Assembly (NCBI GenBank): GCA_963753975.1 | Contig: CAVWEH010000001.1 | Coordinates: 192,001-256,000 of the forward strand | Reading direction: 5' to 3' | Length of the DNA stretch: 64,000 nucleotides | DNA from: an uncultured delta proteobacterium | GTDB lineage: Bacteria; Desulfobacterota; Syntrophia; Syntrophales; Smithellaceae | The notes under the pieces: generated by a model | The model's input: only the letters and a program-made list of their open reading frames with translations | Databases searched by the model: none | What the model was told of the DNA's origin: nothing | Translations under genes and position numbers: made by a program | In this document: positions 1 to 64,000 of the stretch, in pieces | Layout: every line of letters starts with the position of its first letter | Numbering within the stretch: the stretch's first letter is position 1

Positions 1-404
1 ATGTTCCGGCACCGTGAGGGATCCAGTCTTTTTCCAGAATTACCAGTTTTTTCAGAGCATCGAGGAAAATATTTTCGTCAAGCGACGGCATACAAAGTCT
101 GTCCGCGGACGCGTTCATTCTTTTGATGTTTTCCGTGGGACGAAAAAGGAAAATTTCCCCGTCTTTACCGCGATATGCTTTCAACCCTTCAAATATTTCC
201 TGAGCATAATGAAGACACATTGCTGTAGGATCAAGCTCAAGCAGCCGGTAAGGTTCAATAATCGCATCGTACCACCCCCGGCCTTCCTTATATTTCATGT
301 TGAAAAAATGATCGGTAAAAATTTTGCCGAAGCCAAGCTTTGATTCATCCTTCGGTTTTGCTTTCATCTTTTCCGGATTGAGCTTTAATGATTTTGATTT
401 CCAT
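1..404 (-). CDS. ilvE: Branched-chain amino acid aminotransferase, 5' part (runs off window start); probable 1-nt insertion at about 384-386
   Basis: Manual minus-strand translation gives KPKDESKLGFGKIFTDHFF...LELDPTAMCLHYAQEIFEGLKAYRG...LFRPTENIKRMNASADRLCMP. ATG at 404 follows an AGAGGT RBS but is one base out of frame; an in-frame ATG lies at 367. Confidence 0.9.
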
Positions 405-514
405 AAATACCTCTTAAACCGAGTTGCCTCTATATCAGATATTACCTTAATTGGCTCTATCCGGCCACTCTTTGTTCAAAGTTTAATATATTAATATAAT
501 TTTTGTACTTATCA

Positions 515-2045
515 TCAAATTAAACTGCGATCAAGAGATCGATACTGAATTGCTTCGGCTACATGAGCTGATTCGATGCTTTCCTTGTCCTTCCAGATCG
601 GCGATCGTGCGGGAAACTTTCAATATCCGGTTTACCGCCCGGGCGCTTAATCCCAGTTTTTCAATAGCCATTTCAATGAGCTTATGCGAATCTTCGCCGA
701 TGGGGCAAAAATTCTTTATTTGCTTCTCCGTCATGCGGGCATTACATAGAGTACTATCAACACCGAAACGTTTTTTCTGTAATTCCCGCGCATAGTTTAC
801 GCGACTTTTGATGGTCGAGGAGGATTCCCCCAATTCTTTGTCGGAAAGTGCCCGATATTTGACCGAAGGCACTTCGATATGCATATCTATCCGATCCAAG
901 AGTGGCCCTGATATTTTGGCTTGATACTGTCGAATTTGCTGCGCACTGCAGCGACAGGTGCGGATACGATCGCCGAAATAACCACAAGGGCAAGGATTCA
1001 TAGCGGCAACCAGCATAAATTTTGCGGGGAAAGATGCTGTTATTGCAGAACGAGTAATTGTTATGGCGCCTTCTTCCAATGGCTGACGAAGAGCTTCCAA
1101 TGCGTTTTTTTTAAACTCGGGCAGTTCATCCAAAAAAAGAACTCCTAAATGAGCAAGACTTATTTCGCCCGGCCGCGGCATCTGTCCGCCTCCAACCAGA
1201 CCGACATCGGATATTGTGTGATGCGGCGAACGAAAGGGACGTACGGCAACTAAAGATTTGTTTCTATTCAATGAACCCGCGACAGAAAATACTTTTGTTA
1301 CTTCAATAGCCTCCTCGAAAGAAATATCTGGCAATATAGTGGGGAGTCTTTTTGCCAGCATACTTTTACCGGAGCCCGGGGGGCCGATCATCAGCACATT
1401 GTGACCTCCGGCCGCCGCAATTTCCAACGCCCTCAATGCTTGCTTCTGTCCTTTAATTTCATTAAAATCGACTTCATATTGACGCGTTTTCTGAAAAATC
1501 TTGCTTATATCCAAAGAAAGAGGCTCGATATTGTGTCGTCCGTTAAAAAATTCCACAACATCCGGCAATGTTTTGATCGGGAAAACATTAATTCCTTCGA
1601 CCATAGCCGCTTCGGCAGCATTTTCTTCGGGAACGAAAACCGACTTGACACCTGTTTCCTTTGCTTTAAAGACAGCAGTCAGCACGCCGCTTACTCCTTT
1701 AATACTGCCGTCCAGCGATAATTCTCCGATAAAAAAGCAGTCACGCAAAACAGTTTCTTTAATCAATTCTTCCGCGGCTAAAATGCCTACGGCAATGGGA
1801 AGATCAAAACCGGTTCCTTCTTTCTTAATGTCCGCCGGAGCTAAATTTACGGTCACATGGCTGCGGGGAAAGCGGTAGCCGGAATTCTTTATGGCGGCTT
1901 TAATTCGGTCTCTGCTTTCTTTGACGGAAGCATCGGGCAGTCCAACAGTGGCAAATTGAGGCAGCCCCTGGGATATGTCCACTTCCACGAACACGGGGTA
2001 CGATTCCATGCCGATGACGCTCATGCTAAATACTTTAACAAACAC
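515..2045 (-). CDS. comM: YifB/ComM family Mg-chelatase-like AAA+ ATPase; C-terminus split by a probable 1-nt insertion at about 585
   Basis: VGLPDASVKESRDR, GPPGSGKS Walker A, PFRSPHH, LDELPEF, MNPCPCG. The canonical end ESAHVAEAIQYRSLDR lies in the adjacent frame with a stop at 515. Confidence 0.92.
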
Positions 2046-2137
2046 TAATATTCTCCAGCTTCAGTTTTGTCAAAAATACTAGCGAATCGCAATATTTATA
2101 TCAAGTTTTTTAATTCAATAAAAAATGTGAGACTTTC

Positions 2138-2166
2138 TTGACTCATTAATTGCGCTATGTTAGAGT
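2138..2166 (+). promoter_or_regulatory. Putative sigma70-type promoter for moaC with extended -10
   Basis: TTGACT-17 bp-TAGAGT with TG at the extended -10 position. Confidence 0.55.
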
Positions 2167-2216
2167 CCGCCGACATCAATTGGTTACATAATTAATTCCT
2201 GAGTTCATTAACTGCC

Positions 2217-2723
2217 ATGCGAAAATTATCCCATGTAAATAGAAAAGGTCAAGTTCAAATGGTGGATATTACAGCTAAGGGGGAGACTCTTCGCCAAGCG
2301 AAGGCTGTCGGAATTGTCCAGATGGATAGCCGGACTTTGGAGTTGATTGAAAAAGGGCAAATTGTTAAAGGGAATGTTTTGACAGCGGCAAAGATTGCGG
2401 GCATTATGGCGGCAAAAAAAACCGGAGAACTTATTCCTCTTTGCCATCCGCTGGAGGTGACCGCAGTAGAAGTAAATTTAGAAATTGACCGCAATAAATC
2501 TCAAATCATCATTCAATCGGAAGTAAAAAATATGGGCAGAACGGGCGTGGAAATGGAAGCTCTTACCGCTGTCAGTATAGCTGCCTTGACTATTTACGAT
2601 ATGTGCAAGGCGGTTGATAAGAGAATAATTATAGGAAATATCATGCTTCTGGAAAAAAGCGGCGGTAAAAGCGGCACTTTTGTTCGTGAAACTCCAATTC
2701 CGAAAGCGAAGCGTATAACCTGA
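2217..2723 (+). CDS. moaC: Cyclic pyranopterin monophosphate synthase MoaC
   Basis: MVDITAK, LIPLCHP, TGVEMEALTAVS, YDMCKAVD, KSGGKSG motifs. The last ~12 codons come from a repeat element. Confidence 0.96.
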   Translation: MRKLSHVNRKGQVQMVDITAKGETLRQAKAVGIVQMDSRTLELIEKGQIVKGNVLTAAKIAGIMAAKKTGELIPLCHPLEVTAVEVNLEIDRNKSQIIIQSEVKNMGRTGVEMEALTAVSIAALTIYDMCKAVDKRIIIGNIMLLEKSGGKSGTFVRETPIPKAKRIT

Positions 2724-2903
2724 AGGTCACATGTCGGAATTGGTAAGTTGTAATGAGACCCAAACTTCAGAAACAGAGTGCATAACCTGAAGGTCATCTA
2801 CGACTGGAGCTTGCAGGTCGAATTATCCCGCACAGCGGAGGATATGATCCGTAGCTTGCTGTGGACTCGGTTTCTGAGCTTGCTTGGAAATCATATCCGT
2901 GAT
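2684..2903 (+). repeat. Modular palindromic intergenic repeat, copy A
   Basis: Shares TCGTGAAACTCCAATTC...CGGAATTGGTAAGTTGTAATGAGAC and GTCGAATTAT with 31839-32196, and ATCCCGCACAGCGGAGG and TCATAyCCGTGAT with 18613-18723. Confidence 0.85.
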
Positions 2904-2982
2904 CAGAAAGAAAAATAAAGCCATTCAATAAAACCCTCATTACGAATGGCTGGAATGATAGAATTACGTGGTCAAGCAATAA

Positions 2983-3498
2983 ATGGCACAAAATATTTTT
3001 AAAGTCAGGCGGGCTTTTCTTATACCTTTAACGGCAGTAATTGTCCTTCTGTTTCTGTTGTTGCTGATCAGTTTATTTAGAGGGCAAATGGGGGAAAGAA
3101 TAGTTCTGGCGGTTTTTTTTATTGGTTCTTTATTGACCGACATTGAAACGGCAAGAAGAGAAATTGTCGTGACCGAAGAAGGGTTGCAATTAAAAAAGTT
3201 TTTCCGGACAAAAAATTTTTTTTGGCGGGAAATCACCCATCTGGGGGTTGTGGAACTGCGCAATAAAGCCTATTTTTTATTAACAACGACCAAGGGATTT
3301 TATTTTTTCTCCAATATATTAGAAAAACACTCTTTACTTGTTCGCTCTCTTGTGGATAAGCTCGGAGCAGAAAAAGTGGAAATAGAAGTAAAAAATTATT
3401 TAGATCATCCTGTCGAGCGACTTTCTTTGATTGTTATGAGTTGGATTACGGTATTTATCATTATTGTCGTTTTAATTTTAAAATTTTTGCCAGCTTAA
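2983..3498 (+). CDS. Membrane protein with probable bacterial PH-like domain
   Basis: Two N-terminal TM helices, REIVVTEEGLQLKKFFRTKNFFWREI (PH-like pattern), C-terminal TM. Confidence 0.7.
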   Translation: MAQNIFKVRRAFLIPLTAVIVLLFLLLLISLFRGQMGERIVLAVFFIGSLLTDIETARREIVVTEEGLQLKKFFRTKNFFWREITHLGVVELRNKAYFLLTTTKGFYFFSNILEKHSLLVRSLVDKLGAEKVEIEVKNYLDHPVERLSLIVMSWITVFIIIVVLILKFLPA

Positions 3499-3574
3499 AT
3501 TTAAAAAAACATATTGAGAAACACACATTTTTAATTCTTAATTTAATCTTGTCCGGAAGGGGGAACTTCAAAAA

Positions 3575-3880
3575 ATGCAATCGAAAAAGCAAAAGAGTTC
3601 AAGAGTAGTAATGAATGTGAAGGAAACCCCTTACGCGGTTGTTGAAGAAGTGTTGGAAAAAAAGCTGGAAGATGTTGCCACCGTTTTATCGGCTTCCGGC
3701 GGTCGTAAAAGTAAGCTTTACGAACAAGTTATGTCGATGGTGGAAAAAGGCTTGTTTAAAATTGCTCTGCGCCGTTCCAACTACGTGAAAAGTACGGCGG
3801 CCGTTTTTCTGGGAATTAGCCGCAATACGTTTACCGATAAAATGGTCAAATTAGGTATCAACTGTGAAAAGAATAAATAA
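3575..3880 (+). CDS. Fis-family helix-turn-helix protein
   Basis: LYEQVMSMVEKGLFKIAL...AAVFLGISRNTFTDKMVKLGI matches the Fis/HTH_8 pattern. Confidence 0.8.
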   Translation: MQSKKQKSSRVVMNVKETPYAVVEEVLEKKLEDVATVLSASGGRKSKLYEQVMSMVEKGLFKIALRRSNYVKSTAAVFLGISRNTFTDKMVKLGINCEKNK

Positions 3881-3897
3881 GTACTATAAAAACATCT

Positions 3898-5166
3898 ATG
3901 ACTAGAGCTTTTAAAAAAAATCTAAACTTACCTGAAAAGGTAACTTGTCTCTTAAAGAAAGGGGTTCGGATGACGGCCCCTTTTTCTGTGGAAATCGGCG
4001 AGGAAGTAAATCCGGACAGAATTGACGGTTCTTTAATAATTTACGGTGCGGCAAGGATTTGCGGAGAAAATACGTTAATTGCTCAAGATGTAAAACTGGG
4101 ATATGAAGCGCCTGTTAATTTGATTAACTGCCAACTGGGAACGGCAGTGGAGCTCAAGGGTGGGTACTTTGCCGATTCGGTTTTCCTGGATAAGGTAGCA
4201 ATGGGTAGCAATGCACAAGTCCGCTCCGGTTGCCTTTTAGAAGAAGAATCCAGGGGAAATCACACTGTCGGTCTAAAGCAGACAATCCTATTTCCTTTCG
4301 TGACTCTGGGCAGTCTGATCAATTTTTGTGATTGCCTGATAGCGGGTGGCACAAGCCGGAAAAATCATAGCGAAGTAGGTAGTTCTTATATCCATTTCAA
4401 TTACACTCCCCAGCAGGACAAGGCAACCCCTTCTTTAATGGGAGATGTTCCGCGAGGAGTAATGTTGCGCGAAGAGCCGATATTCCTGGGCGGTCAGGGG
4501 GGGCTGGTGGGGCCGCTGCAAATAGCATACGGTATAGTTATTCCGGCAGGTGTTATTTGCCGGCAGGATTGCCTAACTGCGGGAATGATTTGCTCTCCTT
4601 CTGTTTTATCACGCGAGCGCAAAAAATTTATTCCCGGAAATTATGGTGATATTAGCCGCAAGGTTCACCACAATATAGTTTATATCGCCAATTTATTGGC
4701 TTTAAGACAGTGGTATCGCTTTGTTCGCCGCGAATTCTTTATTAGATCTAAGTACGGCGAGGCTCTATATGCCGGGACCCTTGATGTTCTAGATAAAGCC
4801 ATTGCCGAAAGAATCAGACAGATGCGACTGTTTGCGCAAAACTTGGAGAAAACAATTATGCTTGCAGAAAAAATGAAGAAAGGCTTGTCTGGTACGGCGC
4901 GGCGCAAACAAAAACAATTTATCCGCGATTGGCCGCAGATGGAGGAGCATCTATCCGGTAATAATGAGGAAGAAATTTCTTTGAAGAAAAAGGGAACGTT
5001 TATAAAAATATTACAACGCCGGTCAGGTAAGACTAATTCTTATCTGCAGACAATGCGGTCATTAACGTCCCTGGAAACCAGAGTGGGTGTAGATTGGTTG
5101 AATGATGTTGTTTGGGAGGTTGCCGCCGGGTGTATGAAAATCTCTGGCGTTCTGCGGCAAAAATAA
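3898..5166 (+). CDS. GlmU-like left-handed beta-helix acetyltransferase lacking the uridyltransferase domain, with a C-terminal helical extension
   Basis: Hexapeptide-like repeats; EVGSSYIHFNYTPQQDKAT resembles GlmU NIGAGTITCNYDGANK; no LAAGxGTRM motif; lies directly upstream of the glmS-like gene. Confidence 0.7.
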   Translation: MTRAFKKNLNLPEKVTCLLKKGVRMTAPFSVEIGEEVNPDRIDGSLIIYGAARICGENTLIAQDVKLGYEAPVNLINCQLGTAVELKGGYFADSVFLDKVAMGSNAQVRSGCLLEEESRGNHTVGLKQTILFPFVTLGSLINFCDCLIAGGTSRKNHSEVGSSYIHFNYTPQQDKATPSLMGDVPRGVMLREEPIFLGGQGGLVGPLQIAYGIVIPAGVICRQDCLTAGMICSPSVLSRERKKFIPGNYGDISRKVHHNIVYIANLLALRQWYRFVRREFFIRSKYGEALYAGTLDVLDKAIAERIRQMRLFAQNLEKTIMLAEKMKKGLSGTARRKQKQFIRDWPQMEEHLSGNNEEEISLKKKGTFIKILQRRSGKTNSYLQTMRSLTSLETRVGVDWLNDVVWEVAAGCMKISGVLRQK

Positions 5167-5172
5167 GAAACA

Positions 5173-8100
5173 ATGTTAGTTGCGCAAATATTAAGTACGA
5201 TAAAAGATATAAGACTTTATTTCAAGGTCTGCAAAATATTTGTTGGAAAAAATCCGGCTTACATTAGCGCTCCGGCAATAATATTTTTCCCGGTTATACC
5301 TTTTCAGCTTAACTGCGGTTTTGCCGGTTTGATGACTTTTCGGGCTCGGCAAAAATCTGCAAGTTTAAATGCTGATTTAGAGCTTATGCAATTGTGGGAT
5401 AAGATTAAACGTTCGTCACTTGAAAATGTTTTAGCTGGAGATATTGTCGCTAAAGCTTATATGTGCGGACTTGATGTACTTACCTCCATGGAAAAAGCTG
5501 CGTTGGAGCTGAAGCGGGAGAGTGCTCAGGAAACTCTTTTCTTTCAGAAGCAAAGAGCCAAAAAACTTTCTAATTTAGCCGATGCAATAAAAGCATTTTT
5601 GGCTCAGGAAGAGAAGATGCTGGAAGATCAAGCTGTAAAATTTACCTCTGCTGATCTGGAAACCATCAATCGCGGGATTATTCTGCTTAAGGATATTCAG
5701 TGGACTTTGGGAAAAGACATTTTGGCGAATTTTGATAAAATTACCGCTGTTTCGGGTGCGGCTAAACCAACGGCAATAAACCCGGCAGCCTTTAAAAAAT
5801 ACCGGAAAATCAATTTCCTGCTCAATTCCCTGGACCGCCTCGAAGTGCGAGGGCGAGATTCGGCGGGACTGCAAATTGTATTCACCCTCGAAAACGAAAA
5901 AACGATGGAAAACATAATGCTCGAGCTGAAGGAAAAAAGTTTATATGAAGACTACTGGAAGCGGTCACGGGAGGGGGACCTCGCTAATGGTTCAATACGG
6001 GTTGCGCCTGTAGTATTTACCGGAAGCAAAAAGGGAATAAATATAACCTTTACCTATAAGACGTTTTCTATCGTCGGCGAATTGGGTCGCAACGTCCGTG
6101 ATTTAAGACAGGTCATCAGAGAAGACCAAATCCTGCAATGTTTTGCCCCGTTGGATACGGCGTGCGAAACAGCTATTACCCATACGCGCTGGGCTTCCGT
6201 TGGCTCCATTACGGAAGAAAATTGTCATCCGATCAATAACTTCAAGCCTGATCAAGCCGTTCAATCCTTCCCTTTTTATCCGAAATCCAAGGCTCAAATT
6301 AATATAGTCTTAAATGGAGATATTGATAACTATTCGGCACTCCGCGCGGACTTGGAAACGCGTAATGAATGGATTGCGCCCGAAATTACAACCGATACAA
6401 AAGCTATCCCTCTGCAAATTGAGAAATATTTAATGGCCGGAGATAATCTTGCCGACTCCTTTCGCTTGGCGCTGAAAGATTTTGATGGGTCGCATGCCAT
6501 AGCTATGACCAGTGATTTGGAACCCGGCAAGGTTTTTTTGGCGCTTAAGGGCAGCGGTCAGTCTATCTATGTTGGGATTGGGTCCGATCAGTATATGTTT
6601 TCTTCGGAACTCTATGGTCTGGTAGAAGTGATGCCGAATTTCATAAAAATGAACGGCGAGTCGAATGTTGATGGTGAAAACTCGGCAGCGGGACAAATTT
6701 TTATTTTGGACCAAAATTCCTGCGGGGGGTTAGCAGGAATTGCCGCTTATCATTATGACGGCACAAAAATTAGTTTAAAAGAAAGTGAAATACAAAAAGC
6801 CGAAATGACGACCCGCGACATCGATCGCGGCGCTTATCCGCATTTTTTCCTGAAGGAAATTTTCGAATCTGTTGTCTCCATAAGAAAAACCTTGCGGGGC
6901 AAATACCGCATTTTGACGAGCGACAAATCTTTGCCGCAAGTCATCTTCAACTTAGGCGCAGATATTGTTCCGGAGGCTGTTCGCGTAGGTCTCCAAAACG
7001 GTGCTATTAAGAATATCATAGTCATCGGCCACGGGACTGCCGCTGTTGCCGGGCTGGCCATAGCCGATGCTCTGGAATCTTATTTGAAGGGCAGAAGCCT
7101 TAATATAATGGCCAGAGTGGCTTCCGAATTAAGCGGTTTTTTGTTAAAAGACGATTTGTCGGATACACTCGTAATTCCGATCACTCAATCCGGAACAACA
7201 ACAGATACGAATCGTGCTGTGGCAATGGCCAAAGAGAGGGGCGCTTTTATAATTTCCATAGTAAACAGAAGGCAATCGGATATTACCACTAAATCGCATG
7301 GAATATTTTACACCAGCGACGGTCGCGATATAGAAATGTCCGTTGCTTCCACAAAAGCTTTTTATTCCCAGATCATTGCCGGGCAAGTTCTAGCCCTTTT
7401 TCTGGCGCAAGTAATGAAAACCAGAACCGATGACTACATAGTTCGGGAACTGCACAATCTGGAGACGGTGCCCAAATTAATGGCGCGGGTCTTTGAACGA
7501 AGGACTCAAATTTCCGCTTCGGTCGATAAAACTTTGGCCAAGAAATTCTGGGCGGTTGTAGGCAGCGGGCCCAATAAAGCGGCCGCCGATGAAATAAGAA
7601 TCAAACTCAGCGAGCTTTGTTATAAAACGATTTCTTCCGATATCGTGGAAAACAAAAAGCATATTGATTTATCGGCAGAACCTTTAATATTGGTTTGCGC
7701 TTCCGGTAATCCGGAGCCGGTTGTGGAAGATATTGCCAAAGACGTGGCAATTTTTAAAGCACACAAAGCCGCAGTTATAGTTTTTGCGGAAGAGGGGGAC
7801 GATCGGTTCGATAAAATCGCCGATGCGGTGATTCCAATTCCCTCTGCTTCCATGCCGCTGCCGGTAATACTGAATACTATGGCGGGGCACTTGTGGGGAT
7901 ATTATGCTGCTTGTGCTATTGATAAAGAAGCTCTCGTTTTCCGGGAATTTAGAAACCGTTTGAATTTGGCTCTGACCGAACAGGCCAAGATAAATTACTC
8001 GTTGTATGAGAGAATTGCGGATCCCCATTTTCGCCACCTGATAAATGATTTTTACCATACCTTTAATGGTCAACGTAATGATGGCGCTTTCAATTTATTA

Positions 8101-8901
8101 GGCGTCAAAACTATTTCCGATTTAGCGCTCTTGCTGAAATATGCGGCAGGCAAGCTGCCGTTGGAGGATTTTCGCCATGAATTCAGAAATGAAGACTCTC
8201 CGCTTGATCTTTTAGATATCACCTTGGGGAAAGCGATTGATGAACTTACCCGGCCTATAGATGCTATTCGCCATCAGGCCAAGACAGTTACGGTAGGTAC
8301 AAGCCGTAAAGAGAAGATATTAAGGGGAGTCGTGTTCGATCTTCTGGAGAAACTGAAGTTTGCCGCGAAAAATTTAACGTACAAAAATATTTTAGCCGTA
8401 AGCAGGGTACAACCGGCGGTCTTAACCGTGCGCGGATATACTCTCTATAAGATTAACAACCTTGATGAAGCGGGGAATCCTGCGGAAGGCTCTACCATTG
8501 TTATAAAAGAAAAAGGCGGAATAGCCAGGAAGATGATTTCACGCGCTGAGAAATCCCATCTACTCATGGGAACTAAAAGAACTATTGTCAGTACGGGCAA
8601 TATTTATATGGGGAAGGGTAAGGCAGATGCGGCATCCATATTGGTTTTGCCGTTATTGGGAGAAAATGGTTTTGTCGGCAATTTACTTTTGCTGCATATT
8701 GAATATAATGAAGCTTTATCTCTTCGCGAAAAGAAAATGGTACTGGGTTACAGGTATAACGATATCAGGAACTTGGTCGATGAATATAACGTTAATTGGG
8801 ACGATAATTATTTGGAAAAAATTTCACTCGTTGACTTGTTCAGCGAGCCGGTAGAAAATCTTGCTGGGCGTATTAAGCAATATTCTCTTATAGAGAGTTG
8901 A
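5173..8901 (+). CDS. glmS: Giant glutamine--fructose-6-phosphate aminotransferase-like protein (1242 aa)
   Basis: CGFAG, EVRGRDSAG, HTRWAS, CHP, NGDIDNY, TDT, QSGTTTDT, VASTKAF, EIRIKLSELCY, QAKTVTVG correspond to GlmS glutaminase and SIS motifs. Confidence 0.8.
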   Translation: MLVAQILSTIKDIRLYFKVCKIFVGKNPAYISAPAIIFFPVIPFQLNCGFAGLMTFRARQKSASLNADLELMQLWDKIKRSSLENVLAGDIVAKAYMCGLDVLTSMEKAALELKRESAQETLFFQKQRAKKLSNLADAIKAFLAQEEKMLEDQAVKFTSADLETINRGIILLKDIQWTLGKDILANFDKITAVSGAAKPTAINPAAFKKYRKINFLLNSLDRLEVRGRDSAGLQIVFTLENEKTMENIMLELKEKSLYEDYWKRSREGDLANGSIRVAPVVFTGSKKGINITFTYKTFSIVGELGRNVRDLRQVIREDQILQCFAPLDTACETAITHTRWASVGSITEENCHPINNFKPDQAVQSFPFYPKSKAQINIVLNGDIDNYSALRADLETRNEWIAPEITTDTKAIPLQIEKYLMAGDNLADSFRLALKDFDGSHAIAMTSDLEPGKVFLALKGSGQSIYVGIGSDQYMFSSELYGLVEVMPNFIKMNGESNVDGENSAAGQIFILDQNSCGGLAGIAAYHYDGTKISLKESEIQKAEMTTRDIDRGAYPHFFLKEIFESVVSIRKTLRGKYRILTSDKSLPQVIFNLGADIVPEAVRVGLQNGAIKNIIVIGHGTAAVAGLAIADALESYLKGRSLNIMARVASELSGFLLKDDLSDTLVIPITQSGTTTDTNRAVAMAKERGAFIISIVNRRQSDITTKSHGIFYTSDGRDIEMSVASTKAFYSQIIAGQVLALFLAQVMKTRTDDYIVRELHNLETVPKLMARVFERRTQISASVDKTLAKKFWAVVGSGPNKAAADEIRIKLSELCYKTISSDIVENKKHIDLSAEPLILVCASGNPEPVVEDIAKDVAIFKAHKAAVIVFAEEGDDRFDKIADAVIPIPSASMPLPVILNTMAGHLWGYYAACAIDKEALVFREFRNRLNLALTEQAKINYSLYERIADPHFRHLINDFYHTFNGQRNDGAFNLLGVKTISDLALLLKYAAGKLPLEDFRHEFRNEDSPLDLLDITLGKAIDELTRPIDAIRHQAKTVTVGTSRKEKILRGVVFDLLEKLKFAAKNLTYKNILAVSRVQPAVLTVRGYTLYKINNLDEAGNPAEGSTIVIKEKGGIARKMISRAEKSHLLMGTKRTIVSTGNIYMGKGKADAASILVLPLLGENGFVGNLLLLHIEYNEALSLREKKMVLGYRYNDIRNLVDEYNVNWDDNYLEKISLVDLFSEPVENLAGRIKQYSLIES

Positions 8902-8952
8902 AGTTTGTCGGCGAACTTGCGGGAGAAACCGCATGAGACTCTGCAATCATGA

Positions 8953-10587
<1,635 letters not shown>

Positions 10588-10699
10588 ACATTAATTAACT
10601 TAACTTAATCATTAGCAACAAAATATACCGTAGGCAGAATTACCACAACGCTGTAAAGTGGCCTTGTGGGTTAAAAAATTCATATGTCAAAATATTCTT

Positions 10700-11902
10700 A
10701 TGGAAGCAATCAAAAGAATTTTACACTATATTGAATCCAAGAACTTATACCCTGATTTAAGAATTATTCAAAGCGGTGCTGATCCGGAAGTCATGATTGA
10801 CGGCAGGAAGGTCTTAATGTTTTCATCGAATAACTATCTTGGGTTAGCAACACACCCTAAAGTTGTTGCTGCCGCGATTGAAGCAACTAAAAGATACGGA
10901 ACAAGTTCAAGCGGTTCTAGAATGCTTTCAGGAAATTTGGAGCCTCATCGTGATTTCGAATTGGCCATCGCTAAATTTAAGGGGGGCGAGGATGCTATTG
11001 TTTCGCCCTCAGGCTATTGCGCCAATTTGGGAGTTATAACGGCAGTCATGGATCCTCCTAAAATTGGTCCATCAAATTTTTGGAAAAAAAACGCTGTTAT
11101 AATCAGTGACGAGTTTAATCATGCAAGCATTATCGATGGTTGTCGAATGAGTCGGAAGAAAATTTCAATCTACAAGCATTGCGATGTTATTGATTTGGAA
11201 GCAAAGTTGAAAAAATATAAACGGCGGGAAAAATTAGTTATTACGGATAGTGTTTTTAGCATGGATGGCGATGTCGCGCCATTGGACAGAATAGCTGCAC
11301 TGTGTAAAAAATATGGCGGCATGTTGATGATTGATGAGGCGCACGCTACGGGAATACAGGGGAAAAACGGCCATGGCACCGCAGAAAGATTTGGATTAAC
11401 TGTAGGTTCCGATATTAATATTCTTTTAGGAACTTGCAGCAAGTCATTGGCGGCAACGGGTGGGTTTGTAGTTGGGAACAGAGATTTGATCAAGTATTTG
11501 CGCGTTACCAGTCGCCCCTTTATATTTACAGCTGCAATGACACCCGCTGCTTCAGCTTCGCTTATTGCAGCTCTTGAAGTTATAGGTAAGGAGCCGCAAA
11601 TACGTCAAAATCTATGGAATAATATCAAGTATCTGCGCAATGGTCTCAGGGAAATTGGTTTTGATACGTTGCAGAGCGAAACTCAAATAATACATATATT
11701 CATTGGTTCCGAAGATAAGGCGATTCAATTTACTCGTTTACTTTTCGAAAAAGGAGTCTTTGCCCCCTGTGTACGGTGGCCTGCCGTAGAAAGGCGGAAA
11801 GCCAGAATTAGGTTTTCCGTTATGGCAACACATACCGGAGAGCAAATTGATCATTTGCTCAAATCTTGTAGTGATATTGGTAAAGAACTAGGTATTGTTT
11901 AA
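10700..11902 (+). CDS. PLP-dependent alpha-oxoamine synthase (BioF/Kbl/serine palmitoyltransferase family)
   Basis: SSNNYLGL, DEFNHASIIDG, DSVFSMDGD, IDEAHATG, GTCSKS; likely start ATG at 10700. Confidence 0.88.
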   Translation: MEAIKRILHYIESKNLYPDLRIIQSGADPEVMIDGRKVLMFSSNNYLGLATHPKVVAAAIEATKRYGTSSSGSRMLSGNLEPHRDFELAIAKFKGGEDAIVSPSGYCANLGVITAVMDPPKIGPSNFWKKNAVIISDEFNHASIIDGCRMSRKKISIYKHCDVIDLEAKLKKYKRREKLVITDSVFSMDGDVAPLDRIAALCKKYGGMLMIDEAHATGIQGKNGHGTAERFGLTVGSDINILLGTCSKSLAATGGFVVGNRDLIKYLRVTSRPFIFTAAMTPAASASLIAALEVIGKEPQIRQNLWNNIKYLRNGLREIGFDTLQSETQIIHIFIGSEDKAIQFTRLLFEKGVFAPCVRWPAVERRKARIRFSVMATHTGEQIDHLLKSCSDIGKELGIV

Positions 11903-13993
11903 ACTGGATTGACCAAATTTGATATTGCTGAAAAAATGGTAGCCGTTTCGCCCATGCGCTTTCACATGGTACATAGCAATATCGGCATTCTTCAGTAGGG
12001 AATCCGTGTCCTGGCAGTCATCAGGATAGATGGCAATGCCTATGCTGACGCTGGAAATTATCTTATCGTTGCCACAGATAAATGGTTGCTGAAAGGCGTT
12101 TAAAATTTTTCTTGCAGCTTCAGCAGAATCCTCCACTCGTCCTATCTCCGGTAAGAGGATTATGAATTCATCACCTCCCAAACGAGCAACCGTATCATTT
12201 TGGCGCAGAAGGTCAGTTAGGCGTCGGCCAATTTCTTTGAGCAACTGATCTCCAACCATGTGTCCCAGCGTGTCATTGACATTCTTGAAGTGATCCAAAT
12301 CCAGCATCATTACAGCCAGCTTTTGGCTGTTACGCTTGGCTTGGGCCAGAGCCATTTTGAGTCGGTCCATAAACAGAATCCGGTTAGGTAATCCGGTCAG
12401 CGTATCATGGGTAGCTATATAGTGGAGTTGTTGCTCCGTCCTTTTCCGCTCGGTAATATCATGTCCAACTCCTCGAAAGCCCACAACTTTGCCGTCTTGA
12501 TCCACTTTGGGAAAAACGGAAACTTCAAAAAATGATTTACCCCCGTCCAGACGATCTAACTCATACGGATAGTTTTTTAGCGGCTCTGTTGTTTCGTACA
12601 CCTGACGAAATAATTTATATATTTCCACGATTTGATCCTGTTTAACAAAGGCCCGATAGTTCAGACCGAATATTTGCTCCGGAGAATAACCGGCGTTGCG
12701 AATAACCGCATCGTTAACGAAAACGATATTGCCGGCGAGATCAATTTCGAAGTACCACTCATCCATTTCATCAATGATAGTTCTATACTTCTCGTCAGAC
12801 TGCCGGATCGTCTCTTCCATTTGCCTGCGTTCTGTTACGTCTCGGCTGATTCCCCGAAATCCGATTGGCTTACCCTCATTGTCTCGTATAAGAGAGACGG
12901 AAATTTCGTTGAACCCCTTTGTTCCGTCCTTGCGAATAATTTCTACATCCAATAATTTAATCGGTTGGCCTGTTGAGTAAATATTAGTAAAAATTCTGTG
13001 CATTTTTTTTGCTGTTTTTTCATCTTGTAACTGCCTGTGATTCATGCCGATTAATTCCTCACGGGAATATCCGATGTTTCTGCATTCCGCATCATTAACA
13101 AAGATAAAAGCGCCTGTGAGGTCTATTTCAAAATAACCTTCTTGCATATTTTCAAGAATGTTTCGGTATTTCTCTGCGGACTGGCGCAGGGCCTCCTCCA
13201 TTTTTTTTCGGGCGGATACATTCCGGGAAACACCTCGGAATCCAACTGGCTTGCCTTCATTATCCCTAATGAGAGATACCGATGTTTCGTGAATAGCTTT
13301 TGCCCCGTCTTTTCTGATGGACTCCAGTTCTAGCATCTCTATCGGTTTACCCGTCCGGTAAAGTTCGTAGTAGGGCTGATATAATTTTTTAGCGGTTTCT
13401 TCATCCATATGCTGCCGGTAGTTCATACCGATAAGTTCTTCTTTGGTATATCCCAGATATCTGCAGTTTGTTTCATTAGCAAATGTATAGTTACCATCAA
13501 GGTCAAGCTCAAAATAGCCTTCCCGGATGCTTTCCAGAATGCTTCGATATTTTTCCTCACTCCCGCGTAATGTTTCTTCCGTTTTTTTGCGTTCGGTAAT
13601 ATCTATAAAGCTTCCGAGCGTAGCACGATGCCCTTTATAGGTTATGGATGTAATCATTTCTAAAATCCACATTATCTCGCCATTTTTTTTGATATACCTG
13701 TACTCATAGCTTTCGGGGTACTTCCCTTTCAGGCTCTTTATGGCGCTTTCCCTCACCATTGCTCTATCGTCAGGGTGGACACAATCAAGCGAATTTTTAC
13801 CTAGGAGTTCCGGGTCGGAATAACCTGTAAACTTACTATAAAGGGGGCTCATATAGACGAATTTCCCGCGCTGCACGATATATATACCGACGCCGATATT
13901 GGAGATGATTTTTTTTGCCAGGTTGAATAAATCAATCTGTTTGGAGCAGCTCTTTTTTTGCAAGTTGACTGTTGATTTCGTTTTAACAGCCAT
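11888..13993 (-). CDS. Cytoplasmic diguanylate cyclase with four PAS domains
   Basis: Four PAS/PAC repeats ending DITERK or DVTERR-like; intact GGDEF with RxxD I-site (RQND). Confidence 0.95.
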   Translation of the reverse strand: MAVKTKSTVNLQKKSCSKQIDLFNLAKKIISNIGVGIYIVQRGKFVYMSPLYSKFTGYSDPELLGKNSLDCVHPDDRAMVRESAIKSLKGKYPESYEYRYIKKNGEIMWILEMITSITYKGHRATLGSFIDITERKKTEETLRGSEEKYRSILESIREGYFELDLDGNYTFANETNCRYLGYTKEELIGMNYRQHMDEETAKKLYQPYYELYRTGKPIEMLELESIRKDGAKAIHETSVSLIRDNEGKPVGFRGVSRNVSARKKMEEALRQSAEKYRNILENMQEGYFEIDLTGAFIFVNDAECRNIGYSREELIGMNHRQLQDEKTAKKMHRIFTNIYSTGQPIKLLDVEIIRKDGTKGFNEISVSLIRDNEGKPIGFRGISRDVTERRQMEETIRQSDEKYRTIIDEMDEWYFEIDLAGNIVFVNDAVIRNAGYSPEQIFGLNYRAFVKQDQIVEIYKLFRQVYETTEPLKNYPYELDRLDGGKSFFEVSVFPKVDQDGKVVGFRGVGHDITERKRTEQQLHYIATHDTLTGLPNRILFMDRLKMALAQAKRNSQKLAVMMLDLDHFKNVNDTLGHMVGDQLLKEIGRRLTDLLRQNDTVARLGGDEFIILLPEIGRVEDSAEAARKILNAFQQPFICGNDKIISSVSIGIAIYPDDCQDTDSLLKNADIAMYHVKAHGRNGYHFFSNIKFGQSSLNNT

Positions 13994-14209
13994 AGTCTTT
14001 TAGTCTCCTCTGGCCATTAATGATGATTGTGTTCAATTTGAGGTTGTAGCTAACCCATTATAATGATTGGAGTATAATAAATCGTCAATATAAATACATA
14101 GTCGGGACTTGTTTAGGACAAGTTTGACTATATGAAGAAAGTACTTGTGTCAAGAAAATAAACGGCGTTCATTAAAACGGTGTTTAGTAATAAAAAAAAC
14201 ATAATTTTG

Positions 14210-14228
14210 GGTAGTGACTCAAATTGAA
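14210..14228 (+). mobile_element. Possible orphan IS terminus
   Basis: GGTAGTGACTCAAATTGAA resembles, from recall only, termini of IS1/IS1595-related elements that carry the adjacent small basic protein; no second end or transposase found. Confidence 0.35.
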
Positions 14229-14239
14229 TATTCCTATGC

Positions 14240-14267
14240 TTGACGTTGGTGCGATCTTTGATATACT
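14240..14267 (+). promoter_or_regulatory. Putative sigma70-type promoter with extended -10, probably for a leaderless transcript
   Basis: TTGACG-16 bp-TATACT with TG extension; ATG lies 6 nt after the -10 box and has no RBS. Confidence 0.55.
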
Positions 14268-14273
14268 AGTTGC

Positions 14274-14522
14274 ATGAAACGATCTAAAAAGCCACTTCCA
14301 AGGGACCGGAATCAATTGGTGCATGAGATTGTGCGCCTTTCTACGGAAGACGATTCCAAAGATTTAGCATATGAGACTGCGCGTCGTTCTTCAGAAAAAA
14401 CCACTGAATCAGAAATATCAAAATATCTATCCGAGATCGAACGCAAAGGCGGCTTAAAGGGTGGCACTGCAAGGGTTAAAAAATTAACCAAAAAACAAAA
14501 ATCTGAGATCGCGCGTAAATGA
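14274..14522 (+). CDS. Small basic protein of the PRDxNQL...GRKGGLKGG family, probably C-terminally truncated
   Basis: PRDRNQLVHEIVRLST and RKGGLKGGTARVKKLTKKQKSEIARK; relatives as recalled continue with AAxARW. Confidence 0.65.
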   Translation: MKRSKKPLPRDRNQLVHEIVRLSTEDDSKDLAYETARRSSEKTTESEISKYLSEIERKGGLKGGTARVKKLTKKQKSEIARK

Positions 14523-14743
14523 ACACCTGTGATTATAGGTCAACATAGTAGCCAGATGAAGTTTTAAATTCACAAATTTTATAAGATTAGCTTGATTTTT
14601 TTTCTGCCCATACTGTATTGTGCGGCGAAAACTTGCAACAGGATAAAAGTAAATTGCCGGATTTCTGTGGCTGCGGTCACCAGAGTAATAAAGGCTGGTG
14701 AACGGCAACGATTCCGCAAAAAATATAAATTGAGGAGTGTATT

Positions 14744-16609
14744 ATGGCATTAAATCCGTTGGTTGATTCACGAGATGTAAGATTTGTTTTATTTGAGGTA
14801 CTGCAGGCGGATAAACTTAATAGGTACGACAAATTTTCCGGTTTTGATAAAGATACATATGAGGCGACCCTGGAGTTGGCTGAACAGCTTGCCGTGGAGC
14901 AGGTTTATCCCGCCAATGCCGAGGCCGATAAAACCGGCGCTAAGTATGATCCCGCAACAAAAGCGGTTACTATTCCCGAGGGATACAAGTCGGCAATGAA
15001 GCTCTACAAAGAGTCCGGCTTTTCCGGTTTGGGGAATGATCCGGAATGGGGCGGCGTCGGGATGCCCGAGGTCATCTGCCGCGCTATAATGGATTATTTT
15101 TCCGCCGCCGCCGTGGCGTTTCTCACTTACGATACACTGAAGGGAGGAGCTTCCCGGCTTATCGAGAATTTTGGCTCCGAAGAATTGAAAAAGACATATA
15201 TGGAAAAGATGGTATCCGGCCAATGGGGCGGCACGATGTGTCTTACCGAATCCGGCGCCGGTTCCGATGTCGGCGCTTTAAAGACCAAAGCGGTGAAGCA
15301 AAAAGACGGGACTTATCTTTTAACCGGACAGAAAATCTTTATTACCGCCGGCGATAACGATATGTATGAGAATATAATCCATCCGGTGCTTGCCAGAATT
15401 GAAGGAGATCCTCCGGGGACGCCGGGTATATCGATATTTATTGTGCCCAAATATCATGTAAAACCGGACGGAAGTCTGGGTGAGCGAAACGACATTATAA
15501 CCACCGGTATTGAACACAAGATGGGAATCAAGGGATCGGCTACTTGTTCTTTGAGTTTAGGCGATAACGAGAAATGTGTAGGCTATATCCTGGGAGCCGA
15601 ACGTCAGGGAATGAAAATCATGTTCCAGATGATGAATGAGGCGCGGCTGGATGTGGCTAATCAGGCATCGGGTGCATCGAGTGCCGCTTATATGCACGCG
15701 GTAACTTACGCAAAAAACAGACTGCAAGGAACCGATCCCGCGAAAAGAGGAGATACCGCGTATGCGCCGATTGTAAAACATCCGGACGTGAAAAGAATGT
15801 TGATATGGATGAAAGCGCAAGTAGAAGCGATGAGAATGCTTACCTTACTTGCAGCTTATTCGGCCGATATCAGCAGGGCCGAAAAAGGTGAGGCAGCGAA
15901 AGAAGCACAGGCGCTTTTAGATTTTCTTATTCCGCTTTGCAAAGCAGGCAATACCGATCTTGCCTGGCTGGTTACTTCCGAGGCTATGCAGGTTTACGGC
16001 GGATATGGGTACTGTTCGGAATACCCTGTTGAACAATTGGCGCGCGATTGCAAGATTCTGGCTATCTATGAAGGGACCAACGGCATCCAATCCATAGATT
16101 TCACCATGAGAAAGCTGCTGATGAATCCGGAGATGTACAATTACAAAGTCTTTAAAAAGAAAATTCAAGAAACGATGGGGAAAGCCAAAGGTATTGTTGA
16201 CGAAAAATATATTGCGGCTGTTCGCACCGGCGTGGAAAGAATGGATCAAACAATACAAAAATTGAACGAATATAAGGAACAGAAAAAAATGTTGGATATT
16301 CTGGCGATCGCCACCCCATTGCAGCAAGCCATGAGAATGCTGGCTCACGCTTGGATGCATTTATGGTCGTTAACAATAACTACTCCGAAACTAAAAGCGA
16401 TTGCCGGAGAGATATCCGGAGAAAAAGTCGTAAATATCATCAAGGATAATTCGGAAGCGGCATATTATTATGGGAGAATATTATCAGCCCGATATTATCT
16501 GGGCTCCGAATTCAAACATTATTACGGTTATCTGGATTATATAACATCGGGAGAGCAGGCGGTAGTCGAAGCCTTTGAAAATATATTTACCGGAGCCCTT
16601 TCCCAGTAA
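14744..16609 (+). CDS. Long-type acyl-CoA dehydrogenase
   Basis: GTMCLTESGAGSDVG, GQKIFIT, EHKMGIKGSAT, MQVYGGYGY, IYEGTNGIQ. Confidence 0.95.
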   Translation: MALNPLVDSRDVRFVLFEVLQADKLNRYDKFSGFDKDTYEATLELAEQLAVEQVYPANAEADKTGAKYDPATKAVTIPEGYKSAMKLYKESGFSGLGNDPEWGGVGMPEVICRAIMDYFSAAAVAFLTYDTLKGGASRLIENFGSEELKKTYMEKMVSGQWGGTMCLTESGAGSDVGALKTKAVKQKDGTYLLTGQKIFITAGDNDMYENIIHPVLARIEGDPPGTPGISIFIVPKYHVKPDGSLGERNDIITTGIEHKMGIKGSATCSLSLGDNEKCVGYILGAERQGMKIMFQMMNEARLDVANQASGASSAAYMHAVTYAKNRLQGTDPAKRGDTAYAPIVKHPDVKRMLIWMKAQVEAMRMLTLLAAYSADISRAEKGEAAKEAQALLDFLIPLCKAGNTDLAWLVTSEAMQVYGGYGYCSEYPVEQLARDCKILAIYEGTNGIQSIDFTMRKLLMNPEMYNYKVFKKKIQETMGKAKGIVDEKYIAAVRTGVERMDQTIQKLNEYKEQKKMLDILAIATPLQQAMRMLAHAWMHLWSLTITTPKLKAIAGEISGEKVVNIIKDNSEAAYYYGRILSARYYLGSEFKHYYGYLDYITSGEQAVVEAFENIFTGALSQ

Positions 16610-16635
16610 ATGATTCTATCTAAAGAGTATACGGC

Positions 16636-16669
16636 AAAAAGCCCCTGAAGACGAACTTCAGGGGCTTTT
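16636..16669. terminator. Bidirectional intrinsic terminator
   Basis: AAAAAGCCCCTGAAG-acgaa-CTTCAGGGGCTTTT between convergent genes. Confidence 0.85.
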
Positions 16670-16700
16670 CATTGAAATTTGTCCTTCCGTCTTTAATTCT

Positions 16701-17126
16701 TTAATTTTCCAGAAAAGGAAGAGGTTTTTCCATGCGATAAACAAGCGCCTGGCAGGCGGCAATAAGATTATTTTTATCATCGGTCACAACAATCTCGTAA
16801 GCGGCGGTTTTTTTCGCTTTATTGATTTCTTTTGCTTCGGCAGTCAATTTCGAACCTTTGGCTGGCGAGGCGAGATAATTCACACTCATGTTTAAAGCCA
16901 CGGCCATAGTGCCGTGAGAATTGGAGGCGACTTCAAAGGCTTCGTCGATGAGCGCAAATAAAGCTCCGCCGTGAGCCATGCCGAACATATTTTCCATATC
17001 CTGAGTAAAGGCCATTTCCACTTTGGCGTATCCTTCGAGAACTTCAATTAATTTCAGACCGAATTTCTTCGCGAAAGGTTCTTCTTCCACCTGTTTGAAA
17101 ATAGTTTTTCTGATTGCTGCATCCAT
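16701..17126 (-). CDS. PaaI-family hotdog-fold thioesterase
   Basis: NMFGMAHGGALFALIDEAFEVASNS. Confidence 0.9.
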   Translation of the reverse strand: MDAAIRKTIFKQVEEEPFAKKFGLKLIEVLEGYAKVEMAFTQDMENMFGMAHGGALFALIDEAFEVASNSHGTMAVALNMSVNYLASPAKGSKLTAEAKEINKAKKTAAYEIVVTDDKNNLIAACQALVYRMEKPLPFLEN

Positions 17127-17190
17127 GATATTTCCCCGGCAGATTTAACGAAACTGTCTTCTTATACATCAATGTGGCACTTGGAGTCAA

Positions 17191-17222
17191 AAAAGAAAAG
17201 GGCCTCCTTTAAGGAAGCCCTG
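17191..17222 (-). terminator. Intrinsic terminator downstream of tRNA-Lys
   Basis: Minus strand AGGGCTTCCTTAAAGGAGGCCCTTTTCTTTT. Confidence 0.75.
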
Positions 17223-17227
17223 ATTTC

Positions 17228-17302
17228 TGGTGGGCCGTGCGGGGATTGAACCCGCGGCCAACGGATTAAAAGTCCGCTGCTCTACCTCTGAGCTAACGGC
17301 CC
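17228..17302 (-). tRNA. tRNA-Lys(TTT)
   Basis: 75-nt cloverleaf GGGCCGTTAGCTCAG...CTTTTAA...GGTTCAATCC...ACGGCCCACCA. Confidence 0.97.
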
Positions 17303-17418
17303 ACTTTCTAAGTCATTTTCGGACGTGCCCTCTTAACAGCAACTTTATAGAGTGTCAAGGAGAAACTCGAATATTTCTATTACGGAAAGGATCTTTCAAT
17401 GTAATCGTTCTTCGACGA

Positions 17419-18579
17419 CTAAAGCACTCTGACTGTCACGACGCCATCGATGGACTGAATTTTCTTTACCATGTCCGATTTAATATCGCCTTCCAGATCG
17501 ATGATGTTGTACGCCATGTTCCCTTTACTCTTGTTGATCATGTCGGCGATGTTGAATTTGTTGTCCGCCAGCAGGCGCGTGATCTTCTCGATCATACCGG
17601 GCTCGTTCTTGTTCGAAATGGTGAGCCTGGCCTTGTCCGACCTCTCCAGTGCGCATTCCGGGAAATTGACCGAGTTCTTGATGTTGCCATTTTCCAGGTA
17701 ATCCATCAGCTGCATGGCCGCCATGATGGCGCAGTTTTCTTCCGATTCTTCGGTGGAAGCGCCCAGATGCGGAATGGCGATGACCTTGTCTGTTTTGATG
17801 ACCTCTTCATCGGGGAAATCCGTCACGTAGCACGCCACGATGCCGTCGGCGATGGCCTTCTTCAGGGATGGGGTATCCACGAGCCCACCTCGGGCAAAGT
17901 TGAGGAGCACGGCGCCCTTCTTCATGACCGCGAATTTATCGGCATTGATGAATCCCTTGGTGTCCTTGTTCTGAGGGACGTGCAGCGTGATGAAATCGCA
18001 CTCGGACAGGAGTTTGTCCAAGCTTGGCGCTTTCTTGGTATTGCGGGACAGTCGCCAGGCTGCCTCGATGGACAGGAACGGATCATATCCCCAGACTTCC
18101 ATGCCCAGACCATCGGCAGCATTGGCCAGCATGGTGCCGATGGCGCCTAAGCCCACTATACCGAGCTTTTTGCCGAGGATCTCGGTGCCGCCGAACTTGG
18201 ATTTGCCCTTTTCGATCAGGTCCGGCACCTTGTCGCCTTCGCCGATCAGTCCCTTGGTCCAGACAATTCCTTCCACCACCTTGCGGGAGGCCAGCAGCAT
18301 GCCCAGGATGACCAATTCTTTCACGCCGTTGGCGTTTGCCCCCGGGGTATTAAAAACGACGATGCCTTTCTCCGAACATTTATCAATAGGAATATTATTG
18401 ACGCCGGCGCCGGCGCGAGCAATGGCTTTCAGAGACGACGGCAGGGTCATGTCTTTCATTTCCTTGCTTCTCACCAGGATACCGTCGGGATCGGGAATAT
18501 CCGTGCGATATTCATACTTCTGGGTAAAAAGGTTGAGGCCTTTTTTCGAAATCTTGTTCAACAGATCAATCCGATACAT
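17419..18579 (-). CDS. serA: D-3-phosphoglycerate dehydrogenase, short type with C-terminal ACT domain
   Basis: ARAGAGVNNI, NTPGANAN, GLGAIG, NFARG, PHLGASTEE; ACT domain NKNEPGMIEKIT. Confidence 0.93.
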   Translation of the reverse strand: MYRIDLLNKISKKGLNLFTQKYEYRTDIPDPDGILVRSKEMKDMTLPSSLKAIARAGAGVNNIPIDKCSEKGIVVFNTPGANANGVKELVILGMLLASRKVVEGIVWTKGLIGEGDKVPDLIEKGKSKFGGTEILGKKLGIVGLGAIGTMLANAADGLGMEVWGYDPFLSIEAAWRLSRNTKKAPSLDKLLSECDFITLHVPQNKDTKGFINADKFAVMKKGAVLLNFARGGLVDTPSLKKAIADGIVACYVTDFPDEEVIKTDKVIAIPHLGASTEESEENCAIMAAMQLMDYLENGNIKNSVNFPECALERSDKARLTISNKNEPGMIEKITRLLADNKFNIADMINKSKGNMAYNIIDLEGDIKSDMVKKIQSIDGVVTVRVL

Positions 18580-18612
18580 AAATACCTCCTATTCCTTTCC
18601 ATATCTTTTTAT

Positions 18613-18723
18613 TGAGAGACTCAAATTTCAAAAACGAAGTGCATTGAAATTTGTAAGTCGAACAATCCCGCACAGCGGAGGGTATAATACCCCAAAGCTC
18701 GCTTTGAGGTTCATACCCGTGAT
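18613..18723 (+). repeat. Modular palindromic intergenic repeat, copy B
   Basis: GAGACTCAAATTTCA...TGAAATTTGTAAGTCGAACAATCCCGCACAGCGG...TATAATACCCC...GCTCGCTTT...GGTTCATACCCGTGAT shared with copies A and C. Confidence 0.85.
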
Positions 18724-18825
18724 TAAAGAGTCCTCCGGTAACATGGAGTGTCTATTTTGCGCTACTATTGTACAAAACAATCACCGCACGGCCCACCGGA
18801 AAAACAAGGAGAAATTGACACAACT

Positions 18826-20127
<1,302 letters not shown>

Positions 20128-20346
20128 TTATATACTTTCCTGCATTTTAATCGGTGTAACGGAAATTACGTGTGGTAATTTCTGCAATTTCTTTAAAACG
20201 TCCGAACCGGCCAGTGAAGTCCGTGTTCAATAAGCCGGCGTTTTTTGTCTGAGCGTCGTGGCTCAGAAGCAGACGGGCAATGTTTACTCTGTTGTTGCCC
20301 AATGTGGTTCCCAGATTGTGCCGATAACGCCTGGTATGTCTTCGTT
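20128..20346 (-). pseudogene. serA: Frameshifted remnant of the C-terminal ACT domain of a long-type SerA
   Basis: Stitching three frames gives NEDIPGVIG/NLGTTLGNNRVNIARLLLSHDAQTKNAGLLNTD/SLAGSDVLKKLQKLPHVISVTPIKMQESI*, ending 3 nt before the purA ATG; no start codon or catalytic domain. Confidence 0.75.
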
Positions 20347-20374
20347 TTATAAAAATCTCCTCGAATGTCGAGAA

Positions 20375-21512
20375 TTAAAGGGTTTTGACCTTTTCATTAA
20401 AAACTTTTTCCAGCTCCGCAAGTGCTGCCTTTAGATCGGCCTCTTCAATTGTTGGCCCGCACCAGAAGCGGTAACCGGCGGGCGCATCTTTGTAAGAGTT
20501 AATATCGTGAGCAATATTTTTCTTGCTCAATTCCGAAGAGATACTTTTCAGGAATTTGCCTTTTTCGTCTGCCGAAAGCGAGTTGACCTTTGGGTTGGTC
20601 ACACTCAGGCAAACTGACGTATTGGAGCGAATTTTGGCATCGGCAGCCAAAAATTCGACCCAGTCGGTTTTGGCAACCCAATCTTCCACGACTTTCAGGT
20701 TGGCCTTGCTTTTTTTGATAAGGCCGGCAAGACCGATTTCGCTTGCCCATTTTAAGGCATCCAGATAATCTTCCACGCACAGCATCGAAGGAGTGTTAAT
20801 CACGTCACCGTCGAAAATAGCCTTGTTGATTTTGCCGCTTTTCTTGAGGCGGAAAATTTTGGGCAGTGGCCAGGGTGGATCATAAGCTTCCAGACGAGCG
20901 ACGGCTTTGGGACTCAAAACAAGCATACCGTGAGCGGCTTCGCCGCCCAGACATTTCTGCCAGGAAAAAGTTAAAACATCGATTTTGCTCCAGTCTATTT
21001 CCATGGCGAAAGCAGCGCTCGTTGCATCGCAAAGCGACGAGCCCCTCGCGACTGGCAGGAATCCAATTCCAGTCGGGAATTTTTACGCCGCTGGTCGTTC
21101 CGTTGGCCACGAAAACTACATCGTTAGTCCAATCAACGGACTTCAAATCGGGCAGTTTCCCGTAATCGGCTTTCAAAATTTTGGGGTTGAGTTTGAGCTG
21201 TTTGGCGACATCTGTCGCCCAGCCGTCGGAAAAACTCTCCCAGACCAACACCGTAACCGGTTTTGATCCCAGAAGGCTCCACATGGCGCATTCAAAGGCG
21301 CCGGTATCGGAAGCAGGCATGATACCAACGAGATAATCCGCCGGTATGGTTAAAAGTTTTTTTGTTTCATTGATGGCTTTGACCAATCTTTCCTTGCCCA
21401 GAGCGGAGCGATGCGAGCGACCCACCGCTGCATTTTTCAAGGCGTCCAAACTCCAGGCCGGCCTCTTGCTGCAAGGGCCTGAACTAAAATTAGGGTTTTG
21501 CATATTCGACAT
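20375..21512 (-). CDS. serC: Phosphoserine aminotransferase, Methanosarcina/alphaproteobacterial type; probable 1-nt insertion at about 21035
   Basis: NPNFSSGPCSKRP, GRSHRS, ASDTGAFE, NGTTSGV, then CDATSAAFA, FSWQKCLGGE and INTPSML in the second frame. Confidence 0.92.
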
Positions 21513-21737
21513 CCTTAAAGATAAATTTTAAAAAAACCGATTATTCATATCAGCATTGAAATTTTTACTCAAGAAATTTCAGCGTGATCATGTTTTTGAT
21601 GTACGGGAGCATACCTCAATGTTGCTCTTGGGCACGATAAGAGTGCGCAATAAAAAGAAATTTTCCCCGGTCGATTCGTATTGACATTAATCCGGAAAAT
21701 GTGCTTTTCTCCATTTTTAATAAGGAGGAAATTAGAT

Positions 21738-23096
21738 TTGAAAAAAAGCAAGACGAGTTTCTTTTGTCAAAATTGCGGTTATATGTCGCCCAAGTGGTTG
21801 GGCAAATGTCCTTCCTGCAGCGGCTGGAATTGTTTTGCCGAAGAATTGCTTAGTGATTCCGATTCGGGCAACCGTGCGGAAATGAGTTTCGGCGGCAAGC
21901 CCCTGCCGATAGAAGATATTACCATAGAAGAAGGCCAACGGACTGTTACAGGTATTGCGGAAATTGACCGCGTCCTGGGCGGCGGTATTGTCGGCGGGTC
22001 GGCAATCTTAATCGGCGGAGAGCCCGGTATCGGTAAATCGACGCTGATGCTGCAAATGATGAATAATTTAGCTCAAAAAGGTCTGAAAGTGCTCTACGTT
22101 TCCGGCGAGGAGTCGGCCAGTCAAATTAAGTTACGAAGCAAACGCGTTGGGGCTGCAGCCAAAGATTTATTGGTTCTGGTGGAGGTTTCTCTAGAAAAGA
22201 TTTTGGAGCAAATTAAAGCAGTTTCTCCCGCCGTCGTCGTTATTGATTCCATTCAAACGGTTTATTCGGGAGAACTGATGTCCGCGCCCGGCAGCGTCGG
22301 GCAAGTGCGGGAGTCTTCTTCGCGATTGATTCTGTTTTCCAAAAAAAATAATATCCCCGTTTTTTTAGTCGGTCACGTGACCAAAGACGGCTCTATCGCC
22401 GGCCCCAAAGTATTGGAGCACATGGTTGATACGGTTCTTTACTTTGAGGGTGATTCCGGGCATTCTTACCGGATAGTCCGCGGCATTAAAAACCGGTTTG
22501 GTCCCACTAATGAAATTGGCGTCTTTGAAATGCAGGATAAGGGGCTCAAAGAGGTGCCTAACCCTTCGGCTTTCTTTCTGGCCGAAAGACCACAAAACGT
22601 TGCCGGTTCGGTAGTTGTTCCCAGCTTGGAAGGCACAAGGCCGATTCTGGTGGAAATTCAAGCATTAGTCAGCGCTACCAATTTGGGCATGCCTCGGCGC
22701 ACAGCTATCGGCATTGACCATAACCGTGTTTCGCTTTTGGTTGCTGTGCTGGATAAAATTTGTGGAATGCATCTGGGCACATCCGACATTTTTATCAACG
22801 TTGCCGGCGGTGTTCGGGTGGAAGAACCGGCGGTTGATCTGGGTGTGGTTGCCGCTATGGCTTCGAGTTTTTTGGATAAGCCCATTGATACGCGAACTGT
22901 TGTTTTGGGGGAAGTGGGGCTTGCTGGAGAAGTAAGGGCTGTTTCGCAAATGGATGTGCGGATAAAAGAAGCCGCCCGCCTGGGATTTAACCGCTCTCTC
23001 GTACCCAAAACAAATTTAGCCCAATTGGCAAACATGGCGAAAATGGAAATTTGCACAATTAGTTCACTGAAAGAATTGCTGGAAAATTTATTCTAA
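21738..23096 (+). CDS. radA: DNA repair protein RadA/Sms
   Basis: CQNCG...CPSC zinc finger, GEPGIGKST, KNRFG; TTG start after AAGGAGG. Confidence 0.97.
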   Translation: MKKSKTSFFCQNCGYMSPKWLGKCPSCSGWNCFAEELLSDSDSGNRAEMSFGGKPLPIEDITIEEGQRTVTGIAEIDRVLGGGIVGGSAILIGGEPGIGKSTLMLQMMNNLAQKGLKVLYVSGEESASQIKLRSKRVGAAAKDLLVLVEVSLEKILEQIKAVSPAVVVIDSIQTVYSGELMSAPGSVGQVRESSSRLILFSKKNNIPVFLVGHVTKDGSIAGPKVLEHMVDTVLYFEGDSGHSYRIVRGIKNRFGPTNEIGVFEMQDKGLKEVPNPSAFFLAERPQNVAGSVVVPSLEGTRPILVEIQALVSATNLGMPRRTAIGIDHNRVSLLVAVLDKICGMHLGTSDIFINVAGGVRVEEPAVDLGVVAAMASSFLDKPIDTRTVVLGEVGLAGEVRAVSQMDVRIKEAARLGFNRSLVPKTNLAQLANMAKMEICTISSLKELLENLF

Positions 23097-23144
23097 ATAG
23101 TTTAACTAAATCAAAAATTTTTTTTTGAAAAGTGTTTCCAAACC

Positions 23145-23172
23145 TTGACATAAAAAAAATAGTGCATAATAT
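23145..23172 (+). promoter_or_regulatory. Putative sigma70-type promoter of groESL
   Basis: TTGACA-16 bp-TAATAT preceded by an AT-rich UP-like tract. Confidence 0.5.
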
Positions 23173-23232
23173 AACGTCGCTATATAAGCATTCATAAATT
23201 AATATATAAAAAATCAGGAAAGGAGAAAAAGC

Positions 23233-23523
23233 ATGAATATCAGACCTTTACAGGATAGAATCATTGTAAAACGTTTGGCGGAAGAGCAAAAAACCAAGGG
23301 AGGTATCATCATCCCGGACACAGCCAAGGAAAAACCAATTGAAGGTAAAGTTATCGCCGTAGGCAGGGGCAAAGTTGCCGATGACGGTAAACTGATCAAG
23401 CTGGAAGTAAAAGCGGGCGATAAAGTTCTTTTTAACAAATACGGCGGTACCGAAGTAAAAATCGACGGTGAAGAGTATTTGATTATGAGAGAAGACGATA
23501 TTTTAGGCATTATTGAAAAATAA
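23233..23523 (+). CDS. groES: Co-chaperonin GroES
   Basis: [23 protein letters not shown]. Confidence 0.98.
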
Positions 23524-23534
23524 GAAAATTTTAA

Positions 23535-25193
<1,659 letters not shown>

Positions 25194-25219
25194 GTGTCAA
25201 ATAACATCAAATAAAATTG

Positions 25220-25256
25220 AAGGCCCCCGGACTGTAAAGACCGGGGGCCTTTTTTT
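25220..25256 (+). terminator. Intrinsic terminator after groEL
   Basis: AAGGCCCCCGG-loop-CCGGGGGCCTTTTTTT. Confidence 0.9.
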
Positions 25257-25320
25257 AGCACCTCGATACTATTGTGGACAAAAGTGAATTACATAAACTT
25301 GATTACTTTTTTTCAGGTAT

Positions 25321-25584
25321 CTATAAAATTATCTTCACAGCCCGATGAGCTTTCAGGGCTTCATAAAGAGCCATTCGATGACTTTCGCTTTCTACGGATA
25401 GCTCCACATTGAGACAGTGATATTTGCCCTTTTCGCTGCTACGAGAATGAGATATCTTATACGTACGATCCCGGATGATTTCTGCTACTGCACTGTGCAT
25501 CTCGTCTTCATCGGGACCGATGATCTTATAGACCCACAGACAGGGATATTCCAACTGAATTTTTTTCTTTTCGTCATCTGGCAT
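25321..25584 (-). CDS. DUF493/YbeD-like protein
   Basis: LEYPCLWVYKIIG, SSEKGKYHCLNV, LYEALKAHRAVKIIL. Confidence 0.85.
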   Translation of the reverse strand: MPDDEKKKIQLEYPCLWVYKIIGPDEDEMHSAVAEIIRDRTYKISHSRSSEKGKYHCLNVELSVESESHRMALYEALKAHRAVKIIL

Positions 25585-25827
25585 CGTACCCCATCCTTTC
25601 CATGCCGTGAACTATTTCAAATTTTGAATCTAAAATTAATTTCATATAAAGCGCCTTGTTTCTTTTAGGTAGCATGACCGGAAAATTTGTCAAGGAAATT
25701 ATTGATGTTGGCGATTTGTGGTTATGCTTGAAACTGCCGTGTTTATGTGATAGTCCACTGCCACATATAAAAAAATCTATGTATTGCGGCTTTGCCGCTA
25801 ATTTTTTTTGGATAACAGGAGCAATAA

Positions 25828-28617
25828 ATGGATTACAAAAAGAGTTTGAATCTTCCCCAAACTGATTTTCCGATGAAGGCGAATCTGGCCCAAAGAGAAC
25901 CGGAGATGCTGAAGATTTGGGAAGAAATGGATATTTATAAAAAAATAAGAAAAACCGCCAAAGGGGGCAAGTCGTTCATTCTGCACGACGGACCTCCTTA
26001 TGCCAATGGCAATATTCATCTGGGAACTGCCCTCAATAAAATCCTCAAGGATATTGTCATCAAAGCAAAAAATATGACGGGCTTTGACGGCGTTTACGTG
26101 CCGGGCTGGGATTGCCATGGCCTGCCCATTGAACATCAAGTGGATAAAGAATTGGGCAATAAAAACCTTTCCATGTCGCAAGCCGACAAACGCCGCGCCT
26201 GCAGAGTTTACGCCGAGAAATATGTCGGCATTCAGAGGGAACAATTCAAAAGACTGGGCGTTTTCGGCGAATGGGACAATCCCTATTTGACCATGGCTTA
26301 TCCTTATGAGGCAATCACCATTGCCGAATTCGGTAAACTCTATTTAAACGGCAACGTCTATAAAGGTAAGAAGCCCGTTTACTGGTGTGCTTCCTGCAAG
26401 ACGGCTCTGGCCGAGGCGGAGGTGGAATACGCCGACCATAAAACGCCGTCCATTTATGTCAAGTTCTTAATCACGTCTGATATCAGCAAAGTTTTGCCCA
26501 AGCTTTCCGGTCAAAAAGTAAGCGTGGTTATCTGGACAACAACTCCATGGACGATTCCGGCTAACCTGGCTATCGCCGTGAAAGAAGATTTTATTTATGT
26601 GGCTGTAAAAGTGGAAAACGAGGTGCTGATCCTGGCCAAAGACTTGCTTGATTACTGCCTGGATGCCTTCGGCTACAAAAATAAAAAATATGAAATTCTG
26701 GATGAATTCGCAGGTTCTGTTCTGGAAGGCCAAATTTCTGTTCATCCGCTGGTGAAGAGGGACAGCGTTTTGATCCTGGCGCCCTTTGTGACGCTCGACG
26801 CAGGAACGGGCTGCGTGCACATTGCTCCCGGCCACGGTCAGGAGGACTACGAAATCGGCCTTAAATACGGTTTGGAAAATTACGCTCCGGTGGATGATAA
26901 TGGAAAATTCACCGACGATGTCGAACACTTTGCCGGCCAGTTTGTTTTCGATGCCAATGATAACGTCATCAAAAAATTAAAGGAAGTCGGCGCGCTTCTC
27001 GGACACTTTCCCATGGAGCATTCCTACCCGCATTGCTGGCGCTGCAAGAATCCCATAATTTTCCGTTCTACCGAGCAGTGGTTTATCTCCATGGAGAAAA
27101 ACGATTTGCGCAAAAAAGCCCTGGCCTGCATCGATCAGGTTCAGTGGATTCCTTCGTGGGGGCATGACCGTATTTACGGCATGGTGGAAAGTCGCCCCGA
27201 CTGGTGTATCTCGCGCCAGAGATTATGGGGCGTTCCTATCACAGTATTTTATTGCGGCAAATGCAAAGCAGAAGTATTGACAAAAAAGATGCTCGATTAC
27301 CTGGTGAAATTAGTCAAAGCCGGCGGTGCCGATATCTGGTTTGAAAGGGAAGCGAAAGATCTGATGCCCAAAGGCACAACCTGCCCGCATTGCCAGGGTT
27401 CTGAATTTACCAAAGAAACAAATATTCTGGATGTATGGTTCGATTCGGGAGTATCTCATGCGGCCGTGTTGGAGACGAGAAAGGATTTGCACTCTCCCGC
27501 GGATATGTATCTGGAAGGCTCCGACCAGCATCGCGGCTGGTTCCATTCTTCGCTTCTGGAATCCGTAGGGACGAGAGGGCATGCGCCGTACTTGAGCGTT
27601 CTGACGCATGGATTTGTCGTAGACGGCGAGGGCAAGAAAATGTCCAAATCTCTGGGCAATACCATCGAGGCCGAAGAAGTTATTGATAAATACGGCGCCG
27701 AAATTCTGCGGCTTTGGGTGGCAGCCGAAGACTACACCGATGATATCCGGATTTCCGATGAAATTCTCAAGCGCCTGGTAGAAGCCTACCGCCGAATTCG
27801 CAATACCGGCAGGTTCATTCTGGGTAATCTCTATGATTTCGATGTCCAGTCCGCAATGGTCAATTACAAACAGATGGAAGAAATGGACAAGTGGGCATTA
27901 CACCGTCTGCAGGAAGTAATCCGGCGCGTGAAGGAAGCCTACGAGCGCCACCAATTCCATATTGTTTTCTATACTCTTTACAATTATTGCACGGTTGATT
28001 TGAGCGCCCTGTATCTTGATGTTTTAAAAGACCGGCTTTATACGAGCAAGGCTAAATCACCGGCGCGGCGTTCCGGACAGAGCGCGATGTTCATTATTTT
28101 GCAGGCAATGATGCAGCTTTTGGCTCCCATACTTACTTTTACCGCAGAGGAGGTATGGGCGGCTCTGCCCTCCTGGAAGGGGAAAGAAGCGAGCATCCAC
28201 ATGACGCAATTTCCGGAAGTAAACGCAAAGTATGTCGATGAGAAATTGGGGGAACGCTGGAAGGTGATGATCGATGCCAAAGCGGAAATTTCCAAAGCCG
28301 TGGAGCAGGCGCGAAAAGAAAAAATTATCGGCCATTCGCTTGACGCGCGCGTGAGTCTGGCGCCGCCGGAAAAAATGCGTGGCTTATTTAAAGAGCACCT
28401 GGAGGATCTGCGGGCCTTGTTGATCGTTTCTCAGCTGCAACTGGCCGATGAGAAAGAAATCAGTAATCCCTATAAGAGCGAAGAAATTAAAGGATTAACG
28501 GTTGGCGTGGGGAAAGCTCGCGGAATCAAATGCGAGCGCTGCTGGATTTATTCCGAATCAGTAGGGGCAGACAAACAGCATCCGGCTGTTTGCGACCGTT
28601 GCTTAACTAACTTGTAA
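25828..28617 (+). CDS. ileS: Isoleucine--tRNA ligase (type 1)
   Basis: [29 protein letters not shown]-terminal CERCW...CDRC. Confidence 0.98.
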
Positions 28618-28640
28618 GTTTACCTTCGGGAGTTTTTTTT

Positions 28641-29135
28641 GTGAAAAGAAATATAGTTTTGTTCATTTTGGGCGCAATTGCTATCATTGTATCGGATCAA
28701 GTAACAAAAGCCGTGATTACCGAAAAGTTATTCGTGTATGGCTCGTATCAGGTGATCGACGGTTTTTTCAGCCTTGTCTATGTAATGAATCCCGGCGCGG
28801 CTTTCGGTTTTCTGGCCGGGACACCCGAAATATTTCGCTATCTTTTCTTTATCGGCGTTACCGTCCTGGCTATTTTGCTGATCATTTATTATATTTCCAA
28901 AAGTAAGTCGCAAGACGTGCTTATGGTGATATCTCTTACTTTAATCTTCGGCGGTGCCGTGGGCAATCTTATCGACCGGATACGTTTCGGCGCGGTTGTG
29001 GATTTTCTCGATTTTTATATCGGTGTTTGGCACTGGCCGGCGTTTAACGTGGCTGATTCGGCTATATCCGTCGGCGCCGCGTTGATGATCTGGGAAATGC
29101 TGGTAAGCCGCAAGAGAACAAGTTCGTCAAGGTAA
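28641..29135 (+). CDS. lspA: Lipoprotein signal peptidase
   Basis: NPGAAFG, GNLIDR, VVDFLD, WPAFNVADSAI. Confidence 0.97.
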   Translation: MKRNIVLFILGAIAIIVSDQVTKAVITEKLFVYGSYQVIDGFFSLVYVMNPGAAFGFLAGTPEIFRYLFFIGVTVLAILLIIYYISKSKSQDVLMVISLTLIFGGAVGNLIDRIRFGAVVDFLDFYIGVWHWPAFNVADSAISVGAALMIWEMLVSRKRTSSSR

Positions 29136-29141
29136 AAATAT

Positions 29142-30173
29142 ATGTACTATCGTAGTTTAGGTAAAACAGGACTTAAAGTGTCCGTAGTGGGATTTGGCGG
29201 GATTCCGATAATCCGCTTGAAGACCGATGAAACTATAAAAATTTTACGCCATGCTTATGATAAAGGAATCACGTTTTATGATACGGCCAATATGTACCGG
29301 GATAGCGAGTCCAAAATCGGTCAAGCGCTGTCCTCTCTCCGTGACAAGATAGTTCTTGCGACAAAAACGATTATGCGCGATGCGGCAGGATTACGGAAGC
29401 AGCTCGAACGAAGCCTTAAAATGCTACAGACTGATTACATTGATTTGTATCAATTTCATCAAGTGGCCAATGATGAGGAATGGGGGAAAATTACAAAAGA
29501 CAGCGGAGCTTTGAATGAAGCTAGTAAAGCAAAGAAAGAAGGCAAAATTAGATTTTTAGGTGTTACTTCGCACAATCTGCAGATGGCGGTTAAACTGGTC
29601 AAAACCGGATTATTCGACACGATTCAATTTCCCTTCAATTTTATTGAACCGGAAGCAAAAGACGAACTGCATAGCTATTCGCGAAAAAAGGGATTAGGGA
29701 TAATCGCCATGAAACCCTTTGCCGGTGGTGTAATTGACAATGCCGCCCTGGCGTTTAAATATCTGCGGCAATTTCCCTATGCCATACCCATTCCCGGAAT
29801 TGATTCGGTACAATCTGTGGATGAAATCGTTTCCATTTATGAACGTCCGAATGAAATTACCGATAAGGATTTGAAAAGCATGGAAAAATACCGGCAAGAA
29901 TTAGGCCGTGAATTCTGCCGCCGTTGTGAATATTGTCAGCCCTGCCCGAATGGGGTAATGATTACTCCGGCGATGGGCTATCCGATTGTAGCCAGCCGCA
30001 TGTCTCCAAAAGTTTCGGTTGAGTTTTTGAAAATTCCGATGGAATCTATTCAAAACTGCATCGAGTGCGGAATTTGCAGCGAAAGATGCCCGTATGAGTT
30101 GCCCATTCCTGAGTTACTCAAAAAGAATTACGATTTATTCGAAACGCACCGCGCACAAATAGGATCAAAATAA
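29142..30173 (+). CDS. Aldo/keto reductase with C-terminal 4Fe-4S dicluster
   Basis: LGKTGLKVSVVGFG, YDTANMY, CRRCEYCQPCP, CIECGICSERCP. Confidence 0.92.
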   Translation: MYYRSLGKTGLKVSVVGFGGIPIIRLKTDETIKILRHAYDKGITFYDTANMYRDSESKIGQALSSLRDKIVLATKTIMRDAAGLRKQLERSLKMLQTDYIDLYQFHQVANDEEWGKITKDSGALNEASKAKKEGKIRFLGVTSHNLQMAVKLVKTGLFDTIQFPFNFIEPEAKDELHSYSRKKGLGIIAMKPFAGGVIDNAALAFKYLRQFPYAIPIPGIDSVQSVDEIVSIYERPNEITDKDLKSMEKYRQELGREFCRRCEYCQPCPNGVMITPAMGYPIVASRMSPKVSVEFLKIPMESIQNCIECGICSERCPYELPIPELLKKNYDLFETHRAQIGSK

Positions 30174-30188
30174 TAGGTAAATATCAAT

Positions 30189-30224
30189 AAAAAATCCCCG
30201 AAAGGGAACCTCTCGGGGATTTTT
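30189..30224. terminator. Bidirectional intrinsic terminator
   Basis: AAAAAATCCCCGA-loop-TCGGGGATTTTT between convergent genes. Confidence 0.85.
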
Positions 30225-30245
30225 ATCTTTGACAAAATCAATTTC

Positions 30246-31673
30246 TTAGAATGTCAATGTCAGTTTATTAATGACCATGTATTCGTCTCTAACGTGGTTG
30301 TTTTCGGACGCTAAGCCTTTGTAATAATCACCTACCCACCAGTAACCAACGCCTAGCATGTACGACAGGTTATTGGTGATTTTGTAATTACCGGTAACGT
30401 CAAGTTCCCAGCCGTAAGACAAGCCGGCATAACCCGCCGGAACGGCTGAAGCAGGCTGGTCGGCGGTTGCATAGGCTAGGGAAGCCTTAATATCTAAAGC
30501 AGAAGTAGGTCTAACACCGGCGTTGATTTGATAGAACCAAGCATTGCTCATGCCTGCGCTATTGGTCAGAGCATCGTTGCCTGGAAGAGGTCCAACCCAA
30601 TAAGTGCGATCATAGTAGTTGAACATGATCAAGCAGGGATTCCAATCCTGGCCGCCACTCAAAGTACCGCCTTCCTGCCTGTCCGTAGTGCCGGGATTGT
30701 CACCCGATACATAGGCAAAAGTGCCGCCGAAATAGATTGGGCCAAAAGTAGCGGTGGCGTCAAGAAAAGCGGCCAAATTGTCCAGTCTAACGTCTTGACC
30801 GGTAATGCCGCTATCATAAGTTTTTGCTTGACCCACGGCATAGTCGACTTCTGCCTGTATGTCCACAGGGCCGATTTTGCCGATAAAGTAAGGTACGAAA
30901 CCGACATATTTTGTTGCATAGTTGCCTACTGCGGGTGGTGTTGTTGCCGTTGGATTTGGTCTGTTTTGGTCATAGTTGTAGTAAGTGACTTTCATGCCTG
31001 CCTTGCCATTCTTCCATTGATAAGATCCTTCCAGACCATATTTATCAGCATCCGCATCCGTGTAGGTTGCGCCGGTATTAACAGCCGAGTAGCTCGAGTC
31101 CTGCACTTTTGTTATATCGAGACCAATCGTTACCGGGCCGGTAGTATAATAATATCTTATCCGGCCGCGCCCTCCGATTATGCTGTCGCCGAAAACGGTT
31201 CCCGTTGGTCCGTCATCCATATAGCCGACCTTGAACAAACCGATGGGCGAAGTATATTCAATGTAGGCCCAATCAAAGGCGATATTTTCATCTTCCGCCC
31301 TGGTTCCTGCCGATGGCCAGGACGTACTCGGATAACCGCCGGTTCCGGGATTTGATCTTTGACCACCCCAGATTCTTTCCAGAGCGTCAAAACGGGTGAT
31401 CAGCTTCAGGCCCGGAGAAATGACAAAATCCGTCCGGACGCGCAGTCTCTGATAATAGAAGGCTGTGCTCTCATTGTTCATGTTGGTCGATATAGTCGGC
31501 ACACCGCTGGTGTACTTACTGATGTAAGTATCTCCTTTTACCAAAGATACCTGATCCAGATACATTCCGGCTGCGAAATAAGAGCCGCTAAATTGAACAT
31601 CGACCGCGAAGGCCGACACACTGAAGGCCATAACCAGCCCCAGCGACAACAAAACTAACCAAAATCTCTTCAT
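30246..31673 (-). CDS. Outer-membrane beta-barrel porin-like protein
   Basis: Signal peptide ending AFA, aromatic alternating beta-strands, C-terminal NKLTLTF BAM signal. Confidence 0.85.
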   Translation of the reverse strand: MKRFWLVLLSLGLVMAFSVSAFAVDVQFSGSYFAAGMYLDQVSLVKGDTYISKYTSGVPTISTNMNNESTAFYYQRLRVRTDFVISPGLKLITRFDALERIWGGQRSNPGTGGYPSTSWPSAGTRAEDENIAFDWAYIEYTSPIGLFKVGYMDDGPTGTVFGDSIIGGRGRIRYYYTTGPVTIGLDITKVQDSSYSAVNTGATYTDADADKYGLEGSYQWKNGKAGMKVTYYNYDQNRPNPTATTPPAVGNYATKYVGFVPYFIGKIGPVDIQAEVDYAVGQAKTYDSGITGQDVRLDNLAAFLDATATFGPIYFGGTFAYVSGDNPGTTDRQEGGTLSGGQDWNPCLIMFNYYDRTYWVGPLPGNDALTNSAGMSNAWFYQINAGVRPTSALDIKASLAYATADQPASAVPAGYAGLSYGWELDVTGNYKITNNLSYMLGVGYWWVGDYYKGLASENNHVRDEYMVINKLTLTF

Positions 31674-31838
31674 TTTTTTCCTCCTAAATTTAGATTTTTT
31701 CCTTAAAAATGGGCGTTTTTAAGGGATTGCATTTTTATTTTTAATGCAATCGCTTGCGCAATGTACACGCCGTTTATTACAAAATGATGACAAGTCAGTT
31801 AAACTATGAAAAGATAAAAATTTTATTGCCGATTTTTA

Positions 31839-32196
31839 TTCGTGAAACTCCAATTCTGAAAGCGAAGTGAATCGGAATTGGTAAGTTGTAATGAGACTCA
31901 AATTTCAGAAACACAGTGAACTGAAATTTACAAGTCGAATTATACCGCTTGGAAGCGGTGAACAATCCCGCAAAGCGGTGGTCGTGAAACTCCAATTCTA
32001 ATGAAACTCAGCTATTATCCCGTTCCGGGATGTCGCGTTTGTGAAAATAGCCTTCGGCTCCTTCCAGGAGGGCTCCACAAGCGCAGTGCAGTTCGAAGCG
32101 TAAGTGGAATTGATCCCGTATAAGCAGGGATATAATACCCCGCAATTTGCTGCGGAATCGGTTTCCAAGGCTCGCTTTAGGGTTCATACCCATGAT
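31839..32196 (+). repeat. Modular palindromic intergenic repeat, copy C (longest, compound)
   Basis: Contains TCGTGAAACTCCAATTC twice, ATGAGACTCAAATTTCAG...CTGAAATTT, AACAATCCCGCA, TATAATACCCCGCAATTTGCTGCGG and GGTTCATACCCATGAT. Confidence 0.85.
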
Positions 32197-32627
32197 TTCT
32201 TTTGAAAAATGTTAAATTTATGGTGAACTAACATCTTTTAAATGTTCTGTAAATATTTATTTGGATAAATAAGTAATAAATTGTAATAAAATATGATTTA
32301 TTTAAGTCAGAGCTAACTAAGGAAACTTAGCGACTATAGAGACGTTCCTCGAATCGATCTATATGAATGTTTAAATAATTCAATTATACAGAAATAGATG
32401 AAGGTTTTATTCGTTAATATATTGATTTTTTTGACTGATAAATTATCGTCATTGAATATAATCTAAGGCTTGTGTTTGTTTAGCGGTTAAGTACAGATAA
32501 CTTCTTTGCCTGGATGATGGAATAAAATATTATAAAAAGAATCATTCATTTATCACATAGGGCGGTTGACGTTAAACACCTTCAGCTTGAAAATATCTAC
32601 AAATTGACAGCTGGCGACAAATTATCG

Positions 32628-32918
32628 TTACGTCTTGGAATTTTTTAATTTGTTTAACGCTTCCTTATATCTCTCAGCTTCAGCCTTCACCAACTCGATT
32701 TCTTCTTTAGCTTTTTCCAATTTTGCTTCTTGGCTCTGGCGTTCTTCGCTGATTTTATCCTGTATTTCGTCGATTCCCACATAAACAGCCAAAGCTCCTC
32801 CCAAAAGCAAGAAAATCGGAAATGCTCCTTTTACTATCGTCATGAAATCCGACCACCAAAATATTAAGCTGATTAATCCTAAAACGGCGGAAATGATTCC
32901 TCCAATGAGCAAAGACAT
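32628..32918 (-). CDS. Small two-TM membrane protein with coiled-coil tail
   Basis: ATG at 32918 after GGAGG; two hydrophobic helices followed by an E/K-rich helix. Confidence 0.75.
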   Translation of the reverse strand: MSLLIGGIISAVLGLISLIFWWSDFMTIVKGAFPIFLLLGGALAVYVGIDEIQDKISEERQSQEAKLEKAKEEIELVKAEAERYKEALNKLKNSKT

Positions 32919-33108
32919 AGGTAACCCTCCTGCGGACATAAAAAAATTAATAAAAAATAATAGATTACATTTTACTCTTTTTTTCCTATCACGAAAAGAA
33001 TGCTTAGGCAAGTTGGAAATAGATGATTATTAAGGGTAAAAATACTTCTTGATTTAAAGTAGTTCATCATTTAAATAAAAATTAAATTAATGAAGACATA
33101 AGGATAAA

Positions 33109-33483
33109 ATGATTGAACTTAATTTTGCCAAAGGGGATGGTTTAATCCCCGTGATTGTTCAAGATGTTGAAACTAAAGAAATTCTCATGCTGGCTTATAT
33201 GAACAGCCAATCATGGGAAGCGACTCTGCAGACGGGTAGAGCAACTTATTGGAGCCGCTCACGTAAGAAGCTCTGGGTAAAAGGAGAAACATCGGGACAT
33301 TTCCAAATAATTAAAGCTGTTTTTATCGATTGTGATAATGATTCGATTTTGTTGCAGGTAAAACAATTAGGTGAGGCGGCTTGCCATACGGGTTATAAAT
33401 CCTGTTTTTATCGAAAGCTCGTGGGCGATAATTTTGTTGTCGTCGGGGAAAAAATTTTTAATCCCCAGGAAGTATATAAATGA
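33109..33483 (+). CDS. hisI: Phosphoribosyl-AMP cyclohydrolase
   Basis: [27 protein letters not shown]. Confidence 0.96.
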
Positions 33484-34352
33484 AAATTTTAAAATTAGGA
33501 ATTCCCAAAGGATCACTGGAAGAAAATACCGTAGATTTATTTAAAAAGGCGGGTTGGCGTATTACCTATGACAGCCGTAGCTATTTCCCCGATATCGATG
33601 ATCCGGAAATTTCGTGCACTCTGGTTCGGGCGCAGGAGATTTCTCGTTATGTCGAAGATGGCACTTTGGATTTGGGTTTGACGGGCATTGATTGGATTTT
33701 GGAAAATTCATCGGATGTAGTTACCGTGCAGGATTTGATTTACTCCAAAGTCTCAATGCGGCAGGCGCGTTGGGTGCTTGTTGTCCGTGAAGATTCACCT
33801 TATCAGACAATTGAAGACATGGAAGGGAAAAAAATATCGACGGAATTGGTTAATTTTACAAGAAAATACTTTGCCCAGAAAAATATCAATGTTCATATTG
33901 AATTTTCTTGGGGGGCGACTGAAGCCAAAGTAGTGGAAGGCCTGGTAGATGCCGTTGTGGAAGTTACGGAAACCGGCTCCACGATTAAAGCCAATAAACT
34001 GCGGATTATTCACGAACTCATGAAGACCAACACGCAGTTGATTGCCAATCGCACTTCTTGGAACGATTCCTGGAAGCGAAAGAAAATAGAGCAAATCAAG
34101 ACAATGCTTACGGGTTCGCTGCAAGCGATGGGGAAAGTAGGACTAAAGCTGAATGTTTCTAAAGAAAATTTAAAGAAGGTTATGGCCTTGCTTCCTTCAC
34201 TGAAATCACCCACAATTTCCAGCTTGTCTTCACAGGAATGGTTTGCGGTAGAATCCATTGTAGATGCAAAAAGCATGAGAGATCTGATCCCTGTGCTTCT
34301 GGAAGCGGGGGCGCAGGGTATAATAGAGTATTCATTAAACAAAGTTGTTTAA
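33480..34352 (+). CDS. hisG: ATP phosphoribosyltransferase, long form
   Basis: [24 protein letters not shown]-terminal regulatory domain PSLKSPTIS. Confidence 0.96.
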
Positions 34353-34366
34353 GTATTGAGGCGATT

Positions 34367-34954
34367 ATGGCTAGAAGCGCAAAAATTATCCGCAAAACAA
34401 CGGAAACAGACATACAACTGGAAATCAGCCTGGATAAAGTTGGTGAAACAAAGATTGCCACAACCATCCCTTTTCTCGACCATATGCTGGAACTCTTTGC
34501 GCGTCATGGTTTTTTTAAACTCATTGTCAAAAGCAAAGGGGACACTCAAATTGATGACCATCATTTGGTGGAAGATCTAGGCATTTGTCTGGGACAAGCC
34601 GTGGGGAAGGCATTGGGTAAGAAAACCGGCATTAATCGTTATGGTTCGGCCTCGGTACCGATGGATGAATGCTTATGCCGCGTAGATTTGGATATTTCCG
34701 GCCGGCCATATCTGATTTATAATATCAAATATGAACGCAGAAAGATAGGCGGCTTTGATCCGGCTTTGATTAAAGAATTTTTTAAGGCGTTTACCGATCA
34801 CAGCGGCGTAACATTACACATCAACCTGGTTTATGGCAGTAATAGTCACCACATTATTGAAGCGGCATTCAAGGCTTTTGCCCGAGCCTTGAGGAAAGCC
34901 GTAACTTTAAACAAAAATATAGAAGGAGTCCTATCTACCAAGGGGAGTCTTTAA
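34367..34954 (+). CDS. hisB: Imidazoleglycerol-phosphate dehydratase
   Basis: RKTTETDI, FLDHML, DDHHLVED, NSHHIIEA, STKGSL. Confidence 0.97.
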   Translation: MARSAKIIRKTTETDIQLEISLDKVGETKIATTIPFLDHMLELFARHGFFKLIVKSKGDTQIDDHHLVEDLGICLGQAVGKALGKKTGINRYGSASVPMDECLCRVDLDISGRPYLIYNIKYERRKIGGFDPALIKEFFKAFTDHSGVTLHINLVYGSNSHHIIEAAFKAFARALRKAVTLNKNIEGVLSTKGSL

Positions 34955-34974
34955 AAAAAGTGAGGTAAAAAAAA

Positions 34975-35664
34975 TTGTTCAATTATTTTCGGAAAAAACT
35001 TAGCTGTATTGCCGGATTTATCTTAGTCGCTCTTTTGAGTTTGTCGGCTACAACTCAAGCCGCGGAAGAAAACATGGAAAGTCCTAAAGCACCAGTGCGC
35101 ATCGGCGTCATTTCGTTTCAACCCTTAATCCCGGAGGAAGGTGGATTGGGAACTGCAGTCGTCTGTCCACTTTGCAGCACGGGTTATTCCAGCGGAAGAA
35201 TATTAAAGGGAGCGGAAAAAATAGTCGAGAATATCTTTATTGAAAAATTGCGTGAGTTGAAAGAAGTACAAATAATTCCTCTTGATAAGGCGCAAAGCGT
35301 CTATAAGAGAATTTCTTCGGAATCGTTCAAAAAGCCTTTACTGGAGGTTTTGAAAAAAGTCGGCAATGAATTGGGAGCGGATGCCTTAGCCCTGGGTTAT
35401 ATTTACCGTTATACCGAAAGAGTGGGTTACGACTTTTCTACTGAACATCCGGCTTCTGTAGCTTTTGAGATTTATATTATTAAACCAATTGACGGCAGTA
35501 CAATTTGGCGGGGGATTTTTGATAAAACGCAAAAATCACTTATGGAAGATTTATTCCAAGTATCTTCGTTTTATAAAGGCGGCGGTAAATGGGTTACCGC
35601 AGAAGAACTGTCGAAACAAGGCATGGATGAAATTTTCGAGACATTTCCGGGCTTTGTACGTTAA
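34975..35664 (+). CDS. Exported hypothetical protein
   Basis: Signal peptide ending AQA-like (TTQA), CPLC motif, GADALALGYIYRY...HPASVAF. Confidence 0.7.
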   Translation: MFNYFRKKLSCIAGFILVALLSLSATTQAAEENMESPKAPVRIGVISFQPLIPEEGGLGTAVVCPLCSTGYSSGRILKGAEKIVENIFIEKLRELKEVQIIPLDKAQSVYKRISSESFKKPLLEVLKKVGNELGADALALGYIYRYTERVGYDFSTEHPASVAFEIYIIKPIDGSTIWRGIFDKTQKSLMEDLFQVSSFYKGGGKWVTAEELSKQGMDEIFETFPGFVR

Positions 35665-35750
35665 AAATTACCATTCAGGCGATAATTGTTTTTTCTTCTC
35701 GAAATTTTTCCACCGTGATTTTGAACTTTTTTCCGCTAGGGAGTGTTTAT

Positions 35751-36482
35751 TTGGTCATTATCCCGGCAATTGACATCAAAGATGGTAAATGTGTACGGCT
35801 GGCTCAGGGTGATTTTGACCGCGTTACGCTCTATGCGGACAATCCGGTAGAAATAGCGCTTACCTGGGAACGAAAAGGCGCCGAATTGATCCATGTGGTT
35901 GACTTGGACGGTTCTGTCGCTGGTTCACCCCGTAACGAAGCGGTTATCCTGGACATTGTTAAAAAAGTTAATATACCGATTCAGGTTGGCGGCGGTATAA
36001 GAGACATGGAGACAATTGAGTTCTATTTAAAAAATAATGTCTCCAGCGTTATCCTGGGTACAGCAGCACTGCAAAATAAAAAAATAGTCTGCGATGCCAG
36101 CGAGGTTTTTCCCGGGAAAATAATTTTAGGTATTGATGCTTTGGAAGGGAATGTGGCCATTCACGGATGGACACAAAAGACTAGTCAAAATGCAATCGAG
36201 TTGGCTCGGCGTTATGAAAACTGTGGTTTAAAAGCCATTGTTTATACTGATATCAAACGTGACGGCATGGAAACAGGAGTGAATATTGAAGCAACGAAAA
36301 CTTTGGCCGCAGCAATAAATATACCGGTGATTGCTTCCGGCGGTGTGGCAGACATTCGCGATGTGAAAAAACTTCTGGAAGCTGAAGATTCTGAGATTTA
36401 TGGAGTAATTATTGGTCGCGCTCTTTATACGGGTGCGGTTTCTCTGGAAGATGCTATTAGAATAGGGAAAAAAGCCTCTTAA
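35751..36482 (+). CDS. hisA: ProFAR isomerase
   Basis: IIPAIDIKDGKCVRL, HVVDLDG, QVGGGIR, TDIKRDG, IASGG. Confidence 0.96.
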   Translation: MVIIPAIDIKDGKCVRLAQGDFDRVTLYADNPVEIALTWERKGAELIHVVDLDGSVAGSPRNEAVILDIVKKVNIPIQVGGGIRDMETIEFYLKNNVSSVILGTAALQNKKIVCDASEVFPGKIILGIDALEGNVAIHGWTQKTSQNAIELARRYENCGLKAIVYTDIKRDGMETGVNIEATKTLAAAINIPVIASGGVADIRDVKKLLEAEDSEIYGVIIGRALYTGAVSLEDAIRIGKKAS

Positions 36483-36504
36483 TTAAAATAGGGAGGTAAT
36501 ATTT

Positions 36505-36849
36505 ATGTCCGATTGCATATTTTGCAAGATTGTCGAAGGTAAAATTCCCTGCACCAAAATTTACGAAGACGATCAAATGCTGGCTTTTGATGACATTCAT
36601 CCGATGGCGCCGGTACATGTTATCGTCATTCCTAAAAAACACGTTTCTACTCTGATGGACATTGATACAAAAAGCAGTAGTGTAGCCAATTATTTAATTA
36701 ACACTGCTCAAAAAGTGGCGCGGATTAAGGGAATTGCGGCCAGAGGCTTTCGTACAGTCATTAACTGCAATGACGAAGGCGGACAAATTGTTTTTCATTT
36801 ACATATGCACTTACTGGGAGGTAGAAGGCTCCAGGACAAATTAGGCTGA
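36505..36849 (+). CDS. hinT: Histidine triad nucleotide-binding protein
   Basis: CIFCKI, GQIVFHLHMHLLGG. Confidence 0.94.
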   Translation: MSDCIFCKIVEGKIPCTKIYEDDQMLAFDDIHPMAPVHVIVIPKKHVSTLMDIDTKSSSVANYLINTAQKVARIKGIAARGFRTVINCNDEGGQIVFHLHMHLLGGRRLQDKLG

Positions 36850-36867
36850 ATAGAAGGGTGAATAAAA

Positions 36868-37314
36868 ATGGATATAAATACAAAACTAAATCAAGAAATA
36901 GCTCTCGCCGCGAAAGCCAGAGACAAAATCCGTCTCTCCGCAGTTCGTATGCTGAAAACAGCGCTGCATAACAAAGAAATTGACTTGATGCGGCCGTTGA
37001 ACGAAAGCGAAATCTTGCAGACTCTTTCCGCGGTAGTAAAGCAAAGAAAGGATTCCATCGAACAGTTTGCAAAGGGTGGAAGAAATGATCTTGTAGAAAA
37101 AGAAGAGGCGGAATTGAAGGTGGTGCAGGAATTCCTACCAGCACAAATGTCTGATGAAGAAGTAGAAACTCTGATAAAAAAGGCGATGGCAGAAGCCGGC
37201 GCTGTTTCCGTGAAAGATATGGGCAAAGTAATGAAAATCTTGATGCCGCAGCTGACCGGCAAGGCCGATGGCAAAGCAGTGGGCGAAAAAGTGAAAGCGC
37301 TCTTATCTCAGTAA
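36868..37314 (+). CDS. yqeY: GatB/YqeY domain protein
   Basis: KQRKDSIEQF, FLPAQMS, KDMGKVM, GKADG. Confidence 0.93.
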   Translation: MDINTKLNQEIALAAKARDKIRLSAVRMLKTALHNKEIDLMRPLNESEILQTLSAVVKQRKDSIEQFAKGGRNDLVEKEEAELKVVQEFLPAQMSDEEVETLIKKAMAEAGAVSVKDMGKVMKILMPQLTGKADGKAVGEKVKALLSQ

Positions 37315-37362
37315 AAGGTTAAAAAATAGGCAGGATTAATATCCAGTAGGTTAAATATTTAC

Positions 37363-39126
37363 GTGCGTTTTGATGACAATAAGATTGAAGAAATCAAAAG
37401 CAGGGTAGATATCGTTGAGCTGGTCTCCGAATATCTTGCTTTGAAGAAAGCGGGACGGAATTTTATCGGTCTCTGCCCCTTTCATCAGGAAAAAACGGCA
37501 TCTTTCACGGTTAATCGTGAAAAACAAATATTCTACTGTTTTGGATGCGGCGAAGGCGGGAACGTTATCACTTTCCTGATGAAAATTGCCAATAAGACTT
37601 TTCCGGAAGCAATTAAAGATTTAGCGGAAAAAACGGGAGTTATTTTACCGCAGCGGCAAGTAAGCAAAGAAAGCCAGGAAAAAGATAGGCTGCGCGAAAG
37701 CATCACCGGCATTAATTTAACGGCGGCGCATCAATTTACGCGCAATCTACTCTCCCCTTTAGGCAAAGACGCTCGTGAATGCTTGACAAATAGGGGTATT
37801 GCCGAAGAAACCATCAAACAATTCCGGTTGGGCTATGCGCCCGATAGCTGGCGGTCATTGGCAAATTATTTAGAGGGCAGCGGCCTATCCCTGAAATTAG
37901 CCGAGCGAGCGGGCTTGGTTATCGCCGGCAAAGACGAAGGTTTCTACGATCGGTTTCGTGGCCGGCTGATTTTCCCCATTGAAAATATTTTTGGCGAAAC
38001 GGTGGGTTTTGGCGGCAGAGTTCTGGAAAAAGGCGAACCGAAATATCTGAATTCGCCGGAATCGCCGGTTTACAGCAAAGGGAAAATTCTATATGGTTTG
38101 AATAGGACAAAAGAGGAAATCCGCAAGCAGGGTTTTGCTCTTATTGTCGAAGGCTATTTTGATTTGATTTCTCTATGGAATGCGGGTATCGGCAATGTCG
38201 TTGCCACTTTAGGGACAGCACTGACCAGAGAACATATTGAGCTTTTAAGGCGTTACACTCCGGAAGTCGTTGCCCTTTTTGATCCGGATGAAGCAGGGAT
38301 AAAAGCCCTTAACCGCAGCCTCGAATTATTTTTGAGCATGGGAATACGGACGCGGGCGCTGATTTTGCCGGAAGATTGCGATCCGGATGATTATGTAAAA
38401 AGATACGGCAAAGATAAACTTAATGAACTTATTACTCACGCTCCGGCAATAAGTGATTACTATATTGATCATGTTTTGGGCGGCGGAAAGACTTTCGAGG
38501 ATAAACGGGAAATGATAAAAACTGCCATGGAACTTATTAATAAGATCAGCGATAAAAAAGAAAAGGATATTTTTATTAAACGGATAGCGGAAAAAACAGG
38601 CATTAATCAAGAGTTGCTGATAAAAGAAATTTATGAAAATGAAATGCAAATAAGGCCGAAAATTGGGAAAGAAAGACTACGACTTAATATTAATAATGAT
38701 TTAGTGGAAATGCATTTAATTCAGCTTCTGCTGGAGTATCCGCAGAAAACGACTCAGATCGAAAATGAAAATATATTAGGTTTTTTTCTTCAGCCGGAGC
38801 TGAAAATTCTAGGGGGAAAAATTGTTGAAACCTATAAGCTGCTTGGTTTTGTTGATATTAACATCATATTGTCTGCAGATGAAGATAAACCTTTACTCGA
38901 AAGAATACATAAATTAAGAATGGAAACACCGCTGGTTGATGATGTCAAATTAGGGAAGCTTTTTGACGATAATATCCGGCAAATTAAGAAAAAATGGTAT
39001 AAGGATCAACACAAACAAATTAAATTGAAGCTGGGCCAAGCTCAAGAAAGCGGCGATGAAGAGCTTTTGAGCACGCTTCTTCGCGAAAAAGAAAAGTTGC
39101 TAACCAAAGAAAAAGAATTACATTAA
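37363..39126 (+). CDS. dnaG: DNA primase
   Basis: CPFHQEKTAS...CFGC zinc finger, PKYLNSPE, VEGYFD, DPD Toprim motifs. Confidence 0.97.
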   Translation: MRFDDNKIEEIKSRVDIVELVSEYLALKKAGRNFIGLCPFHQEKTASFTVNREKQIFYCFGCGEGGNVITFLMKIANKTFPEAIKDLAEKTGVILPQRQVSKESQEKDRLRESITGINLTAAHQFTRNLLSPLGKDARECLTNRGIAEETIKQFRLGYAPDSWRSLANYLEGSGLSLKLAERAGLVIAGKDEGFYDRFRGRLIFPIENIFGETVGFGGRVLEKGEPKYLNSPESPVYSKGKILYGLNRTKEEIRKQGFALIVEGYFDLISLWNAGIGNVVATLGTALTREHIELLRRYTPEVVALFDPDEAGIKALNRSLELFLSMGIRTRALILPEDCDPDDYVKRYGKDKLNELITHAPAISDYYIDHVLGGGKTFEDKREMIKTAMELINKISDKKEKDIFIKRIAEKTGINQELLIKEIYENEMQIRPKIGKERLRLNINNDLVEMHLIQLLLEYPQKTTQIENENILGFFLQPELKILGGKIVETYKLLGFVDINIILSADEDKPLLERIHKLRMETPLVDDVKLGKLFDDNIRQIKKKWYKDQHKQIKLKLGQAQESGDEELLSTLLREKEKLLTKEKELH

Positions 39127-39163
39127 GAAAGTTAGATAAATAAAAAATTTGGGGTGATGCCGA

Positions 39164-40915
39164 ATGGCTAAAGAACTGCAATCCGATGAATTTAAAAAAT
39201 TACTTTCACTGGGTGAAGAAAAAGGATTTTTAACTTACGATGATGTCAACGATATGTTGCCGCCGGATGTAACCTCTTCGGATCAAATTGATGATATTAT
39301 TATACTTTTTGGAGAAAAAAATATTGATATCATTGATACAGAACAGGGTGAAAAGCTCGTGGTGAAAAAGCCCGCAGAAGATGTTGCGCCTGCTAAATTT
39401 CCGGAGACATTGGCGGCGTTGGTGCCCGGCGCCGGAAAAACTGGAGATCCAGTCAAAATGTACTTGCGCGAAATGGGCTTGGTCTCTCTTTTGAGTAGAG
39501 AAGGGGAAGTGGAAATAGCGAAAAAAATAGAAGAGGGCGCGCGCGAAACGATGTCGGCAATTTTTCGGCTGGCCGTTTCGATTAAAGAGGTTCTCAATCT
39601 TGCCGATAAGCTGCAAACTGGAGAAATTCGAATCAAAAACGTCGTCGATAATATTGAAGATGAAGAAGGTTTTGTCGAAGAGGATGAACATAAAGAGAGG
39701 GTTCTAAAGCTGATTTCCAGGATTAAACTTTTCAATGACAGAAATAACGTTTTGCTCGTTAAACTCAAATCCAAGACTATGCGTAGCAAGAAGCGTGAAT
39801 TGTTAAATGCCGAGTTGGAAAAAAACACGAAGAATATAATTACGCTTTGCCGGAAAATTCGCTTCAGTAAAAAACAAATTTATCGATTTGTTTCCCGTCT
39901 GCGTCACTATAGCGAGGAGATAGAAAGAGCAGAAAAAATTATTGCCCAATATAAAAAGGAAACCAGATTAACCCTTGCTCAATTGGAAAAAGCATGGGCG
40001 AAAATGAAAAGATCGAAGTCTGATGAAAAACGAGCGGCTAAAGAAAATCGTGTTTCCATTGATCTGCTTAAAAAAAGCAAGGTCGCCATAAATGAAGCGC
40101 ACAAAAGAATAAAGCAAATTGTGCGGGAAGTAGGTATACCGACAGCGACCCTGAAAACTGTTGTTAAGTCCATTGACGAAGGTGAACTTAAAGCAGAAAT
40201 AGCTCAAAGGAAACTTGTCGAGGCAAATTTACGCCTCGTCGTAAGCATCGCCAAGAAATACACCAATCGCGGCTTACAGTTTCTTGATCTAATTCAGGAG
40301 GGCAATATCGGCCTAATGAAGGCCGTGGATAAATTTGAGTATCAACGCGGCTATAAATTTTCTACGTATGCGACATGGTGGATTAGACAGGCCATCACAC
40401 GCGCTATTGCCGATCAAGCAAGGACAATAAGGATTCCTGTCCACATGATTGAAACAATCAATAAACTCATCCGCACTTCCCGTTATTTAGTGCAGGAATT
40501 GGGTCGCGAACCTACCCCCGAAGAAATTGCCAATAAAATGGAATATCCGTTGGAGAAAGTAAGAAAGGTATTAAAAATTGCGAAAGAGCCCATTTCCCTG
40601 GAAACTCCTATAGGCGAGGAAGAGGACAGTCATTTGGGCGATTTTATCGAAGATAAAAAGATCATGTCTCCTTCGGAAGCGACGATCAACATGGACCTGG
40701 CGGATCAAACAAGAAAAATATTGTCAACACTTACTCCTCGTGAAGAAAAAGTTTTACGTATGCGTTTTGGCATCAGTGATAGGTTAAACTCTTCGTCGGA
40801 AGACGAAAAAGTGATAGCGGATTTAATGGAAACATTGATAGAAGAGTCTGAAGTTATTGAAGCTCCGGCATCGAAAAAAACTAAGAGCAAATCACGAAAG
40901 CGTTCTTCAAAATAG
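39164..40915 (+). CDS. rpoD: Group 1 sigma70 factor with degenerate region 4.2
   Basis: Regions 1.1, 1.2 ([11 protein letters not shown]), 2 ([29 protein letters not shown]), 3 and 4.1 ([15 protein letters not shown]) intact; HTLEEVG/TRERIRQIE absent in all three frames. Confidence 0.93.
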
Positions 40916-40917
40916 TA

Positions 40918-40946
40918 TTGACAAGCTATATATTTGGGTATATCAA
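40918..40946 (+). promoter_or_regulatory. Putative promoter of the tRNA gene
   Basis: TTGACA immediately after the rpoD stop, with TATATC/TATCAA 15-17 bp downstream. Confidence 0.45.
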
Positions 40947-40981
40947 GGCAAGCCCTTATATACATTAGATAAGTAGACGGC

Positions 40982-41057
40982 GGGCCCATAGCTCAATTGG
41001 TAGAGCCACCGGCTCATAACCGGTAGGTCCCTGGTTCGATCCCAGGTGGGCCCACCA
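40982..41057 (+). tRNA. tRNA with CAT anticodon, most likely tRNA-Ile2 (lysidine)
   Basis: 76-nt cloverleaf GGGCCCATAGCTCA...CCGGCTCATAACCGG...GGGCCCACCA; paired G1-C72 and no GGG/CCC anticodon stem (not initiator); position after rpoD as for E. coli ileX. Confidence 0.9.
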
Positions 41058-41208
41058 AACAAACGAGGGAAGAAAACAGTGATAAAAGTCGCAATCATTT
41101 TCGGCAAAGGAAGGCCGAATTTCGCAACCAGTGTTATACCTGCCGTAAAAAAACAAGTAATGTCGTCATTTCACGGCACACGCGGTAAGGTAATAAGCCG
41201 GTATTTTT

Positions 41209-41241
41209 AAAAATGCACCCCTAACAAGGTGCATTTTTTTT
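41209..41241 (+). terminator. Intrinsic terminator
   Basis: AAAAATGCACC-cctaacaa-GGTGCATTTTTTTT. Confidence 0.85.
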
Positions 41242-41352
41242 GTGAGACTACCTTTTCAATAACGAAGCATATAACCTAATAACCTGAAGGTCACGTGAGG
41301 TTACATGTTGAAAAGGGTAAGTCAAGCAATCCCGCTGCAGCAGGTATAATAC
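41242..41352 (+). repeat. Modular palindromic repeat, copy D
   Basis: GTGAGACT-stem-ACGAAG-ATAACCTGAAGGTCAC-stem-GTAAGTC-AAGCAATCCCGC-TATAATAC, the same grammar as copies A-C. Confidence 0.75.
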
Positions 41353-41419
41353 GCCGTCCTTTAAGGCGGAATAAATGTTGATGTTTTAGGGATCCTAATA
41401 ATAAAGAAGGAGAAGATTA

Positions 41420-42139
41420 TTGAAAAGGAATTTATTATCGTTAATTGAACTTCAGGAATGTGATTCGCAATTGGTTAAGCTGCTGACCGGGAAAAAAAAT
41501 CTGCCGGAAAGGCTGGATAAACTCGACACAGAATTCTTAGCATTCAGAGATGAAATCGAACAAAATAAAAAAAAGTATGATCAGCTTAAATCTCTGCACT
41601 CGGATAAAGAAAAAGAAATTAAAAAACTCAATGAAAATAGCGCCAAAGCCAAGGAAAAGCTTCTGGAAGTCAAGAACAATAAGGAATACCATGCTATGCT
41701 TAAAGAGATTGAGGTTATCGAAGCATTATACGGCGATGTTGAAACTGAAATAATTTCCATACTCGAGGAGATGGACAAGGTGTTGCTTCTAGCAAAAAAA
41801 GATGAGGAATCTTTGAATCAGCAAAAGAAGAAATATGAAGAAGACAAGAAGAAGATGAAGGCGGAGCTCAACACAATAGATGAAGATTTTGTGAAGTGGG
41901 AGCAAAAGCGCAATGATTTGAGAAAAAAAATTCCTGGCGATCTTTTGGCCAAATATGAAAAGATCAAAAACAGAAATAACGGCATCGGCGTAATTTCTGT
42001 TTGGAAGGAAGTATGCAACGGCTGCCATATGAATATTCCACCGCAACTTTATAATGAACTGCAAAAGTCGTCGGAGTTAATCAGTTGCCCCAATTGCAAT
42101 CGAATAATTTATTTCCAAAATAGAGAAAAATCGACCTAG
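41420..42139 (+). CDS. Coiled-coil protein with C4-type zinc ribbon
   Basis: Long coiled coil, CNGCHMNIPPQ...CPNCNRI. Confidence 0.92.
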   Translation: MKRNLLSLIELQECDSQLVKLLTGKKNLPERLDKLDTEFLAFRDEIEQNKKKYDQLKSLHSDKEKEIKKLNENSAKAKEKLLEVKNNKEYHAMLKEIEVIEALYGDVETEIISILEEMDKVLLLAKKDEESLNQQKKKYEEDKKKMKAELNTIDEDFVKWEQKRNDLRKKIPGDLLAKYEKIKNRNNGIGVISVWKEVCNGCHMNIPPQLYNELQKSSELISCPNCNRIIYFQNREKST

Positions 42140-42144
42140 AAATT

Positions 42145-42552
42145 ATGGTTGAAGAAAATTACAGGCTGTATAGTGATGGTGCCTGCCGCGGCAATCCGGG
42201 TATTGGCGGCGCCGGCGCCGTGATAACCGACGCCGCAGGAAATGTCGTCTGGGAAGGTAAAGAATTCCTTGGCCATTGTACGAATAATATCGCCGAATAC
42301 AGAGCGCTGATTTTAGGTTTGAAAGGAGCGCTGGCTCAAGGGTATAATAATTTGAAAGTTTATTTGGATTCGGAACTTCTAGCTAGGCAAATTAACGGTT
42401 CATACCGCGTGAAAAACGAAAGTTTAAAAAATTTAATGACGGAGATTCGTAGTCTGCTTTCATCCATGGAATCGGTTCAAGTTAAACACGTCCTGCGTTC
42501 GCACAATAGCCGCGCCGATAAGCTGGCCAATATGGCGATTGATGATCATTAA
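42145..42552 (+). CDS. rnhA: Ribonuclease HI family protein
   Basis: DGACRGNPG, TNNIAEY, DSELL, NSRADKLAN. Confidence 0.93.
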   Translation: MVEENYRLYSDGACRGNPGIGGAGAVITDAAGNVVWEGKEFLGHCTNNIAEYRALILGLKGALAQGYNNLKVYLDSELLARQINGSYRVKNESLKNLMTEIRSLLSSMESVQVKHVLRSHNSRADKLANMAIDDH

Positions 42553-42911
42553 AGTATTAAATGTAAGCCCATTGAAATTCGGGCTTATGGTTTTTCCGTC
42601 TGTTTAGCCGTGATGCATTTGACAACATTATAATTTTTGCGAAGATCGCTTGAAAGAAATCAAAATCAAGAGTAGAATGCATGTCAATGGAATAAGGATA
42701 AAAATAACTGTTGTGTGCAGTGGGAAAAACAAGGGCTAATCAGCAGTTGTTTCAAACTGCAAGTTATTGAAAATTGTTCTTGATTATGCTGTTCATAAAA
42801 ATTAGTATGAACTAGAATGAGAATTTTGTATTGCTCACGGTTAGTACTGCGCCTCACAAGGGTTCGTGTTTTGTTAAAGATTGTCGCTATTGATAAGAAA
42901 AGGAGATCAAA

Positions 42912-43106
42912 ATGAAGAATTTCCCTTTCATCCATTTGATTGCTTTGGTTGTGGGCGGCGTTATTCTTTTCATGGTAAAAAGAAAATATCAGAAGATGCG
43001 GATCATTGAATTAATCATAATATTCATCCTCTACTTTATATTAGTGGCCCTCTTCACAGAGCCGGTGCTAAATCTGACGAGGAAGCTCGTTGGTAAATTA
43101 CAGTAA
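42912..43106 (+). CDS. Small two-TM membrane protein
   Basis: AAGGAG RBS; two hydrophobic segments separated by a basic loop. Confidence 0.7.
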   Translation: MKNFPFIHLIALVVGGVILFMVKRKYQKMRIIELIIIFILYFILVALFTEPVLNLTRKLVGKLQ

Positions 43107-43446
43107 TACTCGCACGTGTAATAAATAAAATGAAAAGCTAACTTTTTTCCACATAGAATGTAACGAAATCACAGTCACATATTCGAAAAAGGAAAAATAA
43201 AAACAAACGTAACCAGACTTGCTAACTGCAGGCGTGTTTGCGTCTGCCGGAAGCAGCCATTTTTCATTTTCCGATTTTTATATCTCTCGAGTTAATCTTT
43301 TTACACTTTTCGTTCATTGGTTTTAATATTTCATTCAAAAGAATGAGTAAAGGCGTAGAGTCTTGGGTGGAGAACTACTCGCGGAAGATTCTGGTATTAT
43401 GTTGTTATTTCTTGTATTATAATAATAGCTAATGCGTACTGTAAAT

Positions 43447-43463
43447 TTGGCATGATAATTTCA
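43447..43463 (+). promoter_or_regulatory. Putative sigma54 promoter, variant -12 box
   Basis: TTGGCATGATAATTTCA: correct -24/-12 spacing but TC instead of GC. Confidence 0.5.
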
Positions 43464-43515
43464 TTAGCATAAGTTAAGCACTTGCCGAAGAAAGAGAATA
43501 AAGGAAGAATAAACC

Positions 43516-43758
43516 ATGCCAACGACAAAAAACAAGCCAAACGGTGAGCAGTTCGTCAAGGTCGGCGAGATATTGATGTTATCGGCTTGGGGGTTTGCGA
43601 TGGTAATATCTTCATTCCTGTTTCTTTATGTCGGTTATCTTGTGGATGAAATTCTGGGAACCACGCCGAACTTCATGCTGGCTTCTTTCTTTCTGGCGAT
43701 CGTTCTTTGTGTTTGGAGGCTTTATCAGGAGGCCTGGAAAAAAAGAAAGGATGTATAA
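43516..43758 (+). CDS. AtpZ/AtpI-family small membrane protein
   Basis: GFAMVISSFLFLYVGYLVDEILGTTPNFML matches the GxxLDxxxGTxP pattern of ATP synthase gene-1 proteins. Confidence 0.8.
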   Translation: MPTTKNKPNGEQFVKVGEILMLSAWGFAMVISSFLFLYVGYLVDEILGTTPNFMLASFFLAIVLCVWRLYQEAWKKRKDV

Positions 43759-43931
43759 CCAACCACTGCCCTGATTTATTTTTAGCAAGCCCCTTAGGCC
43801 AAAACCCAAGAGGAGTTTGTTTACCGGTGAAAGTCAAGATTTGATGTTATGACAAATGTCAAATTAAATTACTTACAGTAAACATATCTTGAAAGAAAAA
43901 ACAATTAAGTGTAAATTTAACAATTAGGCCG

Positions 43932-44296
43932 GAGAAGATCAGATGATCGCTGGCAGAATTTATCTGCCGGAGGAAAGTCCGAGCTCCATAGGGCAGGATG
44001 GTCGCTAACGACGACTGGGGGCAACCCTAAGGAAAGTGCCACAGAAAACATACCGCCAGCGTATGCTGGTAAGGGTGAAAAGGCGAGGTAAGAGCTCACC
44101 GCTTTCCTGGCAACAGGAAAGGCATGGTAAACCCCATCCGGAGCAAGACCAAATAGGAGAACGTTTGAGGGCTGCCCGCTCGATGTTCTCGGGTAGCGTC
44201 GCTAGAGGCGTGAGGCAACTTACGCCCCAGATGAATGATCATCGCCGTGCTGAGGGTAACCTAAACACGGTACAGAACTCGGCTTACGATCTTCTC
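43932..44296 (+). ncRNA. rnpB: RNase P RNA, type A
   Basis: GAGGAAAGTCCGAGCT, GAAAGTGCCACAGAAA, GGTAAACCCC, ACAGAACTCGGCTTA; P1 pairing GAGAAGATC/GATCTTCTC. Confidence 0.97.
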
Positions 44297-44371
44297 TTGA
44301 GCCTTTTATTTACATTCGCCGATTTAACGCTTAGACAAATGTTTACAACAGGAAAGCAAAAATTGAGCAAA

Positions 44372-44399
44372 AAAAGGCCGAATTTAAATTCGGCCTTTT
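44372..44399. terminator. Bidirectional terminator (perfect 28-bp palindrome)
   Basis: AAAAGGCCGAATTTAAATTCGGCCTTTT between rnpB and the convergent Cache gene. Confidence 0.8.
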
Positions 44400-44401
44400 A
44401 A

Positions 44402-45718
44402 TTATTTATCATCATCTTCGTCGTCATCGTCAAAGGAAAGCGGATTTTTTGACCCTTCCGGCACTACGGCCTTAAGCGAGCGATAGATACCGCGAACAAG
44501 CAACCACATAATCAAGAAAAGAATAATCATCGAGGCAATAAGAATAAAGATGATGGTTGCGGTCCATGCTTTTGCTTCTTTGTCGATATTTTTGGAAACT
44601 TTTATGACGGCTTCATTATATTTTTCTACATCCAAACCCATACCGACCCAGCCAAAGCCTCCCGGTGGGGGAAGATTTGCTGCGTAAAACTTAATCGGCG
44701 CGTACGCTACAAATTTGGTATGACCACCAAATTTATATATCATGATTCCAGAATTACCGGATGCTGCATCTTTTGCGATTTTCGGCAAATTGGGATCCAT
44801 GAAATTAAGTTGATAGAGGTTTAATACCTCCTCACCTCTCTTGGTCAAATTTGCTGCATTTTGTTCAGTAAGAGCGGGAACAGGCGTACCGTTTTTATTA
44901 AGCCCCGCTATGTGGTAATCATTAGGATGGGAAATGACAAAACCGCGGTTATCTACCATGTAAGCATAGTTGCCGGTGGAAGCGTCCGCTTCAAATACCT
45001 GTTCCGACTGTGTAGGAATGATGTGATCAGTAAATTGGGCCAAGAAACGATAATCTAAGGCCAATGTAAGGATACCTGCAAAACCTTCTTTATTAAAAAC
45101 CGGGGTAGCAAAACGAACAACTCCAGAAAATCTGGCACCGTTTACAAAGGCTGCCCTCGATACGTACCAACCAGTAACCGGGGAAACATATACTTCACCC
45201 TTATTTAAATTTTTAGTTTCAGCAAAATAATTTTCCGTTTTATAGGTTGTATTAGCCGGAGTGCTTACATTAATTAGTTTCGCGGTCGGTGCTGCTTTAC
45301 CACCGACTATTTTAATCAGTTCTTTGCCCTTCTTATCTATAAGAGACATCTCTTTATATAGGGGGATCAAAACCTTTTGGATTTTTTTCCCCTCTTTGAT
45401 CCAGAGAGATTTTTTGTTTTCGAGGACAAACTGCTTGTATGCAGTTTCCGATGTTGGAATAATTGTTGCTATAAGTAAGTCTTTCTTGCTTTCCATAAGG
45501 AAACTGGCAATTTCATCTGCGGTATTAATGGCACGAATTTTTATTTCTTCCTGTGATTTTTGATCAAGAACATCAACTGTTCTCTCTTTTATGGTAACCC
45601 CAAGCTTAAACATGCCGTTGGCAATTAAGAAGGCCATCAGTGATAAGGGGATTACGATAAGCAGGAAGAACACGCCTCCGATAGTAAAAAACTGCTTATT
45701 TTTTTTAGTTTCTGACAT
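44402..45718 (-). CDS. TM-Cache-TM sensor-like membrane protein with no cytoplasmic output domain
   Basis: LYKEMSLIDKKGKELIKI, VRFATPVF, YAYMVDNRGFVISHP are Cache-like; after TM2 only a ~30-aa tail ending DDDDEDDDK. Confidence 0.8.
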   Translation of the reverse strand: MSETKKNKQFFTIGGVFFLLIVIPLSLMAFLIANGMFKLGVTIKERTVDVLDQKSQEEIKIRAINTADEIASFLMESKKDLLIATIIPTSETAYKQFVLENKKSLWIKEGKKIQKVLIPLYKEMSLIDKKGKELIKIVGGKAAPTAKLINVSTPANTTYKTENYFAETKNLNKGEVYVSPVTGWYVSRAAFVNGARFSGVVRFATPVFNKEGFAGILTLALDYRFLAQFTDHIIPTQSEQVFEADASTGNYAYMVDNRGFVISHPNDYHIAGLNKNGTPVPALTEQNAANLTKRGEEVLNLYQLNFMDPNLPKIAKDAASGNSGIMIYKFGGHTKFVAYAPIKFYAANLPPPGGFGWVGMGLDVEKYNEAVIKVSKNIDKEAKAWTATIIFILIASMIILFLIMWLLVRGIYRSLKAVVPEGSKNPLSFDDDDEDDDK

Positions 45719-45763
45719 TATAATTCCCCCCTAACCTTTGTTAATTTTTTAGTTAACGTATCA

Positions 45764-46138
45764 TTAACCCAAAAAATAACGCATGTAAGGGTTAGCATAG
45801 AGAAGTACGAGAGAGACAACCAAGGCATAAATAGCGATGGATTCCGACATAGCCATTCCTACCAGCATCGTCATCATAATCTTTCCCTGTACGCCCGGAT
45901 TTCTTCCTACTGCGGAGCACGCGCCACTGGCGGCTGTTCCAATACCCAGACCTGCGCCGACGGCTCCCACGCCAATAGCGATACCTGCAGCGAGCATCGC
46001 ACCCACGGCAAAAATAGCTTTGGAGTAAGATTCACCTGCGGATATAACGTCTGCTGCAAAAACGAGCGGACTCGATAAGAGCAGAACAATTATTGCAACG
46101 AATGTGCTGAGAATTTTTTTTCTAAAGTTGTGTGACAT
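45764..46138 (-). CDS. atpE: ATP synthase F0 subunit c (orphan, with signal-peptide-like N-terminal extension)
   Basis: GxGxGxG helix, GRNP loop, MSESIAIYALVVSLVLLYANP. Confidence 0.95.
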   Translation of the reverse strand: MSHNFRKKILSTFVAIIVLLLSSPLVFAADVISAGESYSKAIFAVGAMLAAGIAIGVGAVGAGLGIGTAASGACSAVGRNPGVQGKIMMTMLVGMAMSESIAIYALVVSLVLLYANPYMRYFLG

Positions 46139-46267
46139 TATTTATCTCCTTTCCAGTTAATTGTTAATATTAAGGCCAAATATTAATAATAATCTTTCTC
46201 CATCACTAACATAAATTAGATGTCATGAAAAGAGGAAATCATTTTATTTAGACCGATTGATAATATT

Positions 46268-46283
46268 TGCACAATATGTGCCA
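46268..46283 (-). promoter_or_regulatory. Sigma54 promoter upstream of atpE
   Basis: Minus strand TGGCACATATTGTGCA = GG-N10-GC with near-consensus TGGCAC and TGCA boxes. Confidence 0.8.
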
Positions 46284-46518
46284 TTGTCTTGAAAGGAGAT
46301 ATCTCCTATAGAAGATTGCCGTACATCAGTACGAGGAAGTCAAGGAACCAGTTGCCTAATTCATTGAGATTGCTTTATTTAAACCATAGCTGTTCAATGA
46401 CGTTTGGGAATAAGGATGTTTGATAATAAAATTTTTATGGAGCTGAAATTAAGTTCAACCATGGTCTCGATTTAAAGTTTTGTTAAATCACCAGCTATAA
46501 AACATTCAAATTACATGT

Positions 46519-46636
46519 ATGAGTCTCAGCATAATTTGGGGGTGCAATCCCACGTCGCTTAGCTCCTGGGATAATTCGACTAACGTTTCAAACTTCATCC
46601 CGACTCGTCGGGATTCGTTTTCAGCGAGTCTCATTA
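46519..46636 (-). repeat. Modular palindromic repeat, copy E (reverse orientation, diverged)
   Basis: Minus strand TAATGAGACTC...AACGAA-TCCCGAC/GTCGGGA hairpin...AGTCGAATTATCCC. Confidence 0.65.
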
Positions 46637-46732
46637 TATTTATATTGAAATTTTGTCTGGAGGCCGTTAATATCTGGCATATTATCTTTGCGGCGATTCT
46701 TAAGTGCCATAATCTTTTATTAAAGGATTGTT

Positions 46733-46915
46733 ATGCAGGAAATTTTAACCGCTGTTACGTACCCGATAGTCTGGCTTATTTGCTCTTACGTTTTAAAAAT
46801 TGAGAGCGGCTTGGCGAAACTTCTTATTTCACTTACGGCATCTATCTTAGTTTATGTCTTGATAGGCATAATGCGTTCCTCAAAAGAAGATAAATGGGAT
46901 AAAGAAGATGAATAA
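46733..46915 (+). CDS. Small two-TM membrane protein with acidic tail
   Basis: AAGGA RBS, two hydrophobic segments, tail KEDKWDKEDE. Confidence 0.6.
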   Translation: MQEILTAVTYPIVWLICSYVLKIESGLAKLLISLTASILVYVLIGIMRSSKEDKWDKEDE

Positions 46916-47032
46916 TATCATTAACATCTTTATAAAAGTTGGTCCGCAGATACGGCGTTTTATTCCAAGCTGCTCTGTTACTGAAAAATCAAGATTTCAT
47001 TTAAACAAAAATACTTGTTATTGAGGGTATAG

Positions 47033-49597
47033 ATGCGCATTTGGTTTGCCAGCTTAACTGTAATCGTCTTGATCATACTGCTCGCTTTGACGGTTAACAA
47101 TGCCCGGGAAAAAGAAATGGTTGAGCTTTTCAGCCGCCAGCAGCTTGCCTATGCCCAGAGTACAGCTGCAAGAATGGCCGATATATTCACGCAAGTCGAA
47201 AAAAATATAGCGTTGCTTTCTCGCCTGGAACATCAGGATAATATGCCGGAAAGAATCGATGATGATTTAAAAGTTATTTATTCCGGTTGGGAAAATATAG
47301 TCAATGCCGTCATCTTGCTGGACAAAGAAGGGAGGATAAAACGCGTCTTCCCTAAAGGTGCGTTTTCAGTTGTAAACATTGCAGGACATTTTAAAATTCT
47401 GAAGCAGAAACAAAAACAATATTTAAGTTTAGCGCCGGCGGAAAAATCACGTGCAACCGGTATAAAACAGAAAACGGACTGGCATCTAATTATTGGTTAT
47501 CCCCTTTGGCGTCAGGAAAATATTTTTTCCGGGGCCTGGATAGTGTCTCTATCTCTGGCGGCAATAATTGAAGGATATGAGAAGCAAACAAAAGATAATG
47601 GATTGGGTGATCTTTGGTTGTTAGATGAACAAGGCAACTTCATTATCCATCCTGATCCGTCTTTTATCGGGAAAAACATCAGCAGTTTGGTAAAAAACAT
47701 GAATGGATCTGAACTCGATTTCTCTTCCGAACAGGGAAATTATATGGATTCATTAGTTCGGCAAAATAATAAAGAAGAGAAAAGAAGTATTATTGCTTAT
47801 TATCCTTTACAAGCCGGTGGGAAAAAATGGTTTATATTGGTTGCCTCGCCATACAGTAACGTCATTCTGCCCGTACGTAAAACATTCGCTTATACGCTTT
47901 TCAGCGCTATTCTGCTTATTCTGGTTGTGGTTGTTGCCAGTATGTCTTTTGCCTTCAGGGAAGGTAAAAGGTTACGGATGAAAGAAGGGCAAAAAAGATT
48001 AAAAGAACGGGAAGATTGGCAGGAGAAACTTCTGAGGGAAAAGAAAACTATCGATGGTATTATGCAAGGCTCGCCGATCCCCGCTTTTGTCATCAACAAA
48101 GCGCATGAAGTTATCCTATGGAATCGTGCTTGCATGGAGCTTACCGGTTACTCGACCGCAGATATGGTCGGTACAGACAAACATTACATCCCTTTCTATT
48201 CAGTAAAAAGGCCGGTTATTGCCGATTTGATCATTGATAATGATATTGAAGGCTTGAATCAATATTACGGTGAAAAAAAGATAAAAAAATCGGAAAAAGT
48301 ATTGGGTGCCTATGAAGCGACCGATTATTTTGAAAATCTCGGCGGCCACAGCCGGTTTTTGTATTTTCTCGCAGCCCCTATTTACGATGAAAAAGGGGAA
48401 ATTATAGCGGCAGTTGAAACACTGCAAGATGTTTCTCGCGATGAAGAATTGACCAGAAATTTGCGCGAATATGCTGAAACACTGCAAAATGAATTGACCG
48501 AGAATATTGAATTGCGCCGAGAAATTGAAGAACTTTACAATTATTTACAATCAATCGTAAAAAGTTTGCCGGATAAAATTTATGAAATGGACGAAAACGG
48601 CATCGTCAATTACATAAGTCGAGGTAGAAAGAAGGACGGGGGAGTATCGTCACGTGAATTTAAAGGTGTGTATTTTCTGGAATTTGTTGCTCCGGCGGAC
48701 AGGGATTTTGTCTTGTCTATGTGGGAAAACGCGAAAAAAGGTATTTACACACCCTATGAAATGGAAGCTGCGGCAAAAGACGGCCGAAAGATAAATTTAT
48801 TGGTCACCACGTCACCTGTCATCGGCACTAACCGCTATATTGTAGTTCAACGCGACATTACCGAATTTAAAAATTTGGAAAAAAAGCTCTATGAAAGTGA
48901 AAAGCTGGCCGCTCTGGGACAGTTATCGGCGGGAATTGCTCATGAAGTGCGCAATCCGCTATCATCAATTAAGATGAGTTTGCAGATCCTGGAGAAGCGC
49001 ATGAATCCGGCAGGCAATGATCTAAAAAGATTTAAAATAGCCGAAAAAGAAGTGGAGCATTTGGAGACGCTGGTTAACAATGTTTTGGTTTTTGCCAAGC
49101 CGCTGGAACCAAAAAAAATTCCTGTAGATTTAGCCAAAGTACTCGACCATGCTATTGCTATGGCCGAAAAAGAAATTGCCGACAAACGAGTTGAGTTGCA
49201 AACAGAATTCAGTAATATACCCGCTATAACAGTTGATCCAGCAATGATGACCGATGCTTTTTTAAATATTATTCGTAACGCTGTGGAAGCAGTAACTGAG
49301 TTTGGCAATATTACAGTTTCCTTGCGATATTTTGATGAAACAAATCAATCAGTGGTAGTGGAAATTAAGGATAACGGATGCGGTATCGATGAGGAAGATA
49401 TGCCGCATATATTTAATCCCTTCTTTACGGTAAAAAAATATGGTACAGGTTTAGGGCTTTCTCAGGTAAAGAAAATAATTGATCTTCATCGAGGGACTAT
49501 TGATATTTTGAGTAGAAAGAATGAGGGTACGATGGTTCGTATTGCTTTGCCGTTGGAAATCGCTGATGCACGGATGGTTAGTCTACCTGAAAATTAA
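47033..49597 (+). CDS. NtrB-like histidine kinase (TM-Cache-TM-2xPAS-HisKA-HATPase)
   Basis: AHEVRNPL H-box, NIIRNAVEA, DNGCGI, FNPFFT, GTGLGL. Confidence 0.95.
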   Translation: MRIWFASLTVIVLIILLALTVNNAREKEMVELFSRQQLAYAQSTAARMADIFTQVEKNIALLSRLEHQDNMPERIDDDLKVIYSGWENIVNAVILLDKEGRIKRVFPKGAFSVVNIAGHFKILKQKQKQYLSLAPAEKSRATGIKQKTDWHLIIGYPLWRQENIFSGAWIVSLSLAAIIEGYEKQTKDNGLGDLWLLDEQGNFIIHPDPSFIGKNISSLVKNMNGSELDFSSEQGNYMDSLVRQNNKEEKRSIIAYYPLQAGGKKWFILVASPYSNVILPVRKTFAYTLFSAILLILVVVVASMSFAFREGKRLRMKEGQKRLKEREDWQEKLLREKKTIDGIMQGSPIPAFVINKAHEVILWNRACMELTGYSTADMVGTDKHYIPFYSVKRPVIADLIIDNDIEGLNQYYGEKKIKKSEKVLGAYEATDYFENLGGHSRFLYFLAAPIYDEKGEIIAAVETLQDVSRDEELTRNLREYAETLQNELTENIELRREIEELYNYLQSIVKSLPDKIYEMDENGIVNYISRGRKKDGGVSSREFKGVYFLEFVAPADRDFVLSMWENAKKGIYTPYEMEAAAKDGRKINLLVTTSPVIGTNRYIVVQRDITEFKNLEKKLYESEKLAALGQLSAGIAHEVRNPLSSIKMSLQILEKRMNPAGNDLKRFKIAEKEVEHLETLVNNVLVFAKPLEPKKIPVDLAKVLDHAIAMAEKEIADKRVELQTEFSNIPAITVDPAMMTDAFLNIIRNAVEAVTEFGNITVSLRYFDETNQSVVVEIKDNGCGIDEEDMPHIFNPFFTVKKYGTGLGLSQVKKIIDLHRGTIDILSRKNEGTMVRIALPLEIADARMVSLPEN

Positions 49598-49608
49598 GGT
49601 CGCTTATT

Positions 49609-50991
49609 ATGTCCAAAATTTTGGTTATTGATGATGATGCTTCGATTAGGGAAACCCTGGATTTGTATCTGACGGAAGAAGGTTATACTGTGGAAACCGC
49701 TCAAAACGGTACAGATGGCCTGAACAAATACGTGAAAAATCCTGCTGATGTAGTGATTTTAGATATCAGGCTGCCGGATGTAGATGGCTTCTCTGTGCTG
49801 GAAGACCTGAAGGAGGAAAATGAAAACATAAAAGTGATTATGATTACCGCTTATCATGACATGGAAACAACGATTAACGCCATGAAAAGCGGAGCCTTCG
49901 ATTATATTCATAAACCGGTCAATGTCGATGAACTGGATATTGCGATTAAAAAAGCCCTGAAATCGCTGGAAATGGAAAAAAAGATAGACGGTCTTTTGAT
50001 GGAGCCTTCGCGCAATTTCCGGGTCGGTGATATTATCGGAACCGGCAATGAAATGCGGGAAATATTTAAAACGATAGGAGTAGTTTCGCAGAGCCGGACG
50101 ACCGTCCTCATCCAGGGCGAAAGCGGCACGGGCAAAGAATTAATTGCCAAGGTTATCCATAACAATACTTCGCCCGACGAACCGTTTATTGCCGTTAATT
50201 GTTCGGCGATTGTCGAGACACTCCTGGAATCAGAATTATTCGGCCATGAGAAGGGCTCGTTTACGGGCGCCATTGCCCGTAAGTTGGGCAAATTCGAGCT
50301 GGCTCGTTACGGTTCAGTCTTTCTGGATGAAATCAGTGAAATGTCCGTCAACTTACAGGCAAAACTCTTGCGTGTTTTACAGGAGATGGAATTCGATAGA
50401 GTGGGCGGCAAAGACAAGGTCAAGGTTAACGCGCGGATTATGGCCGCGACCAATAAAGATTTAAAGACTCTGGTGAAAGAGGGAAAATTCCGCGATGATT
50501 TGTATTATCGTTTGAATATCGTTTCGATAAATATTCCGCCGTTGCGAACACGCCGTCAGGACATTCCACCGCTGATCGATTATCTGCTGGCAAAAATCAA
50601 TATGGATCTGCACAAAAAAATTATCGGCGTTTCGGACGAGATGATGGAAATATTCATGAATTACAACTGGCCGGGGAATATCCGCGAATTGGAAAATCTG
50701 CTGGTCCGGGCCTGTGTTGTCGCTAAGGGTCAGGTATTAGGCAAAAATGATTTTCCGGAACTTGGTAAGGACGAGACAACTAAGCTGCAAAAGGATACCG
50801 CCGGGGATATATTTACAGTAGTCGAGCCGGGTAAATTCTTAACACTGGACGAAGTCGAAGAACGTTACATCAGAAAAGTCATCAAAGAAACGAATAAGAA
50901 TAAAGGCGAAATTTGCGAGTTATTGGGAATTTCCCGTCCTACCTTCGAACGCAAACTAGAAAAATATGGGATTACCTTTGAACGAGAATAA
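49609..50991 (+). CDS. Sigma54-dependent response regulator (NtrC/AtoC type)
   Basis: Receiver domain, GESGTGKE, GSFTGA, FRDDLYYRL, WPGNIREL, Fis HTH. Confidence 0.96.
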   Translation: MSKILVIDDDASIRETLDLYLTEEGYTVETAQNGTDGLNKYVKNPADVVILDIRLPDVDGFSVLEDLKEENENIKVIMITAYHDMETTINAMKSGAFDYIHKPVNVDELDIAIKKALKSLEMEKKIDGLLMEPSRNFRVGDIIGTGNEMREIFKTIGVVSQSRTTVLIQGESGTGKELIAKVIHNNTSPDEPFIAVNCSAIVETLLESELFGHEKGSFTGAIARKLGKFELARYGSVFLDEISEMSVNLQAKLLRVLQEMEFDRVGGKDKVKVNARIMAATNKDLKTLVKEGKFRDDLYYRLNIVSINIPPLRTRRQDIPPLIDYLLAKINMDLHKKIIGVSDEMMEIFMNYNWPGNIRELENLLVRACVVAKGQVLGKNDFPELGKDETTKLQKDTAGDIFTVVEPGKFLTLDEVEERYIRKVIKETNKNKGEICELLGISRPTFERKLEKYGITFERE

Positions 50992-50996
50992 GGAGT

Positions 50997-51175
50997 GTTG
51001 CCCAAGAATCCTTTTCGCTGCCTGCAAGCATTTTGGATAAATCTAAGGCTCGCTTCGGGCGATTACAAAACTCGCCTGCGGCTCAGACATTTGTAATCGC
51101 TAATCTTACGCTTCGCCAAGCTTTATTAGCCAAAATGCTTTCAATGGCCGCTCAAATGGATATCTTTTGGGCAAC
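50997..51175. mobile_element. MITE-like nested palindrome (179 bp)
   Basis: GTTGCCCAA/TTGGGCAAC termini; inner arms AAGCATTTTGG/CCAAAATGCTT and GCGATTACAAA/TTTGTAATCGC. Confidence 0.7.
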
Positions 51176-51220
51176 TGATCGTCCATGACCCGATCCCATT
51201 TTTTTCTCTTCCTCCTGCCT

Positions 51221-51700
51221 TTATGCCATTTCTTCCAATTTTGAAAGATGGTATCTAAGAGGGGCAACTTCCCGCCAGAGAACTTTATCACCAGATTTTA
51301 TCTTACTCTTCTGATAAAATTCAGCAATTTTTCCTCTTTCTCTGAGTCTGTTTGCGGGGGATAGGGCATCAGTTTTGAAAACTTGACCTACCGATGTTTC
51401 AACTTCGAACTCTCTTTCATCAGTTGGAATTAGCCCATTCTTTATGGCCTTTGTGATTGAAAGGTAGTTTTGCTTTATAGCGCCCTGTGTTATTTCCCAT
51501 GAGGTTGACTTTTCGGATTCTTCAAATTTATTACTTTCAATATTTTCAATAGCATGCTCCACTTTTTGTGCTTCTTTTTTAATCCTTTCGATATCTTGAA
51601 CTATTGTATTTAATTGCGCGATCCTTTTTGACTCTTTTTTTTCAATAGAAATTTTCATAAGGTTCCAAATTTTTTCTTCCAAATATCTAATTTCCTTCAC
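51221..51700 (-). CDS. AT-rich hypothetical protein: N-terminal coiled coil plus small beta-rich C-terminal domain
   Basis: GGAGGTG RBS before the GTG start; 159-aa ORF; no motif recognised with certainty. Confidence 0.7.
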   Translation of the reverse strand: MKEIRYLEEKIWNLMKISIEKKESKRIAQLNTIVQDIERIKKEAQKVEHAIENIESNKFEESEKSTSWEITQGAIKQNYLSITKAIKNGLIPTDEREFEVETSVGQVFKTDALSPANRLRERGKIAEFYQKSKIKSGDKVLWREVAPLRYHLSKLEEMA

Positions 51701-52037
51701 GTGAACACCTCCTTTGTCATTTTGTCAGTATTACTAACAAACAATTTAACATTTGTCAAGCAAAAATATTTAACCTTGGCCTTTATTTAAAAACCATTAT
51801 AGGGATCTTTAAATATAAGTTTTTTTGTGTTGACAGAATGGATAGTCATTTCCTTGGAGCCTGCCCGGCGAATGCGGGGAGCGAAATGAGACAAGGCAAG
51901 CAGGAAATTATCCTTGCATAAATGGCGGAATAGGAAATATAAAAAGGGCCATATAATCAAATCGAGTATCGACGAAAAACTAAGGTAAGAAAATTGCTCA
52001 GACAAGTAGCTCGTGTCGTTAAGGATTATTTTAAAAC

Positions 52038-52628
52038 ATGAAAATTACTAGTGCGGAATTTATAAAAAGCGCCGTATGGCCTCCTCAATATCCACCGGCG
52101 ACATTGCCGGAGATAGCTTTCGTGGGTCGCTCCAACGTGGGCAAATCATCTTTGATCAACACGCTGGTCGGGCGCAAAAATCTGGCTAAAACGAGCAATA
52201 CTCCGGGGCGGACGCAGTTGATCAATTTTTTCTCCATTAACGAAAGCATTTCATTTGTTGATTTGCCTGGATATGGCTTTGCCAGAGTTCCTCAGTCTGT
52301 TAAGAAAAGCTGGGGGGAAATGGTGGAGACTTATCTTCAGGAACGGAAGAACCTCGCATTGGTGATTTTTATTTTAGATATCCGGCGTGATCTAAGTGAA
52401 GATGATTTGTCTTTGCGGGATTGGTTGGAGCATTACCGGATAGCTTATTTGTACGTTTTAACAAAGACTGATAAATTGTCCAATAATCAGGCTATAAGTC
52501 AACAGACTAAAATCGAACGCGTTCTGCATGTGGAAGCGGGGAGGGGAATAATCCTCTTTTCCACTAAAACCGGGCAAGGTAAAAATGATATTTGGCAGGT
52601 ATTGGAAGAATATCTGCGGTTGCCGTAA
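52038..52628 (+). CDS. engB: Ribosome biogenesis GTPase EngB/YsxC
   Basis: GRSNVGKSS, PGRTQLINFF, DLPGYG, TKTDK. Confidence 0.97.
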   Translation: MKITSAEFIKSAVWPPQYPPATLPEIAFVGRSNVGKSSLINTLVGRKNLAKTSNTPGRTQLINFFSINESISFVDLPGYGFARVPQSVKKSWGEMVETYLQERKNLALVIFILDIRRDLSEDDLSLRDWLEHYRIAYLYVLTKTDKLSNNQAISQQTKIERVLHVEAGRGIILFSTKTGQGKNDIWQVLEEYLRLP

Positions 52629-52830
52629 AGAAAGGATCTATAAGTATATAATCAGTAGATTATTTTATATAGCTTGGCTTTGAGTCATGGTTTGAAAAAA
52701 TATTCTTGCCATGTATAAACTCGGCAGAATATAGATAATTTTGAAAGAAACTGTCTCTAATTAAGAATCCTGATTTACTAGTAATTTTCATCTTTACACA
52801 ATTTTAACAAGGTTGAAAAACAAATTTATC

Positions 52831-52861
52831 TTGACCGATGGTCAAAAATTTTTTATATAAT
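52831..52861 (+). promoter_or_regulatory. Palindromic operator overlapping a putative hdr promoter
   Basis: TTGACC-gat-GGTCAA inverted repeat followed by TATATAAT. Confidence 0.5.
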
Positions 52862-53003
52862 ATGCATTAACAAAGAAGACATAAAAGAAGCTGCTAACCT
52901 TGACAGGATGATTAAATTATGTTAGCGGAGCCCAGTTTATCCGACCGTAAATTAAGTAATATTTTAAAGGCTTTGCATATAGAGAATATATAAGGGGTAT
53001 CAA

Positions 53004-56000
53004 GTGCTAAAAGATAACGAAAAAGTTGGTGCAGTAATGGTAGTTGGCGCGGGAATCGCCGGCATTCAGGCGTCCCTCGATTTAGCCAATTCCGGAATGA
53101 AGGTATATCTCGTAGAAAACGGAATCAGTATCGGCGGCGTCATGGCGCAGCTCGATAAGACCTTCCCTACAAATGACTGTTCTGCCTGTATATTATCGCC
53201 AAAACTCGTCGAAGTAGGTCGTCATCCCAACGTAGAAATCAAGACACGCAGGACTGTGGAGTCAGTCGAAGGTGAACCGGGTAAATTTAAAGTTAAATTA
53301 ACCAGTGCTCCACGCTTTGTTAATCTGGATAAATGTACGGGCTGCGGCGATTGTGCCAATGTTTGTCCCGTTTCTGTAAAGGCTGAATTCAATGGTAATT
53401 TGAGCGAGAGAAAAGCAATTTACCGCCATTTTCCCCAGGCTATTCCCAGTGGTTTTGCGATCGATAAACTGGGTACTTCTCCCTGTAAGGCCAATTGTCC
53501 GACGCACATCAGTGTCCAGGGTTACGTCGCTTTGATCGGCCAGGGTAAATTTAAAGAAGCGCTCAAACTGATCAAACAGGATAATCCCTTCCCGATCGTT
53601 TGCGGCCGCGTCTGCAACCATCCCTGCGAGACGGCTTGTATGCGCGGGAAAGTGGATGATCCTATCGATATTATGCATTTGAAGCGCTTTGTCGCTGATC
53701 TTGATCTCGCGAGTGATACGCGCTATCTGCCGGAAAAGAAGGAAAGCAAAGGCAAGAAAGTTGCCGTTATCGGCGCTGGGCCTTCGGGACTTACCTGCGC
53801 TTATTATCTGGCCATCGAAGGCTACGCTGTGGAAGTTTTTGAAGCCCTGCCTGTGGCGGGCGGCTGGATGGCCGTTGGTATTCCCGAATACCGCCTCCCC
53901 AAGAATGTTTTAAATGCGGAAATCAAAGTCATTCAAGATCTGGGTGTCAAGATTCACCTCAATACAAAAATTGGGAAAGATATTTCTTTTGATCAGCTTC
54001 GGAAAGATTATGGCGCGATATTCATCGGCTGCGGTACGATGAAGAGCAGCAAGCTCAATATTCCCGGTGAAGATATGCAGGGCGTTGTTCATGGCGTTGA
54101 TTATCTGATGAAAATCAACCTCGGAGAGAAGGTATCTTTGGGTGACAGAGTAGCCGTCATCGGCGGTGGCAATGTGGCCATGGATGCTGTTCGTACAGCT
54201 GTTCGCACCGGTTCCAAGAATGTATTCATTCTCTATCGGAGGACCCGTGCGGAAATGCCCGCTTCACCTGAAGAGATTGAGGAGGCTATCGAAGAAGGAA
54301 TTGAAATGAAATTCCTCGTGGCCCCGAAGCGCGTCGTGGGCAAAGACGGAAAAGTCACCGGTATCGAATGCACCCGTATGGAATTGGGTGAACCGGATCA
54401 AAGCGGCCGTCGCCGTCCCATCGAAATCAAAGGTTCTGAGTTTATCGTCGAATGCGACGCTATCGTTCCGGCTATCGGTCAGGAAGCAGACCTCTCCTTT
54501 ATCACCAAGGAAAGCGGCGTTTTCATCAATAAATGGAATAACGTTGATTACGATAAAGTAACTTACGCGACAAACATCGCCGGTGTTTTCTCCGGGGGCG
54601 ACGTCGTTACCGGACCGCAAACAGTCGTTAAGGCTGTTTATTCCGGTAAAGAAGCGGCTAAGTCTATCAATCGCTATCTCATGGGCGAAGATGTCCAACT
54701 CGACCGCGAAAAAGATTGGACAAAAGACCTGGCCGATAAAGCTGACGTCTCGAATGTGCCCAAGAGCCCCCGCAAAAAATATCCGCTGATGAAACCAGCA
54801 GAACGCCGCACAAATTTTAAGGAAGTCGGCATCGGTTTTGATGAAACGCAGGCTGTGGCTGAAGCACTGCGTTGTTTGAATTGCGGCATTTGTTCCGAAT
54901 GTTATCAGTGCGTGGAAGCCTGTATTGCCAAAGCCGTTGACCATGATATGAAGGTTGAAGAAGAAACCATTGAAGTCGGCGCAGTCATTGCATCGCCTGG
55001 TTTTGAAATATTTGATGCTCGTATTCGCGGTGAATATGGTTATGGAATTTATAAGAATGTCGTCTCGGCGATTCAATTTGAAAGAATTCTGTCCGCATCC
55101 GGTCCTTTCTTCGGTCATGTACAGAGAATATCCGACGGTAAGGAACCGAAGAAGATTGCGTTCATTCAATGCGTCGGCTCACGCGACGTGTCCTGCGACA
55201 ACAGCTGGTGCTCGTCGGTTTGCTGTATGTACGCGACGAAGGAAGCGATCATCGGTAAGGAACATGCCAAGGGATTGGAACCGACAATTTTCTACATGGA
55301 CATTCGCGCTCACGGCAAGGACTTCGATCGTTTTGTCAATCGCGCCAAAGAAGAATACGGCATTCGCTATATCCGTTCGATGCCATCAGTGATTAAAGAA
55401 CTGCAGCAGACCAATAATCTGCTCATTAAATATGTTAATCAGGACGGAACATTTACCGACGAAGAATTCGACATGGTTGTTCTTTCCGTCGGTCTGATGC
55501 CGCCTAAAGAAGCCAAAAAGCTGGCTGGTAGTCTCGGAATCGAGTTGGAAGGGCATGGATTCTGTAAGACACAGTTGGAAAATCCGGTTCAGACATCGCG
55601 CCCCGGAGTTTTTGTCTGCGGCGCATTCGGCGGACCGAAAGATATTCCGGAAACAGTTATGGAAGCCAGTGCCGCCGCCGCCTGCGCGGAAGGACTGCTG
55701 GCCGCCAGACGCGGTACGATGATCACCGCAGAAGAAAATCCTGAAGAAAAAGATTTGCGCGGCACTGGAGTGCGCACCGGTGTGTTTGTCTGCCACTGCG
55801 GCATCAATATCGGCGGCGTTGTCGACGTGCCCGAAGTCCGCGACTATGCCGCGACATTGCCTACGGTCGTCTATTCGGCCGATAATCTCTTTACCTGTTC
55901 GCAGGATACGGCCGTGAAGATGGCCGAAGTCATCAAAGAAAAAAATCTGACCCGAGTTGTTGTTGCTTCCTGCTCGCCCCGTACCCATGAAGGTTTGTTC

Positions 56001-57432
56001 CAGGAAAACTGCGAGAAGGCCGGATTGAACAGATATTTGTTTGAGATGGCCAATATCCGTGACCAGAATTCCTGGGTGCATATGCATGAACCCGAAGCGG
56101 CAACTCAGAAAGCCAAAGACCTGTTGCGCATGGCGGTAGCCAAAGCCCAGTATTTAAAACCCTTAAAACCGGGCCAGCTTTCCGTCAATCATCAGGCGTT
56201 GATTATCGGCGGTGGTTTGGCCGGTATGACCGCGGCCCTATCTCTGGCTGATCAAGGGTTTGCCTCGCTGATTGTGGAAAAAGAAGAACGCCTGGGCGGT
56301 AATTACAATCACCTTTATAAAACACTGGAAGGTCTGGATACGCGCGCTCACCTGAAGAATCTTCTGGAAAAAGTTTACAAGAATCCTTTGATTCAGGTAG
56401 CTACCGGCGCGAAGATCGAGAAGATCGAAGGCTTTATCGGCAATTACAAAACAACGGTCAAAGTTAAGGAAGGCGAAAAAGTTTTCGAGCATGGTGTGGT
56501 AATTGTGGCCACCGGCGCCAACGAAAATAAGCCCAAAGAATATCTCTACGGCCAAAGCGCGAAGGTGAAGACGCAAAGAGAGCTGGAAACGCTGATTTAT
56601 GAAAAAGACCCTGAACTCGCGGCTGTGAAAAATATTGTGATGATCCAGTGTGTCGGTTCGCGCGATAAGGAGAGGCCTTATTGCAGCCGTTACTGCTGCT
56701 CCGAAGCGGTTAAAAACGCACTGGAACTCAAAGCTGCCGATCCCTCCCGCGACATCACGATTCTTTACCGTGACATCCGCACCTTTGCTTTTAAAGAGGA
56801 CTATTACAAAAAAGCGCGTGAGGCCAATATTAAATTCATATCCTTCGAAGAGGATCAGAAAGCCTCAAGTTGTTGCCGCAGGCGACAAGGTCGAAGTAAA
56901 AGTATTTGATCCGATTCTTAATGAAGCGGTTGTTTTGCCGGCGGATGTTGTGGCACTCAGTGTCGGTGTAGTGCCTAATCCCGGAAACGCCGCCATCGGT
57001 CAAATGCTGAAAGTACCCACCAATCAGGATGGGTTCTTCCTCGAGGCGCACGTGAAATTACGTCCGGTGGATTTTCAGACGGACGGTGTGTTTATGTGCG
57101 GGATGGCGCATTCACCAAAATTCAGCGACGAATCGATAACTCAGGCAAACGCCGCCGTGTCGCGTGCCTGCACGATCCTCACCCTCGATTTCATTGAGGC
57201 GGAAGGCAAGACTGCTTATGTTAATAAGGATAGATGTTCGGCTTGCGGTCTTTGCGAAATCAACTGTCCATACAGCGCGATCCAGGTGGATCTTAAAGAA
57301 GGCTGCGCTGTCGTCAATACTGTTTTGTGCAAAGGCTGCGGAGTCTGTACGGCATCCTGCCGCATGAACGCGGTTGATTTAAACGGATTTAACAATGAAG
57401 AAGTGCTGGCGCAAATCGATAACTTAAATTAG
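53004..57432 (+). CDS. hdrA: Large HdrA-type (HdrL) flavoprotein with inserted GltD-like NAD(P)H module; about 1475 aa once a 1-nt insertion at about 56860 is removed
   Basis: GAGIAG...LDKTFPTNDC, FPIVCGRVCNHPCE, GIPEYRLP, GGGNVAMD, CSSVCC, SCSPRTH; the second frame continues FFLEAHVKLRPVD and two CxxCxxCxxxC motifs. Confidence 0.93.
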
Positions 57433-57477
57433 AGCAAAAAAGCGGCAGGATGTGAAAAGCCGAAAGATGGAGAATAT

Positions 57478-57918
57478 ATGGCTGAGAATTTGGCAAGTAA
57501 AGGGTGGGAACCGAAAATTGTTGCCATCGTCTGTAACTGGTGTACTTATGCCGGAGCCGATCTGGCGGGGATCAGCAGAATTCAGTATCCACCGAATGTA
57601 AGAATTATCCGCGTTCCCTGCACCGGAAGAATCAATCCTTTCTATATTGTGAAGGCCCTGCAGACCGGCGCCGACGGAGTTTTGGTTTCCGGCTGTCATC
57701 CCGGCGAGTGCCATTATATATCGGGAAATTTAGTTGCGCGCCGGAAGTTTGCCGCCCTGAAGAGTTTTTTGTCGTATATCGGCATGGAAGGTGACAGAAC
57801 CATGTTCACCTGGGTTTCCGCATCCGAAGGCGACCGCTTCGCGCAGGTCATTAAAGGTGTAACCGCCAAGGTGAAGGCTTTAGGACCGGCCACTAAGCTA
57901 AAAAAGAAACTTGGTTAA
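57478..57918 (+). CDS. flxD: MvhD/FlxD-like [2Fe-2S] subunit
   Basis: CNWCTYAGADLAG, VPCTGR, GCHPGECHY. Confidence 0.9.
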   Translation: MAENLASKGWEPKIVAIVCNWCTYAGADLAGISRIQYPPNVRIIRVPCTGRINPFYIVKALQTGADGVLVSGCHPGECHYISGNLVARRKFAALKSFLSYIGMEGDRTMFTWVSASEGDRFAQVIKGVTAKVKALGPATKLKKKLG

Positions 57919-57960
57919 ATTGGGAATAAAAGAATTAAACTAAACGGGGAAACAATTACT

Positions 57961-58968
57961 GTGGAAAACATCGAAACAAAATTGCGGGAAGAAGCAAAAA
58001 GGCTGCTCTTGGAAAAAAAGGCCGATGTCATTGTCGGCTATGAAAAGGGCACGCTTCCACTCACGGCAACGCCTTGTTTTATCACGACGCCGGAAGAAGC
58101 TGATAAGCTGGTATGGAATGACCTCTGCACGCAGAATCTGGCTAAATTTGTGCATGATCTGATTACGGCGCATAAAAATTCACAAAAGAGAGTTAAGCCG
58201 GAAGACCGCAAGAAAAAAGTGGTGGGTGTCGTCGCCCGCGGTTGCACAACTCGTTCGCTCATTATCCATCTTCAGGAAAGGCAGTACGGACGTGATGAAG
58301 TTTATATCATCGGCGTGCCCTGTACCGGCTATATGGATGCGAAGAAATTGAAGACCGCGATCAACGGGGCGGATGTCATAGAAGGATCAATTGCCGGCGG
58401 GAAGATCTCGATTAAGACGGAGGGAGGCGATAAGTCGGTTGCCTTAAAAGATGTTTTGGCCGAAAGCTGCCGTACCTGTCGCTTTAACAACCCGATTATT
58501 TCCGATGTCATGGTTGGTGAACCTGCAGCCGCTATGAATCCTGATGCGGAATATAACGATGTCAATGAATTTGAAAAGAAATCGACGGAAGAACGGTGGG
58601 CATATTTTATCAAGGAAATGGAAAAGTGTATCCGCTGTAATGCCTGTCGCCAGGCCTGTCCTTCCTGCTACTGCCCGACTTGCTTTGTGGAACAGAGTCA
58701 ACCCCAGTGGGTAGGTATCGGTGAAGACAAGACTGATACGCAGGTATTTCAGCTCATGCGTCTCTACCATATGGTCGGACGTTGTGTTGATTGCGGTTCC
58801 TGTGTAGCCGTTTGTCCGATGGGCGTTGATCTGCGCAAGTTCTTGAAGAAGATCGACAAGGACTGCTTTGAGCTTTTCGGCAACCGGGCCGGTTCTTCGA
58901 TGGAGGATACGCCGCCGCTCGGCAAATACAGCGAAAATGATAAAGAAGAATTTATCTTCAACCCATAA
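57961..58968 (+). CDS. flxC: FlxC-like 4Fe-4S protein
   Basis: CIRCNACRQACPSCYCPTC, GRCVDCGSCVAVCP; position after the mvhD-like gene. Confidence 0.8.
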   Translation: MENIETKLREEAKRLLLEKKADVIVGYEKGTLPLTATPCFITTPEEADKLVWNDLCTQNLAKFVHDLITAHKNSQKRVKPEDRKKKVVGVVARGCTTRSLIIHLQERQYGRDEVYIIGVPCTGYMDAKKLKTAINGADVIEGSIAGGKISIKTEGGDKSVALKDVLAESCRTCRFNNPIISDVMVGEPAAAMNPDAEYNDVNEFEKKSTEERWAYFIKEMEKCIRCNACRQACPSCYCPTCFVEQSQPQWVGIGEDKTDTQVFQLMRLYHMVGRCVDCGSCVAVCPMGVDLRKFLKKIDKDCFELFGNRAGSSMEDTPPLGKYSENDKEEFIFNP

Positions 58969-58992
58969 TTAGTTAGAGATGATGGAGTAATC

Positions 58993-59522
58993 ATGGAAAC
59001 TTTTCTGGAAGAAGTAAACAGGAAGATCAACGGTGTGCCGCTGCAGCGATGTTATCACTGCCGTAAATGTACGGCTGGCTGCCCCGTGGCGTCGCATATG
59101 GAATATAACCTCAATAAGGTTGTCAGAATGATCCAGAACGGCAAGCGTGATGAGGTACTGAACAGTTCCACAATCTGGATTTGCCTGTCCTGCGAAACTT
59201 GCATTACGCGCTGCCCCAACGAGATCGATATTGCCCGCATGATGGATGTGTTGAGAGAGATGGCCCTTGAAGAAGGCATCGGTGCCCGCGAAAAGAATGT
59301 GTTGAAATTCCATGATGCATTCCTCGCCAATATTAAAATGGGCGGCAGAATCAACGAGCCGCTCATGATGGTTCAATATAAGCTCAAATCCGGGGATTTA
59401 TTCTCCGATGCGTTAATGGGCGTGAGAAATGTTTAGGAAAGGCAAGTTGTCGCTTCTGTCGCCGCGAACGAAGGATATCAAAATCGGTAAAAGATATTTT
59501 TGAGAAAACAAAGCATTCGTAA
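58993..59522 (+). CDS. hdrC: Heterodisulfide reductase subunit C; 3' end broken by two probable 1-nt insertions (about 59425 and 59480)
   Basis: CYHCRKCTAGCP, WICLSCETCITRCP; corrected end GVEMFRKGKLSLLSPRTKDIKSVKDIFEKTKHS*. Confidence 0.88.
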
Positions 59523-59540
59523 AGAAGGCTGAGGAGGTTG

Positions 59541-60392
59541 GTGTTGAAAGTTTCATATTATCCCGGATGTTCGCTGCACGCGACGGGAAAAGAATACGAT
59601 CAGTCAATGAAATCGGTAAGCCACGCTCTGGGAATCGAACTGAAAGAAATCGATGATTGGTCCTGCTGCGGAGCTTCGTCCGCACACAGCACAAATTTTG
59701 ATTTAGCGATTGCGCTCTCGGCGCGCAACCTGATTGCGGCGGAAAAAGAAGCTCTGGATGTAATGGTCCCCTGTGCCGCCTGTTTCAATCGCTTCAAAAT
59801 GGCCGAGCATCATTTAAAAGCCGATAAGAAATTAAAAACAAAGATTGAAGACGTGGTCGGCGCCAGATATCAGGGCGGTATTGCGATTCGTAATCCCATC
59901 GATATCATTTTTAACGAGATCGGCATTGACACGCTCACGACGAAGGTCATGAAGCCCTTGACGGGGTTGAAGCCGGTTTCGTATTACGGCTGTTTGCTTT
60001 TGAGGCCGCCGGATGTCTGCGAGTTTGAAAATTATGAAAATCCTTTTATGCTGGATAAGATCCTGGGCTCAATCGGTGCTGATGTCCAGATGTGGTCTTA
60101 CAAGACAGATTGCTGCGGCGGTTCGCTGGCCATCAGCAAGACCAGTATCGTTGTCGGCATGTGCGATAAGTTGATGGGTGCGGCAAGGGAAGCGGGTGCC
60201 AATTGCGTGGTTACAGCCTGCCCTCTTTGTATGAATAATCTGGATATGAGGCCCAGCAGAAAATTAAAACTGCCGGTGTTTTATTTTACGGAATTAATCG
60301 CTCTGGCCATGGGCTTGGAAGGATCAAGGGAAACATTTAAATCGCACATGGTTGATCCGCAGCCGCTTTTGAAACAATTGCAGCTGATTTAA
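59541..60392 (+). CDS. hdrB: Heterodisulfide reductase subunit B
   Basis: YYPGCSL, two CCG motifs, YYGCLLLRP, ACPLC. Confidence 0.94.
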   Translation: MLKVSYYPGCSLHATGKEYDQSMKSVSHALGIELKEIDDWSCCGASSAHSTNFDLAIALSARNLIAAEKEALDVMVPCAACFNRFKMAEHHLKADKKLKTKIEDVVGARYQGGIAIRNPIDIIFNEIGIDTLTTKVMKPLTGLKPVSYYGCLLLRPPDVCEFENYENPFMLDKILGSIGADVQMWSYKTDCCGGSLAISKTSIVVGMCDKLMGAAREAGANCVVTACPLCMNNLDMRPSRKLKLPVFYFTELIALAMGLEGSRETFKSHMVDPQPLLKQLQLI

Positions 60393-60444
60393 AAAGATTT
60401 ATAAGTTCCGAGGAGCTGAAGAAAATTCTTAATTAGGAAAAAAT

Positions 60445-61467
60445 ATGGAAAAGCGTTTAATAAAAAAAGATGCGCTAGAGAGCATTGCCAAGAAAATGGC
60501 CGGCGACTTCCTGGTTTGGGCGCCGGTAAAAAAAGAAGATAATATTCTTTTTGAGCCGCTGCAGAGAGGCACCGAACCTTTTTTTGCTTATCTGAATTCC
60601 AAGAATGCGCCGAAAAATGTATTTTTCCCGCATACGGAAACTATGATGAAATACACACGCACGCAAAAAGGCATGGCTTTTTCAGCCGAAGAAAACAAGG
60701 CGGATGAGTCGGTATTATTCGGCGTGCGTCCCTGTGATGCCCATAGTTTTGCCCTCTTGGATAAACTTTTCGATCAGGAAAAATACAGGGACGGCTACTA
60801 TATTGCCAAAAGACAGAAAACTACCGTTATTTCTTTAGCTTGCGTTAAACCTCCCTATGCGAGTTGTTTTTGCACATCGGTTGACGGTGAGCCTGTTTCC
60901 TCGGAAGGCGCGGACATTCTCCTGACCGATATCGGGTCCGATTATCTGGTTGAGTTCATTACTCCCAAGGGAGAGAAACTAGCCAGGTATTTCGGTGAAA
61001 CGAAAGCGGATGCTGCTGCCGAGACAAAGAAGAACGAAATTGCGGCGAAAGCCAAAGCAGCCATCACCTCGAAAATTCCCGCTCATGAAATTAAACCGAT
61101 CCTGGATAAAAATTTCGATAATCCCTTCTGGAACACGATTCACTCTAAATGTTTGGCTTGCGGCACCTGCACTTATCTTTGTCCGACGTGCCATTGTTTC
61201 GATATCAGTGACGAAGTGAAAGGCAGCGATGGTGTGCGTATCCGTTCCTGGGATTCCTGCATGTTCCCCTTATTTACAAGGGAAACATCCGGTCACAATC
61301 CACGCCCCTCACAGAAGGAAAGATGGCGTCAGCGCGCCATGCATAAGTTCAAGTACTATGTGGATAATTTTAACGCAATTGCCTGTGTGGGTTGCGGCCG
61401 CTGCGTCATGTATTGTCCCGTGAACATTGATATTCGGAAGATTGTAGAAGATATTTCAAAATTATAA
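60445..61467 (+). CDS. flxB: FlxB/AsrA-like 4Fe-4S protein
   Basis: GVRPCD, CFCTS, CLACGTCTYLCPTCHCF, CVGCGRCVMYCP. Confidence 0.85.
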   Translation: MEKRLIKKDALESIAKKMAGDFLVWAPVKKEDNILFEPLQRGTEPFFAYLNSKNAPKNVFFPHTETMMKYTRTQKGMAFSAEENKADESVLFGVRPCDAHSFALLDKLFDQEKYRDGYYIAKRQKTTVISLACVKPPYASCFCTSVDGEPVSSEGADILLTDIGSDYLVEFITPKGEKLARYFGETKADAAAETKKNEIAAKAKAAITSKIPAHEIKPILDKNFDNPFWNTIHSKCLACGTCTYLCPTCHCFDISDEVKGSDGVRIRSWDSCMFPLFTRETSGHNPRPSQKERWRQRAMHKFKYYVDNFNAIACVGCGRCVMYCPVNIDIRKIVEDISKL

Positions 61468-61481
61468 TTAGGGAGCTAGTA

Positions 61482-62321
61482 ATGCAAAACCCGTACATAC
61501 CTTATCCCGTTGTCGTGGATAAAATCATAACCGAGGTTGATACGAAGGACATCAAGACTTTTCGCTTTAAATTCGTGAATCCGGAGGATGAAGAAAAATA
61601 TAAATACATCCCCGGCCAGTTTGGGGAGCTTTCCATTTACGGTAAAGGCGAATCGCCCATCGGTATCGCTTCTTCTCCGACGCAAAAGGGCTATGTCGAA
61701 TTCACGGTTCAAAAGGCCGGCGTCGTGACATCGGCTCTTCATGAAATGGAAGAAGGCGCGGTCATGGGTATCCGCGGACCGTTGGGGAATTCCTGGCCGC
61801 TGGGATTTCTGGAGGGGAAAAATATTGTCATTGTCGGTGGCGGTTTTGCTTTCACCACACTGCGTTCGCTGATTAATTATATGATTCACGAGGGTAATCG
61901 CCAGCGCTTCGGCAAGATCACGATTATTTATGGAGCAAGGACACCGGGGCTTCTGCTGTATAAAGATGAATTGGAGCAATGGGGCAAAAGAACCGATTTG
62001 AATCTGAATGTAACTGTTGATAAGGGTGATGCCACTTGGAAGGGCAGGGAAGGTTTTGTTCCTGCAGTATGTAAGGAAGTCGCTCCCAGCAAGGAAAACG
62101 CTGTAGCAGTAATTTGCGGCCCACCCGTGATGATCCGTTTTACCTTGCCGGTATTTTTTGAACTTGGTTTCTCCAAGGAAAATATCATCACCTCTCTGGA
62201 AATGAGGATGAAGTGCGGCATCGGCAAGTGCGGCCGCTGTAATGTCGGCAGCAAATATGTCTGCAAAGATGGTCCGGTCTTTTCGCTCGCGGAGCTGGAT
62301 AAGCTGACCAAAGAGTATTGA
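61482..62321 (+). CDS. flxA: FlxA/AsrB-like FAD/NAD-binding [2Fe-2S] subunit
   Basis: PGQF, RGPLGN, ICGPPVM, MKCGIGKCGRC...CKDGPVF. Confidence 0.88.
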   Translation: MQNPYIPYPVVVDKIITEVDTKDIKTFRFKFVNPEDEEKYKYIPGQFGELSIYGKGESPIGIASSPTQKGYVEFTVQKAGVVTSALHEMEEGAVMGIRGPLGNSWPLGFLEGKNIVIVGGGFAFTTLRSLINYMIHEGNRQRFGKITIIYGARTPGLLLYKDELEQWGKRTDLNLNVTVDKGDATWKGREGFVPAVCKEVAPSKENAVAVICGPPVMIRFTLPVFFELGFSKENIITSLEMRMKCGIGKCGRCNVGSKYVCKDGPVFSLAELDKLTKEY

Positions 62322-62452
62322 TAGTCATTAATAGTCATCAATTTTCATTAATTTTTATTAATAGTTCGGCTAGGGACTTGATGAATTGGGAATTTGCGTA
62401 TATAGAGGGAGCCATTGGACTCCCTTTTTTTGTATAATTACGGAGAGAAACT

Positions 62453-63289
62453 TTGAATAACATCATCGAAAAAGAGAATTTATCCGAAAATGTGGTTCGG
62501 ATGATGCTCACAGCACCGGTCATTGCGCAGAAGAGAAAGGCCGGCCAGTTTATCATTTTGAAAATTGATGAAAAAGGGGAACGGATACCCTTGACCATTG
62601 TCGATTCCGATGCCAAGGCCGGAACCGTCACGATCATTTTTCAGGTTGTCGGTAAGACGACAGCGACACTCGCAAAAATGAAAGTGGGCGATACGATTCA
62701 GGACGTGCAGGGGCCGCTGGGAAATCCCACGGAAATCGAGAATTACGGTCGCGTGATCTGCATTGGCGGCGGCGTCGGTGTCGGCGTTGTTTATCCGTTG
62801 GCTGCCGCCCTGAAGAAAGCGGGCAACGAAGTAATTTCCATTATCGGTTCGCGGACAAAGGATCTGCTCATTTTGGAAAAAGAAATGGGCGCAATATCGG
62901 ATAAATTAATTGTAGCGACGGATGACGGCAGTTATGGTTTCCACGGATTTGTAAGTCAGGTGTTGCAGGAAATGATCGATAAAGGCGAGAAGATCGACCG
63001 CGTTTTTGCCATCGGTCCGGTGCCGATGATGAAGGTAGTAAGCGATGTTACCCGGCCGCGGGGCATCAAGACAATCGTCAGCCTGAATTCCATTATGCTC
63101 GATGCGACGGGGATGTGTGGTGCCTGCCGCGTCGTTGTCGGGGGGAAAACGAAATTTACCTGTGTGGACGGCCCGGAATTCGACGGCCATGAAGTTGATT
63201 TTAAGTTGCTTGCCGACCGGTTGAAAATGTATTGCGATCAAGAGCGACAGGCTTACGATCTGCATAAGTGTGGGTGTGATGGAAACTAG
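62453..63289 (+). CDS. nfnA: NfnA/SudB small subunit of electron-bifurcating transhydrogenase
   Basis: GERIPLTI, GPLGNP, AIGPVPMM, MLDATGMCGACRV...CVDGPEFDGH. Confidence 0.92.
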   Translation: MNNIIEKENLSENVVRMMLTAPVIAQKRKAGQFIILKIDEKGERIPLTIVDSDAKAGTVTIIFQVVGKTTATLAKMKVGDTIQDVQGPLGNPTEIENYGRVICIGGGVGVGVVYPLAAALKKAGNEVISIIGSRTKDLLILEKEMGAISDKLIVATDDGSYGFHGFVSQVLQEMIDKGEKIDRVFAIGPVPMMKVVSDVTRPRGIKTIVSLNSIMLDATGMCGACRVVVGGKTKFTCVDGPEFDGHEVDFKLLADRLKMYCDQERQAYDLHKCGCDGN

Positions 63290-64000
63290 CGAGCCGAAAG
63301 ACAAAAAAGAAAGAGTACCGCGGCAAAAGATGCCGGAGCAGGATCCGCAAAAGAGGGTCGGCAATTTCGAAGAAGTTCCTCTGGGCTATTCCGAGGAACA
63401 AGCGATAGCCGAGGCCAAACGCTGCATCCAATGCAAAAAGCCCGGTTGCATCGGCGGTTGTCCTGTTGATGTTAAAATTCCTGAATTTGTCAAAGATATC
63501 GCCGAAGGGAAATTCATCGAAGCCGCCCAAAAGTTAAAAGAAACGAATAGTCTTCCGGCGGTTTGCGGCCGGGTCTGCCCGCAGGAAGATCAATGTGAAA
63601 AGCAATGTATTCTGGGTAGAAAGGGCGAGCCTGTAGCCATCGGCCGTCTGGAGCGCTTTGCCGCGGACTATGAGCGAAATGCCGGAAAAGTAACAATTCC
63701 TCCCTCAACTAAAGCCACCGGCAAAAAAATTGCTGTCATCGGTGCCGGCCCGGCGGGCCTCACTATTGCGGGCGATCTGGTCAAATTGGGTTATGATGTG
63801 ACAATATTTGAGGCCTTGCATAAAGCCGGAGGAGTGCTTGTCTACGGTATTCCCGAATTCCGTTTGCCCAAAGCCATTGTGGAAGCGGAAGTGGAATATT
63901 TGAAGAAGCTGGGTGTAAAGATCGAAACCAACGTTGTCATCGGCCGCACTAAAACCATCGATGAGCTTTTTGCTGCAGGTTATGACGCGATATTTATCGG
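63279..64000 (+). CDS. nfnB: NfnB/SudA large subunit (partial, runs off window end)
   Basis: Manual translation: RQKMPEQDPQKRVGNFEEV...EAKRCIQCKKPGCIGGCPV...LPAVCGRVCPQEDQCE...GAGPAG...YGIPEFRLPK. Confidence 0.93.
   Translation, partial: METSEPKDKKERVPRQKMPEQDPQKRVGNFEEVPLGYSEEQAIAEAKRCIQCKKPGCIGGCPVDVKIPEFVKDIAEGKFIEAAQKLKETNSLPAVCGRVCPQEDQCEKQCILGRKGEPVAIGRLERFAADYERNAGKVTIPPSTKATGKKIAVIGAGPAGLTIAGDLVKLGYDVTIFEALHKAGGVLVYGIPEFRLPKAIVEAEVEYLKKLGVKIETNVVIGRTKTIDELFAAGYDAIFI

Follow-up and report, generated by a model that had tools for sequence, protein, structure and literature searches.

According to the textbook, the primary sigma factor of bacteria is a single chain, with a domain 4 that recognises the -35 box of promoters and serves as the docking site of many activators and anti-sigma factors. 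The stretch of DNA analysed here, 64,000 nucleotides long and called the window below, raises the question of how -35 boxes can be read by an organism whose rpoD ends in a sequence that has lost the reading helix. An earlier note on this DNA offered three readings without ranking them: a housekeeping sigma factor that works without reading the -35 box, a separate region-4 protein that acts in trans, and a specialised or decoy paralogue in a genome that has a second, intact rpoD. Only the separate protein has gained from the present analysis.

An rpoD that has lost region 4.2

The open reading frame at 39164..40915 (+) is rpoD and encodes a primary sigma factor of 583 aa without a functional region 4.2. 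It lies between dnaG, the DNA primase gene (37363..39126, +; Pfam DNAG_N 1.8e-39, Zn_ribbon_DnaG 2.2e-37 and Toprim_2), which is found directly upstream with a gap of 37 bp, and a gene for tRNA-Met (CAT) located by ARAGORN (40982..41057, +). Against the NCBIfam equivalog NF004208 the protein scored 610.8 bits (cut-off 555), with model positions 20-591 of 631 covered. Four regions, all on the same strand, scored above their Pfam cut-offs: region 1.1 (aa 5-73, 39176..39382; PF03979, 5e-18), region 1.2 (aa 95-125, 39446..39538; PF00140, 6.5e-12), region 2 (aa 351-421, 40214..40426; PF04542, 1.8e-24) and region 3 (aa 430-506, 40451..40681; PF04539, 8.7e-31). Region 4.1 (aa 520-537, 40721..40774, +) is retained, and the sequence stays normal as far as MRFGI, whose final I ends at 40774. 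The 42 residues that end in this motif showed a mean pairwise identity of 89% in 33 sequences, with 16 invariant columns, and region 4.1 had a dN/dS of 0.019, being near-invariant across the class. The description of a primary-type sigma factor in a dnaG-rpoD-tRNA locus, conserved from region 1.1 to region 4.1, was thus borne out by the Pfam, NF004208 and ARAGORN results.

What follows is different. The search with the Sigma70_r4 model (PF04545), which the earlier note had proposed, gave 22.9 bits, below the cut-off of 24.1, and the match was restricted to residues 520-536 and profile positions 2-18 of 50. The remaining tail of 46 aa (40775..40912, +) aligns collinearly with region 4.2 of the solved RpoD 7ye1_F, identities being only scattered, in agreement with the earlier observation of an in-frame decay with faint collinear remnants. 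By this alignment with solved sigma factors, the tail is a decayed region 4.2. It is acidic and then basic, with a net charge of -8 over the first 30 residues and +8 over the last 16, and this pattern and the length are preserved in 31 of 33 sequences at a mean pairwise identity of 26%. Its dN/dS of about 0.20 is some 10 times that of the rest of the gene, at a dS near saturation. The purifying selection, together with the kept length and charge, indicates that the tail serves some purpose in its own right.

As the origin of this C-terminus we considered misassembly, a frameshift and an rpoD copy that is turning into a pseudogene next to an intact one. No support for such an artefact was found, apart from a genome completeness of 95.1%, which in principle leaves room for a missing gene, and the explanation is hardly credible. 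The same architecture was repeated in all 38 RpoD C-termini of relatives, none of which reads as a canonical region 4.2, with an open frame and a kept length in independent assemblies; this conservation rules out an assembly error and an indel, the latter already discounted as a single error in the earlier note, and the tail evolves at a dN/dS of 0.2 and not of 1. Furthermore, no second RpoD was found in the genome, where the sole other RpoD-like match is RpoH (TIGR02392, 332.7 bits, cut-off 323.1). Six genomes of the class that consist of a single contig likewise have no second RpoD and no long sigma factor with an intact region 4.2. Apart from the small protein described below, RpoH and an ECF sigma factor are the only other Sigma70_r4 hits of the genome. 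RpoD is the sole primary-type sigma factor of this 95.1% complete genome, for which the third reading, a decoy that accompanies an intact rpoD, is rejected.

A small protein with region 4.2

A search of the genome for stand-alone region-4 proteins, also proposed earlier, returned a protein of 94 aa encoded outside the window, on contig 2 (G000:C2:663279-663560). Four cysteines, C7, C18, C23 and C35, are conserved in its N-terminal part; after this part come a near-canonical region 4.2 of the group-1 type and a C-terminal helix. The mass of the protein is about 10.5 kDa. The protein scored 49.4 bits against PF04545 (cut-off 24.1) through residues 42-74, which cover profile positions 18-50 only, and 58.9 bits against the RpoD model NF004208 at model positions 590-628. 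The RpoH, ECF and FliA models gave 21-30 bits, and the best NCBIfam and PDB matches were RpoD/SigA. Residues 44-84 align to the region 4.2 of a solved primary sigma factor (4g6d_A, E 3.3e-12), in which TLEEVG and GVTRERIRQIEAKAL are the same as in the small protein, and residues 44-85 showed a mean pairwise identity of 96% in 39 sequences. By these comparisons its region 4.2 is of the primary-sigma type, unlike that of RpoH, ECF or FliA factors. The two proteins cover the models in a complementary manner: RpoD takes positions 20-591 of NF004208 and the small protein 590-628, while in the Sigma70_r4 profile the shares are 2-18 and 18-50. Each also has a segment of its own, of 46 aa in RpoD and of 43 aa in the small protein. 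Joining of the two chains by a split intein was examined and rejected, because no Hint or intein Pfam hit was obtained in either protein (E <= 1 or 10) and the segments of 46 and 43 aa are too short.

The N-terminal cysteine part seems to be peculiar to this family. When the N-terminal 45 aa were compared by HMMER with 1.84 billion representatives, 13 hits were obtained: 12 proteins of 80-172 aa that share this architecture, and a repeat protein that is a spurious match. Judged by these 12 real hits, the part is confined to the small-protein family. A word search for longer proteins containing the same 45 aa, which constitutes weak evidence, found no fused forms.

The occurrence of the small protein coincides with the decay of RpoD. 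A full-length match to the small frame was present in 117 of 121 genomes of the class (E <= 2e-41). Outside the class, among 146 genomes of the phylum, it was present in two (G138 and G179), whose RpoD, of 578 aa, is also decayed; in the other genomes of the phylum the match covers the 4.2 part only, mostly within frames of 422-710 aa. Both genes share one chromosome in single-contig genomes such as G031. Even with a profile search, the small protein was absent from four genomes of the class, G030, G111, G075 and G133, which are 90-100% complete. The congeners of G075 and G133 do have it, and G030 and G111 carry the least decayed RpoD tails. An extra sigma factor with an intact region 4.2, in frames of 350-530 aa, was found in nine genomes of the class sample and in the relative G033. 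A tree of RpoD that took in the second lineage left 15 of 19 inner branches unresolved and joined the long branches, only one of five outgroup loci having been included, so that one origin and two origins are both compatible with it. A cluster look-up of the small protein of the second lineage returned no names. Every sequencing run contained at most 0.17 of the sampled words, and the contigs obtained were fragments of relatives, with no bearing on expression.

Reading of the -35 box

The first of the three readings supposes a sigma factor that does not read -35 boxes. The TTGACA-like boxes mentioned in the earlier note at 23145 and 40918 are both present, and the second belongs to a promoter-like site of the tRNA-Met gene (40918..40946, +), formed by TTGACA at 40918-40923, a spacer of 17 nt and TATCAA at 40941-40946. 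Among the 33 loci with this tRNA gene, 29 have an exact TTGACA in the spacer between rpoD and tRNA-Met, and the flanks of the box diverge. Across the genome, exact TTGACA upstream of TATAAT (at most one mismatch) occurred 67 times at a spacer of 17, 31 times at 16 and 28 times at 18, against a background of 12.6 +/- 3.1 at the remaining spacers between 5 and 40. The controls, namely four scrambled hexamers with one mismatch allowed each and also TTGACA at one mismatch, were flat. TTGACA was the top enriched hexamer 17 nt upstream of TATAAT-like sequences (67 observed, 13.3 expected), and 24 of 45 tRNA genes carry it in the 150 nt that precede them, compared with 3.5% of random 150-mers. The excess is genome-wide only: in the 64-kb window, TTGACA-N15-19-TANNNT was found 3 times, with 2.36 expected. 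Taken together, these counts indicate that TTGACA boxes at a spacing of 17 bp remain in use. Their strong enrichment at this spacing and their conservation among relatives speak against a sigma factor that works without -35 recognition. In addition, a fixed spacing of 17 bp to the -10 hexamer needs a reader whose position on the holoenzyme is fixed as well.

The explanation that we favour, with a probability of roughly 65%, is that the housekeeping sigma factor of this Smithellaceae/Syntrophales bacterium, and of its class, is a primary sigma of two polypeptides, in which the reading of the -35 box is supplied in trans. The protein that the earlier reading required exists, complements RpoD along the sigma models and co-occurs with the decayed RpoD. 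RpoD, of 583 aa, would provide regions 1.1 to 4.1 and with them core binding, recognition of the -10 element and DNA melting, and the 94-aa protein would provide the helix-turn-helix of region 4.2 that reads the TTGACA -35 box. The small protein would most likely occupy the usual site of sigma domain 4 on RNA polymerase, packed on the retained region 4.1 of RpoD, on the beta flap or on both, and after this separate copy had taken over, the region 4.2 of RpoD would have degenerated where it stood, leaving the charged tail. Binding of the small protein to the holoenzyme is what we infer from this arrangement, and it is presumably the small protein that reads the TTGACA boxes. A region 4.1 without a 4.2 partner would have little reason to persist, and the invariance of region 4.1 in RpoD therefore counts for the two-protein model. 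The same model leaves the function of the RpoD tail itself unexplained.

A prediction of the complex between the C-terminal 88 aa of RpoD and the small protein, with alignments of 33 and 39 rows, respectively, gave ipSAE values of 0.47, 0.45 and 0.47, the best of three controls being 0.00. Among solved complexes, 116 of 157 pass the ipSAE mark applied, and among mismatched pairs 2 of 215 do so; values of 0.60 or less include 18 of the 157 solved complexes and both of the passing mismatches. The runs share at least 82% of their contacts, with a partner pLDDT of at least 63, and no interface was returned. Each chain is one half of a domain that has been solved many times, so that the pass may mirror those structures, and the values of 0.45-0.47 lend weak support to the pairing.

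It was also considered that RpoD could be a sigma factor without region 4.2 that ignores the -35 box, the small protein being an independent regulator or accessory factor that has captured a region 4.2, as the stand-alone sigma-4 proteins of phages appear to have done. The nearest non-self neighbours of the small protein in the ESM Atlas are indeed phage clusters of Sigma70_r4 proteins of about 80 aa, the binding of the small protein to RpoD is only inferred, and the tail of RpoD is still constrained (dN/dS about 0.2). Such a scheme is unlikely, since it leaves unexplained why the loss of region 4.2 in RpoD coincides with the small protein (117/121 versus 2/146 genomes), why region 4.1 is invariant and why TTGACA keeps its fixed distance of 17 bp from the -10 hexamer. 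Moreover, TG one base upstream of TATAAT-like hexamers had a genome-wide frequency of 0.052, against 0.047-0.070 at neighbouring offsets, and this crude test, in which non-promoter sites dominate, gave no excess of the extended motif.

A further alternative takes the small protein as a self-contained domain 4, in which the cysteine part and a helix at residues 30-42 replace region 4.1, so that it docks on the beta flap with RpoD untouched, while region 4.1 and the tail of RpoD serve otherwise, for example as an occupant or a gate of the flap. When the small protein was modelled by itself with AlphaFold2, the confidence was low (pLDDT 55 and 59), and the latter model places this helix immediately ahead of the helix-turn-helix, where it could replace the second helix of region 4.1 and make the protein self-sufficient. 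In a Foldseek search of the PDB the weak rows were all sigma region 4, and they span 52-59 columns of sigma-A region 4 (1ku7_A: 59), compared with 41 residues similar in sequence. However, no row was obtained at E <= 0.001 and none is informative on the N-terminal part, the model reaches a pLDDT of only 59, and the invariance of region 4.1 in RpoD is again left without explanation, which makes a self-contained domain 4 quite improbable.

Relation to known sigma factors

With canonical group-1 RpoD/SigA proteins the present RpoD shares regions 1.1, 1.2, 2, 3 and 4.1, the dnaG-rpoD locus and a score above the RpoD cut-off, and the arrangement TTGACA-17-TATAAT of their promoters is retained. The canonical factors have a contiguous domain 4, whereas here the helix-turn-helix of region 4.2 has decayed in RpoD and is present on the 94-aa protein. 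In the WhiB-like Fe-S proteins (Wbl), separate cysteine-containing activators sit on the region 4 of sigma-A, and the sigma-4 part belongs to SigA. Their complexes 8cwt, 8d5v and 7kug appeared among the weak Foldseek rows through their sigma-4 chains. The likeness, a small cysteine-rich module attached to the region 4 of sigma at the beta flap, is one of arrangement alone, and in the present family the cysteine part is fused to region 4.2. The stand-alone Sigma70_r4 proteins of phages are likewise small and carry a mainly primary-sigma-like region 4, but here the host RpoD is without the matching part and the N-terminal cysteine part is family-specific.

Sigma factors of two subunits have been described for SigO-RsoA of B. 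subtilis, Sig7-Sig8 of Tn916, gp55/gp33 of T4 and gp33/gp34 of SPO1, which are alternative, mobile-element or phage factors split between domains 2 and 4 (10.64898/2026.10.01.756105). As described there, recognition of the -10 and -35 elements is divided over two polypeptides, as proposed here. Compared with these pairs, the present case concerns the housekeeping sigma factor of a whole class, the cut lies inside domain 4, between regions 4.1 and 4.2, the former region 4.2 is still there in RpoD as a decayed tail, and the small subunit brings an additional part with four cysteines. Association with RNA polymerase has been demonstrated for the described pairs and is proposed for the pair discussed here. 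In the openly accessible literature, no description was found of a decayed region 4.2 in a primary sigma factor or of the 94-aa protein.

If the two-protein reading is true, a class-wide natural separation of region 4.2 would mean that a housekeeping sigma factor can be modular, and it would amount to a natural experiment on the attachment of domain 4 to the beta flap. The abundance of a tiny subunit, or its metal or redox state, could then also become a means of global control that is missing from sigma factors in one covalent chain. The class Syntrophia includes syntrophic degraders of fatty acids and alkanes, organisms that live at the thermodynamic limit. The four cysteines may bind metal. 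A more far-reaching version, in which the free -35 subunit is obligate throughout the class, its cysteines bind a metal or an Fe-S cluster and its supply or redox state tunes all -35-dependent promoters, is speculative and has a limited chance of being right. Within the family, the small gene follows glutaredoxin-like and ferredoxin-thioredoxin-reductase-like genes, and a TTGACA box lies upstream of it in all four relatives examined; both observations would fit a control loop, without demonstrating it.

The idea of a two-protein sigma factor can be put to a direct test in cultured representatives of the class. In practical terms, promoter models, heterologous expression and annotation in Syntrophales would need to take a second gene into account. 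RpoD passes the RpoD model, while the small gene is at present annotated as 'hypothetical' or as 'sigma factor-like helix-turn-helix DNA-binding protein'.

The C-terminus of RpoD

The primary sigma factor RpoD (583 aa) is encoded at 39164..40915 on the forward strand, flanked by dnaG (37363..39126) upstream and by tRNA-Met(CAT) (40982..41057) downstream. Its regions 1.1, 1.2, 2 and 3 all scored well over the Pfam cut-offs, and on NF004208, the NCBI equivalog model for RpoD, it reached 610.8 bits (cut-off 555) with a match over model positions 20-591, stopping at position 591 of 631. Sigma70_r4 matched residues 520-536 only, that is, profile positions 2-18 of 50, its 22.9 bits falling short of the 24.1 cut-off. 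The 46 residues beyond ...LRMRFGI (end 40774), hereafter the tail, have a net charge of -8 over the first 30 and of +8 over the last 16. The earlier note on this gene, conserved up to MRFGI and degenerate in region 4.2, was therefore accurate as judged by Pfam, NF004208 and the charge counts, and the Sigma70_r4 search that it proposed returned a partial match under the cut-off.

By using the last 243 residues of RpoD as query, rpoD was found in 37 of 40 relatives (38 of 41 genomes with the genome carrying the window), and nearly all alignments span the tail within a frame that stays open for about 590 aa. The canonical TLEEVG...TRERIRQ was present in none of the 38 RpoD C-termini read from genomes of the class Syntrophia, a set made up of 30 loci from this search, five fetched and three from a further search. 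Left out were three genomes with no match (G002, G019, G036), two with fragments (G014, G024) and G033, where the sole match, on a 3.1-kb contig, is to a different sigma of 487 aa. The open frame, together with the absence of a canonical region 4.2 across the relatives, rules out an artefact as the origin of the degenerate C-terminus; the earlier note had already held that no single indel error could explain it. Against solved structures, the tail is collinear with region 4.2 of the RpoD 7ye1_F, with a gap of three residues only and few remaining identities (E..IEA.A..K.K..SR.R), so that the faint alignment first described is upheld. Clearer vestiges were seen in more distant families of the class, for example in loci L061 (...TRERARQIEANTL..FRNPSRKR) and L094 (GVTVERTKQIEANALKRLRNPSRRR). 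These alignments identify the tail as region 4.2 in a decayed state.

The comparison across Syntrophales and the per-region dN/dS, both suggested beforehand, point to relaxed constraint in the tail. Among 33 RpoD sequences, mean pairwise identity is 89% over the 42 residues up to MRFGI versus 26% in the tail; 31 of them keep a tail 45-50 aa long whose charge runs from acidic to basic. The dN/dS values (NG86, 10 genomes of one genus, with 15-33 of 45 pairs per region after pairs with unusable dS were dropped) were 0.019 both in regions 2-3 and in 3.2/4.1, as against about 0.20 in the tail; these are rough figures because dS is 1.0-1.5, near saturation. The tail is thus strongly relaxed yet not neutral. 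In one relative (G013, locus L037), the rpoD stop codon is absent and the frame continues for about 25 residues through the TTGACA box toward tRNA-Met.

A 94-residue protein carrying region 4.2

A scan of the whole genome with PF04545 gave three matches: a 281-aa sigma identified as RpoH (NCBIfam 332.7 bits, cut-off 323.1), a 179-aa ECF sigma, and a 94-aa ORF at G000:C2:663279-663560, outside the window, which matched profile positions 18-50 with 50 bits, exactly the part missing from RpoD. The stand-alone region-4 protein that the earlier note had proposed to look for is thus present, whereas its option of a second intact rpoD fails in this genome, where the other matches are RpoH and the ECF sigma and an additional 350-530-aa sigma with intact region 4.2 is absent. 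On NF004208 the small protein covers model positions 590-628, abutting the 20-591 of RpoD. Over residues 44-84 it can be aligned with region 4.2 of solved primary sigmas (4g6d_A, E 3.3e-12; 7ckq_F; 3n97_A), with TLEEVG and GVTRERIRQIEAKAL identical, and residues 44-85 show 96% mean pairwise identity among 39 aligned sequences. The first 43 residues matched no Pfam family; C7, C18, C23 and C35 are kept in all lineages, and C40 is replaced by valine in the second lineage, G138/G179. When the N-terminal 45 residues were searched against 1.84 billion representatives, 13 matches were obtained, 12 of them proteins of 80-172 aa with a cysteine part followed by region 4.2; the thirteenth, a repeat protein, was rejected as spurious.

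In the class sample (121 genomes of one order, at least 85% complete), a full-length match in a small frame was found in 117 (E <= 2e-41). Among the 117 are six genomes assembled as one contig each (G031, G071, G094, G110, G112, G127), in which, beyond the small protein, the region 4.2 query matches only frames of about 290 aa. Even with a 50-sequence profile it was not found in G030, G111, G075 and G133 (90-100% complete); congeners of the last two do carry it. Five class genomes (G047, G105, G109, G112, G127) have another copy as well, which is more diverged and shares 66-81% identity with the query. Pattern matching over 185,579 species genomes yielded 314 confirmed relatives. The 80 best carry the labels Smithella, Smithellaceae, Syntrophaceae, Syntrophales or 'Deltaproteobacteria', save one on a 2.3-kb contig labelled Desulfuromonas sp. 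The source names are 'hypothetical' or 'sigma factor-like helix-turn-helix DNA-binding protein'.

Among 146 genomes of the phylum Desulfobacterota outside the class, the small protein was found only in G138 and G179, of one genus (58-59% identity), whose RpoD (578 aa) likewise has a decayed acidic-then-basic tail end. In 141 only the region 4.2 part matched (query residues ~40-90, E 1e-13 to 1e-8), and in three there was no match to the query. Among the 150 of 216 matches listed, frames are mostly of 422-710 aa, that is, ordinary RpoD; one in G168 has 366 aa, and those below 300 aa are in G273 (89 aa), G277 (115), G206 (141), G234 (213) and G201 (252). The three shortest (G277:C1:499912-500037, the sole match of its genome; G273:C1:15462-15587; G206:C18:209061-209189) may represent either interrupted frames or further stand-alone sigma-4 proteins.

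Additional sigmas of 350-530 aa with intact canonical region 4.2 were observed in a minority of genomes, nine of the class sample and G033 among them. Genomes with such a sigma are G051, G065, G106, G126, G059, G096, G100, G130, G011:C37, G033:C314 and G179:C2; those of G011 and G033, on 3-kb contigs, may be contamination. A sigma of about 320 aa at G075:C1:298811-299485 has 46% identity to RpoD regions 2-4.1 and a good region 4.2 match, and an in-frame stop (TGA or TAG) lies inside this match in three genomes of the same genus (G075, G073, G103).

The -35 boxes and a putative divided primary sigma

Pairs of exact TTGACA upstream of TATAAT (at most one mismatch) were counted on both strands of the 2.43-Mb genome, and it was found that a spacer of 17 occurs 67 times, 16 occurs 31 times and 18 occurs 28 times, against 12.6 +/- 3.1 for other spacers of 5-40. 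Four scrambled hexamers showed no spacing peak with one mismatch allowed, a setting at which TTGACA itself has no clear peak; since the scrambles were run only in this way, the exact-match peak has to be judged against the other spacers. In a ranking of the hexamers that stand 17 bp upstream of TATAAT-like sites, limited to those with at least 15 occurrences, TTGACA came first in enrichment (67 versus 13.3 expected; runner-up ratio 2.5). Of the 45 tRNA genes, 24 have an exact TTGACA in the 150 nt upstream, versus 3.5% of 20,000 random 150-mers. No other hexamer is as common in these regions, and in 19 of the 24 cases TTGACA begins 36-66 nt ahead of the tRNA. The spacer between rpoD and tRNA-Met holds an exact TTGACA in 29 of 33 tRNA-bearing loci from many families, while the flanks diverge; in a thirtieth (L052) the box, on a reading of the spacer, apparently overlaps the stop codon. 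At spacer 17, TTGACA boxes such as those pointed out earlier are enriched genome-wide; within the window alone the pattern is no more frequent than expected by chance (3 versus 2.36). Going by these patterns, the -35 box is still read in this genome. Exact TTGACA with -10-like hexamers also precedes the small gene in the four relatives examined, from several families (L028, L030, L083, L084). This suggests that the gene needs its own product in order to be expressed, and its expression would then be self-reinforcing.

The simplest account is that the small protein is a putative -35-reading subunit of the housekeeping holoenzyme. Arguing for this are the complementary domain content and distribution of the two proteins, the invariant region 4.1 of RpoD beside a nearly frozen region 4.2 on the small protein, and the abundant, conserved TTGACA boxes at fixed spacing. 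A separate copy of region 4.2 would have taken over, after which RpoD's own would have decayed. Split sigma factors already described are SigO-RsoA, Tn916 Sig7-Sig8, T4 gp55/gp33 and SPO1 gp33/34, each an alternative or mobile-element sigma in which the division runs between domains 2 and 4 (preprint 10.64898/2026.10.01.756105). In contrast, the present case would concern the primary sigma of a whole class, with the division inside domain 4. Full-text literature searches found no paper describing a primary sigma split in domain 4 or the small protein.

Complex prediction with the C-terminal 88 aa of RpoD and the small protein gave ipSAE values of 0.47, 0.45 and 0.47, whereas the best of three controls reached 0.00, and was rated as 'weak support'; as these are halves of a much-solved domain, the pass may reflect likeness to solved structures. 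When the small protein was modelled by itself, AlphaFold2 gave low confidence (pLDDT 55 and 59); in the models a short hairpin at the N-terminus is followed by helices at 30-42, 47-54, 58-72 and 75-85. Foldseek returned weak rows only, all sigma region 4. The small protein may pack against region 4.1 of RpoD or be self-sufficient on the beta flap. The charged, still-constrained RpoD tail might, as a guess, form charge pairs with basic stretches on the small protein, or it might contact the DNA backbone.

Neighbouring genes

The neighbours of the small gene were labelled by reading their sequences. In this genome, glutaredoxin-like (83 aa) and ferredoxin-thioredoxin-reductase-like (110 aa) genes lie upstream (L002:632-1215, contig 2). 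The same order precedes the small gene in 19 of 22 family-f1 loci with upstream flank (20 of 23 including this genome) and in one other family (L035). At most loci, convergent enoyl-CoA hydratase and HU-like genes lie downstream. Just downstream of rpoD and tRNA-Met, at 41420-42139 on the forward strand, a 239-aa protein combines a CT398-like coiled-coil hairpin (PF24481) with a C4 zinc ribbon (PF02591); its Chlamydia namesake is a reported binder of sigma-54.
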